From NCBI GenBank assembly GCA_963773065.1, contig CAVYZN010000032.1, positions 32,001 through 96,000 of the forward strand: a stretch of 64,000 bases of DNA, given 5' to 3'. The translations under genes and the position numbers were made by a program. This DNA is from an uncultured Gammaproteobacteria bacterium. Its GTDB lineage: Bacteria > Pseudomonadota > Gammaproteobacteria > UBA9214. Positions 1 to 64,000 of this stretch are shown here, piece by piece (positions within the stretch are counted from its first letter, which is position 1; each line of letters opens with the position of its first letter). The notes below the pieces were generated by a model. The model was not told the DNA's origin. It did not search any database and worked only from the letters and a program-made list of their open reading frames with translations.

Positions 1-76
1 CTCGTGGCAAGCTATTCCATCGAGCGGGATTGAAAATCGTCGGGAAAATTCCTCGCGTCTGACCCTTGGATAGCTC

Positions 77-1069
77 CTAAGGATTCCCGGCAAACACGGC
101 CGGGCCGTAGAGCGCAGTGCGGTCGTTGAGGATCACCCGCACCGGCATTTGTTCTAGCAGACCCTGCATGCGGCCCTTGGCGCGGAAGGCGGTCATGAAG
201 GCGCCGCTCTCCAGTTGGGTGAGGATCTTCGGGGCAATGCCGCCGCCGACATACACACCGCCGCTCGCCATCATTTTGAGCGCGAGGTTGCCGGCCTCGA
301 CGCCGTAGAGGTGGACGAAGAGTTCCAGCGCCTCCACGCACAGCGCATCGCGCCCGCCCTGCGCGGCGCGGGAGATGGCGGCGGCCGGGTCGGCTCCTTG
401 CATGTCGTCCTTCAACCAGCCCGCCACGGCGTGCTTGCGGTAGCGAACCAGGAAGTCGTGGATGTTTACCAGCCCCGGACCCGACACCAGGCGCTCCCAG
501 CTCACATGCCCGTAACGCGCCATCAGGAAGCGCAGCAGCTCGATCTCCAGTTCGTTGCCGGGGCTGAAACCGGTATGGCCGCCCTCGGTGGCGAAGGGGC
601 GGTAGCGCTCGCCATCCCGGAAGAGGCCGGCCTCGCCCAGCCCGGTGCCGGCCGCGATGATGGCGGCGTTGCCGGCGGGATTTTCGATCCCCTCGTTGAG
701 GGTGTGAAAGTCCATTTCACCGAGGGCGCGCAGGCCCCAGGCGTTGGCTTCCAGGTCATTCAGCAGCGCGACCCGGCGGATATGAAAACGCGCGGCGATT
801 TCCGCGGCGCTGATCCGCCACGGCAGGTTGGTCACATCCACCACGTCGTCGCGCACCGGCCCGGCGACGCCGAAACAGGCGGCGTCCGGCCGCATGTCCC
901 CGGCGCCGAGGAAGTCCTCGATGATGTCGTTCAGCGCGGCATAGTCCCGGCTGGGGTAGCTGCGCTCGGCCATGCCGTCGAGGTGCGCGCCCGCCACATC
1001 GAACACGGCCAGCCGCGTTTTCGTTCCGCCGATGTCGCCCGAGAGTACCCGTAGCGTGTTGTTCGCCAT
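77..1069 (-). CDS. glk: Glucokinase
   Basis: GDIGGTKTR, LLNDLEA, GTGLG, TEGGH and GGIAPKI motifs; start taken at ATG 1069 (MANNTL). Confidence 0.93.
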   Translation of the reverse strand: MANNTLRVLSGDIGGTKTRLAVFDVAGAHLDGMAERSYPSRDYAALNDIIEDFLGAGDMRPDAACFGVAGPVRDDVVDVTNLPWRISAAEIAARFHIRRVALLNDLEANAWGLRALGEMDFHTLNEGIENPAGNAAIIAAGTGLGEAGLFRDGERYRPFATEGGHTGFSPGNELEIELLRFLMARYGHVSWERLVSGPGLVNIHDFLVRYRKHAVAGWLKDDMQGADPAAAISRAAQGGRDALCVEALELFVHLYGVEAGNLALKMMASGGVYVGGGIAPKILTQLESGAFMTAFRAKGRMQGLLEQMPVRVILNDRTALYGPAVFAGNP

Positions 1070-1186
1070 GCCGCTAATCTCCGTTGCGCTGCACTGGATC
1101 AGGAAGCCGGGATTGTGACACATCGGTGTCGTTCCGGTAATTCGCTATGACCATTGCGCCGCTTGGTCGCGATTGGCTTCCCGCCA

Positions 1187-2236
1187 TCAATGGCTCCCGA
1201 CGTCCACGTCGGCGCCTTCCTTACGCAGGCGCTCGGCGCGCGCCGAGAGAAAGCGCTGGAAACTGGGCTCCGTCAGGTAGGCCTCCTGCAGGACATAGTC
1301 GAACACGGACTGGACGTGGAAGTTCTTGAGGAAGGCGTCGATGCGCATGACCTCCTGGCCGCGCCGGTCGAAAAAGACGATGGACGGGGCATAGCCCAGG
1401 TCGAGGTCGCGCGCCCACGCGCTCGCGGTGGTGCGCTCATCCCCGGGAGTGATGACGGGGGTATCGGCCTGCCTGTCGAGCTGCACGGTCTCGAAGCGTT
1501 CGACCAGTGCGCGTGTTGCCGGGTCGGCGAGGATCTGCTCATGCAGTCTGTCGCAGTCCACGCAGTTCGCCTGCTCGAAGAACACGGCCAGCGGCCGGTC
1601 GGCGGGGACTCTGTTTCGCGCCAGGGCGTACGGGGGTTTCATGAAGAACGGTTCCGGATGGAGTGCGCCGTCCCGCGCGGCGGCAAGCCGCGAGCCGAGG
1701 TAATCGTGGAAGCTCAGTTGCGTTTCCTTGTGACCGGCGACATAGTCGAGCGCGAGGCGAAAGCGCTCCGGCGGGTAATAGCCGTTGAGGCGCAGGGCGA
1801 CCTTGCCCTGTTCATCGAGGAAGATAAGCGTCGGTGTGTAATTCACCTTGAGCGCGACTGCCAGCGACTTCTCGGTATGGCTCTGGCCATCCGTGGCGAC
1901 CACCTCGCGGTCCCCCCACATGTCGACGGCAATGGACTCCAGGTTGTTCCGCATCGCGGCGGCGATGTCGGGCTGCGTGAAGTTTTTCTTCACCAGCAGG
2001 CTGCAGTAGGGGCAGTGAGCCTGATGGAAATAGAGCATGACGCGCTTGTGGTTCGCAGCCGCTTCCCGCACGTCCTCGGCTAAATCGAGGAAGCTTTCCT
2101 TGAACCAGGCGGGCGGTTCGGATTCCTCGGCCCCTAGGAAGCGGCCGTTCTCATTCGCCGAGACTCCCATTACCGTCAGGAGGGGCAGGAAAAGGACCAG
2201 GACGACCCGGATCCGCAAGGGGTGAGTTGACTGCAT
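1187..2236 (-). CDS. Exported tandem thioredoxin-fold protein (SoxW-like)
   Basis: Signal peptide; two Trx domains with CPYC and CVDC; WFKESFLDL..D..EA and TPTLIF..GY motifs. Confidence 0.75.
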   Translation of the reverse strand: MQSTHPLRIRVVLVLFLPLLTVMGVSANENGRFLGAEESEPPAWFKESFLDLAEDVREAAANHKRVMLYFHQAHCPYCSLLVKKNFTQPDIAAAMRNNLESIAVDMWGDREVVATDGQSHTEKSLAVALKVNYTPTLIFLDEQGKVALRLNGYYPPERFRLALDYVAGHKETQLSFHDYLGSRLAAARDGALHPEPFFMKPPYALARNRVPADRPLAVFFEQANCVDCDRLHEQILADPATRALVERFETVQLDRQADTPVITPGDERTTASAWARDLDLGYAPSIVFFDRRGQEVMRIDAFLKNFHVQSVFDYVLQEAYLTEPSFQRFLSARAERLRKEGADVDVGSH

Positions 2237-2470
2237 GGCTGCCGCTCCTGCCGGTGGATTCGGCATGCGTCTGTTGTATTCAGTGTAAACCGCGTGGGGG
2301 CGGTTTTCACCGCTGAAATCCAGCGGGAAATCCCTGCGATTGGTTGTTTGTTAGGAAATGGTATCCGCTGATTCGATTGGTGCTGATGATTCGGACGTAG
2401 GCCATCTGCCTGATTACATTCAAGTGTCCCTGGTGGCCTTGGTAGTGCACTCCGTCTGAATTCAGTATGA

Positions 2471-5405
2471 CTAGTTGATCGTGTATTTGGCCTTGCCATC
2501 ATTTGCTTTACCATGCCCGGCATCAATATCCTCAATCTCGAAGTTCGTATTACCAGCGGGTTCGGAGATAAAATATCCCTGTGCGAGATTGACTCCCAAC
2601 TCCCACAGGATTGCAAGGCAAACCGGACTCTCAACGCCTTCGGCGATTGTTATTAAATTGTTATTTCTCGCCATATTTATGATCTCAGTGACTTTGGCGA
2701 GGCACTGACCCTTGCTGCTGATATTCTGGACCAGTCCGCTGTCGATTTTTATGTAATCGGCATGGATGTGCTGGAGGTGCTGCGGTTGTGTTGCCAGCCG
2801 GTAATGTTCAATGGCTATCTTGCAGCCAATTTTATTCAGTGCGTTGGACAGCATGGACAGGTTCTTCAGTTCACTTTCCAATACGCGCTCCGCTACCTCG
2901 AAAACGAGCTGCCCGGGGTTGATGCTGTATTCCTTGATCTTGCCCATGATCCACAGGGGAAGGTCATGGTCGGACACTGACTGCCTGGTCAGTTTGATAA
3001 ACAGTTTCATGTCCAGGTTCGGTTTTTCGGCCAGCGTTCTCATCATACTTTCTATGACATAGCGGTCTACCTCCTTTGCCTTTCCTGTATTGACCGCCAT
3101 GGAGAAAAACTCGCCGGGAAGAATAATGTCGCTGTTTTCATCGACGACCCTGGTCAGCACCTCGAAGCAGTTGATCGAGTTGTCCTTGAGGTTGGAAATC
3201 GGCTGGTAGTAGATCTTTATGCGATTTTCGGCGAGAACCCTGTCGACTATTTCAGCATGCTTAATGTTGCTTTCAGGCAGGCACAACTCGTCGGCTACCG
3301 GACTGTTAACCAGTACCTGGTTCCCACCGGTTAAACGCGCAGATTCACATGCCAGATCCGCTCTCGCAATCACATGCTCGGCGCTGGAGTCGCTGCCACG
3401 GACCGCGCAGACACCGATGCTTGTCGATATGACTAGTGTGCGACCGGCGGCTTCAAAGATATGATTCTCGACAGTCGAGCGTATCCGTTCCGCCTTTTTC
3501 TGCGTATCGTCAGTGCTTGCGTCACGGCATAGTACGGCAAAGGTGCAGTAACCGAATTGCGTAATCATATCGTTCCCGTCACAATGTGATTCGATGATTC
3601 CGGAAATCTGGTCAACTACCTGCTCACTGTTCATGACGCCGATTTCGTCCCTGACGCGGATGAAATTATCGAGTAATACATACATGACGGTATGCTTTGC
3701 GCCGGTGCCATCCGGTTCGGCCAGCAGGTTGTCGAGGTGTGAGATAAATCGGTCGCGGTCGGTGATTAATGGAGAAGGACCCGTGTCTTGATTTTGTGCG
3801 GGTAATCCGCTGGCGTTAGGTTGTCGGGATGTTTCCGGCGGCTCAGCCTGCAACTGCTCGCACCTCTCACCGGATGCAGACGGCTCCGCCTTGAGTCTTT
3901 CAACCCCGTCACGCAATGACACGACTGTCACATTGAGATCGGATCGCTCTCCCGGAGAGCGGTCTGCATCTTCGACGGCCACTCTGAGGCGCTCGACCCC
4001 TTGGTCCGATCTTGCTTTTTCCAGTGCGGATTCAAGGTCGACCACCTGCGCTTCAAGCTCATCAGCTTTTTTTGCACGTTCTGCGAACATCCGGAGCCTG
4101 TGATTCGGATTCCTTCAGCCTTGTTTCCAGATCAACCAATGCGGCTCGCAATGCGTTCTCGGCGCCATTGTCAACCATGAGAATATCCTGTGTCCGGTTG
4201 ACGGCTTCGAGCTTTGCCTTCAGCGTGGCGATGGCGGCATCTTTCTCACCCACGATCTTCTTGTGCACGCCATTTTCCGATATCGACGACTCATGCAGCG
4301 CACGGTTGAGAGTCTCCAGTCTTTCCGCATGAGCCACCAGCTCATTGTGGATTGCCTGCAGGGATCCATAGTCGCTGGAGATACTGGATAGCTTGTCGTT
4401 GAGTTCCGCACACTCCCTGGCGTGGGACTCGGCCTCCACGCGCTTCATTTGGGACTGTGCATCGAGTTCATTCTTGAGTTCGCCGATGTGATCGTGCAAC
4501 GACGCAATTTCCTTATTCCTGGAATCCAGTTCGTGGCTGCTTTTCTGAAGCTGTCCTTCCTTCGCCCGAAGTGCGTCGTTCAGCGCCTGGATTTCCGTGT
4601 GTTGCCTGCTTGACTCTTCCCTGTGCGCCTCTTCCTGTTGTTTTCCGGCCTCGGTCAGGGATGCGACCTCCGTAGAAAGAGTGTCAACCTGCCTCGAAAA
4701 CTCGGCAATTATGCTATTGCGCTCCTGCAGTTCCGCGTGAAGTACTTTGAGCTGCTCAGAGGTAGAATCATATTTTTCCTGCGCTACCTCGAGCTTATTG
4801 TTGAATTCCCCTCTCTCCCGTGCATACTCCTCTGCCGCGCGCAGGCTATCGGCCTTGTGCTGTTCCAGCGTCGTGGTCAGTTCCGCCACGCGAGAAGCCA
4901 GGAGACTGATTTCACCTGCATGCTCATTGAGTGATTTCTCCTGTTCAGCGGTCTGCTGCTGGAGGCGGTTCCGTTCGGAGTCCAGTTCACGGATTCTTTG
5001 GCCGAGCGCTTCCGTTTCACGTGCGTGTGTTTCGTCCATCCTGTGGGTCTTGCTGGTCTCCTCATCGAACGCAGCATTTAATGACTTGATCGATTCATTG
5101 AGTTCATCAATCCGAGCTGAACGCTCCTTCAGGAGCTTGCGGGATGATTCAAGCTCATATAATGCCGTATTGAACGCGGCATTGAATTCTTCAGCAACGG
5201 CCAACAAATCACCGATTGTGGGTCCGTCCTTTCCGGTATCACCGGCCTGGACAGGGACTTCCAGCACCGGTTCTTCGTTCAGGTTGCTGTACTGTTCTGA
5301 TTTCACGCCGTTGCCTGTCTGCATAGTGTCTTTTCCGGTTCTTGTGCTTAACTGACTGGCCACTGTATCCCTCATTTCACGTAGCCTCGTAATCATCCTG
5401 CTCAC
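2471..5405 (-). CDS. Long coiled-coil protein fused to degenerate GGDEF-EAL domains (FimX-like C-terminus); one frameshift near 4093
   Basis: ORFs 4062..5405 (heptad-rich) and 2471..4090 join as ESESQA-RMFAERAKK by removing one base; GGDEF replaced by FGYCTF, EVL present, DDFG replaced by EHYR, AEGVE and QGY present. Confidence 0.7.
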
Positions 5406-5784
5406 TGTATTGCTCTCCTGAAGCGGAATTGTCCGCTGGGTGACAGGACGCCCCGATAGCTATCGGCGTGGCCCCGGTAATATTTATTTAATGTTCCTGA
5501 CAACGGTGACAGGCAATCACCGGGGCTCGATGGCTTTGTTACGGAGTCCGCGGTTTTCGCAGACTGGCAGGCAATCAATGACTGTCATGCGAGTTGAGGC
5601 GGTGAGGTCGAACCTTGTTTGGTGCTGGCAAGGCGATATACAAAATATCTTTGTAGCAATATGTTAAATGAACACACCCGCACGGTGACCGCATGTGGTC
5701 AGTGCCAATCCGTGCTAGTCTCCTGCACAATCACCGTCTCCAGGTGACAGCGCCTCCCCGCCGCAACCCTGGAGTCGCTCGCGG

Positions 5785-5979
5785 ATGCCCTGCAAGTTGC
5801 TATATGTGCATGACGCCGCAGAACTCGTGGACTTGCGAGTGCCACCGGGGAATCGGCTAGAGGCGCTAAAAGGGAAGCTCGCAGTATTTTACTCGATCCG
5901 AATCAACGATCAGTGGCGCATCGTTTTTCGGTGGAAAGGCAGCAACGCCAAAGATGTTCAGGTCATTGATTACCACTGA
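5785..5979 (+). pseudogene. higB: HigB-like (RelE superfamily) toxin, N-terminally truncated
   Basis: DLRVPPGNRLEALKG..YSIRINDQWRIVFRW..DYH; about 30 N-terminal residues absent. Confidence 0.75.
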
Positions 5980-6004
5980 ATCAGATGTGTAGGAGTATTT
6001 GGTT

Positions 6005-6271
6005 ATGAAGCAGCCCAAGAATCCGTATCACCCGGGCGAAATCCTCCTGGAGGAGTTTCTCAAACCAGCTGGCATCACCCAGATGGCGTTCGCCCAAAAG
6101 CTTGGCTGGACAAGGGCTCGTCTGAATGAGCTAATCAAGGGTAAACGCGGTATCACGGCCGAAGCGGCATTGGACCTGGCAGAGGCATTGGGTACGTCCG
6201 CGAAGCTTTGGATGAACTTGCAAGCGACGTATGACCTCGATCAGGCGATGAAACGACGCAACGCTGCGTGA
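6005..6271 (+). CDS. higA: HigA family HTH antitoxin
   Basis: HPGEILLEEFL..T Q..A..LG..R..ELIKGKRGIT..A..L..S..WMNLQ..YDL. Confidence 0.9.
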   Translation: MKQPKNPYHPGEILLEEFLKPAGITQMAFAQKLGWTRARLNELIKGKRGITAEAALDLAEALGTSAKLWMNLQATYDLDQAMKRRNAA

Positions 6272-6498
6272 GTTCAGCACGGAAACAGTACAACGTATAC
6301 CGGATCGACGGGAGAAGCTGGCGAGTGAGCTTGCGACTGGCTATACAGTAAGAGCGTAGCATCGAGCTTCAGGGAAAGCTGGCCCGTGCCCGTGCGGAAC
6401 TCCTCAGTAGGGAGCCGGATTTATTTTTTCCAGCCCGCGGCAGGGGGGTATGAACGGCCGTGACACAACCGGTTGTTTGCTGAAGTTTGGGTGGCCGA

Positions 6499-8316
6499 TC
6501 AGCCGAGGTATTGGATTTCCCGCGCGTCGCGGTAGATCTTGTGCGACAACTGGGAGGCGAGATTCACCAGCAGCTTCGTCTTCACCGCGTCATCCAGGTC
6601 ATCGAAATTCACCTCCAGGCATTCCGTGTCGCGGGTGGCCTTCACATCGGCCGCACGGCGCCGCTCGTTCAGCAGGGCAACCTCGCCGAAGGCGGTGCCG
6701 CTGCCGAGTGTGGCCAGACGGATCGCACGGTTTATACCCGCGTTCACGGTGACGTCCACCTGGCCGTCGAGGATAAAGTAGAATGAATCGGCGGATTCCC
6801 CGGCGCAGAAGACGGTCTCCCCGTTGGCGAAGCGGGCCATCCTGCCGACCGACAGCACCTGGCTGATTTCCTCCTCCGTCATGTTCTGGCACAGGTACTG
6901 GTCGCGGATGTCGATGCCCGACGTGCCCACCCTGGCATCGGCGCGCTGGATGATGCGGTTCTCGCACCACTCCAGCGCCCGGTCGGTGTCCTCGAAGCGG
7001 AGCAGTTCGCCGCCGGCTTCGGGATAGTGCTTCGCGAGGTATTTGCAAAACGGGTAGTGGTCATGCGTATTCGTGAAGAACACCTGCCGGTCGTCCCGGT
7101 GCAGGGCGCGCGCCAGGCGGGTGAATATCTGGCTCGCGGCGCGGTCTAGGTCGGAGACCTTTTTAAGATCGACGATGAGGAACTCGAATTCGGCCTCCTG
7201 CGAGATGATCTGCTGGACGACGGATTCCGCCGAGCCGAACTTGAGCTCTCCCTGCAGCTCGATGACATGGATGCGTCCGCCTTCGGCATCCAGGATGCGG
7301 TTCTCCTCCATGCCGCGCCAGCGACGCGAACGGATCTTGGCGCCGTCGTAATGCACGCGGATCACCGAGGCGGAGGTCGAGCGCACGACGTTGAAGAGGT
7401 GGAGTTGCAGGTCCTCGGAGATTCTCCGGCAGGCCGCGATGCCGCGCACGCTGTTGCCCTTGGCATCGAGCGGCGGGGAGAATACGCCTAGCCCGAACTG
7501 CCCGGGCAGCACCGCCATGATGCCGCCGCCCACGCCGCTCTTGGCGGGCAGACCGACATCGTGCAGCCACGAGCCCGAGTAGTCATACATGCCGCAGGAA
7601 CTCATCACGCTCAGCACCTTTTCGACGTACTTGCCGCTGATAGCCGTGACGCCGGTGACCGGGTTGACGCCGTTGTTCGCCAGGCAGGCGCCGATGAGGG
7701 CGAGGTCGCGCGCCGTCACCAGGATCGAGCATTGCCTGAAATAGATGTCCAGCACCTCTTCCGGCGTCCGGTCCAGTATTCCGTAGCCGTAGAGGAGATG
7801 CGCGATGGCGCGGTTGCGGTGGCCGGTCTCGCTCTCGGAGCGGTAGACCTTCTCGTCGATCGCCATGCCATGACCGGCATAGCGTTCGAAGCAGGCCATG
7901 ATCCGCTGCATCGGGCCTTTGTCCTGCTCGCCGTGGATCAGGCCCGAGGTGGCGATGGCGCCGGCATTGATCATCGGATTCAGCGGCCGGCCAGTCTGCG
8001 CCTCCAGGCTGATCGAGTTGAACGCCTCCCCTGACGGTTCCACGCCCACCTTGGCCTGCGCCCGGGCGAGCCCGTTATCCTCCAGGGCGAGGCCGTAGGT
8101 GATGGCCTTGGAGATCGACTGGATGGTGAACGGCAGTTGGGTGTCGCCGACCTGATAGACATGTCCGTCCACCGTGGCGATGGCGATGCCGAACCAGTCG
8201 GGGTTCGCACGGGAAAGTTCCGGGATATAGCTCGCGACATCCCCGCTGCGCACCGCGGCCAACTCGGCGCAAAGTTCCTGCAGGTATTCCTGTAGGGGTG
8301 AGGCGATCTGAATCAT
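6499..8316 (-). CDS. glsA: Glutaminase A with C-terminal STAS and cNMP-binding domains
   Basis: FTIQSISK, GVEPSG..FNSI, NPMINAGA, GMYDYSG, PAKSGVGG; STAS-like ELQGELKFG..VDLKKVSDLD; cNMP FGEVAL..RRAADV. Confidence 0.9.
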   Translation of the reverse strand: MIQIASPLQEYLQELCAELAAVRSGDVASYIPELSRANPDWFGIAIATVDGHVYQVGDTQLPFTIQSISKAITYGLALEDNGLARAQAKVGVEPSGEAFNSISLEAQTGRPLNPMINAGAIATSGLIHGEQDKGPMQRIMACFERYAGHGMAIDEKVYRSESETGHRNRAIAHLLYGYGILDRTPEEVLDIYFRQCSILVTARDLALIGACLANNGVNPVTGVTAISGKYVEKVLSVMSSCGMYDYSGSWLHDVGLPAKSGVGGGIMAVLPGQFGLGVFSPPLDAKGNSVRGIAACRRISEDLQLHLFNVVRSTSASVIRVHYDGAKIRSRRWRGMEENRILDAEGGRIHVIELQGELKFGSAESVVQQIISQEAEFEFLIVDLKKVSDLDRAASQIFTRLARALHRDDRQVFFTNTHDHYPFCKYLAKHYPEAGGELLRFEDTDRALEWCENRIIQRADARVGTSGIDIRDQYLCQNMTEEEISQVLSVGRMARFANGETVFCAGESADSFYFILDGQVDVTVNAGINRAIRLATLGSGTAFGEVALLNERRRAADVKATRDTECLEVNFDDLDDAVKTKLLVNLASQLSHKIYRDAREIQYLG

Positions 8317-8700
8317 GGGCTGCTGTCCGGTTGCCGCTGCACCGGTAGCGGCATGAAAGAAGCGTGCCAGTGCCACCCTGTCCCGCTGCAATGTTCCGGC
8401 ACGGCCGGCCGGGTGAACGCCGGTACCGCTCTCCAAGCGATTGATCCGGTGGCCGTGTCGCCGGTGCGGGAAGAGCTTACGGCACCTGGTCCGGTGGCCC
8501 GCCACGGTGATCGTCCTGCTTCACTACCGACCCGCGGTGGTGCGGGATGACTCGTATTGGTGCAAACACCGCGCCGCGCCTCAGTCATTGCGCCCGCCCG
8601 CCGCTGTCGTATTGTCACAATTTTCGAGCGTCTATTTGCTACACTCCGGGCTTTGCGGTAGTGGCGATCAGCCGGACCGCGACGGCAAGGGGGGAGAACA

Positions 8701-9078
8701 ATGGCGAACAATCACGCCGATGAACAGTCCGCGGCGGCGACGGCGGCCATGAACCGGGTGCTCGCGGCGGAACGCGAGGCCGAACAGGCCGTTGCCGACT
8801 GTGAACGGCAGGCGCAGGCGCTACTCCAGGCGGCCTATGCGCGCGCCCAACGGATTGCCGGCCGTGCCGATCAGCGCATTTCACTTCTGCGCATGCGCTG
8901 CGGCGACCGGGTGTCGCGGCAGATCGAAGCCATGGAGCGCGACGAGCGGGCGGCGCCGCAGGCGTCATCACCGGACTACCCGGATGCCGCGCGCCTTGCC
9001 GCCATCGTCGAGCAGCTCGCCGCCGAGCTGAGCGGCGATGCCCCGTCGACGGCGCAATCCAGGGACGACGGTGAATGA
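8701..9078 (+). CDS. V/A-type ATPase peripheral stalk subunit (G/H-like)
   Basis: Small Ala/Glu/Arg coiled-coil protein, first gene of a V-ATPase operon. Confidence 0.55.
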   Translation: MANNHADEQSAAATAAMNRVLAAEREAEQAVADCERQAQALLQAAYARAQRIAGRADQRISLLRMRCGDRVSRQIEAMERDERAAPQASSPDYPDAARLAAIVEQLAAELSGDAPSTAQSRDDGE

Positions 9079-9845
9079 GCGATGTCGCGCGTTTCGCCTA
9101 TGTCCAGGCGCGACTGCAGGCGCGCCATGGCGCGCGCCCGGACGAGGGCGTTTGGCGGCGGCTGGAAACGGTCGGTGAACTCGGCAATTATCTCCAGGTC
9201 GCGCGGAACACGGCGCTTCGACCCTGGGTGGGCGGCCTGCAGGTCAGCCATGGCGCGCATGACATCGAGCTGTCGCTGCGCCAGCAGTATCGCCGCTATA
9301 TCGATGAAGTGGCTCACTGGATGCCGGGACGCTGGCGCGGCTCCGTGCGCTGGGTCAGGCGCCTGCTCGATCTGCCCGCCCTGCAGTATCTGTTGACGGG
9401 CGCCGCCGCGCCCGCCTGGATGCGGGAGGATCCCGAGCTGCGAGGCTTCGTCGCCGCCGATACCGCCCTGCGGGTGCAGTCCGTGCGGTCATCCGACTGC
9501 GCCGTCCTGCTCGATGGCTGGCAGGGCGGCGATCCCCTCTACGCGGCCTGGCTCGATCACTGGCGTGATCTCTGGCCGGGGTCGTCCCGCCAGGCGGTGG
9601 GACTGGAGTCTCTCGCGCGGTTGTTGCGCCGGCATATCGGGGCTCTGCATCTGTATCCCGTGGCGTCGAGCGCGCCGCTGCGCGAGGGCCTCTTGCAGCG
9701 GCTCAATTCCAGCTTTCGCCGTTACAGTTTTCAACCGGCGGCCGCCTTCGCCCATCTGGGCCTGGTCGCGCTGGATCTGGAGAAATTGCGGGGTCAATTG
9801 CTGCGGCGGGTGTTGTTTGCCGGCGTTCCGGAGCCGCCGTCATGA
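9075..9845 (+). CDS. V/A-type ATPase subunit C-like protein
   Basis: FAYVQARLQARHG N-terminus; operon position before subunit I; ATGA coupling. Confidence 0.6.
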   Translation: MSDVARFAYVQARLQARHGARPDEGVWRRLETVGELGNYLQVARNTALRPWVGGLQVSHGAHDIELSLRQQYRRYIDEVAHWMPGRWRGSVRWVRRLLDLPALQYLLTGAAAPAWMREDPELRGFVAADTALRVQSVRSSDCAVLLDGWQGGDPLYAAWLDHWRDLWPGSSRQAVGLESLARLLRRHIGALHLYPVASSAPLREGLLQRLNSSFRRYSFQPAAAFAHLGLVALDLEKLRGQLLRRVLFAGVPEPPS

Positions 9846-11680
9846 TGATGCGCCCGGTGCGCACCCGCTGGTTCGAACTGCTGAGCGCGCGTGAGGATCT
9901 CCCGCTGGCCATCGAGACCCTGGCGCGTACCGGTCAGATCGAACTTGAAACCCGCCAGGATGCGCGCCCGCGCATCGATCTGCAGGACCTGCGGGAGGGG
10001 CTGCTGGAATTCAACCGGCTGGCGCGCCGCTATCAGCCTTACTGGCCGGCCGGGGAGCCGGCTGCCCGCCGCGCCGCGGTTGGCCCGCAACAGATCCTCG
10101 AGCGCGCCCTGCGGCGCCTGCTGGCCTGGGAAAAAGCCGCCGCGCCCGTCATTCACCAGGTGGAATCCCGCGTGAGTGAGCAGTCCGAGCTGCGGCTGTT
10201 CGAGGAGCTGCTGCGGCATGCCGGCGCCGCGGCGCCCGATTTCGCCCTGCTGGCGGCGGCAGGACCAGTGCTGCAATCCCGCGTGTTCGTGCTGCCGTCG
10301 CGAGCGCGCATCGACCCGGTACCCGGGCCGGTCCTGCGGGCGCGCATCCGCTCGACGACACATGATTTTTTGCTCGCCGTCGGGCGGCCCGCCGATCTCG
10401 ACGCCCTGGCTTTGGCCCTGGCGGAGCACAAGGCGCGGGTGCTGCGCCTGCCGGCGCCGTTGCCGGAAACACCCGCCGCCGTCATCGTGAAGGTCGGCAA
10501 GCGGCTCACGCGGCTCGGCCGGGAGATCGAGCGGTTGGGCCGGCGGATCGAGGCGCTTTCCCAGTCGCATGACCTCGCCAGGACCCTGGGCGAGCTGCAG
10601 CGCCTGGAATGGTTTCTGACCCATGTGGGCAGCGTGCCGGTTTCGGAAAATTTCGCCTGGGTGACCGGATGGACCGACGATACCGGCGGCGCGCGGTTGT
10701 CCGCGGTGCTGGAGAAGGCAGAGCTCGACGCCATGATGCATTTCCCGCGGCCGCCGCCGAAGGTGGCGGTGCCCCTGGTGCTGCGCAATCCCTGGTGGGC
10801 GCAACCGTTCGAGGTGTTCGCGCGCCTGCTGGGGACGCCCGCCGCCGAGGAAGCCGATCCGAGCCCGATCCTGGCGGTGCTGGCGCCGCTGCTGTTCGGC
10901 TACATGTTCGGCGATGTGGGCCAGGGGCTGGTGCTGCTGGCGGCGGGCGTGGCGCTGCGGCGGCGCTGGCCGTTGCTGCGGATACTCATTGCCAACGGGC
11001 TGGCGGCGATGCTGTTCGGGGTGGTGTTCGGCAGCGTGTTCGGACAGGACGGTCTGATTGCGCCGCTCTGGGTGAACCCGGTGGAAGAGCCGCTGCCCGT
11101 GCTGCTGGTGCCGCTCGCCGGCGGTGTGGCCATCCTGTTGCTGGGACTCCTGCTCGATGCGATACAGGCTGGCTGGCGCGGTGAACTGCGCCGCTGGGTT
11201 CGGATCGAGGCGGCCGTGCCGGTGCTATACGCGGCGCTGCTCGCCGCCGTGTTCGTGCCCGCGGCCCTGTGGGTCGCGCCCGCCGCCGTGGCATGGTTTT
11301 TCGCCGGCCGCATCGCCGTCACACACGGCAGGCGCTGGTCGAGCGCGGCGGCCGCAGCCGGTACCCTGCTCGAACGCGTCCTGGAATTGCTGCTCAATAC
11401 CGTCTCGTTCGTGCGCGTCGGCGCCTTCGCGCTGGCGCACGGGAGTCTGTCGCTGGCCTTCACCATCATGGCGGCGGCGACGGACAGCCACGTGTTTGGG
11501 CCATTGATCCTGTTGCTTGGCAACCTGATCGTTATAATGCTTGAGGGCCTGGTCGTGTCCGTACAAACGACCCGCCTGATACTGTTCGAGTTCTTTATCC
11601 GTTTTTTGCGCGGCACGGGGCGCACCTTCCGCCCGCTGGCCGCGCCCGAACCCGAGGTTGCGACAAGGAGAACAACATGA
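9842..11680 (+). CDS. V/A-type ATPase subunit I (a)
   Basis: DPSP..P..FGYMFGDVGQG, essential Arg in NTVSFVRVGAFALAH, LEGLVVSVQTTRL..FEFF. Confidence 0.92.
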   Translation: MMMRPVRTRWFELLSAREDLPLAIETLARTGQIELETRQDARPRIDLQDLREGLLEFNRLARRYQPYWPAGEPAARRAAVGPQQILERALRRLLAWEKAAAPVIHQVESRVSEQSELRLFEELLRHAGAAAPDFALLAAAGPVLQSRVFVLPSRARIDPVPGPVLRARIRSTTHDFLLAVGRPADLDALALALAEHKARVLRLPAPLPETPAAVIVKVGKRLTRLGREIERLGRRIEALSQSHDLARTLGELQRLEWFLTHVGSVPVSENFAWVTGWTDDTGGARLSAVLEKAELDAMMHFPRPPPKVAVPLVLRNPWWAQPFEVFARLLGTPAAEEADPSPILAVLAPLLFGYMFGDVGQGLVLLAAGVALRRRWPLLRILIANGLAAMLFGVVFGSVFGQDGLIAPLWVNPVEEPLPVLLVPLAGGVAILLLGLLLDAIQAGWRGELRRWVRIEAAVPVLYAALLAAVFVPAALWVAPAAVAWFFAGRIAVTHGRRWSSAAAAAGTLLERVLELLLNTVSFVRVGAFALAHGSLSLAFTIMAAATDSHVFGPLILLLGNLIVIMLEGLVVSVQTTRLILFEFFIRFLRGTGRTFRPLAAPEPEVATRRTT

Positions 11681-12031
11681 CACTACGCATCAAGGCGGCG
11701 GCGTTCTGGCTGGCTGGGGCTGCGGCCATCGGTCTGGCGGCGACCCTGTTGTTCTGGTGGTTGCCTGCCACCGCCGCGGAGGCCGGGAGCCGCCGGGACG
11801 GCGCTGTCCGAGAGCGCCCTGCAGTGGGGGTTCATCGCGGCGGCGCTGGCGACCGGGCTCTCCTCGCTCGGCGCCGGCTTCGCCGTGGCCAGCGTCGGCA
11901 GCGCGGCGATCGGCGCCATGGCCGAGAAGCCCGAACTGCTGGGGCGCGCCCTGATCATGGTGGGGCTGGCCGAGGGCATCGCCATCTATGGCCTCATCAT
12001 CTCGATCCTGATCCTGAACCGGATACTCTAG
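11677..12031 (+). CDS. V/A-type ATPase proteolipid subunit K (c); +1 frameshift near 11785
   Basis: Second frame reads ALQWGFIAAALATGLSSLGAGFAVASVGSAAIGAMAEKPELLGRALIMVGLAEGIAIYGLIISILILNRIL*. Confidence 0.88.
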
Positions 12032-12043
12032 TCAGGGTCGAGC

Positions 12044-12340
12044 ATGTCCCTGCCCGTCTACATCGGTGATGAAGTCAGCGCCGCCGGCTATCGCCTGGCG
12101 GGGCTGGAGGTCCATGTGCCGCGCCGGGACGAACTCCTGGCGCTGATCCGCTCCGCCTGCGAGCGGGCCCCGCTGGTGCTGATCGGCGCCGCGACCGCGC
12201 GGGATATCGCCCAGGCGGAGCTCGACCGGCTGCTTGCCGCCGTCACCCCGCCGGTGGTCATCGTCCCGGATGTGCGCGACCGCGTGGCGCTGCCGGACCT
12301 GGCGACGCGCCTGCGCCGGCAACTCGGCGTGCTGGAATGA
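12044..12340 (+). CDS. V/A-type ATPase subunit F
   Basis: YIGDEVSAAGYRLAG motif, 98 aa. Confidence 0.88.
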   Translation: MSLPVYIGDEVSAAGYRLAGLEVHVPRRDELLALIRSACERAPLVLIGAATARDIAQAELDRLLAAVTPPVVIVPDVRDRVALPDLATRLRRQLGVLE

Positions 12341-12972
12341 GTTCGCCCGGGAATGCAGTCGAGGCGCAGGTGCGGCAGTTGCTGCAGGTCGTCGCGCGAC
12401 ATCGCGACGCGCGCTGCGACGAGCTGCTGGGGCAGGCCCGGCGCGAGGCCGGGCAGGTGATCCGCCAGGCCCATGCCGAGGCGCGCTCGCGCCTGCACCA
12501 GAGTGTCCAGGATATCAGGGAAGAGCGGCGGCAGCGTTTCGCCGCGGCCGAGGCGCAACGGCAGACGCACCGGCGGCGCCGGCGCCAGGCGGCGGATCTG
12601 TTGCTGCTGGCTGCGGCTTGGCAGCCCTTGCGCCAGGCGTTGCTGGCGCGTTGGACGCAGGAGGCGGTGCGCCGGCGATGGGTCGAGTTCCTGGTGCGCC
12701 AGGCGAGCGCCATTCTGGTCGCGACCGATTGGCGGATCGAGCACCCCCGCGACTGGCCGGAGCAGGAACGCGCGGCGCTGCAGGAAGAGCTTGCCGGGCG
12801 GCTTGGCCGGCGCCCGGATTTTATCCCGCGGGAAGCAATCCCCGCCGGCTTGCGCATCTGCGCCGATGGCGCCTGCGTGGATGCCACGATCGAGGGCCTG
12901 CTGCGCGCCCAGACCCGCATCGAGTCTCTGCTGCTGGCCAGGTTCAATGCCGGCGTTGCGGTTGACGTCTGA
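12337..12972 (+). CDS. V/A-type ATPase subunit E
   Basis: N-terminal coiled coil, C-terminal I.AGLRI...A.VDAT..GLL; operon position. Confidence 0.75.
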   Translation: MSSPGNAVEAQVRQLLQVVARHRDARCDELLGQARREAGQVIRQAHAEARSRLHQSVQDIREERRQRFAAAEAQRQTHRRRRRQAADLLLLAAAWQPLRQALLARWTQEAVRRRWVEFLVRQASAILVATDWRIEHPRDWPEQERAALQEELAGRLGRRPDFIPREAIPAGLRICADGACVDATIEGLLRAQTRIESLLLARFNAGVAVDV

Positions 12973-12993
12973 ACGCGGCAATCGATTTCACCG

Positions 12994-14737
<1,744 letters not shown>

Positions 14738-14748
<11 letters not shown>

Positions 14749-16126
14749 TGTCTATGCCAGCGGCGCCGCCACCCGCATCGAGGGGCCGCTGCTGTTTCTC
14801 AAACGCACGGTCAACGCCGGCCTGAACGAGGCCGTCGAGATCGAGGATGCCGAGGGCCGGGTGCGCCTGGGACGCATCGCGGCTCTCGATTACGACACCC
14901 TGACCGTTGAGGTGCTGGAATCCACCGCCGGGCTGAGCCTCGCCGAGACGCGCGTGCGCTTTCCGGGCGAACCGCTGCACTTTGCCGTGGGCCCGGACAT
15001 CCTGGGCCGCGTGTTCGACGGCGTGGGACGGGTGATCGACGGGGGGCCGCCCGTTTCGGCGCAGCGGAACCTGCGCATCGACGGGCTGGCGATCAACCCC
15101 GCCGAGCGTGCCATGCCCACCGCCTTCATCGAGACAGGCATCTCGGCGATTGATCTCCTGAACAGCCTGGTGCGCGGCCAGAAGCTGCCGATCTTCTCCG
15201 GCGCCGGCCTGCCGCACGATCGCCTGGCGATCGAGATCGCCCGTTATGCCCGCCTGCGCGGCCAGGCTGCGGGCGATTTCGTGGTGGTGTTTGCCGCCAT
15301 CGGCGTGCCCTATGACACCGCCGAGCGCTTCCGCGCCGCCATGGAGAACAGCGGCGCGCTCGAGCATACCGTGCTGTTTCTCAACCTGGCCTCGGACTCC
15401 AGTACGCAGCGCCTGCTCTGCCCGCGCTTTGCCCTGACCGCAGCGGAATACCTCGCCTTCGTGGCAGGCAAGCACGTCCTGGTCGTGATGACCGACATGA
15501 CCAATTACTGCGAGGCGCTGCGCGAGGTCTCCGCGAGTCATGGCGAGGTGCCGAGCCGCAAGGGTTTCCCGGGCTATCTCTATTCCGACCTCGCCACGCT
15601 GTATGAACGGGCCGGCAGCCTCAAGGGCGCGCCGGGCTCGCTCACCCAAGTGCCGATCCTCACCATGCCCGCGGACGACATCACCCATCCGATACCCGAC
15701 CTGACCGGCTACATCACCGAAGGCCAGATCGTGCTCGACCGGGAACTCGACCGCGCCGACATCTTCCCCCCTATCAAGGTGCTGCCCTCGCTCTCGCGCC
15801 TGATGAAGGACGGCACCGGCAAGGGCTATACCCATGAGGACCACCCGACGCTCGCCAATCAGCTCTATGCCGCCTACGCGCGCGCCGTGCACATGCGCGT
15901 GCTGGCGAGCGTGGTCGGCCGCGACGGCCTGTCGGCCAACGACCGGCAGTTCCTCGATTTCGGCGAGCGCTTCGAGCGGGAGCTGGTGCAGCAACAGGGG
16001 TCGAGAACCCTCGAACAAAGCATGGCGATCGGCTGGCAGTTGCTGCGCACCCTGCCCAAGACGGAACTGCACCGTCTCAGCGACCGGCAGATCGCGCAAT
16101 ATATCGAGACGGAAGCGCCGGCATGA
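14738..16126 (+). CDS. V/A-type ATPase subunit B
   Basis: RGQKLPIFSG, TDMTNYCEALRE, HPIPDLTGYITEGQ, PSLSRLM. Confidence 0.96.
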
Positions 16127-16758
16127 CGGCAATGGAACAGACACCGACGCGCGCCGCCCTTCTGGCGCTCCGGGAGGAGCGGGTGGTGTTCGGTGAAGCC
16201 TACGATTTCCTCGATGAGAAGCGGCTGTTGCTCGCCGCGGAACTGCTGCGCCAGCTCGAGGCGTACGAGCGCCTGAGCGTCCGGCTTGAGACGCTCGCGC
16301 GCAGCGCCGGCCAGCATCTTGCCGCCGCCGTCGGCCACCATGGATTGCAGGGCCTGAGCGTCTATCCTGCCACGGCGATCGAGGGTGCGGGTATCGCGAT
16401 GACGCGGAGCAATTTCATGGGCGTGACCCTGGTGGAAACGCAACTGGAGGCGCCGCCAGCGGAACCGGCGGGGCGGCGCGCGGCCGCCAACCCGTCACCG
16501 GAAGCCGAGCGCTGCCGGGCGGACTTCGCGGACCTGCTGCGGCAGAGCGCCCTGCTCGCCGGTGTCTCCGGCAACCTCTACCGCCTGCTGGTCGAGTACC
16601 GGCTGACGGAGCGGCGCGCCCGCGCGCTCGAAAACGTGATTCTCCCCGAGATCGAGCAGGCGCTTAACGTGATGGGCACGCACCTGGAGGAACTGGACTT
16701 CGAGGATGCCGTGCGGGTGCGCCTGCAGGCGCGGCGCGGGCATCCGGCGGACGGATAA
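16123..16758 (+). CDS. V/A-type ATPase subunit D
   Basis: PTR..LL.L..LDEKR..; TERRARALENVILP. Confidence 0.9.
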   Translation: MTAMEQTPTRAALLALREERVVFGEAYDFLDEKRLLLAAELLRQLEAYERLSVRLETLARSAGQHLAAAVGHHGLQGLSVYPATAIEGAGIAMTRSNFMGVTLVETQLEAPPAEPAGRRAAANPSPEAERCRADFADLLRQSALLAGVSGNLYRLLVEYRLTERRARALENVILPEIEQALNVMGTHLEELDFEDAVRVRLQARRGHPADG

Positions 16759-16853
16759 AACGGCCCGCCTGCGCAGGTAGTTTCGGCAGGGTGATTGAAT
16801 CAGACAGGTGTTTTTCTCAATGATGCAGGGATTAATACGCACAGGAGGTGCAC

Positions 16854-17312
16854 ATGAAAAAGCGGGTTGGCATTACCTTGGGTCTTCTCCTCAGCGTGCC
16901 GGCCGCCGCCGGCGGTGTCTATAAATGGATGGATGAACTTGGTCAGGTGCATTTCGGCGACCGGCCGCCGGCCGGTGCGCAGGCGGAGAATGCGCAGGTA
17001 ATCCCCGCAACCGGTGGCGAGCCGGCGGCCGACGGCGGCTTGAGATCCGGAGAGCGCGCGCGGCTGAGCGGGATCGAAAAGCAGGAAAGAATGAAAGCAA
17101 CAGAAAAAAGGCGCCAGGACAAGCGGGCGGCGGCCGAGGCAGATCGGCGGGAACATCGGGCCGAGCAGGATGCAGGAAGCTGCGCGAGCTATAAACAGAA
17201 GATCCGGGATTATGAACGCCGGCTGCGGGCCGGCTGTCGTGTATCACGGTGTAATTCCTACAACGAATCACTCATCCGGTATAAAGGCAAGGCCGCACTC
17301 GTTTGTCATTAG
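16854..17312 (+). CDS. Exported DUF4124-domain protein
   Basis: Signal peptide then VYKWMDELGQVHFGDRPP. Confidence 0.8.
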   Translation: MKKRVGITLGLLLSVPAAAGGVYKWMDELGQVHFGDRPPAGAQAENAQVIPATGGEPAADGGLRSGERARLSGIEKQERMKATEKRRQDKRAAAEADRREHRAEQDAGSCASYKQKIRDYERRLRAGCRVSRCNSYNESLIRYKGKAALVCH

Positions 17313-17518
17313 GCAACCCGAACCATTCGGTTACCAAGGCAAACGCCAACCTTGCCTCATCGGTGTAGTCGTCTCATGCCGGGTAAACCCTTGCGTGACA
17401 CGCGGTGAATACGTCCCTGTACGCTCGCCGGCCGCAGTCGCTCCGGGCATCTTCGGTAACTGTTCCCCGGCCGACGGTCACTACAGGACTTACCCGGCAT
17501 GAGCCTTCGTTAACGTAG

Positions 17519-18088
17519 TTATTGATATTTCATCTTGATGATGCCACAGGCGGCCCTTGCCCCGCCGGCACACCCCTTGACGTCGCCCTCGGGACAATAG
17601 GTATCGGGATCCGTGTGTATGATGATCGCGCTGCCGTCCGCGTCGAACAGACTCAACGGGCCGGGAGACAGGGTCACTCGGGTGGTGCTGGTATGCAGGA
17701 CTCCCGCTCCTCCCGCATTAACCTCGAGATTGACCAGGTCACCGGAATGGAAGGGGTGATTGCCGTCGGGCGCAGTGAACCCATGGGGACCGGGGTCAAA
17801 ATGCCCCTTGGCCTCACCGCAGGGCGTGCAGTTGCCGGTCTCGTGGATATGGACCGCATGCTTGCCGGGTTTCAGTCCTCTGACCCGGATGGTTACATCC
17901 ACCAGCTTTATGCCCTCATCGGAAGGTCTCTCGATGAGATCCGCGGACCCCGAAACCGCCGCATCATCACAGCCCGTGATATCGGCGATCGCATGGGCGG
18001 GGCCGGCTGCCGCCGCACCCGTTCCCAGGCTCGCTGCCGCCATACCGCAGAGTATCATTGCTATGGCTTGTTTCGTTTTCTTATGCAT
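17519..18088 (-). CDS. sodC: Periplasmic Cu/Zn superoxide dismutase
   Basis: GKHAVHIHE.G.C, GHFDP, HSGDL.NL, IIIH..PD, GARAACG. Confidence 0.9.
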   Translation of the reverse strand: MHKKTKQAIAMILCGMAAASLGTGAAAAGPAHAIADITGCDDAAVSGSADLIERPSDEGIKLVDVTIRVRGLKPGKHAVHIHETGNCTPCGEAKGHFDPGPHGFTAPDGNHPFHSGDLVNLEVNAGGAGVLHTSTTRVTLSPGPLSLFDADGSAIIIHTDPDTYCPEGDVKGCAGGARAACGIIKMKYQ

Positions 18089-18216
18089 GATCCGCCTCCT
18101 CTGGCGACTGAATGGATCGGCCGGATGAGCTAATTCACCGGACCTGGATTAAAGCATGGCATAGGGTTTCCAGGAAACAAGGTGTTCCGATACGCGCCGC
18201 TTGCATGGCGCGCGGA

Positions 18217-19317
18217 TCACTCGAGCGGCAGGTGACGCTGCGTGCCCGTCAGGGCGCGCAGAAAGGCGACGAGGTCGCTACGTTCGGCATCGCTCAGCCC
18301 GAGCGGTTTAAGCAGCGGGCTTTTGTGCGGATCATCGCCGCCGCCCCGGTTGTAGAACGCGACCACGTCGGCAAGCGTCGCCAGCGCACCGTTGTGCATA
18401 TAGGGCGGGGAGTTCTCGATGTTACGCAGTCCCATGGTGCGGAACTTGCCCCGGTCGGCCGGGTCTTTGCTCACCAGCTCGCGGCCCGGATCCCGGGTGA
18501 GTTGCGCCCAATCCGGCAATCCCATGCGCTGCGCATCGAAGCGGATCGCGGCCAGGATCTTCGGATTATCGACTATCGGCTGGTCCGGGACGGCGAGATC
18601 GTGGAACTGGTTGTCGGTGAGGTTGGGACCCCGATGGCACTGGATGCATTGCGCCTTGCCGAGGAACAGGGTGAGACCGCGTTGCTGCGCCGCGTCGAGC
18701 GCCGCCGGGTCGCCATCCATGTAGCGGTCGAGCGGACTGTCATCGAACACCAGCGTGCGCTCGAAGCTGGCGAGGGCGGCGGCGATCCGAGCGGCATCGA
18801 TGCCGGCGTCACCGTAGGCCTTGCGGAACGCCTCCGGGTAGTCGCCATCCGCCTTTAATTGCTCCACCAGCAGATCGACGTCGTTGTTCATGTGCAGGAT
18901 GTTCTTGACCGGGCCGAGCGCCTGCTTGTCGAGGTCAGGCGCGCGCCCGTCCCAGATCAGCGGCTGGTTATACGCCACGTTGATGAGCGCGGGTGAATTG
19001 CGGCGTTCCTGCTGGCTGGGATAGGCCGGTCCAAGCGCCTGGGGCGTTGCATAGCCATGGTCCGGCAGGTGGCAGGTCTGACACGAGAGGCTGCCGTCGC
19101 CCGACAGCCGGGTATCGGTGAAGAGCTTCTTGCCGAGCGCCACCTTGGCCGCGCTGAGCGGGTTGCCCGGCGGCACGGGAACCGGACCCAAATGGCCAAT
19201 GGCGGCCTTGACCTGCTCCGGCGTGGGCACCGGCTCGACGGCCTGCGCCTTCCCGCCGAGCAGCAGTGTCAGCAGCACGACCCCGCCGGCGATGACTGGC
19301 TTCGAAGACATCATCAT
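18217..19317 (-). CDS. Diheme cytochrome c peroxidase/MauG family protein
   Basis: Signal peptide; CQTCH and CIQCH; RNSP..WDGR; LRNI..PYMHNG. Confidence 0.87.
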   Translation of the reverse strand: MMMSSKPVIAGGVVLLTLLLGGKAQAVEPVPTPEQVKAAIGHLGPVPVPPGNPLSAAKVALGKKLFTDTRLSGDGSLSCQTCHLPDHGYATPQALGPAYPSQQERRNSPALINVAYNQPLIWDGRAPDLDKQALGPVKNILHMNNDVDLLVEQLKADGDYPEAFRKAYGDAGIDAARIAAALASFERTLVFDDSPLDRYMDGDPAALDAAQQRGLTLFLGKAQCIQCHRGPNLTDNQFHDLAVPDQPIVDNPKILAAIRFDAQRMGLPDWAQLTRDPGRELVSKDPADRGKFRTMGLRNIENSPPYMHNGALATLADVVAFYNRGGGDDPHKSPLLKPLGLSDAERSDLVAFLRALTGTQRHLPLE

Positions 19318-19555
19318 TGGGCATCTCCCGAGAAGTGATTGCAGGATATCCTGCGGGTCATCCCTGTTTCCGCGACCCGGTCCGTTGTTCCTGTGCCCCT
19401 ATAAGTGTAGCCGGTCGTAAGAGGGTGCGCGTGTGCTTTCCGCCTGACATACCCGTCTAAGCAGCGGGCCGATCGCAGGGAGGCATGATAAAGAGCACCG
19501 CTTAACGCCAGCCAACTTGTGATGCTGAATGTCCACTCGATGGAGGGTGTTTCGG

Positions 19556-19626
19556 TGGCCTGTTTGGATTCGAACCTGTGACCCCTGCCTTCGGAGGGCA
19601 GTACTCTATCAACGAGCTACGGGCGC
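19556..19626 (-). tRNA. tRNA-Arg(CCG), degenerate or miscalled
   Basis: GCGCCCGTAGCTC..GATAGAGTA-CTGCC-CTCCGAA-GGCAG-GGGTCACAGGTTCGAATCC; D-loop and 3' acceptor strand damaged. Confidence 0.65.
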
Positions 19627-19824
19627 TGATGTTGCTGCTACCGTCCCTGGCGATGCTGCGGCAGGTTATTTAAACCCGGCCTTGCCTTCCCTGGCAAGGC
19701 GCTCGCCGAGGAAATTGTTCACGGGATCAATTTCATATTCCAACTGAGCTACGGGCGCTGATTGTTACTGCTGCCGTCCCTGGCGATGCGACGGCGGTTT
19801 TTTAAACCCCGGCCTTGCCTTCGC
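19614..19824. repeat. Imperfect ~80 bp direct repeat (19614-19690 and 19746-19824) covering the tRNA 5' end and upstream DNA
   Basis: GAGCTACGGGCGCTGAT..CCGTCCCTGGCGATGC..TAAACCCGGCCTTGCCTTC occurs twice. Confidence 0.85.
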
Positions 19825-20050
19825 CTGATGGTGCGGGTGCACAGGATAACGCTATCCATGAGGCAGGTCCATGACTGAAGAAGACTGATATTTCAGTCGT
19901 TCCCGTTAATTACCCGTACCGGGTGTTTGCAGTATAATTCCCGCCCATTCATTATTATGACGGGCAACCGACTGGCTGTCGGATTGAACAGGGGTCCAGT
20001 CAGTCGCCGGCTGCGAAATTCACGGGCATCGGCCTAATCAGGAGAAGACA

Positions 20051-20521
20051 TTGAGTCACGATAAACAGTTTTTTACAACCTTCGCCGCGGTATTGATCGG
20101 TCTGGGCGTGCTGGCGGTTATCCTGTACTTCATCGCCGGCTACCTGACCAGCGACGTGTCCAACGAGCCTAAAGAAGTCATGCTGGAAAACATCAAGCCT
20201 GTCGGCCAGGTTAATATCGCCGGCCAGCCCGGTACGCAAGAGGCCGCAGCGGCTGAACCGGCTGCCGCGGCCGCCGCGCCGAAGTCCGGTGAACAGGTTT
20301 ACCAGACCAACTGCATTGCCTGTCATGGAACCGGAGCGGCTGGCGCGCCCAAGATGGGCGATGCCGCCGCCTGGGCGCCGCGTATCGCGAAGGGTATTGA
20401 TGCCCTGCTGAAGAGCGCGACCAACGGTCTGAAAGCCATGCCGCCGAAAGGACTGTGCATGGCCTGCTCGGAGGATGAGCTGAAAGGCGCGATCCAGTAC
20501 ATGGTGAGCAAGAGCCAGTAG
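20051..20521 (+). CDS. Cytochrome c5
   Basis: N-terminal TM helix, IKPVGQV, CIACH, GAP..WAPR, MPPKG.CMAC. Confidence 0.9.
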   Translation: MSHDKQFFTTFAAVLIGLGVLAVILYFIAGYLTSDVSNEPKEVMLENIKPVGQVNIAGQPGTQEAAAAEPAAAAAAPKSGEQVYQTNCIACHGTGAAGAPKMGDAAAWAPRIAKGIDALLKSATNGLKAMPPKGLCMACSEDELKGAIQYMVSKSQ

Positions 20522-20587
20522 GGCCGGTTTGACGAAACCCGAAATGGGCTGCAGCGCAGGGCGGCGCGGGGGCGATGATACGTCCCG

Positions 20588-23578
20588 TCAGGAGGCGATG
20601 CGTGCCCTGCCGTCCTGGAAATTGTATTCCCTGAGCAGCATCCCGGCCTCATCGTGCGGTACGGGCGGGCTGATCAGGAAACCCTGGATTTCGTCGCAGC
20701 GCAGATTGCGCAGAAAAGCGAGCTGCGCCTCCGTCTCGACCCCTTCCGCGACCACCCTGAGTTCCATATCATGCGCCATGGCGATGATGGCCTTGATGAT
20801 GCCCGCGTCGTCCGAATCGGTCGTGATGTCGCGGATGAATGACCGGTCAATTTTTACGCCGCTGATCGGGAAGCGTTTGAGGTGATTGAGCGAACAGTAG
20901 CCGGTGCCGAAATCATCGATGGAGATTTTCATGCCCGCCTTGTGCAGGACGCGCGAGGCGGCGGAGGCCGCTTCGATATCATCCATGATCGTGCTCTCGG
21001 TTATCTCCAGCTCGAGATGCCGCGGCGCGACGCCCGTCTCGTCGAGTATCGTGCTGATTTGCAGCAGCAGATCCTTCTGGCGGAATTGGTCGGCGGAGAG
21101 ATTGACGGCGATGGCGATGTCGGTGGACCCGCTTTGCTGCCATGCGCCGAGCTGTCGACACGCCGTGCGCAGGATCCACTCGCCGATGGAAGCGATGAGG
21201 CCGGTGCTCTCCGCCACCGGAAGGAATCGCGCCGGAGGTATCATGCCCAGTTCGGGGTGGCGCCAGCGCAGCAGCGCCTCCATGCAGATGATCCTGCCGG
21301 ATTCCAGGTCGATCTTGGGCTGGTAATGCAGCTCAAGTTCATTCCTCGCGGTGGCATGCCGCAAATCGTTTTCAAGCGTGAAATTCTCGACCGATGACCT
21401 GCTCAGGTCTTCGTTGTAGAACAGGTAGCAGTTATGTCCCCGGCACTTGGCGTAATAAAGTGCGATGGCGGCGCTCTTCAGCAATGAATCCGCATCGCCG
21501 CCGTCTCCGGGATACAGGCTGATGCCGGCGCTGCAGGTCAGGTTGATCTCATGTGCACCGATATTGATCCCCCTGGTCAGCGACTCGATGATGCGAGTCA
21601 CGATCTGGGCCGTGAATTCCGTGTATTCCATGCCGGTCAGCAGGATGCCGAATTCATCGCCACCGAGCCGGTAAATCGAAGTCTCGGGTTCGTCGCCGCC
21701 AAAACGTATGACGGTGTCCGTGCTGCGTAATGAATCCACCAGGCGGCGGCCGACTTCCCTGAGCAGCTCATCGCCGACGGAAAACCCGAGTGCATTGTTG
21801 ATGCGCCTGAACATGTCGAGGTCCAGCATCACCAGGGAGAAATATAACTGGTCCTCCCGGCAGGACTCGATGGCCTCGACTATCCGGTTGTGAAACAGCC
21901 TGCGGTCGGGCAGGCCGGTCAGGCTGTCGTGTCCCGGCCGGGATTCCCCGGTATCCGCTTGGTGGTCAGCGGCGCTGACCGGGGGGTGGCTGGCAGGTTC
22001 GAAGCTATCCGCGGGCACATCCCGCCGGGTGGTGTCGAGGGTCGCACCGGGCACGAAGGTCGCCGGAACTATCGGCATGCCGTTACCGGTTTCGCTATCC
22101 CATACGGATACGCGGTTGCGCCCGGTGTGCTTGGAGTGGTAGAGCGCCTGGTCTGCCCGGTCGATGAACTGGGCAAAATCCACAACCTCCCGGTCCATGG
22201 CGGTGATGCCGAAACTGGCCGTGATGCTGAGAAACGAGTTGGCGGACAGGCCGGAGAGATTCATCGAGGCGATATTTTCACGTGCGCGCAGCGCCGTGGC
22301 GACCGCCTGATCGAGATTCATGCCCGGCAGCACCATGCAGAACTCCTCCCCCCCGTAGCGGCAGACGGTGTCGGCTGAACGCAGCGACTCGCGCAGGCAT
22401 TGCGCGACCATCCTGATGACCTCGTCACCCATGGCATGGCCGTAGCGGTCATTGATCGTCTTGAAGTGGTCGATGTCCACCATGATGCAGGCAAGCCGCT
22501 GTCCATTGCGCTGCGCGGTTGCGAAGACGGTTTCATACTTATCGAAAAACGAGCGGCGATTGAGGCAGTCCGTCAATGGGTCACGCGTGGCAAGGATCAG
22601 CAGTTCACTGTTCTGGCGGCGTATCTCGTCGCGAGATTTCTTGAGCATGTCAAGCATGTCTTCCAGTTGATCGTTTTTTTCTTCCAGCCGGGTGACGTCA
22701 TCAAAGGTGGCCATGACGCCACGGCATTGCCCGCCATCCTTGACGGGGGCGGTGTTGACCATGAAGGTCCGTGTGTGCCCCGAAGGGCATCTCAGCCGCA
22801 GTTGCCTGCCGGTCTGTGTCACGCCGAGCCGCAGCGCGGCATCCCATGGGAACTCGTCTTCGAAGGTCCTGCCGAATTCCCACTTGAGGTCTGAAGCCCT
22901 TCTCCCGAGTAATGCCCCCGGCTTTTTGCCCACGATGCCCGCAAACGCGGCATTGGCGAGGATGATGCGGCCCTGCTCATCGAGCAGGAGTACCCCCTCG
23001 GCAAGCGCATCCAGGGCCGACTTGACCTGGTAGGGCACGCCCGCTGGGGACGCGATCCGTTGGTATCGGATTCCGCTGACCAGCAGGAAACCACTAAGCG
23101 GGAAAACAATGAGCAGTGCGATCACGCCCACCAGCGGGTTGTCGTGGAAACCGGCCGTACCCGGATTGCGCGCCGGGGAAAATCGCACGTCAACCGTTCC
23201 CCACAAGATGCCGTCACGGTACACCGGGGCCTGCAGGTGTGCCGGTAAGGACGGCCTGGCGGAGCGGTTCTTGCGCAGGAGCACGTTGTTTTCGGCACTC
23301 GCCAGCAGCTTTCCGTCGGCGCCGCGCAGGGCGATGGACTGTATTCCGGCGTTTTGTTCTACCAGCAGGCGCATACTTTCCTCGATGCCGGACAGATCCC
23401 CATGCTTCACGGCGGCGGCACACTGGAGCGCCAGTGAGTCGGTAAGGATCCTGTGTTCCGCATCGATTGCCCTGGCTTGATCGGGAATTACCCCGCTCAG
23501 GCTGCCGAGGACCAGCAGACCCGGCAGGGTGAGCAACAGCCCCAGCACGATGCGCACCATCGGTGAGATATTGATCAT
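20588..23578 (-). CDS. Membrane sensor PAS-GGDEF-GGDEF-EAL protein
   Basis: Two TM segments, PAS, GGEEF with RSAD I-site, second GGDEF, EALLRW/DDFGTG/AEGVE/QG; start uncertain (23578 or 23602). Confidence 0.88.
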   Translation of the reverse strand: MINISPMVRIVLGLLLTLPGLLVLGSLSGVIPDQARAIDAEHRILTDSLALQCAAAVKHGDLSGIEESMRLLVEQNAGIQSIALRGADGKLLASAENNVLLRKNRSARPSLPAHLQAPVYRDGILWGTVDVRFSPARNPGTAGFHDNPLVGVIALLIVFPLSGFLLVSGIRYQRIASPAGVPYQVKSALDALAEGVLLLDEQGRIILANAAFAGIVGKKPGALLGRRASDLKWEFGRTFEDEFPWDAALRLGVTQTGRQLRLRCPSGHTRTFMVNTAPVKDGGQCRGVMATFDDVTRLEEKNDQLEDMLDMLKKSRDEIRRQNSELLILATRDPLTDCLNRRSFFDKYETVFATAQRNGQRLACIMVDIDHFKTINDRYGHAMGDEVIRMVAQCLRESLRSADTVCRYGGEEFCMVLPGMNLDQAVATALRARENIASMNLSGLSANSFLSITASFGITAMDREVVDFAQFIDRADQALYHSKHTGRNRVSVWDSETGNGMPIVPATFVPGATLDTTRRDVPADSFEPASHPPVSAADHQADTGESRPGHDSLTGLPDRRLFHNRIVEAIESCREDQLYFSLVMLDLDMFRRINNALGFSVGDELLREVGRRLVDSLRSTDTVIRFGGDEPETSIYRLGGDEFGILLTGMEYTEFTAQIVTRIIESLTRGINIGAHEINLTCSAGISLYPGDGGDADSLLKSAAIALYYAKCRGHNCYLFYNEDLSRSSVENFTLENDLRHATARNELELHYQPKIDLESGRIICMEALLRWRHPELGMIPPARFLPVAESTGLIASIGEWILRTACRQLGAWQQSGSTDIAIAVNLSADQFRQKDLLLQISTILDETGVAPRHLELEITESTIMDDIEAASAASRVLHKAGMKISIDDFGTGYCSLNHLKRFPISGVKIDRSFIRDITTDSDDAGIIKAIIAMAHDMELRVVAEGVETEAQLAFLRNLRCDEIQGFLISPPVPHDEAGMLLREYNFQDGRARIAS

Positions 23579-24040
23579 CTGCCCCGCGCCATTGCCTTCC
23601 ATGAACACGCGGCCGGTGGCCTTGCCGACTTCCCCGCCCGCGCCCAGCCGCCATTGCGAATTCTCGCGACGGGTGACCCTAGGTCTGTGAGGGCAGCGCC
23701 TGGTGTATGATCGTGTTTCCCATAACTGACTGAAAGTGAATGTTTTAGGATAACGGCCGGCCCGGATGCACGAATCATGCTGCTGTCTCGAGACGTCGTT
23801 CGGGCTAGGGCGCGGGTTATCCGGTGATTCTTTCTGGTATCGGCAGGAAGCGCTGATACCCAAGGCTATTTCTGGATGTCCGGGCATGTCCGGCAGCGTG
23901 CCGGCGCGCACGAACAGCGGTACCGGCCGGCCCCGTACCGAAGCTGAAGTATCGGGCGCTGACAGCGATAGCCTGCCGGTAGCGTTTACACCGGGTGCGT
24001 TCCCATGTTTACGTCCGATTTAGGCTAGACTTATCTGGCA

Positions 24041-26878
24041 ATGAGCAGGCCACTGATGAGAACGTTGCAACGATCATCCCTCCTGGATGGCGGCAATGTT
24101 GCCTATCTCGAAGCCCTCTACGAGACCTGGCTGAAAGACCCGGACGCCGTCGCGCCGCACTGGCGCCAGTACTTCGAGGCGTTGCCGCGCGTCAACGGTT
24201 ACCCGGCCGCCGATGTATCCCATGCCGACATCAGGGAAGAGTTTTCGCGTCTGACCGGGCGACTGCACGGGCAGCGCATCGCGCGTCTGACCGATACCCG
24301 TCTGGAGCATGAGGAGAAGCAGGTCCGGGTGCTGCAGTTGATCAATGCCTACCGTTTCCGCGGCCACCAGCACGCCCGCACGGATCCGCTGCAGCACCAC
24401 GAGCCGGATCCCATAGCCGAACTCGAACTCGAATATCACAACCTCTCCGAAGCCGATTTCGAAACCGTATTCCATACCGGCTCGCTGGTTGGTCCCCCGG
24501 AGTCGAGCCTCAGGGGGATCCTGTTTGCCCTCAACCGCACCTATTGTGAAACCGTCGGCGCGGAATACATGCACATCGCCGAGACGGCCGAAAAACGCTG
24601 GATCCAGCAGCGTCTGGAAGGCGTGCAGTCCCACCCCGCCCTGACCAACGAAAAGCGCCGCTGGCTGCTCGCCCGGCTGACGGCGGCGGAGGGCATCGAG
24701 CGCTACCTGCATGCAAAATATGTGGGGCAGAAACGCTTTTCGCTGGAAGGCAGCGAGAGCCTGATACCGCTGGTCGGCGAGCTGATCGATCGCGCCGGCG
24801 CGCAGGGCGTCCGAGAGATCGTCATTGGCATGTCGCACCGGGGGCGGCTGAACATGCTCGTGAATATACTCGGCAAGTCACCGGCGGATCTGTTCCAGGA
24901 GTTCGAAGGCCGCTATGCGAGCCGCCTCTCCAGCGGGGACGTGAAATACCATCAGGGATTCTCCTCGGATATCCAGACCAGCGGCGGACGGGTGCACCTG
25001 GCGCTGGCCTTCAACCCGTCCCACCTGGAGATCGTCTCGCCGGTGGTGCAGGGCTCGGTGCGCGCCCGCCAGCAGCGTTACGGCGACCGCGAGGGCCATG
25101 AGGCGATGGCGGTGGTGATCCATGGCGATTCGTCCTTTGCCGGGCAGGGCGTGGTCATGGAAACCTTCAACATGTCCGGCCTGCGCGGCTACCGCACGCA
25201 GGGCACCGTGCACATCATCGTCAATAACCAGATCGGCTTCACCACCAGCCATGTCAAGGACGCCCGTTCGACGCTGTACTGCACGGACGTCGCCAAGATG
25301 GTCAATGCGCCTATTTTCCACGTCAACGGGGATGACCCCGAGGCGGTGTTATTCGTCACCCAGTTGGCGCTCGACTACCGCATGGAATTCGGCAAGGACG
25401 TGGTCATCGACCTCGTCTGCTACCGCCGGCACGGACACAATGAAGCCGACGAGCCCTCGGCCACCCAGCCGGTGATGTACCGCGAGATCCGCTCCATGCC
25501 GACGACGCGCGAACTCTATGTCGAGCGGCTGGCCGCATTGAACCTCATCGCGGCGGCGGCGGAGGCCGATGAAATGGTGCGCGAGTACCGTGACCGGCTG
25601 GATGCCGGCAGCAGCGTGACTCAGGGCGTGGTGGTGAACAATCATGAAGGCCGCGGCCGCGGCGTCGACTGGACGCCTTACATGGGACGCGAGTGGGATG
25701 AGCCCGTCGACACGCGCGTGAACCCGGAAACTTTGCGCACGCTCTCCGAGCGTCTGCAGGGGCTGCCGGCGGGCTTCGAGCTGCACCCCAGGGTCGCCAA
25801 GATCATGGATGACCGGCGCAAGATGGCGGCGGGCGCCTTACCGGTGGACTGGGGTTATGCGGAGTCGCTCGCGTTCGCGACCCTGCTTGATGACGGCTAT
25901 CCCATCCGCCTGTCCGGGCAGGACACCGAGCGCGGCACCTTCTTTCATCGCCATGCGGTGCTGCACAACCAGATCGATGGCGGTATCTGGGTGCCGTTGC
26001 AGAACCTCTCGGAGCGTCAGCCGAATTTCCTGGTGATCGACTCCCTGCTCTCCGAGGAGGCGGTGCTCGCCTTCGAATACGGCTACGCCTCGGCCGATCC
26101 GGGGGCGCTGGTGATCTGGGAAGCGCAATACGGCGATTTCGCCAACGTCGCGCAGGTCGTCATCGACCAGTTCATCACCTCGGGCGAGGCCAAGTGGGGG
26201 CGGCTGTGCGGGCTGACGCTGTTTCTGCCGCACGGCTACGAAGGGCAGGGCCCCGAACATTCATCGGCGCGTCTGGAGCGCTTTCTGCAGTTATGCGCCG
26301 GTCACAACATCCAGGTGTGTATCCCGTCGACCCCGGCGCAGCTCTTTCACATGCTGCGCCGCCAGATGCTGCGCCCGCTGCGCCGGCCGCTGATCGTGAT
26401 GACGCCAAAGAGCCTGCTGCGTCACAAGCTGGCCACCTCCAGTCTGGATGAACTCACGGGAGGCGGTTTTCTCCCGGTCATCGGCGACGCCGATGTCCGG
26501 GACAAGGCGGCCGTGCGGCGGGTTGTCATGTGCAGCGGCAAGGTCTACTACGACCTGCTGGAGCACAAGCGCGAAACCGGGCTCGATGAGGTGGCCATCA
26601 TCCGCATCGAACAGCTCTATCCCTTCCCCTCGCGCCTCATGCGCGAGGAACTCGCCGGCTATGCCGGTCTGTCCGATTACTACTGGTGTCAGGAGGAACC
26701 GCGGAACCAGGGCGCCTGGTACGCCATGCGCCACAAGCTGCAGGCGGTCATTGGCGAGCAAAACCGGCTTCATTATACTGGCCGCGTTGCCTCCGCCGCG
26801 CCGGCGGTCGGTTATCCGGGCCTGCATGTCAAGCAGCAGGCGGCGCTGGTTGCCGTTGCCCTGGGCCTGAAGGATTAG
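24041..26878 (+). CDS. sucA: 2-oxoglutarate dehydrogenase E1
   Basis: GQKRFSLEG, HGDSSFAGQG, NNQIGFTT, GQGPEHSSAR. Confidence 0.97.
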   Translation: MSRPLMRTLQRSSLLDGGNVAYLEALYETWLKDPDAVAPHWRQYFEALPRVNGYPAADVSHADIREEFSRLTGRLHGQRIARLTDTRLEHEEKQVRVLQLINAYRFRGHQHARTDPLQHHEPDPIAELELEYHNLSEADFETVFHTGSLVGPPESSLRGILFALNRTYCETVGAEYMHIAETAEKRWIQQRLEGVQSHPALTNEKRRWLLARLTAAEGIERYLHAKYVGQKRFSLEGSESLIPLVGELIDRAGAQGVREIVIGMSHRGRLNMLVNILGKSPADLFQEFEGRYASRLSSGDVKYHQGFSSDIQTSGGRVHLALAFNPSHLEIVSPVVQGSVRARQQRYGDREGHEAMAVVIHGDSSFAGQGVVMETFNMSGLRGYRTQGTVHIIVNNQIGFTTSHVKDARSTLYCTDVAKMVNAPIFHVNGDDPEAVLFVTQLALDYRMEFGKDVVIDLVCYRRHGHNEADEPSATQPVMYREIRSMPTTRELYVERLAALNLIAAAAEADEMVREYRDRLDAGSSVTQGVVVNNHEGRGRGVDWTPYMGREWDEPVDTRVNPETLRTLSERLQGLPAGFELHPRVAKIMDDRRKMAAGALPVDWGYAESLAFATLLDDGYPIRLSGQDTERGTFFHRHAVLHNQIDGGIWVPLQNLSERQPNFLVIDSLLSEEAVLAFEYGYASADPGALVIWEAQYGDFANVAQVVIDQFITSGEAKWGRLCGLTLFLPHGYEGQGPEHSSARLERFLQLCAGHNIQVCIPSTPAQLFHMLRRQMLRPLRRPLIVMTPKSLLRHKLATSSLDELTGGGFLPVIGDADVRDKAAVRRVVMCSGKVYYDLLEHKRETGLDEVAIIRIEQLYPFPSRLMREELAGYAGLSDYYWCQEEPRNQGAWYAMRHKLQAVIGEQNRLHYTGRVASAAPAVGYPGLHVKQQAALVAVALGLKD

Positions 26879-26956
26879 GGACATTGGCCGGGCCGGCGGA
26901 ATCACGGCGTAGCCGGAGGCTACTGGCAAGGCATATTCTTCGACAAGGACAACAGG

Positions 26957-28174
26957 ATGAGCATTGAAGTCAGGGCGCCGGCGTTCCCCGAATCCATCAG
27001 CGACGGAGTGGTGGCCGGCTGGCACAAGCAGCCGGGCGAGCCGGTCCGCCGCGATGAAGCCCTGGTCGACATCGAGACGGACAAGGTCATGCTGGAAGTG
27101 CCGGCCCCCGATGACGGCATACTGGAGAAGATCCTGTTGGAGCGCGGCGCGACGGTCGTCGCCGACCAGGTCATCGGCCTGCTGCGCCCGGGACTGGCCG
27201 CGGCGCAGGAACCGCCGAAGGGCGAAGCCCGCCCCGCGCAGACACCGCCGCACCCTCCGCAAGCGACCGCCTCCATGGGGCCGGCGGCGCGCAAACTGGT
27301 TGCCGATAACCGGTTCGATGCCAGCCGGATCAGCGGCAGCGGCCGGGACGGCCGCATCACCAAGGCGGATGTGCTCGATTTCATGGACCGTCAGCCGGCC
27401 GAGGCAAGGCCCGAGGAAACCCGGCCGGCCGAGCCCCCGCTGGTGACTCCCGGACTGCCCGAGGTCGAGGAGGACCGCCCGCAGAAGCGCGTGCCCATGA
27501 CGCGGCTGCGCGCGCGCATCGCCGAGCGCCTGCTGCACGCGACCCAGACCACCGCGATGCTGACGACGTTCAACGAGCTCAACATGCAGCCGGTCATGGA
27601 CCTGCGCGCCAGACACCGGGACGAATTCGAGCGGCGTCACGGCGTGCGGCTGGGTTTCATGTCGTTTTTCGTGCGCGCCTCCGCCGAGGCGCTCAAACAC
27701 CAGCCGGACATCAACGCCTCGATCGACGGCGCCGACATCGTCTACCACGGGTTTTGCGACATCGGGGTCGCCATCAGTTCCGATCGCGGGCTGGTCGTGC
27801 CGATCCTGCGCAACGCCGAATACCTGAGCCTGGCGGAGATCGAGCGGGGTATCCTCGAATTTTCCAACAAGGCGCGCGAGGGCAAGCTGGCGATGGAGGA
27901 GATCACCGGCGGAACCTTCACCATCTCCAATGGCGGCGTCTTCGGTTCCATGCTGTCCACGCCGATCCTCAATCCACCGCAAAGCGCCATCCTCGGCATG
28001 CATGCCATCCAGGAGCGGCCGGTGGTCGAGGCGGGTCAGATCGTCATCCGGCCGATCATGTATTTGGCGCTGACCTATGATCACCGCCTCGTGGACGGCA
28101 AGAGCGCCGTGACGTTTCTCAAAACCATCAAGGAACTGCTGGAAGATCCGGCCAGCATGCTGCTGGATCTCTGA
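26957..28174 (+). CDS. sucB: Dihydrolipoamide succinyltransferase E2
   Basis: Lipoyl [21 protein letters not shown]. Confidence 0.97.
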
Positions 28175-28188
28175 GCGAGGCAAGCACA

Positions 28189-29622
28189 CTGGACAACGAC
28201 TACGAAGTGATTGTGATCGGGGCCGGACCGGCCGGCTACGTCGCCGCGATCCGTTGCGCGCAGCTCGGCATGAAGACCGCCTGCGTCGATGAGTGGCTGG
28301 ATAGGCGGGGTGCGCCGGCGCTGGGGGGGACCTGCCTCAATGCCGGCTGCATTCCCTCCAAGGCCCTGCTGGAGAGTTCCGAGTTCTACGCCCGGGTGCG
28401 CCAGGGCGCGGCGAGCCACGGGATCATCGCCAGGGACGTGTCGCTCGATGTCGCGGCGATGATGGAGCGCAAGGACAAGGTCGTCCATGATCTCACCGAC
28501 GGCGTCGCGACCCTGTTCCGCTCGAACGGCATCGACTGGATCAAGGGTCACGGCCAACTGCTGCCGGAGCGCAAGGTTCATGTTGCCCCGCACACGGGAG
28601 AGCAGCGCACCCTGGCGGCCGGATACGTGATTCTTGCCACCGGCTCGGCGCCGGTCAAGCTCGATGCGGCCCCCCTGCATGCGGACCGGATCGCGGACTC
28701 CGCCGGCGCACTCGAGTGGACCAGCGTGCCGCAACGCCTCGGCATCATCGGCGCCGGTGTCATCGGCCTGGAGTTGGGCAGCGTCTGGCGCAGACTGGGC
28801 GCCGAGGTCACCCTGCTCGAGGCGCAGACGGTGTTTCTTGCCATGGCCGATCAGCAACTGGCCAGGGGGGCGCTGGGACTGTTCCGCAAACAGGGTCTGG
28901 ATATACACCTCGGCGCGCTGGTGAAATCCACGCGACTGGCCGACGCCGGCGTCGTGATCGATTACCAGGACGAGGACGGCATGCATACCCTGACCGTGGA
29001 TCGTCTGGTCGTCGCGGTGGGGCGCAGCCCCTACACACAAGGACTCGCCAGCGCGGAAGCCGGCCTGCTGCTCGATGAGGGCGGGTTCATCCATGTCGAT
29101 GAGCACTGCGCCACCAATCTACCCGGTGTCTACGCCATCGGCGATGCGGTGCGCGGTCCCATGCTCGCGCACAAGGGCTCGGAGGAGGGCATCGCGGTCG
29201 CGGAGCGCATCGCCGGCCAGTTCCCGGAAGTCAACTACGAGCTCATCGCTTCAGTGATCTACACCCAGCCCGAGATCGCCTGGGTGGGCAGGACCGAGGA
29301 GGCGCTCCGGCAGTCGGGCGTCGATTACCGCAGCGGCGTGTTCCCGTTTTTAGCCAGCGGTCGGGCGCGCGCCATACAGGAGACCGACGGCATGGTGAAG
29401 GTGCTGAGCGACGCCGCGACGGACCGCGTGCTGAGTGTCCATATCCTGGGCAGTCACGCCTCCGAGCTGATCGGCCAGGCGGTGATGGCCATGGAGTTCG
29501 ACGCCAGCAGCGAGGACATCGCGCGCACGGTGTTCGCCCACCCGACCCTGTCCGAGGCGCTGCACGAAGCCGCGCTCGCCGTCGGCAAGCGCGCCCTGCA
29601 CCTCCTCAAGCCGCGGAAGTGA
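28189..29622 (+). CDS. lpdA: Dihydrolipoamide dehydrogenase E3
   Basis: GAGPAGY, GGTCLNAGCIPSK, GAGVIGLE, HPTLSE; start placed at in-frame CTG 28189 behind GAGG. Confidence 0.95.
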   Translation: MDNDYEVIVIGAGPAGYVAAIRCAQLGMKTACVDEWLDRRGAPALGGTCLNAGCIPSKALLESSEFYARVRQGAASHGIIARDVSLDVAAMMERKDKVVHDLTDGVATLFRSNGIDWIKGHGQLLPERKVHVAPHTGEQRTLAAGYVILATGSAPVKLDAAPLHADRIADSAGALEWTSVPQRLGIIGAGVIGLELGSVWRRLGAEVTLLEAQTVFLAMADQQLARGALGLFRKQGLDIHLGALVKSTRLADAGVVIDYQDEDGMHTLTVDRLVVAVGRSPYTQGLASAEAGLLLDEGGFIHVDEHCATNLPGVYAIGDAVRGPMLAHKGSEEGIAVAERIAGQFPEVNYELIASVIYTQPEIAWVGRTEEALRQSGVDYRSGVFPFLASGRARAIQETDGMVKVLSDAATDRVLSVHILGSHASELIGQAVMAMEFDASSEDIARTVFAHPTLSEALHEAALAVGKRALHLLKPRK

Positions 29623-29680
29623 TGATCGGTTCTGCCGCCCGGCCTCTGCTGGGTCATCCGATATACAGCTGCAGCTTATT

Positions 29681-29749
29681 TGTAGGTTCGAATTCATTCG
29701 AACAGAACGCGCGATCACACTCCGCTGTGCGAATAAATTCGCACCTACA
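29681..29749. repeat. GTAG-type REP-like inverted pair
   Basis: TGTAGGTTCGAATTCATTCGAAC ... GTGCGAATAAATTCGCACCTACA. Confidence 0.7.
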
Positions 29750-29791
29750 CATCCGCCCCCCTTTGAGGATGCCGTTCTGGGCGACACGCTA

Positions 29792-29902
29792 CTACAGGGA
29801 ATAACTATGCTGAAGTCGCGGCATCTCCACGCGGGTGTTGGTGAGCAGGCGCGCGAAGGCGCCCATGCTGTCCGGTTCGCCGTGCACCAGGAAGGCGGCG
29901 GC
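29792..29902 (-). pseudogene. 3' remnant of an MBL-fold/beta-CASP hydrolase
   Basis: Translates AAAFLVHGEPDSMGAFARLLTNTRVEMPRLQHSYSL*; LVHGE motif; rest of gene absent. Confidence 0.65.
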
Positions 29903-29999
29903 CTAAAGCATACCTTGAAACGGCCGGATTGCCGCCCTGAAGTCTGCCGGAATTAGGTAACATAGGGCCAACAACGCCAACGAAAGCCGCGTCTCACCG

Positions 30000-33598
<3,599 letters not shown>

Positions 33599-33676
33599 CA
33601 TTCAAAGCCTATCTAAACTGTGAAATTGCCTATATACTGCAAATATTACTATTTAAACGGTATATAGGCCCTCTTT

Positions 33677-34955
33677 ATGCGTATAGACTTCAGGCTCACC
33701 AACTTCGGCTCGTTCCACGAAACCTAAACCTTGAGCATGGTTGGCGCTGCCGGCAAAGAGCACGAGGAAACTCATCTGTTTGCTTCGGGCACGACGCTGG
33801 CGCCACGGCTGTTGCGGTCCACTCATCGTGTACGGCCGAAACGCCGGTGGCAAGACGAATCTCGTACGCGCGTTTCAGTTTATGCAGGCCATGGTCTTGC
33901 AGTCGGCGACGCAAATTCAGGAAGGCTGCAGAAATTCAATGTGCAACCCTTCCTTTTTGGATCGGAAGAGAGCAAACAGCCGACTCAATTTGAAGTGAAC
34001 TTCATTGAAGACGGCGATGATAGGCGAGATTCGATACCAGTACGGCTGCAGCCTGACGCCCGAGCGGATTACGCAGGAATGGCCTTTCGCCGCGCCGAAG
34101 GGACGCAGCAAGCGACAATTCCATCGTGAGTACAAACCGGAACACAGGCAAGTACCAATGGGACTGGGGCGCATCGTTTGTTGGCCGCAGGAAGATTTGC
34201 GCGACAAAACGCGCGCCAACGGCTTGTTCTCGTCGACCGCCGTCCTGTTCAACAACGAGCAGCTACGCCCGTTTTTCAGATGGTTCCAGAATCGACTGGC
34301 CATCATTCCGGCAGACGCACTGATCAACCTGGAGCACACGTTGGGGATGTGCACCACGGATACCGGCAAGGCCGACGTCATCGCCTTTCTCTCGGCGCGG
34401 ACCTCTCCATCACTGACGTTGGTTTGGAAAAACAGCCGGTCAAAATGACGACCATCGTTTTCGATCTTATTGGTGCTCCGCAGCCGCCGAAGACCACGGA
34501 AGAAGAGGCCACGCGCGTGCGATTTCGTCATCGTTCGCGCGACGGACTTTCAGAACTCGAACTCGCTTCGAAGAAGAGTCGTCAGGGACGCAAAAACTTT
34601 TTGCATTGGACGGAACCATGGCTGGATGTCATGCGCAATCGGCGCGTGTTGGTGCTGGACGAGCTGGATCGCAGTTTACATCCACTGATCTGACGGCATC
34701 TGATCGAACGCTTCAACAATGATCGAACCAATCTGCTGAATGCGCAGCTCATTGCCAGCGCCGCACGATACCAGTCTGTTGGATAGGCACCGCTGCGGCG
34801 CGACCAGGTGCTGGTTCATCGAAAAAAACCGTCAGGAGGCGTCGCATCTATATTCGCTGGTCGAGTTCAGCCCGCGCAAGGAAATCTCTCTTGAGCGCGG
34901 CTATTTAATGAGACGTTACGGTGCCTTACCCATCGTTGGCAATCTGGATTTCTGA
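33677..34955 (+). pseudogene. RloA/AbiEii-like AAA ATPase, with nonsense codons and frameshifts
   Basis: F.LTNF.SF, YGRNAGGKTN, LVLDELDRSLHP, HDTSLL, WFIEK..LYSL.EF..YGALP. Confidence 0.8.
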
Positions 34956-34961
34956 GGCGTT

Positions 34962-35592
34962 ATGGCGCGCAGACTTGCGCGAAGCATCGGATGACACGGC
35001 AGTCGATTTCCGGCGACGGATTCGACAACGCGAACTCTACGACCGCCTGCTGATTGTCTGCGAGGGACTTACGGAGAATTTTACTTCGATGGCCTTGTTT
35101 TCTTTCTGGGTCGTCCAGCGCCAACATTCGAAGCAGCCAGAGCCGAAAAACGGACCGGTAGAAGTTGTTCGCTACGGCATCGGCTTAGCCGGGAAGCGCA
35201 CGAAACGGGCGACGCTTACCAGACGGCTTTACTGCGTTTTCGATCTGACCGCCCCATCAGAACGCCCTTGATCTGGCGGCTGCAACTCATCTGCGCAGAA
35301 CCTCTTTGACCCGGTCACCAGCAGCCGCTGTTTCGAAATCTGGTTGCGCCTGCACTTCGGCTACACCGACTGCGGATTTACCGCCGTCGGCAAGAAAACG
35401 GCCTGCGAAGTGGTGGAAGAAGATTTACGCAAGCACGAGCCCCGCTACCGCAAGGGCGCTGAAGGGCTGTTCGGCCTATTGTGCAACGGGTGCCCGATGC
35501 CGCAACCAACAGCCGCATGCTGGAGGTCAGTAACCAACGCACGGGCAGCAATAACCCGAGTTGCAACGTACATAACCTGGTGGATGATCTGA
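34962..35592 (+). pseudogene. RloB-family protein, frameshifted
   Basis: LIVCEG.TE, YCVFD, CFEIWLRLHF across frames. Confidence 0.75.
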
Positions 35593-35617
35593 TGACGCTG
35601 AAAGCGGACGTACCAAA

Positions 35618-38532
<2,915 letters not shown>

Positions 38533-38553
38533 ATCAACGAGGAGCACGCATCC

Positions 38554-38862
38554 ATGCACAATGCCCTGAAACTGGATGAATCGACCCTGGCCCGCTTTTG
38601 CGAGCGGCACCACATTTTTCGCCTGGCGCTGTTTGGCTCGCAACTGAAGGGCACCGCAGGACCGGACAGCGACATCGACCTGCTGGTGGAGTTCGAGCCG
38701 GAACATATCCCGGGCCTGCTGGGCATCGCCGGGATGGAGCTGGAGCTGTCGGAGATGTTGGGAGGCAGGAAGGTCGATCTGCGCACGGCGGGCGACCTGT
38801 CGCGCTATTTCCGTGACGAGGTGGTGCGCACGGCGGAGGTGCAGTATGCGCGTAGAGGATAG
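38554..38862 (+). CDS. Minimal nucleotidyltransferase (MNT/MntA-type antitoxin)
   Basis: LFGS-x10-DID, RKVDL. Confidence 0.9.
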
Positions 38863-39184
38863 CGTACGTGTCCGCCACATGGTCGAGGCGTGCGAAGCGG
38901 CGATCGGGTTTGTGGCCGGCCGCAGTCGTGCGGAACTGGACACGGACCTGATGCTGCTGTTTGCCATCGTTCGCGCGGTCGAAGTCATCGGTGAAGCCGC
39001 CGGCAGGATCTCGGAGGAGACTCGAGCGGCCCACGGCGACATTCCGTGGAACGCGATCATCGGCATGCGTAACCGTTTGGTGCATGCCTATTTCGAGATC
39101 GACAGAGACATCGTCTGGGTAGCAGTGACCGAGGAAATCCCCGCGTTGCTGGCCCAATTGCGGCCGCTGGCCGCTAACCAATAG
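38846..39184 (+). CDS. DUF86/HepT-type HEPN RNase toxin
   Basis: [19 protein letters not shown] (RX4HXY). Confidence 0.9.
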
Positions 39185-39193
39185 GGAATTCGC

Positions 39194-42540
<3,347 letters not shown>

Positions 42541-42577
42541 CGGCAGTCGGGTTCATTTTGGCCGAAGTAACGGCCGC

Positions 42578-43690
42578 TCAATACATGCGGTGCCGGAACA
42601 GCCAGCCGGCGAGGGTCAGGCTGGTGAGACCGATCACCGCCATGGGCCAGTACTGGTGGATGAGCAGCGCGTAGGAGCTCCCCTCGAGGAACACCCCGCG
42701 CAGCACGATCATGAAATAGCGCAGCGGATCGAGGTAGGTCAGCAGTTGCACCGCCTGCGGCATGTTTTCGATCGGAGTGGCGAAACCGGACAGAATGACG
42801 GCGGGCACCAGGAACAGGAAGGCGCCGAGCAGTCCCTGCTGCTGGGTGATGGAGAGCGAGGAGATCATCAGCCCGACGCCGATGGCGGAGAGCAGGAACA
42901 ATCCGAGGCCGAGATAGAGCGCGCCGACGCTGCCGCGCAGGGGGATTTCAAACCAGAGCATGGCCACCAGGATGATAATGCTGCCCTCGATGAGCCCGAT
43001 GAGCAGCCCCGGCAGGGACTTGCCGATCAGGATCTCCACCGGGCGCAGCGGCGTCACCAGCAACTGGTCGAAGGTGCCGGCCTCGCGCTCGCGCGCCACC
43101 GACAGGGCGGTGACCACCAGGGTGACCACCAGCGTCAGCAGTCCCACGATGCCGGGGATGATGAACCAGCGCGATGAGAGCGTCGGATTGAACCAGGCGC
43201 GCATTTCGAGACTGGCCGGGGCTGCCGCCGCCTGTCCGTGGCGCGCGGCCCAGTCCGCGTTGAAATCGATGACGATGCTGCGGGCATAGTTCAGCGCCAG
43301 CATCGCCGTGTTGGAGTTGCGCCCGTCCAGAATGATCTGCGCGGCGGCGCTGTCGCCGCGGGCGAGGTCGGCGCTGAAGCGCGAGTCGAGGCGCAGCACC
43401 ATCAGGGCCTGCCGGTTATCGATCAGCGGCGTAATCTCCCCGTCGTGATCCAATGTGGCGATGACGTGAAAGTGCGGCGAACCCTCGAACCGGCTGATGA
43501 ACTGCCGCGAGGCGCCGCCGCCGTCCTCATTGTAGACCGCTAGCGCGATATCGTTCAGGTCGAAGGTCGCCGCATAGCCGAAGATCACCAACTGGATGAT
43601 CGGCGGCCCGATCAGCACGAAGCGGCTGCGCTTGTCGCGCAGCACGGCCAGCAGTTCCTTGAGGGCGAGAGCCAGGATGCGCTTGAACAT
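42578..43690 (-). CDS. ybhR: ABC-2 exporter permease (YbhR-like)
   Basis: AREREAGTFDQLLVTP, LSGFATPIENMP. Confidence 0.85.
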   Translation of the reverse strand: MFKRILALALKELLAVLRDKRSRFVLIGPPIIQLVIFGYAATFDLNDIALAVYNEDGGGASRQFISRFEGSPHFHVIATLDHDGEITPLIDNRQALMVLRLDSRFSADLARGDSAAAQIILDGRNSNTAMLALNYARSIVIDFNADWAARHGQAAAAPASLEMRAWFNPTLSSRWFIIPGIVGLLTLVVTLVVTALSVAREREAGTFDQLLVTPLRPVEILIGKSLPGLLIGLIEGSIIILVAMLWFEIPLRGSVGALYLGLGLFLLSAIGVGLMISSLSITQQQGLLGAFLFLVPAVILSGFATPIENMPQAVQLLTYLDPLRYFMIVLRGVFLEGSSYALLIHQYWPMAVIGLTSLTLAGWLFRHRMY

Positions 43691-43705
43691 CGCCGGCTTC
43701 TCTCA

Positions 43706-43882
43706 GAGCCTGTGAAAATATCGACGGCCGTCGCGAGGGCGTCGATTGGCGTGCGAGGCAAGGCGCGCTGCGCGAAAACAAGGGAGTTTGGCGAGCCAAA
43801 TGACCGACGTTTTCGCGTGGCGCAACGCCGCCGCAGCCGCAAAGCGGCGTCCACAGCAGGCTGGCGATATTTTCACAGGCTC
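43706..43882. mobile_element. 177-bp MITE with 18-bp TIRs and TCA target duplication
   Basis: GAGCCTGTGAAAATATCG ... CGATATTTTCACAGGCTC; TCA at 43703-05 and 43883-85. Confidence 0.85.
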
Positions 43883-45025
43883 TCAGTCCAGCCGCTTGCG
43901 CGCCTGGCGCCGCACCAGGGCGAAAAACACCAGCGCCATCAGCGCCAGGGCCGCGGCGTTCGGCAGCAGCACCGGCCAGATGTTCCCCGCCAGGAACAGG
44001 CTCTGCACGATGGCGACGAAATAGCGCGCCGGCACCAGGTGGGTGATGATCTGCACCGCGGCCGGCATGGAGCCGATGTCGAAGATGAAGCCGGAGAGGA
44101 TGAAGGCCGGCAGGAAGGTCACGATGATGGCGATCTGGCCGGCCACGAACTGGTTTTTCGCCACGATCGAGATCAACAGCCCCATGCCGAGCGCGACCAG
44201 CATGAACAGCGCCGAGGCGAGGAGCAGCAGCAGGAAGGAGCCGCGCAGCGGCACCTCAAACTGCCAGCGGGCCAGCGCCACGGTGAGCAGCATGCCACCC
44301 ATGCCGAGGATGAAATAGGGGATGAGCTTGCCGAGCAGAATTTCCCGGATGCGGATCGGCGTGACCATCAGCGCCTCCATGGTGCCCCGTTCCCATTCGC
44401 GGGCGATGACCAGCGAGGTCAGCAGCGCCCCGATCAGCGTCATGATGACAGCGATCAGTCCGGGCACCAGGAAATGGCGGCTGTAGAGATCCGGGTTGAA
44501 CCACACGCGCGGCTCGACCATCACCGGCGCCTCAAGTTCGCGACCGCGGGCGGCGGCGTACTGCTCCAGCCAGCTCTGCCACACTCCCTGGATGTAACCC
44601 TCGGTGATGCGCGCCTGGTTGGCGTTGACGCCATTGACGATGACCCCGATCGGCGCGTCGGCAAAGGCGAGCAGGCGGCGGCTGAAATCCTCGCGCAGCC
44701 ACACGATGCCTTCGACCTGCTGCGTGCGCAGCGCCTGCATAGCCGTCTGGATGTCCGGGTAGCGATAGGGGGTGAAATAGTCCGAGTGTTCGAAGGAACG
44801 CAGCAGTCCGCTGGTGTTGGTGTCCGGGTGATCGGCGACCAGGGCCACCGGAACGTGTTTGGCGTCGAGTGACACGCCATAACCGAACAGGAACAGCAGC
44901 ACCACCGGCATCACGAAGGCGATGGCGATGCTGGAGGGGTCGCGCAGTATCTGCAGAAATTCCTTGCGCACCATGCCGCGCAGCCGCCGGCTTGCGCCGC
45001 CGCGAGGCTCAGGCCGCCGGTTCAT
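43883..45025 (-). CDS. ybhS: ABC-2 exporter permease (YbhS-like)
   Basis: KEFLQILRDPSS, AREWERGTMEAL. Confidence 0.87.
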   Translation of the reverse strand: MNRRPEPRGGASRRLRGMVRKEFLQILRDPSSIAIAFVMPVVLLFLFGYGVSLDAKHVPVALVADHPDTNTSGLLRSFEHSDYFTPYRYPDIQTAMQALRTQQVEGIVWLREDFSRRLLAFADAPIGVIVNGVNANQARITEGYIQGVWQSWLEQYAAARGRELEAPVMVEPRVWFNPDLYSRHFLVPGLIAVIMTLIGALLTSLVIAREWERGTMEALMVTPIRIREILLGKLIPYFILGMGGMLLTVALARWQFEVPLRGSFLLLLLASALFMLVALGMGLLISIVAKNQFVAGQIAIIVTFLPAFILSGFIFDIGSMPAAVQIITHLVPARYFVAIVQSLFLAGNIWPVLLPNAAALALMALVFFALVRRQARKRLD

Positions 45026-46775
45026 GGTGCACGGCCCGCGCTTCGATGAGCCCGATGAAGGCATCTTCCATGGTGGGATGCGGATGTGCGGGCGTGCGGA
45101 AGCGCCGTTTCATTTCCGCCGGCGTGCCCAGCGCCAGCACCTCGCCCTCCGCCATGATGACCAAGCGGTCGCAATAATTGGCCTCGTCCATGAAATGGGT
45201 GGTGACCAGCACGGTGACGCCGGACTCCGCCAGCGCATTGGTGCGTTCCCAGAACTCGCGCCGCGCGAGCGGGTCGACGCCGGAGGTGGGCTCGTCGAGA
45301 AACAGGATGTCCGGTTCGTGCATCAGGGCGGCGGCGAAGGCCAGGCGCTGCTTGAACCCGAGCGGCAGGTCGCCGCTGTTGCCCTCGGCATAGGGCTCCA
45401 GTTCGAAGGTATGCAGTGCCCAGCGCAGGCGCTCGGCGCGGGCGTCGCCGTCGAGGCCATAGGCGCTGGCGAAGAAGCGCAGGTTCTCCGCGACGGTCAG
45501 GTTGGCGTACAGGGAAAAGCGCTGCGCCATGTAGCCGAGCCGGCCGCGGGCCTGCGCAGCGGCATGGCGCAGGTCATGGCCGGCGACGGTGAGTTTCCCG
45601 GCGCTCGCCGGCAGCAGCCCGCAGAGCATGCGAAAGGTGGTGGACTTGCCCGCGCCGTTGGCGCCCAGCAGCCCGAAGATCTCGCCGCGGCGCACCGAAA
45701 AACTGACGCCTTTCACCGCAAGGAAGTCCCCGAAGCGGCGGTACACGTCCTGTACCTCGATGACCGTGTCATCGCCCGCCAGGACCGGCGGCCGGGCCTG
45801 GGGTAACGCCGCCACGCGGCCCGCCTCCCGGGGTGATTTGAGCCGCGCGATGAACGCGTCCTCGAAGCGCGGCGGCACGGCTTCGACCGGCTGGCCTTCG
45901 CTACCGAGCCGCAGGAACTCGGGCGGCTCGGCGGCGGGTTGCTCCAACACCACGCGCACCGCCTCCCCGTCGATGAGGGCATCGACCACGCCGGGCGTCT
46001 GGCCGATGCGATGCTGCAGGCGGCGCTTGCCGGCGCCCGTGGCCGCGATCCGCCAGGTCCGGCCCTGCATCGGTTCGCTGAACGCGGCGGGCGGGCCCTG
46101 GCCGAGCAGTTTCCCCCGGTGCAGCAGTATCACCTCATCGCAGCGCTCCGCCTCGTCCAGATAAGCCGTGCTGAGCAGCACGCTCATGCGCTCCTCGCGC
46201 ACCAGGCGGTAGACGATCTGCCAGAGTTCGCGGCGGGAAACGGGGTCCACCCCGACCGTGGGTTCATCGAGCAGCAGCAGGCGCGGCGGGTTGACCAGGG
46301 TGCAGGCCAAACCGAGCTTTTGTTTCATGCCGCCGGAGAGCCGGCCGGCCAGACGCCGGGTGAAGGGACCCAGGCCGGTCATGCGCATCAATTGCTCGTA
46401 GCGCTCCGGCCGCCGCACCTCGGGGAGGCCCTGCAGGTCGGCGTAGAAATCCAGGTTTTCCTGCACGCTGAGATCCTCGTACAGGCCGAAGCGCTGCGGC
46501 ATGTAACCGAGGGCGGACTGGGCCGCGAGGGGTTGCGCGACGACATCGATGCCGAGCGCGCGTATCGCCCCGCGATCCGGCAGCAGCAGCCCGGCGGCGA
46601 GGCGCATCAGCGTGGTTTTGCCGGCGCCGTCGGGACCGATCAGGCCGGTGACCGTGGCCGCGTGGATCCGCAGATCGAGCGCGTCGAGCGCGGTAACCGT
46701 GCGGCTGCCGATGCGAAAGGTCCGCGTCACGCCGGACAGGGACAGGGCCGGCGTAGCGTCACCGGGTGCGCCCAC
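45009..46775 (-). CDS. ybhF: Dual-NBD ABC ATPase (YbhF-like)
   Basis: GPDGAGKT/LSGGMKQK/DEPT and GANGAGKS/DEPTSGVDP. Confidence 0.9.
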   Translation of the reverse strand: MGAPGDATPALSLSGVTRTFRIGSRTVTALDALDLRIHAATVTGLIGPDGAGKTTLMRLAAGLLLPDRGAIRALGIDVVAQPLAAQSALGYMPQRFGLYEDLSVQENLDFYADLQGLPEVRRPERYEQLMRMTGLGPFTRRLAGRLSGGMKQKLGLACTLVNPPRLLLLDEPTVGVDPVSRRELWQIVYRLVREERMSVLLSTAYLDEAERCDEVILLHRGKLLGQGPPAAFSEPMQGRTWRIAATGAGKRRLQHRIGQTPGVVDALIDGEAVRVVLEQPAAEPPEFLRLGSEGQPVEAVPPRFEDAFIARLKSPREAGRVAALPQARPPVLAGDDTVIEVQDVYRRFGDFLAVKGVSFSVRRGEIFGLLGANGAGKSTTFRMLCGLLPASAGKLTVAGHDLRHAAAQARGRLGYMAQRFSLYANLTVAENLRFFASAYGLDGDARAERLRWALHTFELEPYAEGNSGDLPLGFKQRLAFAAALMHEPDILFLDEPTSGVDPLARREFWERTNALAESGVTVLVTTHFMDEANYCDRLVIMAEGEVLALGTPAEMKRRFRTPAHPHPTMEDAFIGLIEARAVHHEPAA

Positions 46776-46776
46776 G

Positions 46777-47820
46777 TCAGTTCTCTCCGCAGCGGTCTTT
46801 GTCCGGCGGTGCGCCGGCGGCCGGCTGGTCGAGCGCGATGGCGACCGTGACCGGCATGCCCAGACGCAGTTCGGCGGCGGGATTGCAGGCATAGATGCGG
46901 AGCTGATAGACCAGGCGCGTGCGCAGTTCCGGGGATTCGACGTTTTTCGGAGTGAATTCGGCCGTGGGCGAGATATAGCCGACCCAGCCGGCGTAGGTCT
47001 TTGCGGGGTAGCTGTCGGAGCGGATCTCCGCCTTCATGCCTGGGGCGATCTTGCCCAGGTCGGGCTCGGGCAGCCAGGCGCGCACCCAGACCGGGTCGAT
47101 GAGCGCCAGCGTGAGCACCGGCGTCTGCGGCGTTGCCATGTCGCCGGGTTCGAGTATCCGGTCGCGCACGATGCCCTCGGCCGGTGCGTACAGGACGGTG
47201 TCGGCCAGCCGTTCTTCCGCCAGCGACAGGGCGGCGCGGCGCGCTTCGAGTTCGGCCCGGGCCTGTTCGATGTCCTCGCGCCGCGGCCCGGCCAGCGCCA
47301 GCGCCAGCGTGGCCTCGACGGCGCTCGCCTGCGCCGCGGCGGAATCGGCCGCCGCCCGCGCCAGGTCCACGGATTCCGGCGAAGTGAGTTTTTTCGCGAG
47401 CAACGCCCGCTGCCGCGCATGCGTGTCGCGCGCGGCCTGCGCCTGCGCCTTGGAGGCCGCGACATCGGCGCGCGCCTTGGCGATTTCCTCCGGCCGGCTG
47501 CCGGCCTCGAGCCTTGCCAGGGCCTGTGCCTGCGCCGCCGCCATGGCCTGGGCCTCATTCACCGCCGCCTTGAGGCGCGGCTGGTGCAAACGCGCCACGA
47601 CCTGGCCCCGGCCGACCTGGTCGCCTTCCCGCACCTGGATCGCTTCGATGTGCTCGCTCTCGTTGAAGGCGAGTTGCACCTCGCGGATATCCACGTTGCC
47701 ATACAGCGTTATCCGGTTGGCGGCCGACTCTTCGGTGCCGTTCAGCCACCACCAATAGGCGCCAGCACCGGCCGCGAGGATGACCAGCACCAGCGGGATG
47801 AGTTTTTTATTCCTGTTCAT
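46777..47820 (-). CDS. ybhG: HlyD-family membrane fusion protein (YbhG-like)
   Basis: LYGNVDIREV, ISPTAEFTPK.VE..LRT.LVY. Confidence 0.88.
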   Translation of the reverse strand: MNRNKKLIPLVLVILAAGAGAYWWWLNGTEESAANRITLYGNVDIREVQLAFNESEHIEAIQVREGDQVGRGQVVARLHQPRLKAAVNEAQAMAAAQAQALARLEAGSRPEEIAKARADVAASKAQAQAARDTHARQRALLAKKLTSPESVDLARAAADSAAAQASAVEATLALALAGPRREDIEQARAELEARRAALSLAEERLADTVLYAPAEGIVRDRILEPGDMATPQTPVLTLALIDPVWVRAWLPEPDLGKIAPGMKAEIRSDSYPAKTYAGWVGYISPTAEFTPKNVESPELRTRLVYQLRIYACNPAAELRLGMPVTVAIALDQPAAGAPPDKDRCGEN

Positions 47821-48104
47821 GGGAGCGGGCTGCGTTGCCTGGGTTCACAAGGGTTTTCTGGCAGTTGATGGACAGGCACTATTAAAAAGTGGTTATAGTG
47901 CACCACTCCATGGAACCTCGCCATAGAAACCTATTTAAGTCCATGACGGCCGGGCGCAATAACGCCGGCGTATTGCGCCGCAGGGAACGTCACCTGCGGC
48001 GAATTTCACTTTCGCTGATTCGCCCTCTGATATGAATGGCACTTACTTAAGCCGAAATGTTGGGAGAGCAGCGGCCGTAAAATGCGTGCGAGCTAACGGC
48101 CTTG

Positions 48105-48710
48105 TCAGGGCTGGCTGACTGGCGGCTGATAACTGACATTCTCATTCTCAATCACGACATACTGCCGCTGGCGCAATTGCTCGATCAGGCTCATCAACTC
48201 AGGTTCTCCAAGCGTTTTCATAAACAGCGCGTTGATCGTATTGGCCAGGGTTTTGACCTTGCGCGGCCGGGAGTGGCCACGGGCGGAAAGGCTTTTTTCG
48301 ATAGCGGCAATCTTCTCTTCGGATGATGTGGCGTTCGAGATTCTCAGCAAAGGTATTTCGGATAGATCCCTTACCCGCTGGGCAACTATCTTTCTTGCTT
48401 TTAGATGCTTGATGAGCGGATCGAAGCCGGTATCTTTCGAGATGATATGGAAGCAGGCATTGGGTTCACGTTCCGCCAACTGGCCGACATAGAATGCGAT
48501 GTGAAAATCCAGGGCATTGGAACCATTGCCGCCGATTTTCACGTACTCGGCATTACTGCCCAGCACTTGCAGCGATGCGGCGAGATCCAACGGCACCTTC
48601 GATTGACTGGCGCCGACGAAAACCAGCACCTTGAAGGGATGACCATTGAGAAGAGTCAGGTTCTTTGGCTGGACATTCTCGAAATCAATCAGGATGTAGT
48701 TGGTGTTCAA
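48105..48710 (-). CDS. PIN-domain protein (cassette-like)
   Basis: YILIDFENVQP, NALDFHIAFY.G, IISKDTGFDPLI; TTG start behind AGAGGA; stop overlaps an R''-like CCCTGAC. Confidence 0.75.
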   Translation of the reverse strand: MNTNYILIDFENVQPKNLTLLNGHPFKVLVFVGASQSKVPLDLAASLQVLGSNAEYVKIGGNGSNALDFHIAFYVGQLAEREPNACFHIISKDTGFDPLIKHLKARKIVAQRVRDLSEIPLLRISNATSSEEKIAAIEKSLSARGHSRPRKVKTLANTINALFMKTLGEPELMSLIEQLRQRQYVVIENENVSYQPPVSQP

Positions 48711-48769
48711 GCGGTATCCTCTTTTTCTTTTCCAAGCGTTCGTAAAATAAATCTGTCCACATTTCATCT

Positions 48770-49265
48770 CTTTTCTTCTATTTGTTGTGGCCACGCCTGG
48801 CCAGTACTTCCAGAGTACAACAAAAGTGATGTAGTGCGTCACCAGCAACGCAGGAACCCAGAACGCGGGTATCCAATAGGCCGGACCCATATACGCCGAC
48901 GCTCCATAGAGCGTAGCCAGCGTTATAGCGGCGATCAGGTCTACCGTTCCCTCCACGTTGAAAATCCATACGAGCAGCCGGGCGCCGCGGGCATTTCTGA
49001 TCACGACCGGTATCGCGGCCAAGGCCAGCAGGGCGGCAAGCAGGTCTCCGAATGCCGCCGGATAGGCGAATCGCGGAGGGATACCCGCGTAGGTGGCACC
49101 AGGCGCGAGAAACATCAGTCCGAGGTGTCGAAACGCATGGAGCAGGAGAATCGGCGGTAGAACGACCTGCGGCTTGAGTTCCGGCAGTTTCGGCAGGAGG
49201 TAGATCCTGGCGGCAAGCCAGAACACGAATGTACTGAATAGAAGATTGACAGTGAGAATGTTCAT
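48770..49265 (-). CDS. Multi-TM hypothetical membrane protein, read through into the PIN gene
   Basis: Five hydrophobic segments; own stop codon missing where a hairpin repeat lies. Confidence 0.6.
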
Positions 49266-49370
49266 CGAATAGCCCTTGCAGCGTTATTCACGCTTGAAAA
49301 GTGATCTGATCGGGGTAGCGGATGCCTCGCAACAACCCAGCCTGGTATAGCTCGCACGCAACGCATCGGA

Positions 49371-49976
49371 TCAAACCAGAGCCTGGGTGTCGCACTCGCT
49401 GCGCTCGCAAGACCGCTCGCGCGCATGCTTCATCGCATTCGCATACCACTCGAGTTCGGTCAGAAACCGGCTCGCGCGCCGCGGATAGTTGGCATCGACC
49501 GGTGTCCCGTCGTCCCCGAAGGCATCTTGTACGGCCGGAATCGGCAGGATGGAAGGAATACTCGCCATCCCCATCTCCGCCAGCATGGCGCGCAGCGTCA
49601 TCGCCGCGCGCACGCCACCGAAAGGACCCGCCGAATAGCAGACGATCGCCGAAGGTTTCCAGAAGTATTCCTCGAGAAAATGGTCCATAAGATTCGTGAG
49701 CGCCGGGGGCACGGTATGGTTGTACTCCCCCGAGACGACGATGTAGGCGTCCGCCGGAATGATGATGCGCGCCAGACTTTGCAGCACCTGGGGAGCCTCG
49801 TGCGGATCGTATTCCTTGTACATCTTGTCGAGCAGTGGCAAGGGATACTGCAGTGGATCGATCAAGGTGACTTCGTGCCCGCGTTCGCGGCATTGGTTGA
49901 CGATGAATCGCGCCGCTTTTATACCCTGTCGCGCCGAGCGAACGGAGCCGTAGAAGACGACGATGTTCAGGGGCAT
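49371..49976 (-). CDS. NADPH-dependent FMN reductase family
   Basis: YGSVR, EYNH..P.AL.N..D, YSAGPFGGVRA. Confidence 0.88.
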   Translation of the reverse strand: MPLNIVVFYGSVRSARQGIKAARFIVNQCRERGHEVTLIDPLQYPLPLLDKMYKEYDPHEAPQVLQSLARIIIPADAYIVVSGEYNHTVPPALTNLMDHFLEEYFWKPSAIVCYSAGPFGGVRAAMTLRAMLAEMGMASIPSILPIPAVQDAFGDDGTPVDANYPRRASRFLTELEWYANAMKHARERSCERSECDTQALV

Positions 49977-50119
49977 ATTCGTGACTCCTGCATGGAGGAT
50001 TGAAGCATACTCCTCTTGCGTTCCGGTTCAATCGGAGTGTGGGGGCGGCGCCAAGGCTCGTTTATTTTCCGAGTGTTGAGAAAATAAATCTGTCACCTAT
50101 TCCGGTTGTCAGATACCGG

Positions 50120-50449
50120 CTACTTGTCGCCGGTAATCGTTTGTTCTACTGACGGATCGGCCCATGGAGTGCCTTGGAGTCGAGACTGGTAGAAACGCTG
50201 ACAGTTCGCCAGGAATTCCTCTCGAACGGGGAGCGTGTCGTGAGGGTACGTCGGCTCTTCTTCGACCAATCGCCATAGCGCAACATCATTAAGCCAGCAT
50301 AATGAATGTCCTGTCTGCGACCGATGGTCGCGTATACCGTCTCGTAGCCGCTGCACTTCTTTTGCCAGGCGGGATATGACTGACACATCGCTGGAACAGT
50401 ACTCCGCAAGCTCGGAGTCGGCGATATAATCGTCTTTGTTTTGCGTCAT
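50120..50449 (-). CDS. Hypothetical protein (cassette-like)
   Basis: 109-aa ORF with RBS, followed by R''-like ATCTGAC. Confidence 0.6.
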   Translation of the reverse strand: MTQNKDDYIADSELAEYCSSDVSVISRLAKEVQRLRDGIRDHRSQTGHSLCWLNDVALWRLVEEEPTYPHDTLPVREEFLANCQRFYQSRLQGTPWADPSVEQTITGDK

Positions 50450-50483
50450 GACGCCTTCCGTTCCTGTTTGAAAAACCCGGGCC

Positions 50484-50650
50484 AGAGAAGAATGGTACTT
50501 ACTTAAGGCAAGAGTCCGAATTTTTCGTCATTCCCGCGGAAGCGGGAATCCAGGAGGTTTCATGAATGTCTGGATTCCGGCTCTGCGCTGCGCTCCGGCC
50601 GGAATGACGGTTATGCAGAAGTTCCCCTTAAGTAAGTGCCATTCCTCTCT
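50484..50650. repeat. MITE-like element (GAATGGCACTTACTTAAGG inverted ends) enclosing a GTCATTCCCGC palindromic repeat (50527-50608)
   Basis: Inverted ends at 50490-50508 and 50626-50644; solo copy at 48034-48051. Confidence 0.75.
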
Positions 50651-50815
50651 GATCCGGCTTTATACTCGCCCGGGATGGGACCATACGTTGATGAGCTGAA
50701 CCAGAGTTGTCCGTTCATCGTTGTGCTGCCCAGCGTTCGACGCGATGCGTCCGCAACGGCTTGCCGTCGTGTGTCGCCTCGACGGAGGGTGCAGGCGTCA
50801 TAATCGATTCGGTTC

Positions 50816-51433
50816 TCACCGCACGACCCGGTACGTGATGTGAGTGACGAGCGGTGAGCTGCTGGCGCCCACTTGCTCCAGCCTGAAGCTGGCCGGATCG
50901 AGGTGATCCAGCAACCGAATGCCGGTGCCGAGCAGTACCGGAGCAATGTGCAGGGTGAATTCATCGATGAGGCCGGCTTCGATGAACTGCCGGATGGTTT
51001 CGGCGCCTCCCGAGACCCGCACATCCTTGCCGCCGGCGGCGGCTCGGGCCTGATCGAGGGCGCTCGCGATGCCGTCGGTGACGAAGAAGAAGGTCGTTCC
51101 GCCCTTCCTTGGCCAGGGTTCGCGCGCGGAGTGCGTGAGGACAAACACGGGTGCGCGGAACGGCGGGTTCTCGGGCCAGCCGACTTCTCCCTCGTCGAAC
51201 ATGCGACTGCCCATCACATACGCGCCCGCGCGCTCGAAAACCTCCCTGACAAGCGCATCATCGGGTGAAGTCTCCCCGCCCGACAAACCGATGCGTTCCA
51301 GAAAGCTCGCCGTCTGGAACATCCACTCGTGAATGCGGGTGCCCCCATCCCCCAGCGGGTTACCCGGACCCCGGTTTGTGCCGGCGAGATAACCGTCCAG
51401 CGAAACGCCAACGTCGAAGAAGACATTGCTCAT
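50816..51433 (-). CDS. Dihydrofolate reductase-like (RibD C-terminal) protein
   Basis: SLDGY.AG, MG.RMF, GGA.TI..LIDE..HIAPVLLG.G.RL. Confidence 0.88.
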   Translation of the reverse strand: MSNVFFDVGVSLDGYLAGTNRGPGNPLGDGGTRIHEWMFQTASFLERIGLSGGETSPDDALVREVFERAGAYVMGSRMFDEGEVGWPENPPFRAPVFVLTHSAREPWPRKGGTTFFFVTDGIASALDQARAAAGGKDVRVSGGAETIRQFIEAGLIDEFTLHIAPVLLGTGIRLLDHLDPASFRLEQVGASSSPLVTHITYRVVR

Positions 51434-51576
51434 GTTTTCGCTCCTGTTGATTGACGGAGTGCCGGCCTCTGTGCGTGACGCTTACCTCCGCTCTTGAGAC
51501 GCGGTAATAATAACCGGGTCAGAGTACAAATAAGGCTAATATTAGCGAATATTGTTCTATGAACCAGGTTTTTCTG

Positions 51577-51837
51577 CTATATGCCGCAACACTTTTTAAA
51601 CTTCCTTCCGCTTCCACAGGGGCAGGGGTCATTCCGCCCAATCGATTCTTCCACTCGATAGGGTTCGGATGGATTCAGCAGTCGCTAGACATTACTGATG
51701 TCTTCCGGTGCATCAGGTTCAATTCCGGCGATCACCTGCCAGCCATTTGCAGTGCAGATGGCCACGATTTCCTCGGCCCTTTCCTGGGTGGCGACTCTAA
51801 CCACGGCCGGATGTTTCCTTGTCCCGAGTTTCGCCAT
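51577..51837 (-). pseudogene. SEC-C motif metal-binding protein with in-frame TAG at 51685-87
   Basis: [45 protein letters not shown]. Confidence 0.85.
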
Positions 51838-51859
51838 GCTCTTGGTTCTCTGTCATTAC

Positions 51860-51920
51860 TGCCAATGACAGCGCTAAGCCGCGCCGCTTTTTGGCGGCGG
51901 CTTGAGCGTATAGTTGGGGC
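51860..51920 (-). other. attC site (R' mutated to ATT)
   Basis: - strand CCCCAAC-TATAC-GCTCAAGC..hairpin..GCTTAGC-GCTGTC-ATTGGC; L'' has the extra base. Confidence 0.75.
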
Positions 51921-52152
51921 ACAGTTGCTGGTAAAGGAACTCCGGCGCGAAGTCCGCCCCGTTGGGCCAGACAATGGTTTCAAGTTCCTCATCCAGAAAC
52001 AACTCCGCGAATAGCGCCTTATCATTCAATGGCTGGAACATTTCACCCCACAGTTCGTCTTCAAGGTCGACTTCGCCTTCCACTCCATCTGCAAACCTTA
52101 ACCAGATACGGTAGTCACCTTGATACCTGGCTTCTCGCAATTTCGGCAACAT
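51874..52152 (-). CDS. DUF2442 family protein
   Basis: DYRIWLRFADG..GEMF.PL..TIVWPNGADFAPEFLY. Confidence 0.88.
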   Translation of the reverse strand: MLPKLREARYQGDYRIWLRFADGVEGEVDLEDELWGEMFQPLNDKALFAELFLDEELETIVWPNGADFAPEFLYQQLCPNYTLKPPPKSGAA

Positions 52153-52156
52153 GGCA

Positions 52157-52417
52157 TTACTCCAGCGGTTCAATTTTCTTCAAGGCTTTTCTGTCTCGGG
52201 CCAAATTCCAATCTTCGGTCAGCTCGGTTTTGTGATATTCGCGCCACTCTTGCACCAGACCCAAAACACGGGGAGGCAAACGGCCCTCGATTACCTCACC
52301 CGTATCTATCGCAATGACTGCTACAAAATCCCCATACTTCGCATGAAAGTGAGGAGGATTATAATCGTTGAAGTACATGGCGATAATGATGCCAAGGAAT
52401 CTACTGATTACCGGCAA
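52157..52417 (-). CDS. DUF4160 family protein (TA-like partner of DUF2442)
   Basis: MP.ISRF.GI.I.MY..PPHFHA.Y..I.PLE. Confidence 0.88.
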   Translation of the reverse strand: MPVISRFLGIIIAMYFNDYNPPHFHAKYGDFVAVIAIDTGEVIEGRLPPRVLGLVQEWREYHKTELTEDWNLARDRKALKKIEPLE

Positions 52418-52432
52418 GATATCTCTCCATGT

Positions 52433-52513
52433 CTATACAGCCCTCATCGATTCAACATACGCGACTGGTTCAAGATGCTCGGCCTCCGCGGCAGGATGAA
52501 AGTAATAGCTCAT
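52433..52513 (-). pseudogene. RelE/ParE toxin N-terminal remnant
   Basis: MSYYFHPAAEAEHLE..Y; overlaps the antitoxin stop codon. Confidence 0.7.
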
Positions 52514-52734
52514 CTAAGCAAGGCCTGTGCTTTCTTTCTGACCTCTTCCGCAGGGATGGGTTGCACAATGCCTTCGTCGAGTTCTCTGGCTCGACGGTGT
52601 GCTTCAATCAACCAATCTTCTTCTATTTCATCCATATTTTGCGCATCAAGACTCAATAGGAGTTTCTGTGTCAACTCTGCTCTTTCTTCCTCTGATAGAT
52701 GAAGAGCTTCATCTTCAATTTGCTTTAGGTTCAT
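52510..52734 (-). CDS. Addiction-module antitoxin component
   Basis: EAL.LS.EERAEL...LL.SLD..W..EA.RR. Confidence 0.85.
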   Translation of the reverse strand: MNLKQIEDEALHLSEEERAELTQKLLLSLDAQNMDEIEEDWLIEAHRRARELDEGIVQPIPAEEVRKKAQALLR

Positions 52735-52754
52735 GTCTTTCTCCTGAATCAGTG

Positions 52755-52834
52755 ATTGGGACAGAAATATTTTCCATGTGTTCGGAAAATAAATCTGTCA
52801 CCATTTCTGTCCTAAAATAAACCTGTCCCCATTT
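52755..52834. repeat. GGGACAGATTTATTTTCC-loop-GGAAAATAAATCTGTCACC hairpin element; other copies at 48728-48764, 50061-50102, 54516-54568, 58712-58732
   Basis: Five co-oriented copies; four share the internal TTTTCCnnG(T/C)GTT(C/G) loop segment. Confidence 0.85.
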
Positions 52835-52864
52835 CATGTCACCGAACTCATGGCGCACTAGGCC

Positions 52865-53338
52865 TTACTTGTTCTGGCCCGCCTCGACGAATGCCGCGAG
52901 TTTGTCGAGTGCCATCCGCCAACCGGTTTCGTTGTCAGCGGTCGACAGGCCAGGCGGCAGGTTGTCGTGTACGGCGAGCACATCCGTGCCGCCGTCCGCC
53001 TCAGTGAGCGTGAACGTGACCATCATCTCGCCGCGCATCGCGGCATCGGCCGTCTCGAACTCCATCACTTCGACCACCTGCTCATTGGGTACGAGCTTGA
53101 CGAAGTGGCCGTGGTAGGTGTCGGTGTGCGCGGTCGTCTTGCCGGTCCCGGTCGGCTCGTCGTATGTGAGCGAGATTCTGAACAAACCACCTTCGCGAGC
53201 GTCAAACACATGCACGTGGCTGGTCATGCCAGTCGGCACCATCCATGTCGCGACCGCTCGCGCATCGAGAAGCGCGCCATAGACGTTTGCGCGAGGCGCG
53301 TTCACATGGCGACGGGTGCGCGTAGAGGTGGTGGCCAT
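52865..53338 (-). CDS. SRPBCC/AHSA1-like protein
   Basis: APR..VY.A..D..W..P, F..LVPNE..V, GWR..LDKL. Confidence 0.85.
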   Translation of the reverse strand: MATTSTRTRRHVNAPRANVYGALLDARAVATWMVPTGMTSHVHVFDAREGGLFRISLTYDEPTGTGKTTAHTDTYHGHFVKLVPNEQVVEVMEFETADAAMRGEMMVTFTLTEADGGTDVLAVHDNLPPGLSTADNETGWRMALDKLAAFVEAGQNK

Positions 53339-53367
53339 AAGTTGAATCCCCCACGGCGGATTGTGAC

Positions 53368-53443
53368 GCCTGACGCCGCGGTTCAGGCTCGACCCGGCCG
53401 AGCGAAGCGAGGCTGGGACGTCTCCTGGAACCGCTTGTTGGCC
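53368..53443 (-). other. attC site (R' = GTCAGGC)
   Basis: - strand GGCCAAC-AAGCG-GTTCCAGG..hairpin..CCTGAAC-CGCGGC-GTCAGGC. Confidence 0.8.
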
Positions 53444-53453
53444 GACACACGGC

Positions 53454-53639
53454 TCATCTCAGGCTCCGGAACGCCCAAACGCAGAGGCTGCCGGTGACGG
53501 CCGCCGCTATCCATGATGCCCACACGGGCACCTCGAAACTTCCGACGTGCACGGGCAACTGACTGAGTGCGCGCCATGTTTGAGCTACGGCAACAAAACC
53601 GAAGATCAGGCCTGAAACCACAACATATTTGTTGGACAT
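53454..53639 (-). CDS. Small two-TM hypothetical protein
   Basis: GGAGG RBS, two hydrophobic segments, followed by attC. Confidence 0.65.
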   Translation of the reverse strand: MSNKYVVVSGLIFGFVAVAQTWRALSQLPVHVGSFEVPVWASWIAAAVTGSLCVWAFRSLR

Positions 53640-53677
53640 GACTGCCTCCGAATCGAGGAGCCATGATACTTGAAACC

Positions 53678-53731
53678 AATCGAGGGGTCAGAATACTTGA
53701 AAAACTGTTCAAATACTCTGACCCCTCGATT
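53678..53731. repeat. AATCGAGGGGTCAGA(G/A)TACTTGA hairpin element; half copies at 51515-51530 and 58310-58339
   Basis: Near-perfect inverted repeat in the sequence. Confidence 0.8.
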
Positions 53732-53751
53732 ACGTCGTAGGCTCGATGGGC

Positions 53752-54186
53752 TTATTGGTACGTTTTACCGTCATGCATTAACCAGCCATCGATATGTCGA
53801 TTACCTGGGTCATGGTGTGTCCAGTGGATAACTCCACCTTTCGGATTCCACTCGTATTCACCATAGAACGCTACGGTATCCCCGGTGCTCAATCCGCTGA
53901 CCCTGGGCGCCAGATCGATGTTATGAGTCACCAACACTGTTTGCCCGGTATCGAGCCTTAGAATGAACCGTTGGTGCCTCGATCCATCAACATCATCAGC
54001 CAACAGCTTCGTGACAATGCCTTCTCCCTGTACCTGGAGATCGCTTTGTCTGTTGTCATAGGCATCCTGGAGAGTATTGTCAGCGCCCCGGGTCCATGAG
54101 GAAAGGCCGGGCAGGGAAATGCCTTGTTCCTGAACGAACCCGTAGGCCAATGCTGCAACGACAACCAGGACAAGAAGTTTTTTCAT
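53752..54186 (-). CDS. DUF3465 domain exported protein
   Basis: DD..GSRHQRFIL, HNIDLAPR, GEYEWNPKGGVIHWTHHDP. Confidence 0.88.
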   Translation of the reverse strand: MKKLLVLVVVAALAYGFVQEQGISLPGLSSWTRGADNTLQDAYDNRQSDLQVQGEGIVTKLLADDVDGSRHQRFILRLDTGQTVLVTHNIDLAPRVSGLSTGDTVAFYGEYEWNPKGGVIHWTHHDPGNRHIDGWLMHDGKTYQ

Positions 54187-54195
54187 GTTTTTCCA

Positions 54196-54276
54196 ATGTA
54201 ACATGCAGGTTCAGAGACCGGCAGCCGGCAAGCGTAGCGTTGCTCCTTGACGGTTACTCGGGACCACAGGTCAGGC
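54196..54276 (-). other. Degenerate attC site
   Basis: - strand GCCTGAC directly after stop ... CTGAAC-CTGCAT-GTTACAT. Confidence 0.55.
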
Positions 54277-54507
54277 TTAGTCGCCACACCACTGCGACTC
54301 GCAGGGAATGCCATCACCGTCACCATCAATTTCCACGCCGGGGCAGTTATCCAAATAAAACGTCGCCTCTTCGCAGGAGTTCATCTCATTGCAACGGGAC
54401 TTTCCCTGGCATTGAAACCCCGGAGTGCTGTTGCTCTGTGTCGCGGACTGGTCACTTCGGAGAAGTTCGACGTGACTCGTTTTCTGGGTGAATTGCTGCC
54501 ACCCATA
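54277..54507 (-). pseudogene. Excalibur calcium-binding domain protein, 5'-truncated
   Basis: FQCQGKSRCNEMNSCEEATFYLDNCPGVEIDGDGDGIPCESQWC*; no start codon before the repeat at 54516. Confidence 0.85.
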
Positions 54508-55179
54508 GTAAGAGTAATTGGCACAAATTTATTTTCCAAGTGTTCGGAAAATAAATCTGTCACCTTTTCTCGTATGACATGAGCGGCAGCCCACGGTTTT
54601 CCGTGAGCTACCGGCGATAGGAGGTTAGACCTCTTCGGGGAGTGCGTACTGTGTGATATCAATCGTCTTCTCACCCTTCTTGCGACGCAGGGTGTATTTA
54701 TTTCCCTTGCGGTAGATGACTACATGCCAGTACGTGCGGTCATCTTTCGTCGTGGTCCACGATCCTTCAAGCCACGGCTCGAACTCGGTGAAAGGAATGA
54801 GGATGAGTCGCTTGCTACTGCCGCAACCGAAGGCGACATAGGCCTTCGGATGTGCACGTAAGAACTCCTGCTGGTGCGGATGAAATGCGAACCAATAGTT
54901 GGGATTGGTCTCGGGGTTGTGCTCCTTCGACACGGAACAGTTCAGTGCCATGTCCTTGTCCGGTGAAGAATACCCCGCGCGACTACGCTTTACGAGAGAA
55001 ACGCCGAGCGCGGCTTGTACCCGTTGCACGCAAGCTTCGTGGAAGGCCACCGGCTTGAACTTCGGCCCTTCTGGCCCAACGGGCGCGGCGGCGTCTTCTA
55101 CCTCCACTGACTCCTCATCCTGTTTGATCTCCTCTGCTGCCGAAAACAGTATGTCGGCGATTGCATCGAGACGAGTGAA

Positions 55180-56812
55180 CCTTACTGATGCATAAAACTC
55201 AGGCATGAAGGAAGAAATACGCTTGTATTATAGGGCCCACGACTCATTCGTCCCCTGATCCTGGGGTTCACTGATAGTGCATTCCAGAAGATGGTAAAAA
55301 TGACGATGAAAGTCCGCGTGTAACCATAAAAAAACGGTTTCCGAATTGGTAGAATGCGTTTGCCAAAACCATCCAACCAATCAAAAGGAAACCGTTCACG
55401 ATGAAGTGTAGCAGAGCCGAAATACACCGTAAAACCTACCGGCTTCCCGCGCTGAGTTTTGAAGACCAACAGCTCACCTCGTTCTCGGGACTCATTATTT
55501 TCCAGGCGCTGTTTGCTCGTCTGCAACTTAAGCGCCGGCTCAGCGGCTGTTTTGAGCATCTGCGCCTCACCCCGATCTTCGGCCATGGGGTGATGGTGTT
55601 GCTGCTGGTGGTGCATTTGCTGCTGGGCTACCGGGAACTGCGTGATATCCGCTACTACCAGGACGACCCGCTGGTGCGCCGAGTGCTGGGGCTTACCCGA
55701 TTGCCGGATGCCTCGACCCTGAGCCGGGCTCTCGCGAACACCGATCAGGCAAGTGCCGAGAAGCTGCGCCGGCTCTGCCGGTGCCTGGTCCTGGAGCGTC
55801 TGGCACGTCTGGAACTGCAGCGCATTACGGTAGACTTTGACGGCTCGGTGCTCTCCACCGGTCGCTTTGCCGAAGGGGCGGCGGTGGGCTTTAACCGCAA
55901 GAAGAAAGGCCAGCGCAGCTATTATCCGCTGTTCTGCACCCTGTCGCAGACCGGGCAGATCCTGGATGTATGGCATCGCCCGGGCAATGTGCATGATTCC
56001 AACGGTGCCCAGGCGTTCATCCTCGAGTGCATCCGGGCGATCCGCGCGGTGGCACCCCAGGCGCTCATCGAAACACGCATGGACAGCGCCTTCTTCAGCG
56101 ATGACATCGTCCGCTTGCTGGAGGCCCAAGGGGTGCAATACAGCATCAGCGTGCCCTTTGAGCGCTTCGCCAAACTCAAGCGCCTCATCGAGGCGCGCCG
56201 GCAGTGGTGGCGCCACAACGGGCGGATCGCCTATTTTGAGCGGCAGTGGAAACCCAGCACCTGGACACGGCGCGCCCGCTTTGTGTTCATTCGCCAGAGA
56301 AACAAGGTCCAATCCAAGGAACCGGTGCAGCTCGACCTCTTCGTCCCCTTCGCCTGGGGCTACGATTTCAAGGTCATCGTGACCAACAAGCGCGTGCGGG
56401 CCGGCAAGCTCCTCAGCTTCCATAACGGCCGGGGTTCGCAGGAAGGGGTGTTCGCGGAACTGAAAACCGACAGCCAGTTGGAGTATGTGCCTACGCGCAC
56501 GCTCGCGGGTAACCAGATCTATCTGCTCTCGGCGGTGTTGGCGCATAATCTCAGCCGCGAATTGCAGATGGAAACGACGGATAAACAGCGTGCAACCACC
56601 GCCAAGCGCACGCCGCTGTGGGCCTTTGAACGGCTGGATACCCTACGCCGCAAGCTCATTCAGCGTGCCGGCAGGCTCACTCGCCCACAAGGCAAGCTCA
56701 CCTTGACTCTGAGCGCCAATCCCTCGGTCAAAAACGCGCTGTTGCATTATCTGACCGAATTGGATAAGGCCGCATGAGTTCCAATTTCCGGTAAATTTAT
56801 GCAACGCTGGGG
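55180..56812 (+). mobile_element. IS1380-family insertion sequence with TGAA target duplication
   Basis: Imperfect TIRs CCTTACTGATGCATAAA / CCCCAGCGTTGCATAAA; TGAA at 55176-79 and 56813-16. Confidence 0.85.
55401..56777 (+). CDS. IS1380-family DDE transposase
   Basis: LTSFSGL, TVDFDGS, YYPL, RPGNVH, RMDSAF, RG.QE..F.ELK, LAHNL. Confidence 0.9.
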   Translation: MKCSRAEIHRKTYRLPALSFEDQQLTSFSGLIIFQALFARLQLKRRLSGCFEHLRLTPIFGHGVMVLLLVVHLLLGYRELRDIRYYQDDPLVRRVLGLTRLPDASTLSRALANTDQASAEKLRRLCRCLVLERLARLELQRITVDFDGSVLSTGRFAEGAAVGFNRKKKGQRSYYPLFCTLSQTGQILDVWHRPGNVHDSNGAQAFILECIRAIRAVAPQALIETRMDSAFFSDDIVRLLEAQGVQYSISVPFERFAKLKRLIEARRQWWRHNGRIAYFERQWKPSTWTRRARFVFIRQRNKVQSKEPVQLDLFVPFAWGYDFKVIVTNKRVRAGKLLSFHNGRGSQEGVFAELKTDSQLEYVPTRTLAGNQIYLLSAVLAHNLSRELQMETTDKQRATTAKRTPLWAFERLDTLRRKLIQRAGRLTRPQGKLTLTLSANPSVKNALLHYLTELDKAA

Positions 56813-57807
56813 TGAACTCACGAGGAATCAGGATGCTATGGATGCGCTGAACAATAGCCGGGTCTTCGACCTCTTCCTTGATTGACATGAGCCGGAGCAG
56901 TGCATCCACTGAGATGAGGCGGATATCCCAGGCGTAGCGTGAGCCACGGATCTGCGCTTCAAGGTCGCCTGTGTCCTGCCGTCCGACAACGAACAGCATG
57001 GATGATTGGGCTTCCGTTATAACATTCGAGCCTACAAGGTCTCGGCGATAGCCTGCAATCGTGTTGAGATCGATGCGATACGCGTCCGTCGTCTTGACCT
57101 CGATGAGGATCGACTGATTGCTTGGAAAGAGCCACAGCCCATCAAAGCCCGTGTGTTTGACAGTCCCGCGGTAGCGTCCACGTGTGGCGGTAGCTCCGAG
57201 TCGGGCGCCGACTTCGTTGACGATGTCTTGAAGGACGAAACCAGAGTCCGGGAACCCGGACGACAGGCACTGTTCGCAGTACGCGACCAAGTTCGCAGAG
57301 GGAACACTTGCGAGGAAGTCTCGGAACTCCTTTGAGCACGTTCCGTCGTCGGTCAACTTTCCATCGCCTGCAATAGCAACGAGTTGCTGCACCTGCTTGC
57401 CTTGTAACTGCTCAGGTGATTTCTTCCAGAGATCAAGGAGTGACATGCGGTGCAGTCTACGTGTGTTGAGATCTAACTCTATTAGAGGGCCTAAGGATCG
57501 GGTTAGTCATATGATTCTCCTGTCTTTATTAAAATTAACTGGTCTTGAAATCAATTCGGTTGACTCCATATAGCATGGCCTAAAAGGAAAAACAAACTTA
57601 GCTCAAGGCTTTCCCTGAATGTCATTTCGGTTTCTACGTATATCATCGCCGTGAACCGGTCCATGCCGTGCACCAGCTCCCAACTCACGGCCGTCCGAAT
57701 AGTCGGCGGACTTCAGTTGTCAGTGTATTCCTGGATAACACCAGACAGGCATGGCAACGTTCGCCCTGCGTTGTTCCAGTGAAAATCATACGATGATCTT
57801 AATGCCA

Positions 57808-57881
57808 TCGATTCACGACCCACCCAGTACGCTCCAAAGCCGCAAAACGCGTTTTGCCTTCGTACCTGGCCAATGTGTCAC
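57808..57881 (-). pseudogene. HicA-like toxin N-terminal remnant
   Basis: VTHWPGTKAKRVL/AALERTGW; overlaps the HicB stop codon. Confidence 0.6.
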
Positions 57882-58083
57882 GCCGTGGCAAAGGAGATAT
57901 GAATCGGTTCAAGAGGATGTTCGCCGTGCTCGATACGTTCCGCGAGAACCCGGAGCGCGAGCGCCTCGGCTTGTGCAATGGCCGCTTCACGAGCGTAGCC
58001 GTACTTCATTACTCCTGGTAGCTCGGGAATTTCCGCGATCAACGACCATCTTCCTCACGGTCGATTTCCAGTGTGAACATCAT
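57878..58083 (-). pseudogene. HicB-like antitoxin with one -1 frameshift
   Basis: MMFTLEIDREEDGR/IAEIPELPGVMKYG..A..AEALALRVLAERIEHGE. Confidence 0.8.
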
Positions 58084-58120
58084 AGTGTTTACCTCGGTTG
58101 TTTCCCCGCAATGATAGTAG

Positions 58121-58247
58121 GTAGCCGGGTTGAGCGACAGCCACAACATCGCCGGGAGCAATGTTGGACAGACGCAGGCTGGCCCGCAGGCGGAGTCCAT
58201 GGAGGGACTCCGCAAACCCGGGTTTCACTGCGTTCAACACAGGCTAC
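58121..58247. repeat. GTAG-type REP-like inverted pair
   Basis: GTAGCCGGGTTGAGCG ... AACCCGGGTTTCACTGCGTTCAACACAGGCTAC. Confidence 0.6.
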
Positions 58248-58318
58248 CTCCTGCGTCCGGGTTCAGCCAAGTGACGATGAGAGGGTAACCTGGTCGGCGT
58301 CATCGACGGAATCAAGGA

Positions 58319-58612
58319 TCAAGGGCTCAGAGTACTTGAACCGCGCTTTTTGCCGCGTACGCTGGGACGCGATGTCAGGGGTTCTTTGAATTGCGAGGCG
58401 TAAAAATCAAGGAGTCTGCGGATCATGGCTTGATAGGAAGTGTGATTCTTTTTCGCTTCAGTCTTGAAAAACTCGATGCTTGCCTTGCTAAGCGATAGGG
58501 TTACCTTGACGTTCTCCTCTTTGAACACCAAGCTTTCCGGTGGAGGAAGAAAGTCTTCGATTACGCGCACCTTTCCAAGTGGCTCGTCTGAATACTTGAT
58601 TTTGCTCTTCAT
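58319..58612 (-). CDS. BrnA/CopG-like antitoxin
   Basis: KYSDEP..DFLPPPE.L..KVT..LS..FFK..YQ.MIR.LLD.Y; tail reads into an attC remnant. Confidence 0.8.
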   Translation of the reverse strand: MKSKIKYSDEPLGKVRVIEDFLPPPESLVFKEENVKVTLSLSKASIEFFKTEAKKNHTSYQAMIRRLLDFYASQFKEPLTSRPSVRGKKRGSSTLSP

Positions 58613-58690
58613 GGATTCTCTCGACTTTTCGCCAATATCCTGCGCCAATAGGTCTGATGATTCCGTTGAGATAGGTGAACCGGTCCGTGG
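58596..58690 (-). pseudogene. BrnT-like toxin C-terminal remnant
   Basis: RFTYLNGIIRPIGAGYWRK..IHEEQN; 5' part lost next to the repeat at 58712. Confidence 0.65.
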
Positions 58691-58778
58691 GAATTGCGGG
58701 ACTAAACAGCAGAAAATAAATCTGTCACCTATCCCACCACGTTTCTATATGAAATACCGCGTCGACCAGGCGTAATGA

Positions 58779-59165
58779 TCACTCCGTGGCGTCGATCACC
58801 TTCACCCCATAGCGGCCCAACATTCCATCGCTGCTGACGATATCAAGTCCTTCCGCCTGCGCCTGGGCGATGAGCATCCGATCAAAGGGGTCGCGGTGAA
58901 TGGCTGGCAACTCACCCGCCCGCTCACCATGAAAAAAGGTAACCGGCAACTTCTCGAATCCCTCTGCGTCGATGACCCCATCCAGGTCGTCTGGCGCTTT
59001 CAGCTTACCGATGGACTTCTTGATACTGATCTCCCAGGCACTCGCGGCGCTGACATAGACTTCGTTGTTCTCGTTTTCTATGAGCTGTCTCGCATTCGGG
59101 CCCAGGCTCGGATCGTCGGCAAGCCACCACAGCAGGGCTTGGGTATCGAGCAGCAGGCGCTTCAT
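58779..59165 (-). CDS. vapC: VapC (PIN) toxin
   Basis: LLLDTQALLWW, SAASAWEI.IK, HRDPFDRMLIAQA. Confidence 0.9.
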   Translation of the reverse strand: MKRLLLDTQALLWWLADDPSLGPNARQLIENENNEVYVSAASAWEISIKKSIGKLKAPDDLDGVIDAEGFEKLPVTFFHGERAGELPAIHRDPFDRMLIAQAQAEGLDIVSSDGMLGRYGVKVIDATE

Positions 59166-59404
59166 TCCCGCCCCTCGAAGTCCGCCACAAGCTCGGCCGG
59201 CGTCTGGTCGAAATCTTCAGCCAGGGTGATCTGTCCCTTAAGACGTCCAGGTTTTCGCCTGGCGCGTCCCGCCCGATGGGGGAGGAGGTCCAGGTATGGC
59301 TTGCCTGCCTTGGCAATAACCACCTTTTCTCCCTTCCAGACCAATTCTCCCAGCTCCGAAAGCCGGGATTTTGCTTCATGCATATTAACTTGCTTGGTAC
59401 TCAC
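59162..59404 (-). CDS. Phd/YefM family antitoxin
   Basis: VNMHEAKSRLSEL..GE.VVIAKAGKP, R.PG.LKG.I. Confidence 0.9.
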   Translation of the reverse strand: MSTKQVNMHEAKSRLSELGELVWKGEKVVIAKAGKPYLDLLPHRAGRARRKPGRLKGQITLAEDFDQTPAELVADFEGRE

Positions 59405-59431
59405 GGCGAGTGCTCCTGTCAGTGCCAAATG

Positions 59432-59449
59432 TTAGCTAAGTTTAGCTAA
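59432..59449. promoter_or_regulatory. Probable antitoxin operator: two TTAGCTAA palindromes 10 bp apart
   Basis: GTTAGCTAAGTTTAGCTAAT about 30 bp upstream of the antitoxin start. Confidence 0.55.
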
Positions 59450-59654
59450 TTCTATGCGGCTCTGACAACCGGGAGAACTCCGGCACCCAACCATGCCCAA
59501 TCGGCAGCCCAGAGAATCAGGCCGACATAAAACCCGGGTGACCCGCTATCATCCCCACGCCCCGCAGACAGGGATACGGACCGCCTTCCCGAAACCCGAC
59601 CACCAGCACATCAAGCAATGCTCTGGGCGCCCCCGTTTCGCTTTATTTGAGTGC

Positions 59655-60185
59655 TCACGGTGGGAGAGTGGATTTTGAGTTCAACCAGGCGATGATAAAC
59701 GCGGCGATGGCGCCGGCGTCGTTGAGGTCCAGCACCGGCAGGGCGCCGGCATCGAGGGGGTAGTCGCAGGCGACGGCGATGATGTTGGGATCGTCGGGGT
59801 GCAGCAGCGGGTGGCCGAGGGCTTGGCGGTGCAGTTCGATCTTGGGAAACGGCACGTGGCGGAAGCCTTCGACCAGCACCAGGTCGACGGTCTCGGGATC
59901 GAGCCGGGCGAGGAGGGTGTCGAGGTCGGGGTCGTCCGCCTCGGGGGTTTCCGTGATCAGCGCCCAGCGGCGGGCGGAGGCGACCAGCACCTGGGGTGCG
60001 CCCGCCTTGCGCAACTCGTAGCTGTCCTTGCCCGGGATGTCGATGTCGAACGTCGTGGTGCGCGTGCTTGATGATGCCGATGCGCAGGCCCTGCTGCGCG
60101 AGCAGCGGGATGAGTTTGCGGAGCAGCGTGGTCTTGCCGGTGCCGCTGAAGGCGGCGAAGCCGAGCACCGGCAGGACGGCTTCAT
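59655..60185 (-). CDS. mobB: Molybdopterin-guanine dinucleotide biosynthesis protein MobB (frameshifted)
   Basis: FSGTGKTTLL, IKHAHH/FDID.PGKDSY.LRKAGA, DLVLVEGF. Confidence 0.88.
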   Translation of the reverse strand: MKPSCRCSASPPSAAPARPRCSANSSRCSRSRACASASSSTRTTTFDIDIPGKDSYELRKAGAPQVLVASARRWALITETPEADDPDLDTLLARLDPETVDLVLVEGFRHVPFPKIELHRQALGHPLLHPDDPNIIAVACDYPLDAGALPVLDLNDAGAIAAFIIAWLNSKSTLPP

Positions 60186-60545
60186 GAGTGCGTGCCCGGC
60201 GGGAAACAGCAGGCGGGCCGGGTAGCCGGGCTGGAGGATGCAGCCGTTGACGAGGCGGGCGTAGTCCTCGCGCACCCCGCGCAGCAGGATCACGCCGGAG
60301 AGGGCGAGTCCCGGCAGCAGCAACAGCGCGATGAGCGGCAGGTAGGCGGCCTGCAGCAGCGTGGCGGCGAGCGGCAAGAGATAAAGCGGCCAACTGAACA
60401 GCAGCCCACGAAGGCCGTGCTTGAGGCCGAGGAGCAGGCGCGCGATGGCGCGGCGCAGGCGCTGCCGCGGCGAGTGGTACACGGCGAGGAACACGCCGCG
60501 CTCGAAGTCGTTGCGGATGTCGGCGAGGCGTTTGGGTGCGTTCAT
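60182..60545 (-). CDS. Small hypothetical membrane protein
   Basis: Hydrophobic ORF; fused to mobB in the ORF track by frameshifts. Confidence 0.5.
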
Positions 60546-60556
60546 AGAAGAAGCGA

Positions 60557-60754
60557 TTTCACCGCAGAGACGCAAAGAACGCAAAGCAATTCTATGGATT
60601 TTTGTTAAGGACTCTCTGAGCATGTCATCCCCGCGAAAGCGGGGATCCAGTAAGCCAACGATCCGGTAAAGATTGGATTCCCGCTTTCGCGGGAATGACA
60701 GGCTTAATCAGAGACAAAATAATTCCTTTGCGTCCTTTGCGTCTTTGCGGTGAA
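60557..60754. repeat. Nested inverted repeats: TTCACCGCAGAGACGCAAAG..CGCAAAG ends enclosing a TGTCATCCCCGCGAAAGCGGGGATCCA palindrome (60623-60700)
   Basis: Both inverted pairs visible in the sequence. Confidence 0.8.
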
Positions 60755-60776
60755 TAGTATCTTTTCTATATGGCCG

Positions 60777-62622
60777 CTAATGGCACTCGGGCAGGACGCC
60801 GACCTGGGGCATGCGGGCGAGGCCGGTCTCGCGGGCGTGCTGCTCGAAGCCCTTGTTGCGCCAGAAGAACGCGCCGGGCATCGTGGTGGGGATGACGAGG
60901 GCGTAGAACAGGGCGCGGCCGATGAGCGCGGTCGCGAACACGCTGATGGCCGCGCCCGCCCACAGCAGCAGGCCGGGGAGGCCGCCGGGGTGCAGCACGG
61001 CGATGAGCGCGAGCAGGACCATCGACAGGGCGAGGCCCGCGTTGCGCAGCCAGTAGGTGTTGCCGAAGGTGGTGCGCTGTTCGTGCATGCGAGGCCTCGC
61101 CCTCGCCGCCGCCGCGGCGCAGGTCGCGCGCATGGCAGTAGAGGCCGACGGCCTCCAGCGCCAGGCCAAGCAGCATCACCGCGGCGAGCGCGCCCGCGGT
61201 CGCCGCCCACGGCAGGTCCTGCGCGGTCTGTACCACGGCAAGCGTCAGCGCGACGAGCAGCGGTCCCAGCGCCAGCATGTTGCCGTAGAACGCCGTCAGC
61301 ACCTGCCAGTGGTTCCAGAAAGGGCGGGCCGGGATGCGGTAGATGCGGTGCATGAAATAGAGCGCGGCGAGGCCGGAGACGGCGGCGCCCCAGCCGGTCA
61401 ACTGCGCGAGCAGCGTGCGCTCGCGCCGTGCGGCAGCCAGGTAAACAGCATCGGCAGGCCGGTCAGCAGCGCATAGGCGCCGAGGAAATTGTAGAACACG
61501 GCGATGCCGGCCACTTCCCGGCTGACCGGCGAGTAGCGCAGGTTGTTGAACGCGCGGTAGAAGCGGTGCGGGCGGCCGAGGTGCAGGGTGGAGAGCACCA
61601 GCGCCAGGGTCTGCGCTCCGATGAGCCCGAAGAGGAGCAGCGGGCGGGCGACCGGGTGGCTCGCCGCATCGAGCGTCTCAACGCCGAACAGCGGTCCGAG
61701 GAACAGGGTGAGGAAGGCGCCGATCACCGCCTGCGAGACCAGCGTGAACACCACCAGCGGGTCCTCGCGGGTGCGCAGTTTCTTGAAGCTCCAGGCGCGC
61801 TCATTCGAGCCGGCGGCGACGCGGGGCCGGTAGCCGCCGCCCGGCGCCTGCGTATCGCGCTCGTAGCGCAGCGGCAGGCTGTCCGGGCGCGTCGAGTTCG
61901 CGCGGCAGGCTCTTCGTCTGCTGGAAGCGGATGTTGGGGTGGGTGATCTCCGGCGCGGGAAAGCCCGGGATGCGCGTCTGCAACTGGTCGCGCTGCGCCG
62001 GCGTGGTCTCGATGATGCCGAAGTCGAGCGCCCCGGCGAGGCAGGCGGCGACGCAGGCGGGCTTCAGTCCCACCTCCAGCCGGTCCACGCACATGTTGCA
62101 CTTGGACACATGCCCGGCCTTGGTGTCGAGCTGCGGCGCGTTGTAGGGACACACCCAGGTGCAGTAGCCGCAGCCGAAGCAGATATCCGGGTCCTGCAGC
62201 ACGGCGCCGTACTCGGCGAACTTGGTGTAGGCGCGCGTCGGGCAGCCCTTCAGGCACACCGGGTCGTCGCAGTGATTGCAGGCCATGGAGATGTTGAGGC
62301 GCTGGTAGGCCGGCCAGGCGCCGCCCTCGACGTAGCCGACCGAGCGGAAGGCGATATGCGCCGGCAGATCGTTCTTCTCCGAACAGGCCGCCTCGCAGGC
62401 ATGGCAGGCGATGCAGTGGTCGGCGTTGAAATAGAAGCCGTGCTGCTTGTAGCGGTTGGGGTTGGCGGAGACCGCGCCGTCGCCGTTGATGTTGAGCGAC
62501 TCCCCGCGCAGCGCATGGCCCGGCGGCACCGTCTCGATCGGCGTGCCGTAGCGGTTGGTCGCCGGGTGCGTCACATCCGGGACGAACGCATAGGCCGGTT
62601 CGTTGGGGCGCGGTTCAAACAT
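60777..62622 (-). CDS. Fused 4Fe-4S (DmsB-like) and DmsC-like membrane anchor subunit (frameshifted)
   Basis: CIACHACEAAC, CNHCDDPVC, CFGCGYCTWVC, KCNMC..PAC; anchor PLVVFTL.SQ, STLHLGRP, SPVSRE. Confidence 0.85.
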
Positions 62623-62650
62623 GGCCGCTACCGGAATCATCGGTAGTAAA

Positions 62651-62871
62651 TGTAGGAGCGGGTTAGCGCTTTTTGCGTAACCCACCAGGCGTTGCGCCGC
62701 AACACAACGCATTTTTTTAATGAGTGCCAGGCGGCACAGCCGGTGGGTTACGGCACCAACGGCGTGCCTAACCCACCCTACATGAATGATGGAACCGCCT
62801 GCATCCGTAGCGCGGAGGGAGCGCAGCGTAATCCGGGGATCAATGTCGCTTTGCATCGCTCCGCGGATTAC
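62651..62871. repeat. Cluster of GTAG-type REP-like palindromes
   Basis: GTAGGAGCGGGTTAGCG..GCGTAACCCACC / GGTGGGTTACGG..CCTAACCCACCCTAC; GTAGCGCGGA..TCCGCGGATTAC. Confidence 0.65.
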
Positions 62872-62921
62872 GGCCTGCGGCCTTCATCGCGGGAATACGG
62901 GTTTCAGAGATTCTTTAATCA

Positions 62922-64000
62922 TCAGAACGCCCGCGCCGCGAGGTTGCGCTCCGCGGCGGCGGCCTGGTCGTCGGACGGTTCGATGCGCACGGCGCACTGC
63001 TTGTAGGCCGGCTGGCGCGAATGCGGGTCGAGCAGGCCGAGGGTGAGGCGGTTGACGCATTCATGGTAATGGAAGGGGATGAACACGCTGTCGCGCGCGA
63101 CGCGCTGCGTGCATTGCACCATCACCACCGCGTCGCCGCGGCGCGAGGTGAGCCGCGCGTAAGCGCCGTGTTCGATGCCGAGTTCCGCCGCCGCGTCGGG
63201 GTTCATCTCCATGTACGGCGTCGGGCTGAACTTGTTGGCGTTGGCCACCTTGCCGGTGCGCGTGCGGGTGTGGAAGTGCTCGACCACGCGGCCGGAATTG
63301 AGCCAGAAGGGATAGGCCGCGTCGGGGCGCTCGTTGTTGTCGATGAAGGGCAGCGCGATCAGCTTCGCCCGGCCGCCGGGATAGGGGAACACGCCGTCGG
63401 TGTAGAGGCGCGGCGAGCCCTGCGGCGCGGTCTCCTCGTTGCACGGCCACTGCAGGCCGCGGTGGCGTTCGATCTTCTCGTAGCTCATGCCCGAGTAGTC
63501 CAGCAGGCGGCCTTTGGACAGCACCTTCAGCTCGTCGAACACGCCCTCGGCGGTTTCCGGAAAGTTGATGCGGCGGCCCTGCTCGAAGCGCTTGGCGACC
63601 TGGTTGAAGATCCACAGGTCGGCCTTCGACTCGCCGTGCGGCTCGCACACGTTGCGGATCAGGTTGACGCGGCGCTCGGTGTTGGTGAAGCAGCCTTCCT
63701 TTTCCGCCCACACCGCCGCCGGCAGGAACACGTGCGCGTATTCGTTGGTCTCGACGTCGCGGTAGGCGTCCTGCACCACCAGGAACTCGAGCTTCTCCAG
63801 CGTCCTGCGGATGCGCGGGGTGTTCGCCATCGAGGTCATGGGGTTGGTGGCGATGAGCCACAGTCCCTTGATCTGCCCGGTTTCGATCGCGGGCAGGATG
63901 TCGGTCATGAAGAGCCCGCGTTGCTTCGGAAAGAACTCCGGATCGATGCCCCAGAATCCGGCGATGTCCCGGCGGTCCTGTTCCTTCTCGAGGTAACGGT
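62922..64000 (-). CDS. Molybdopterin oxidoreductase catalytic subunit, NasA/NapA-like (5' part outside window)
   Basis: ATNP..S, LVVQD, LPAAVWAEKEG.FTNTERR, QWPC, LNSGRVVEHFHTRTRT, DPHSRQPAYK.CAV. Confidence 0.88.
   Translation of the reverse strand, partial: RYLEKEQDRRDIAGFWGIDPEFFPKQRGLFMTDILPAIETGQIKGLWLIATNPMTSMANTPRIRRTLEKLEFLVVQDAYRDVETNEYAHVFLPAAVWAEKEGCFTNTERRVNLIRNVCEPHGESKADLWIFNQVAKRFEQGRRINFPETAEGVFDELKVLSKGRLLDYSGMSYEKIERHRGLQWPCNEETAPQGSPRLYTDGVFPYPGGRAKLIALPFIDNNERPDAAYPFWLNSGRVVEHFHTRTRTGKVANANKFSPTPYMEMNPDAAAELGIEHGAYARLTSRRGDAVVMVQCTQRVARDSVFIPFHYHECVNRLTLGLLDPHSRQPAYKQCAVRIEPSDDQAAAAERNLAARAF

Follow-up and report, generated by a model that had tools for sequence, protein, structure and literature searches.

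Terminal repeats of RAYT-like transposases and of an IS4-family element in a low-GC, cassette-like island

Within the window (the whole 64,000-nucleotide stretch of DNA that was analysed), a low-GC island at 47880–59450 on the minus strand carries short repeats of three families, A, B and C, several of them beside truncated genes. This raises the question of whether such repeats act on the attC sites of a former cassette array or have gathered in a region that is decaying. The island spans 11.6 kb (47.88–59.45 kb), or 0.30% of the genome, has a GC fraction of 0.49–0.59 against 0.65–0.70 in the flanks, and contains about 18 small genes, every one on the minus strand. According to open reading frames and Pfam matches, these include toxin-antitoxin pairs and members of PIN7, FMN_red, RibD_C, DUF4160/DUF2442, AHSA1 and DUF3465, and several genes bear single nonsense or frameshift lesions. 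An IS1380-family insertion sequence at 55250–56835 (plus strand, ends estimated by eye), whose transposase at 55401–56777 scored 252.8 bits in NCBIfam (cut-off 180) and matched Pfam DDE_Tnp_1_4, splits the 3' end of a gene starting at 57446. A fourth dispersed repeat has also accumulated in the island.

The island looks like a cassette array, yet it has neither an integrase nor an intact attC. None of six intI matches in the window's genome (G000) exceeded the 265-bit cut-off, the best reaching 81.8 bits; 25 of the 54 family genomes carry an integron integrase. Attributed to Cury et al. 2016, CALIN are reportedly attC clusters without integrase that are defined by detectable attC. The island resembles them in being a series of small genes on one strand, rich in toxin-antitoxin pairs and lacking an integrase, of which at least one gene family (Excalibur) adjoins attC in relatives, but its best attC-like site attains just 13.8 bits.

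Repeats A and B in the island

The preliminary description of this DNA had reported three families of hairpin elements, and their existence and copy positions were confirmed. Repeat A (GGGGACAGATTTATTTTC; island variant GGTGACAG...) occurs at 48743, 50080, 52757/52785, 52813, 54519/54547 and 58712; repeat B (GGGGTCAGAGTACTTGAA) occurs at 53684/53708, at 58323 and, as a partial copy of 12 nt, at 51516–51535; and repeat C occurs at 48034 and 50490/50627. The term hairpin, however, suits only three of the nine A and B sites (52760–52801, 54519–54562 and 53678–53731), whereas those at 50050–50106, 48712–48770, 58700–58740 and 58316–58346 are decayed doublets or single arms with z-scores of about −0.6 to −0.8. 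Folding covered seven of the nine sites, and those at 52813 and 51516 were judged to be single arms by sequence.

Intact inverted doublets of A, resembling REPIN hairpins, lie at 52757–52803 (−12.2 kcal/mol, z −4.62), followed by a single plus-strand arm at 52812–52836, and at 54519–54565 (−11 kcal/mol, z −4.69), where the doublet abuts a start-less Excalibur fragment and has its loop and flanks in common with 52751–52808 (88% over 58 nt). Decayed A doublets are found at 48720–48766 (−2.5 kcal/mol, z −0.76) and 50055–50100 (z −0.80), and a single plus-strand arm at 58711–58735 (no hairpin, z −0.81) lies upstream of an orphan BrnA-like antitoxin gene. The B site at 53651–53731 consists of an intact doublet with 24-nt arms (53678–53731; −20.6 kcal/mol, z −10.78) and a third partial copy (53651–53675). 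Two further B sites, both on the plus strand, are a single arm at 58323–58340 that overlaps the 3' end of a BrnA-like ORF and forms no hairpin, and the partial arm at 51516–51535, identified from the sequence directly by 12 contiguous matching bases. Four A doublet copies in the island have the same loop, and alignments of island doublets longer than 30 nt were found inside the island only.

A or B is present at 8 of the 16 gene junctions of the island, roughly where attC would be expected, and occupies the 3' junctions of genes. The units between successive doublets comprise several genes and pieces of genes rather than one cassette each, and no A- or B-flanked cassette was seen twice in differing contexts. 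The island holds 8 of the 30 A copies, 3 of the 14 B copies and 3 of the 43 C copies of the genome (P from 3.7e-14 to 3e-4), and reversed-pattern controls gave no match genome-wide. Outside the island, A and B copies are mostly in low-GC DNA, with all five non-island B copies at or below the 16th GC percentile. A was present in 22 and B in 25 of the 54 family genomes (reversed controls, 0 for A and 2 for B), often as doublets with variable loops, and a genus-specific GTCAC variant of A recurs outside this contig as well as in G002 and G004. The arms found in relatives are bordered by AAAA...TTTT and often lie just 3' of genes, in one case immediately behind a tRNA gene.

Elements from which the repeats derive

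Repeats A and B are terminal inverted repeats that belong to Y1/HUH tyrosine transposases of RAYT-like type, in the published TIRtron/TIRYT class, to which GGGGACAGATTTATTTTC and GGGGTCAGAGTACTTGAA were assigned by class description. Y1 genes bordered by these hairpins were looked for and found for both. On contig C26 of the window's genome, an A-type gene at about 19.37–20.06 kb, with at least two frameshifts, has an A-like copy on each side, at 19350 and 20150 and in inverted orientation. All five of the closest family homologues (56–100% identity; G000, G005, G031, G009 and G057) are situated between inverted A copies, which are about 780–830 bp apart. Among 25 more distant loci, 23 have no flanking A pair (one of them has two close one-sided A copies and another a single match with four mismatches), and the other two have a divergent A variant, two-sided in one case and one-sided in the other. 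Among the best 80 GTDB-species homologues, A was two-sided in 21 and on at least one side in 26, in several phyla, and every A-flanked homologue showed at least 48% identity except L213 (44%, one side only). The A-type unit, that is, the gene together with the nearly invariant GGGGACAGATTTATTT, is common to Gammaproteobacteria, Desulfobacterota and Planctomycetota.

Repeat B flanks a different paralogue in G062, G004 and G009 (contig C29), and in a tree of 23 proteins, taken from 33 loci of which ten were dropped when the filter found no ORF, the repeat type tracks the protein clade, with support of 98/94 for the B pair. Pfam Y1_Tnp scored 50.5 bits with an A-type protein (G031) and 54.9 bits with a B-type protein (G062; cut-off 23), and the best NCBIfam model, REP-associated tyrosine transposase, scored 66.3 and 74.7 bits against an equivalog cut-off of 80. 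No B enzyme was found in the window's genome. These data support A and B being non-autonomous relatives of elements built on Y1/HUH (RAYT-like) transposase genes. The earlier guess of a RAYT-like connection thus proved right for A and B, but not for C, which is a DDE-type (IS4-family) MITE and no HUH element.

TIRYT genes are flanked by TIRs sharing GGGGWSAS, and the TIR families of TIRtrons are moderately abundant and arranged as dimers or clusters (Di Nocera 2013, BMC Genomics 14:522; PMC3733652). The units found here agree with this in having a Y1/HUH gene of about 230 aa enclosed by inverted repeats, the family consensus of which fits GGGGWSAS at the outer end, and in repeats that make up families of moderate abundance, with single copies, dimers and clusters; they differ in that the island copies are degenerate (GGTGACAG) and in their local clustering in a cassette-like island, which that paper's section on TIRYT genes does not describe. 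The family consensus repeats (GGGGACAG and GGGGTCAG) fit GGGGWSAS, as do the island B copies except that at 58323 (GGGCTCAG); in the island copies of A the sequence is GGTGACAG or TGGGACAG, an inexact fit.

REP/REPIN-RAYT systems, reportedly the subject of Nunvar 2010 and Ton-Hoang 2012, are also similar. As in those systems (Bertels & Rainey 2011, PMC3116915; Corneloup 2021, PMC8266576), the Y1 transposase is domesticated, is encoded once per genome and has palindromic repeats of its own on either side; the unit that replicates is the inverted doublet, and every clade of the enzyme is paired with a particular repeat. Unlike classical REP-RAYT, however, A and B have no GTAG at either end, the proteins exceed the 146-position length of the NCBIfam model (NF047646) and fall below its 80-bit cut-off, and copy numbers, at 1–32 per genome, do not reach the hundreds.

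Repeat C forms the ends of an IS4-family element and of its MITEs of about 150–190 bp. Its TIR is identical to that of IS copies of about 1.5 kb, which have target duplications of 11 bp and the transposase of which scored 130.3 bits for IS4 (cut-off 115). In the island it forms the 36-nt terminal inverted repeats of a 189-bp MITE at 50473–50661, derived from the IS4 family, which has four full-length copies elsewhere in the genome (88–93%) plus a partial one on contig C22, and it recurs as a solo terminal repeat (a truncated MITE) at 48026–48056, on the plus strand near the left island edge. The pattern is that of IS4-family insertion sequences and MITEs, with C at the termini of IS4-transposase elements and short copies with the same ends, and the copies on contigs C1, C2 and C6 have target duplications of 10–11 bp; the MITE in the window departs from it in having no visible target duplication, and 48026–48056 in being a lone end.

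attC remnants and truncated genes

A covariance model of attC (R1) was built from 19 real sites, with 15 pairs of which nine show compensatory changes; true attC score 21.5–79 bits with it, and a same-genus site scores 42.7 bits. By this model the island contains no intact attC. The best remnant, at 51857–51922 on the minus strand (13.8 bits, E 0.32), has R'' and an L''/L' stem, and its R' is GTCATTG, not GTTRRRY; a second, at 53365–53446 on the minus strand (11.0 bits, E 1.7), has GTCAGGC as R', and further weak matches lie at 52838–52880 (10.0 bits) and 48088–48113 (8.7 bits). The broken attC sites that had been proposed at about 53731, 54570 and 58339 gave no covariance-model match at E ≤ 10.

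In relatives, no attC was detected in 26 repeat-bearing loci (74.9 kb) or in 46.7 kb of B-rich DNA. Across five genomes, 1 of 64 doublets lies within 100 nt of an attC and 3 of 64 within 1 kb, where about 0.5 would be roughly expected. In a sample chosen for attC only, 3 of 55 GGGGWSAS motifs lie within 100 nt of attC, against a zone of 7.6% (P = 0.8), as do none of four strict doublets; the 8-mer occurs at about chance density and few doublets lie near arrays, so that these proximity tests have low power. Neither of the arrays L038 and L040 (23 attC) contains the A, B or C patterns, and a 13-type repeat scan of 14 array loci (95 attC) found nothing within eight loci holding 72 attC. Three individual cases do bring the two together: contig C3 of G062 has, in order, a doublet, 13 nt, an attC, a toxin-antitoxin cassette, an attC, 8 nt and a doublet; on G059 contig C6 a TIRYT unit begins 22 nt past the last attC of an array; and on G059 contig C1 the distance between a doublet and an attC is 25 nt. 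With no intact attC in the island and no concentration of repeats at attC in relatives, the claim that the elements target attC is not supported.

Among the truncated genes, the Excalibur-domain fragment at 54277–54516 (minus strand) lacks its start codon and N-terminus, and the reported loss of its 5' end at an A doublet was borne out: the ORF at 54280–54516 (Pfam 38.8 bits) is startless and open to a stop inside the doublet, and homologues have 15–120 extra N-terminal residues. In both G017 and G060 the homologue is followed after 22 nt by an attC, and in G003 two attC sites immediately precede it. A 386-aa ORF at 48105–49265 crosses the decayed doublet at 48720–48766 and fuses a hydrophobic protein to a PIN7 domain. 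The supposed BrnT 5' end has no Pfam match, no PF04365 match at E ≤ 10 and no homologue. Homology with G002 ends at 50105, 5 nt from an A doublet, but the same breakpoint is found in G002 with no repeat there, and the G002 island has no copy of A, B or C though truncated genes are present. Within the window, a toxin-like ORF start of 26 codons at 52436–52513 (minus strand), which may resemble RelE/ParE N-termini, is cut short just after an Unstab_antitox gene, with none of the repeats at its junction and no Pfam match. Genes are truncated without repeats in both the island and its G002 sister; element-caused deletion may have occurred at single junctions.

Probable accumulation in the island and other explanations

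The likely explanation is that relics of mobile DNA accumulated in a permissive, decaying island, with TIRYT repeats as A and B and IS4 repeats as C, and that no attC-targeting system was involved. A single-copy transposase gene would be enclosed by its own repeat, present on either side in inverted orientation; by analogy, its enzyme would bind the repeat as a single-stranded hairpin and cut and rejoin single-stranded DNA, and inverted doublets would spread as non-autonomous units. A, B, C, the IS1380 element and the fourth dispersed repeat may have piled up in the integrase-less, cassette-like island because insertions and deletions there carry no cost, and one A doublet may have multiplied locally to give the four same-loop copies. 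Most island copies are now likely relics, since the cognate A enzyme is frameshifted, no B enzyme was found in the genome and only three of the nine sites still fold as strong hairpins. The repeats near truncated genes would mirror general decay of the island, with a possible contribution, at a few junctions, from deletions that stop at a repeat. Of the earlier interpretation, the RAYT-like link of A and B is retained, but attC targeting and an HUH origin of C are not. The striking local pattern is thereby accounted for by known biology, and an A-type unit spanning phyla fits the horizontal spread of a supposedly domesticated transposase. The enrichment of the unrelated families A, B and C alike, and the low GC around most A and B copies elsewhere, speak for an effect of the region. 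Several observations count against this explanation: the enrichment of A (8 of the genome's 30 copies within 0.30% of its length) is extreme for passive accumulation, and the A- or B-bearing junctions, the sub-cut-off NCBIfam scores, the misfit of island A to GGGGWSAS and the repeat-attC cases in relatives also do not favour it.

The IS1111-attC group and group IIC-attC introns (cf. PMC11187229) are known to target attC; they are whole autonomous elements (a DEDD transposase with guide RNA, or an intron) with a fixed insertion position in intact attC. They too are mobile DNA, found within integron recombination sites and able to disable them; the island repeats differ in being HUH-associated, with no intact attC and no fixed insertion point seen. 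That Y1/HUH-moved hairpin elements prefer folded attC, delete adjacent DNA, and so freeze and erode a cassette array is nevertheless conceivable, as both systems act on folded single strands, an analogy made in Corneloup 2021 (PMC8266576). The occupied junctions, the Excalibur fragment that ends exactly at a doublet, a half attC-like stem preceding the B arm at about 58340–58370 (by reading), the three cases above and the excess of doublets within 1 kb of attC agree with it. We consider it unlikely, given the weakness of the island's attC-like sites, the attC-free repeat loci and repeat-free arrays of relatives, the proximity tests, the truncations and the 50105 breakpoint in the repeat-less G002, and the enrichment of a DDE-type MITE and an IS in this island as well.

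A working role for the doublets, as bidirectional terminators or operators of cassettes or as substitute sites for Y1 joining instead of IntI/attC, would suit the AAAA...TTTT-bordered arms 3' of genes and tRNA in relatives, the occupied 3' junctions in the island and the two doublets that bracket the attC-cassette-attC of G062. It is nonetheless very improbable: most of the sites no longer fold, the inter-doublet units are multi-gene and never recur in different contexts, and across several phyla these sequences border the transposase genes to which they belong, which suggests mobile DNA rather than cassette parts. Chimeric assembly or binning of the metagenome-assembled genome (90.9% complete, 6.3% contamination) could in principle have produced the island or its clustering, and the single nonsense or frameshift lesions would be compatible with such an artefact, but we give it hardly any credence. 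The island lies inside a 379.5-kb contig; the left flank is syntenic with same-genus genomes, homology to which ends at about 47878; counterparts of the right flank, in same-genus and other family genomes, are on separate contigs; G002, of the same genus, has at this site another island, with some gene fragments in common; and the GTCAC variant of A recurs on other contigs and in two relatives.

In preference to these alternatives, we retain the accumulation of relics in a decaying island. It is doubtful that RAYT-like repeats and integron cassettes interact physically, with cassettes moving beside or between doublets or repeats replacing attC and freezing arrays. If they did, there would be a link between RAYT-like enzymes and integrons, both of them systems of single-strand hairpins, and a route for cassette arrays to decay or move without an integrase. 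The doublet-attC-cassette-attC-doublet arrangement of G062 would be the model unit for cassettes between doublets. Under attC replacement, arrays would turn into integrase-independent frozen islands; in the present island, A or B lies at half of the junctions and just degenerate attC remain.

Repeat clustering in the low-G+C island

At approximately 47.88-59.45 kb of the window, the G + C content drops to 0.49-0.59, whereas both flanks have 0.65-0.70. This island belongs to a genome of 3.84 Mb in 33 contigs (completeness 90.9%, contamination 6.3%) and contains approximately 18 small genes, which lie on the minus strand throughout, with one transposase gene on the plus strand. Pfam domains detected within it are PIN7, FMN_red, RibD_C, DUF2442, DUF4160, Unstab_antitox, AHSA1 and DUF3465, together with a weak BrnA-like antitoxin, a PIN/Phd pair and the plus-strand transposase; an IS1380-family element (252.8 bits) occupies 55.25-56.83 kb. 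An Rfam search over 47.5-61 kb revealed no known RNA, the sole match reaching 25.3 bits where the gathering score is 50.

Three short repeat families, here called A, B and C, were confirmed at the positions where the preliminary description had placed them. Counted over the whole genome at up to three mismatches and evaluated with a binomial P, 8 of the 30 copies of A (P = 3.7e-14), 3 of the 14 copies of B (P = 9.7e-6) and 3 of the 43 copies of C (P = 3e-4) fall within the island, which represents 0.30% of the genome; reversed-pattern controls at the same mismatch limit gave no match. The local clustering of the repeats is real. Read along the minus strand, the 16 gene junctions of the island carry A (five), B (three), C (two) or an IS (one), and the remainder show only a weak attC-like match (two) or nothing (three).

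The repeats had been described as hairpins, which applies to part of them. When seven sites were folded, strong folds relative to shuffled sequences were obtained for the A doublets at 52760-52801 (z -4.6) and 54519-54562 (z -4.7) and for the B doublet at 53678-53731 (z -10.8), but the other four sites (50050-50106, 48712-48770, 58700-58740 and 58316-58346) did not stand out from the shuffled sequences, with z of approximately -0.6 to -0.8. The copies at 52813 and 51516 are single arms (lone repeat copies). Four A doublets, each consisting of two inverted arms, have their loop and flanks in common, and this version is found nowhere else in the genome, from which we infer that one doublet probably multiplied locally; as the A variant GTCAC is genus-specific, the multiplication would have taken place in this lineage.

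The HlyD gene on the left flank of the island is common to the same-genus genomes up to approximately position 47878, beyond which they diverge. At this site, the same-genus genome G002 harbors a different island with fragments of some of the window-island genes in a changed order. The same-genus islands beside HlyD contained no attC site and, at up to three mismatches, no copy of A, B or C.

Elements to which the repeats belong

Ten Y1_Tnp matches were found in the window's genome, and the Y1_Tnp gene on contig C26, which is frameshifted, is flanked by A-like copies in inverted orientation (19350 and 20150). With its middle segment as the query, relatives were identified in 32 of the 54 family genomes. 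All five of the closest loci (56-100% identity) have inverted A flanks, approximately 780-830 bp apart. A flanking inverted A pair is absent from 23 of the 25 loci that are more distant (in one of these, two close A copies lie to one side, and another has a single 4-mismatch match), and the other two carry a divergent A variant, on both sides in one case and on one side in the other. The distant paralogues each possess their own repeat starting with GGGG(T/A)C(A/G)G; one paralogue in G062 is flanked by the exact B sequence, and the same arrangement is present in G004 and G009. In a tree of 23 proteins, from which 10 of the 33 loci were left out because the ORF filter gave nothing, repeat type tracks clade. 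The intact proteins, of 229-245 aa, obtain 50.5 and 54.9 bits with Pfam Y1_Tnp; the best NCBIfam model for them is the REP-associated tyrosine transposase, whose 80-bit cut-off exceeds their scores of 66.3 and 74.7 bits.

In the family, A occurs in 22 and B in 25 of the 54 genomes. Copy numbers reach 32, and the copies often form inverted doublets, in which the loop varies and the flanks are AAAA/TTTT. Moreover, 21 of the best 80 homologues in GTDB (one genome per species) have A on both sides, with hosts in Ectothiorhodospiraceae, Methylophaga, Pseudomonas gessardii, Geobacteraceae, Desulfobulbales and Candidatus Scalindua. The A-type gene was observed together with a near-invariant GGGGACAGATTTATTT repeat (loci L180-L210) in Gammaproteobacteria, Desulfobacterota and Planctomycetota, at protein identities of 48-72%, which suggests that a 'domesticated' transposase unit has been transferred horizontally.

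TIRtrons are, in the part of their description drawn on here, RAYT-like genes (TIRYT) with flanking TIRs sharing GGGGWSAS, and their TIR families are moderately abundant and occur as dimers or clusters (Di Nocera et al. 2013, PMC3733652). To the extent of that description, the A and B units correspond to the TIRtron/TIRYT class. The link to a RAYT-like enzyme proposed in the preliminary description therefore holds for A and B, for which Y1 transposase genes flanked by the same repeats were found, but not for C, which belongs to the IS4 family. Because the A enzyme of the window's genome is broken by frameshifts and no B enzyme was found in its assembly, most copies appear to be relics.

The C motif bounds elements of approximately 1.5 kb on contigs C2, C6, C11 and C32, with target duplications of 11 bp and an IS4-family transposase (130.3 bits versus a cut-off of 115), and it also forms the ends of MITEs of approximately 150 bp, which are present on six or more further contigs. 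In the window, the sole C MITE is at 50473-50661 and the sole lone C end at 48026-48056. A, B and C are already known kinds of element, of which these copies are new members.

attC sites and the distribution of the repeats

Scans for attC based on R''/R' motifs and folding yielded at first nothing and then mostly false positives in GC-rich DNA, and were replaced by a covariance model, R1, built on an alignment of 19 attC sites from two arrays, with compensatory changes in 9 of the 15 predicted pairs. Under R1, true sites obtain 21.5-79 bits and one same-genus site 42.7 bits; the best four matches in the island, found with filters off and all on the minus strand, have scores of 13.8, 11.0, 10.0 and 8.7 bits, and the positions where attC sites had been reported as cut by repeats are not among them. 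The top two retain R'' and the L stems, with GTC instead of GTT in R'. At most, the island represents a cassette array in an advanced state of decay. This reading is backed by attC sites beside Excalibur homologues (22 nt downstream in G017 and G060, and two just upstream in G003) and by the C16 paralogue of a SEC-C-motif gene, which begins directly after AAAC|GTTGGCA. The SEC-C-motif gene is present at 51577-51865 of the window and on contig C16 (131483-131771) with 92% identity; the homology of the two copies extends from TTGGCAG to the stop codon, and everything downstream differs.

Classical integrons are present in the relatives, with an integrase above the cut-off in 25 of the 54 genomes; in the window's genome, none of six TIGR02249 matches reached the 265-bit cut-off (best 81.8). 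An intact integrase in the same-genus genome G001, approximately 21 kb from the HlyD orthologue, was rejected as an explanation of the island, since its orientation places the array on the opposite side, where the contig ends.

The preliminary description proposed that the repeats target attC, which we consider quite improbable, as no concentration of repeats at attC was observed in the relatives, although the power of these comparisons is low. No attC match was found in 26 repeat-bearing loci of relatives (74.9 kb) or in 46.7 kb of G009 DNA holding most of the 32 B copies of that genome, and neither of two arrays searched for the A, B and C patterns contained a repeat copy. In five genomes chosen solely by attC number and assembly quality (95 attC), 1 of 64 doublets lay within 100 nt of an attC and 3 of 64 within 1 kb. 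Over the neighborhoods of all 27 attC clusters of those genomes (314.8 kb, 117 attC), 3 of 55 GGGGWSAS motifs were within 100 nt of an attC versus a zone of 7.6% (P = 0.8), a test with little power because the 8-mer occurs at about chance density, and none of the strict doublets, of which there were only four, lay within that distance. However, 9 of 28 repeat units in 14 array loci, a partly biased set, lay within 100 nt of an attC, and single counter-examples occur on contigs C3 of G062 and C6 and C1 of G059. A literature search for a link between REP/RAYT and attC or integrons revealed an analogy only and no association. As three unrelated families and an IS are enriched in the island, and the A and B copies outside it sit in low-GC accessory DNA, the enrichment would reflect the character of the region and not attC. 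The clustering is best explained as accumulation, with repeats of several kinds piling up in a decaying island.

Some repeats and attC sites are found close together. In G062 (contig C3; locus L154, 10100-11020, minus strand), two GGGTCAGACTCGATT doublets enclose one toxin-antitoxin cassette that has an intact attC on either side (52.9 and 44.3 bits); the distance between doublet and attC is 13 nt at one end and 8 nt at the other. In G059 (contig C6, approximately 97110-98030; loci L094/L150), a TIRYT gene with GGGGTCGGATACATTT repeats starts 22 nt past the last of five attC sites. The same genome has two 32-nt palindromes resembling A, each 61 nt from an attC, one perfect (GGGTACAGATTTATTT and its reverse complement; L153, 3998-4029) and one near-perfect (L150, 8712-8743), which may belong to one duplicated cassette. 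In the window's genome, a TIRYT gene on contig C17 (85844-86575) and an isolated attC (34.2 bits) are separated by approximately 740 nt, and two of the four isolated attC matches have C-type elements at distances of 431 and 554 nt.

Gene lesions and other dispersed repeats

The truncated Excalibur gene was confirmed and the PIN7 fusion ORF is real. The supposed BrnT fragment received no support from Pfam or NCBIfam, a PF04365 scan of the genome at E<=10 gave none, a word-index search for longer proteins was equally negative, and the likeness of the candidate to BrnT C-termini was judged by eye. Several lesions carry no A, B or C copy: a 26-codon toxin-like start (52436-52513), a GAG-to-TAG nonsense change in the SEC-C gene (approximately 51685), a gene interrupted by an IS, and a frame split by a one-base frameshift at 58036-58090 (…EEDGR, stop, then LIAEIPELPG…), which had no Pfam match and which we take to be a HicB-like antitoxin. 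Likewise, in G002 a RibD_C gene with an internal deletion and a gene stub of 117 nt are free of any such copy. The 50105 boundary, which adjoins an A doublet in the window, is also present in G002, with no repeat there.

Intact brnT-brnA-like pairs are located on contigs C11 (351.7-352.9 kb) and C16 (108.6-110.2 kb) of the window's genome, each with A-like single arms within a few hundred bases after it; for a third pair, on C26, no A-like arms are listed. A fourth dispersed repeat of approximately 135 nt (58116-58254), upstream of the HicB-like gene and accounted for by neither an ORF nor an Rfam family, has copies of 87-91% identity on C11, C23 and several G004 contigs and weaker ones (approximately 80-87%) in G017, G014 and G005. 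Just outside the island, a segment of approximately 200 nt (60558-60756) shows direct and inverted matches to itself, is repeated in many genomes of the family and is probably another palindromic MITE.
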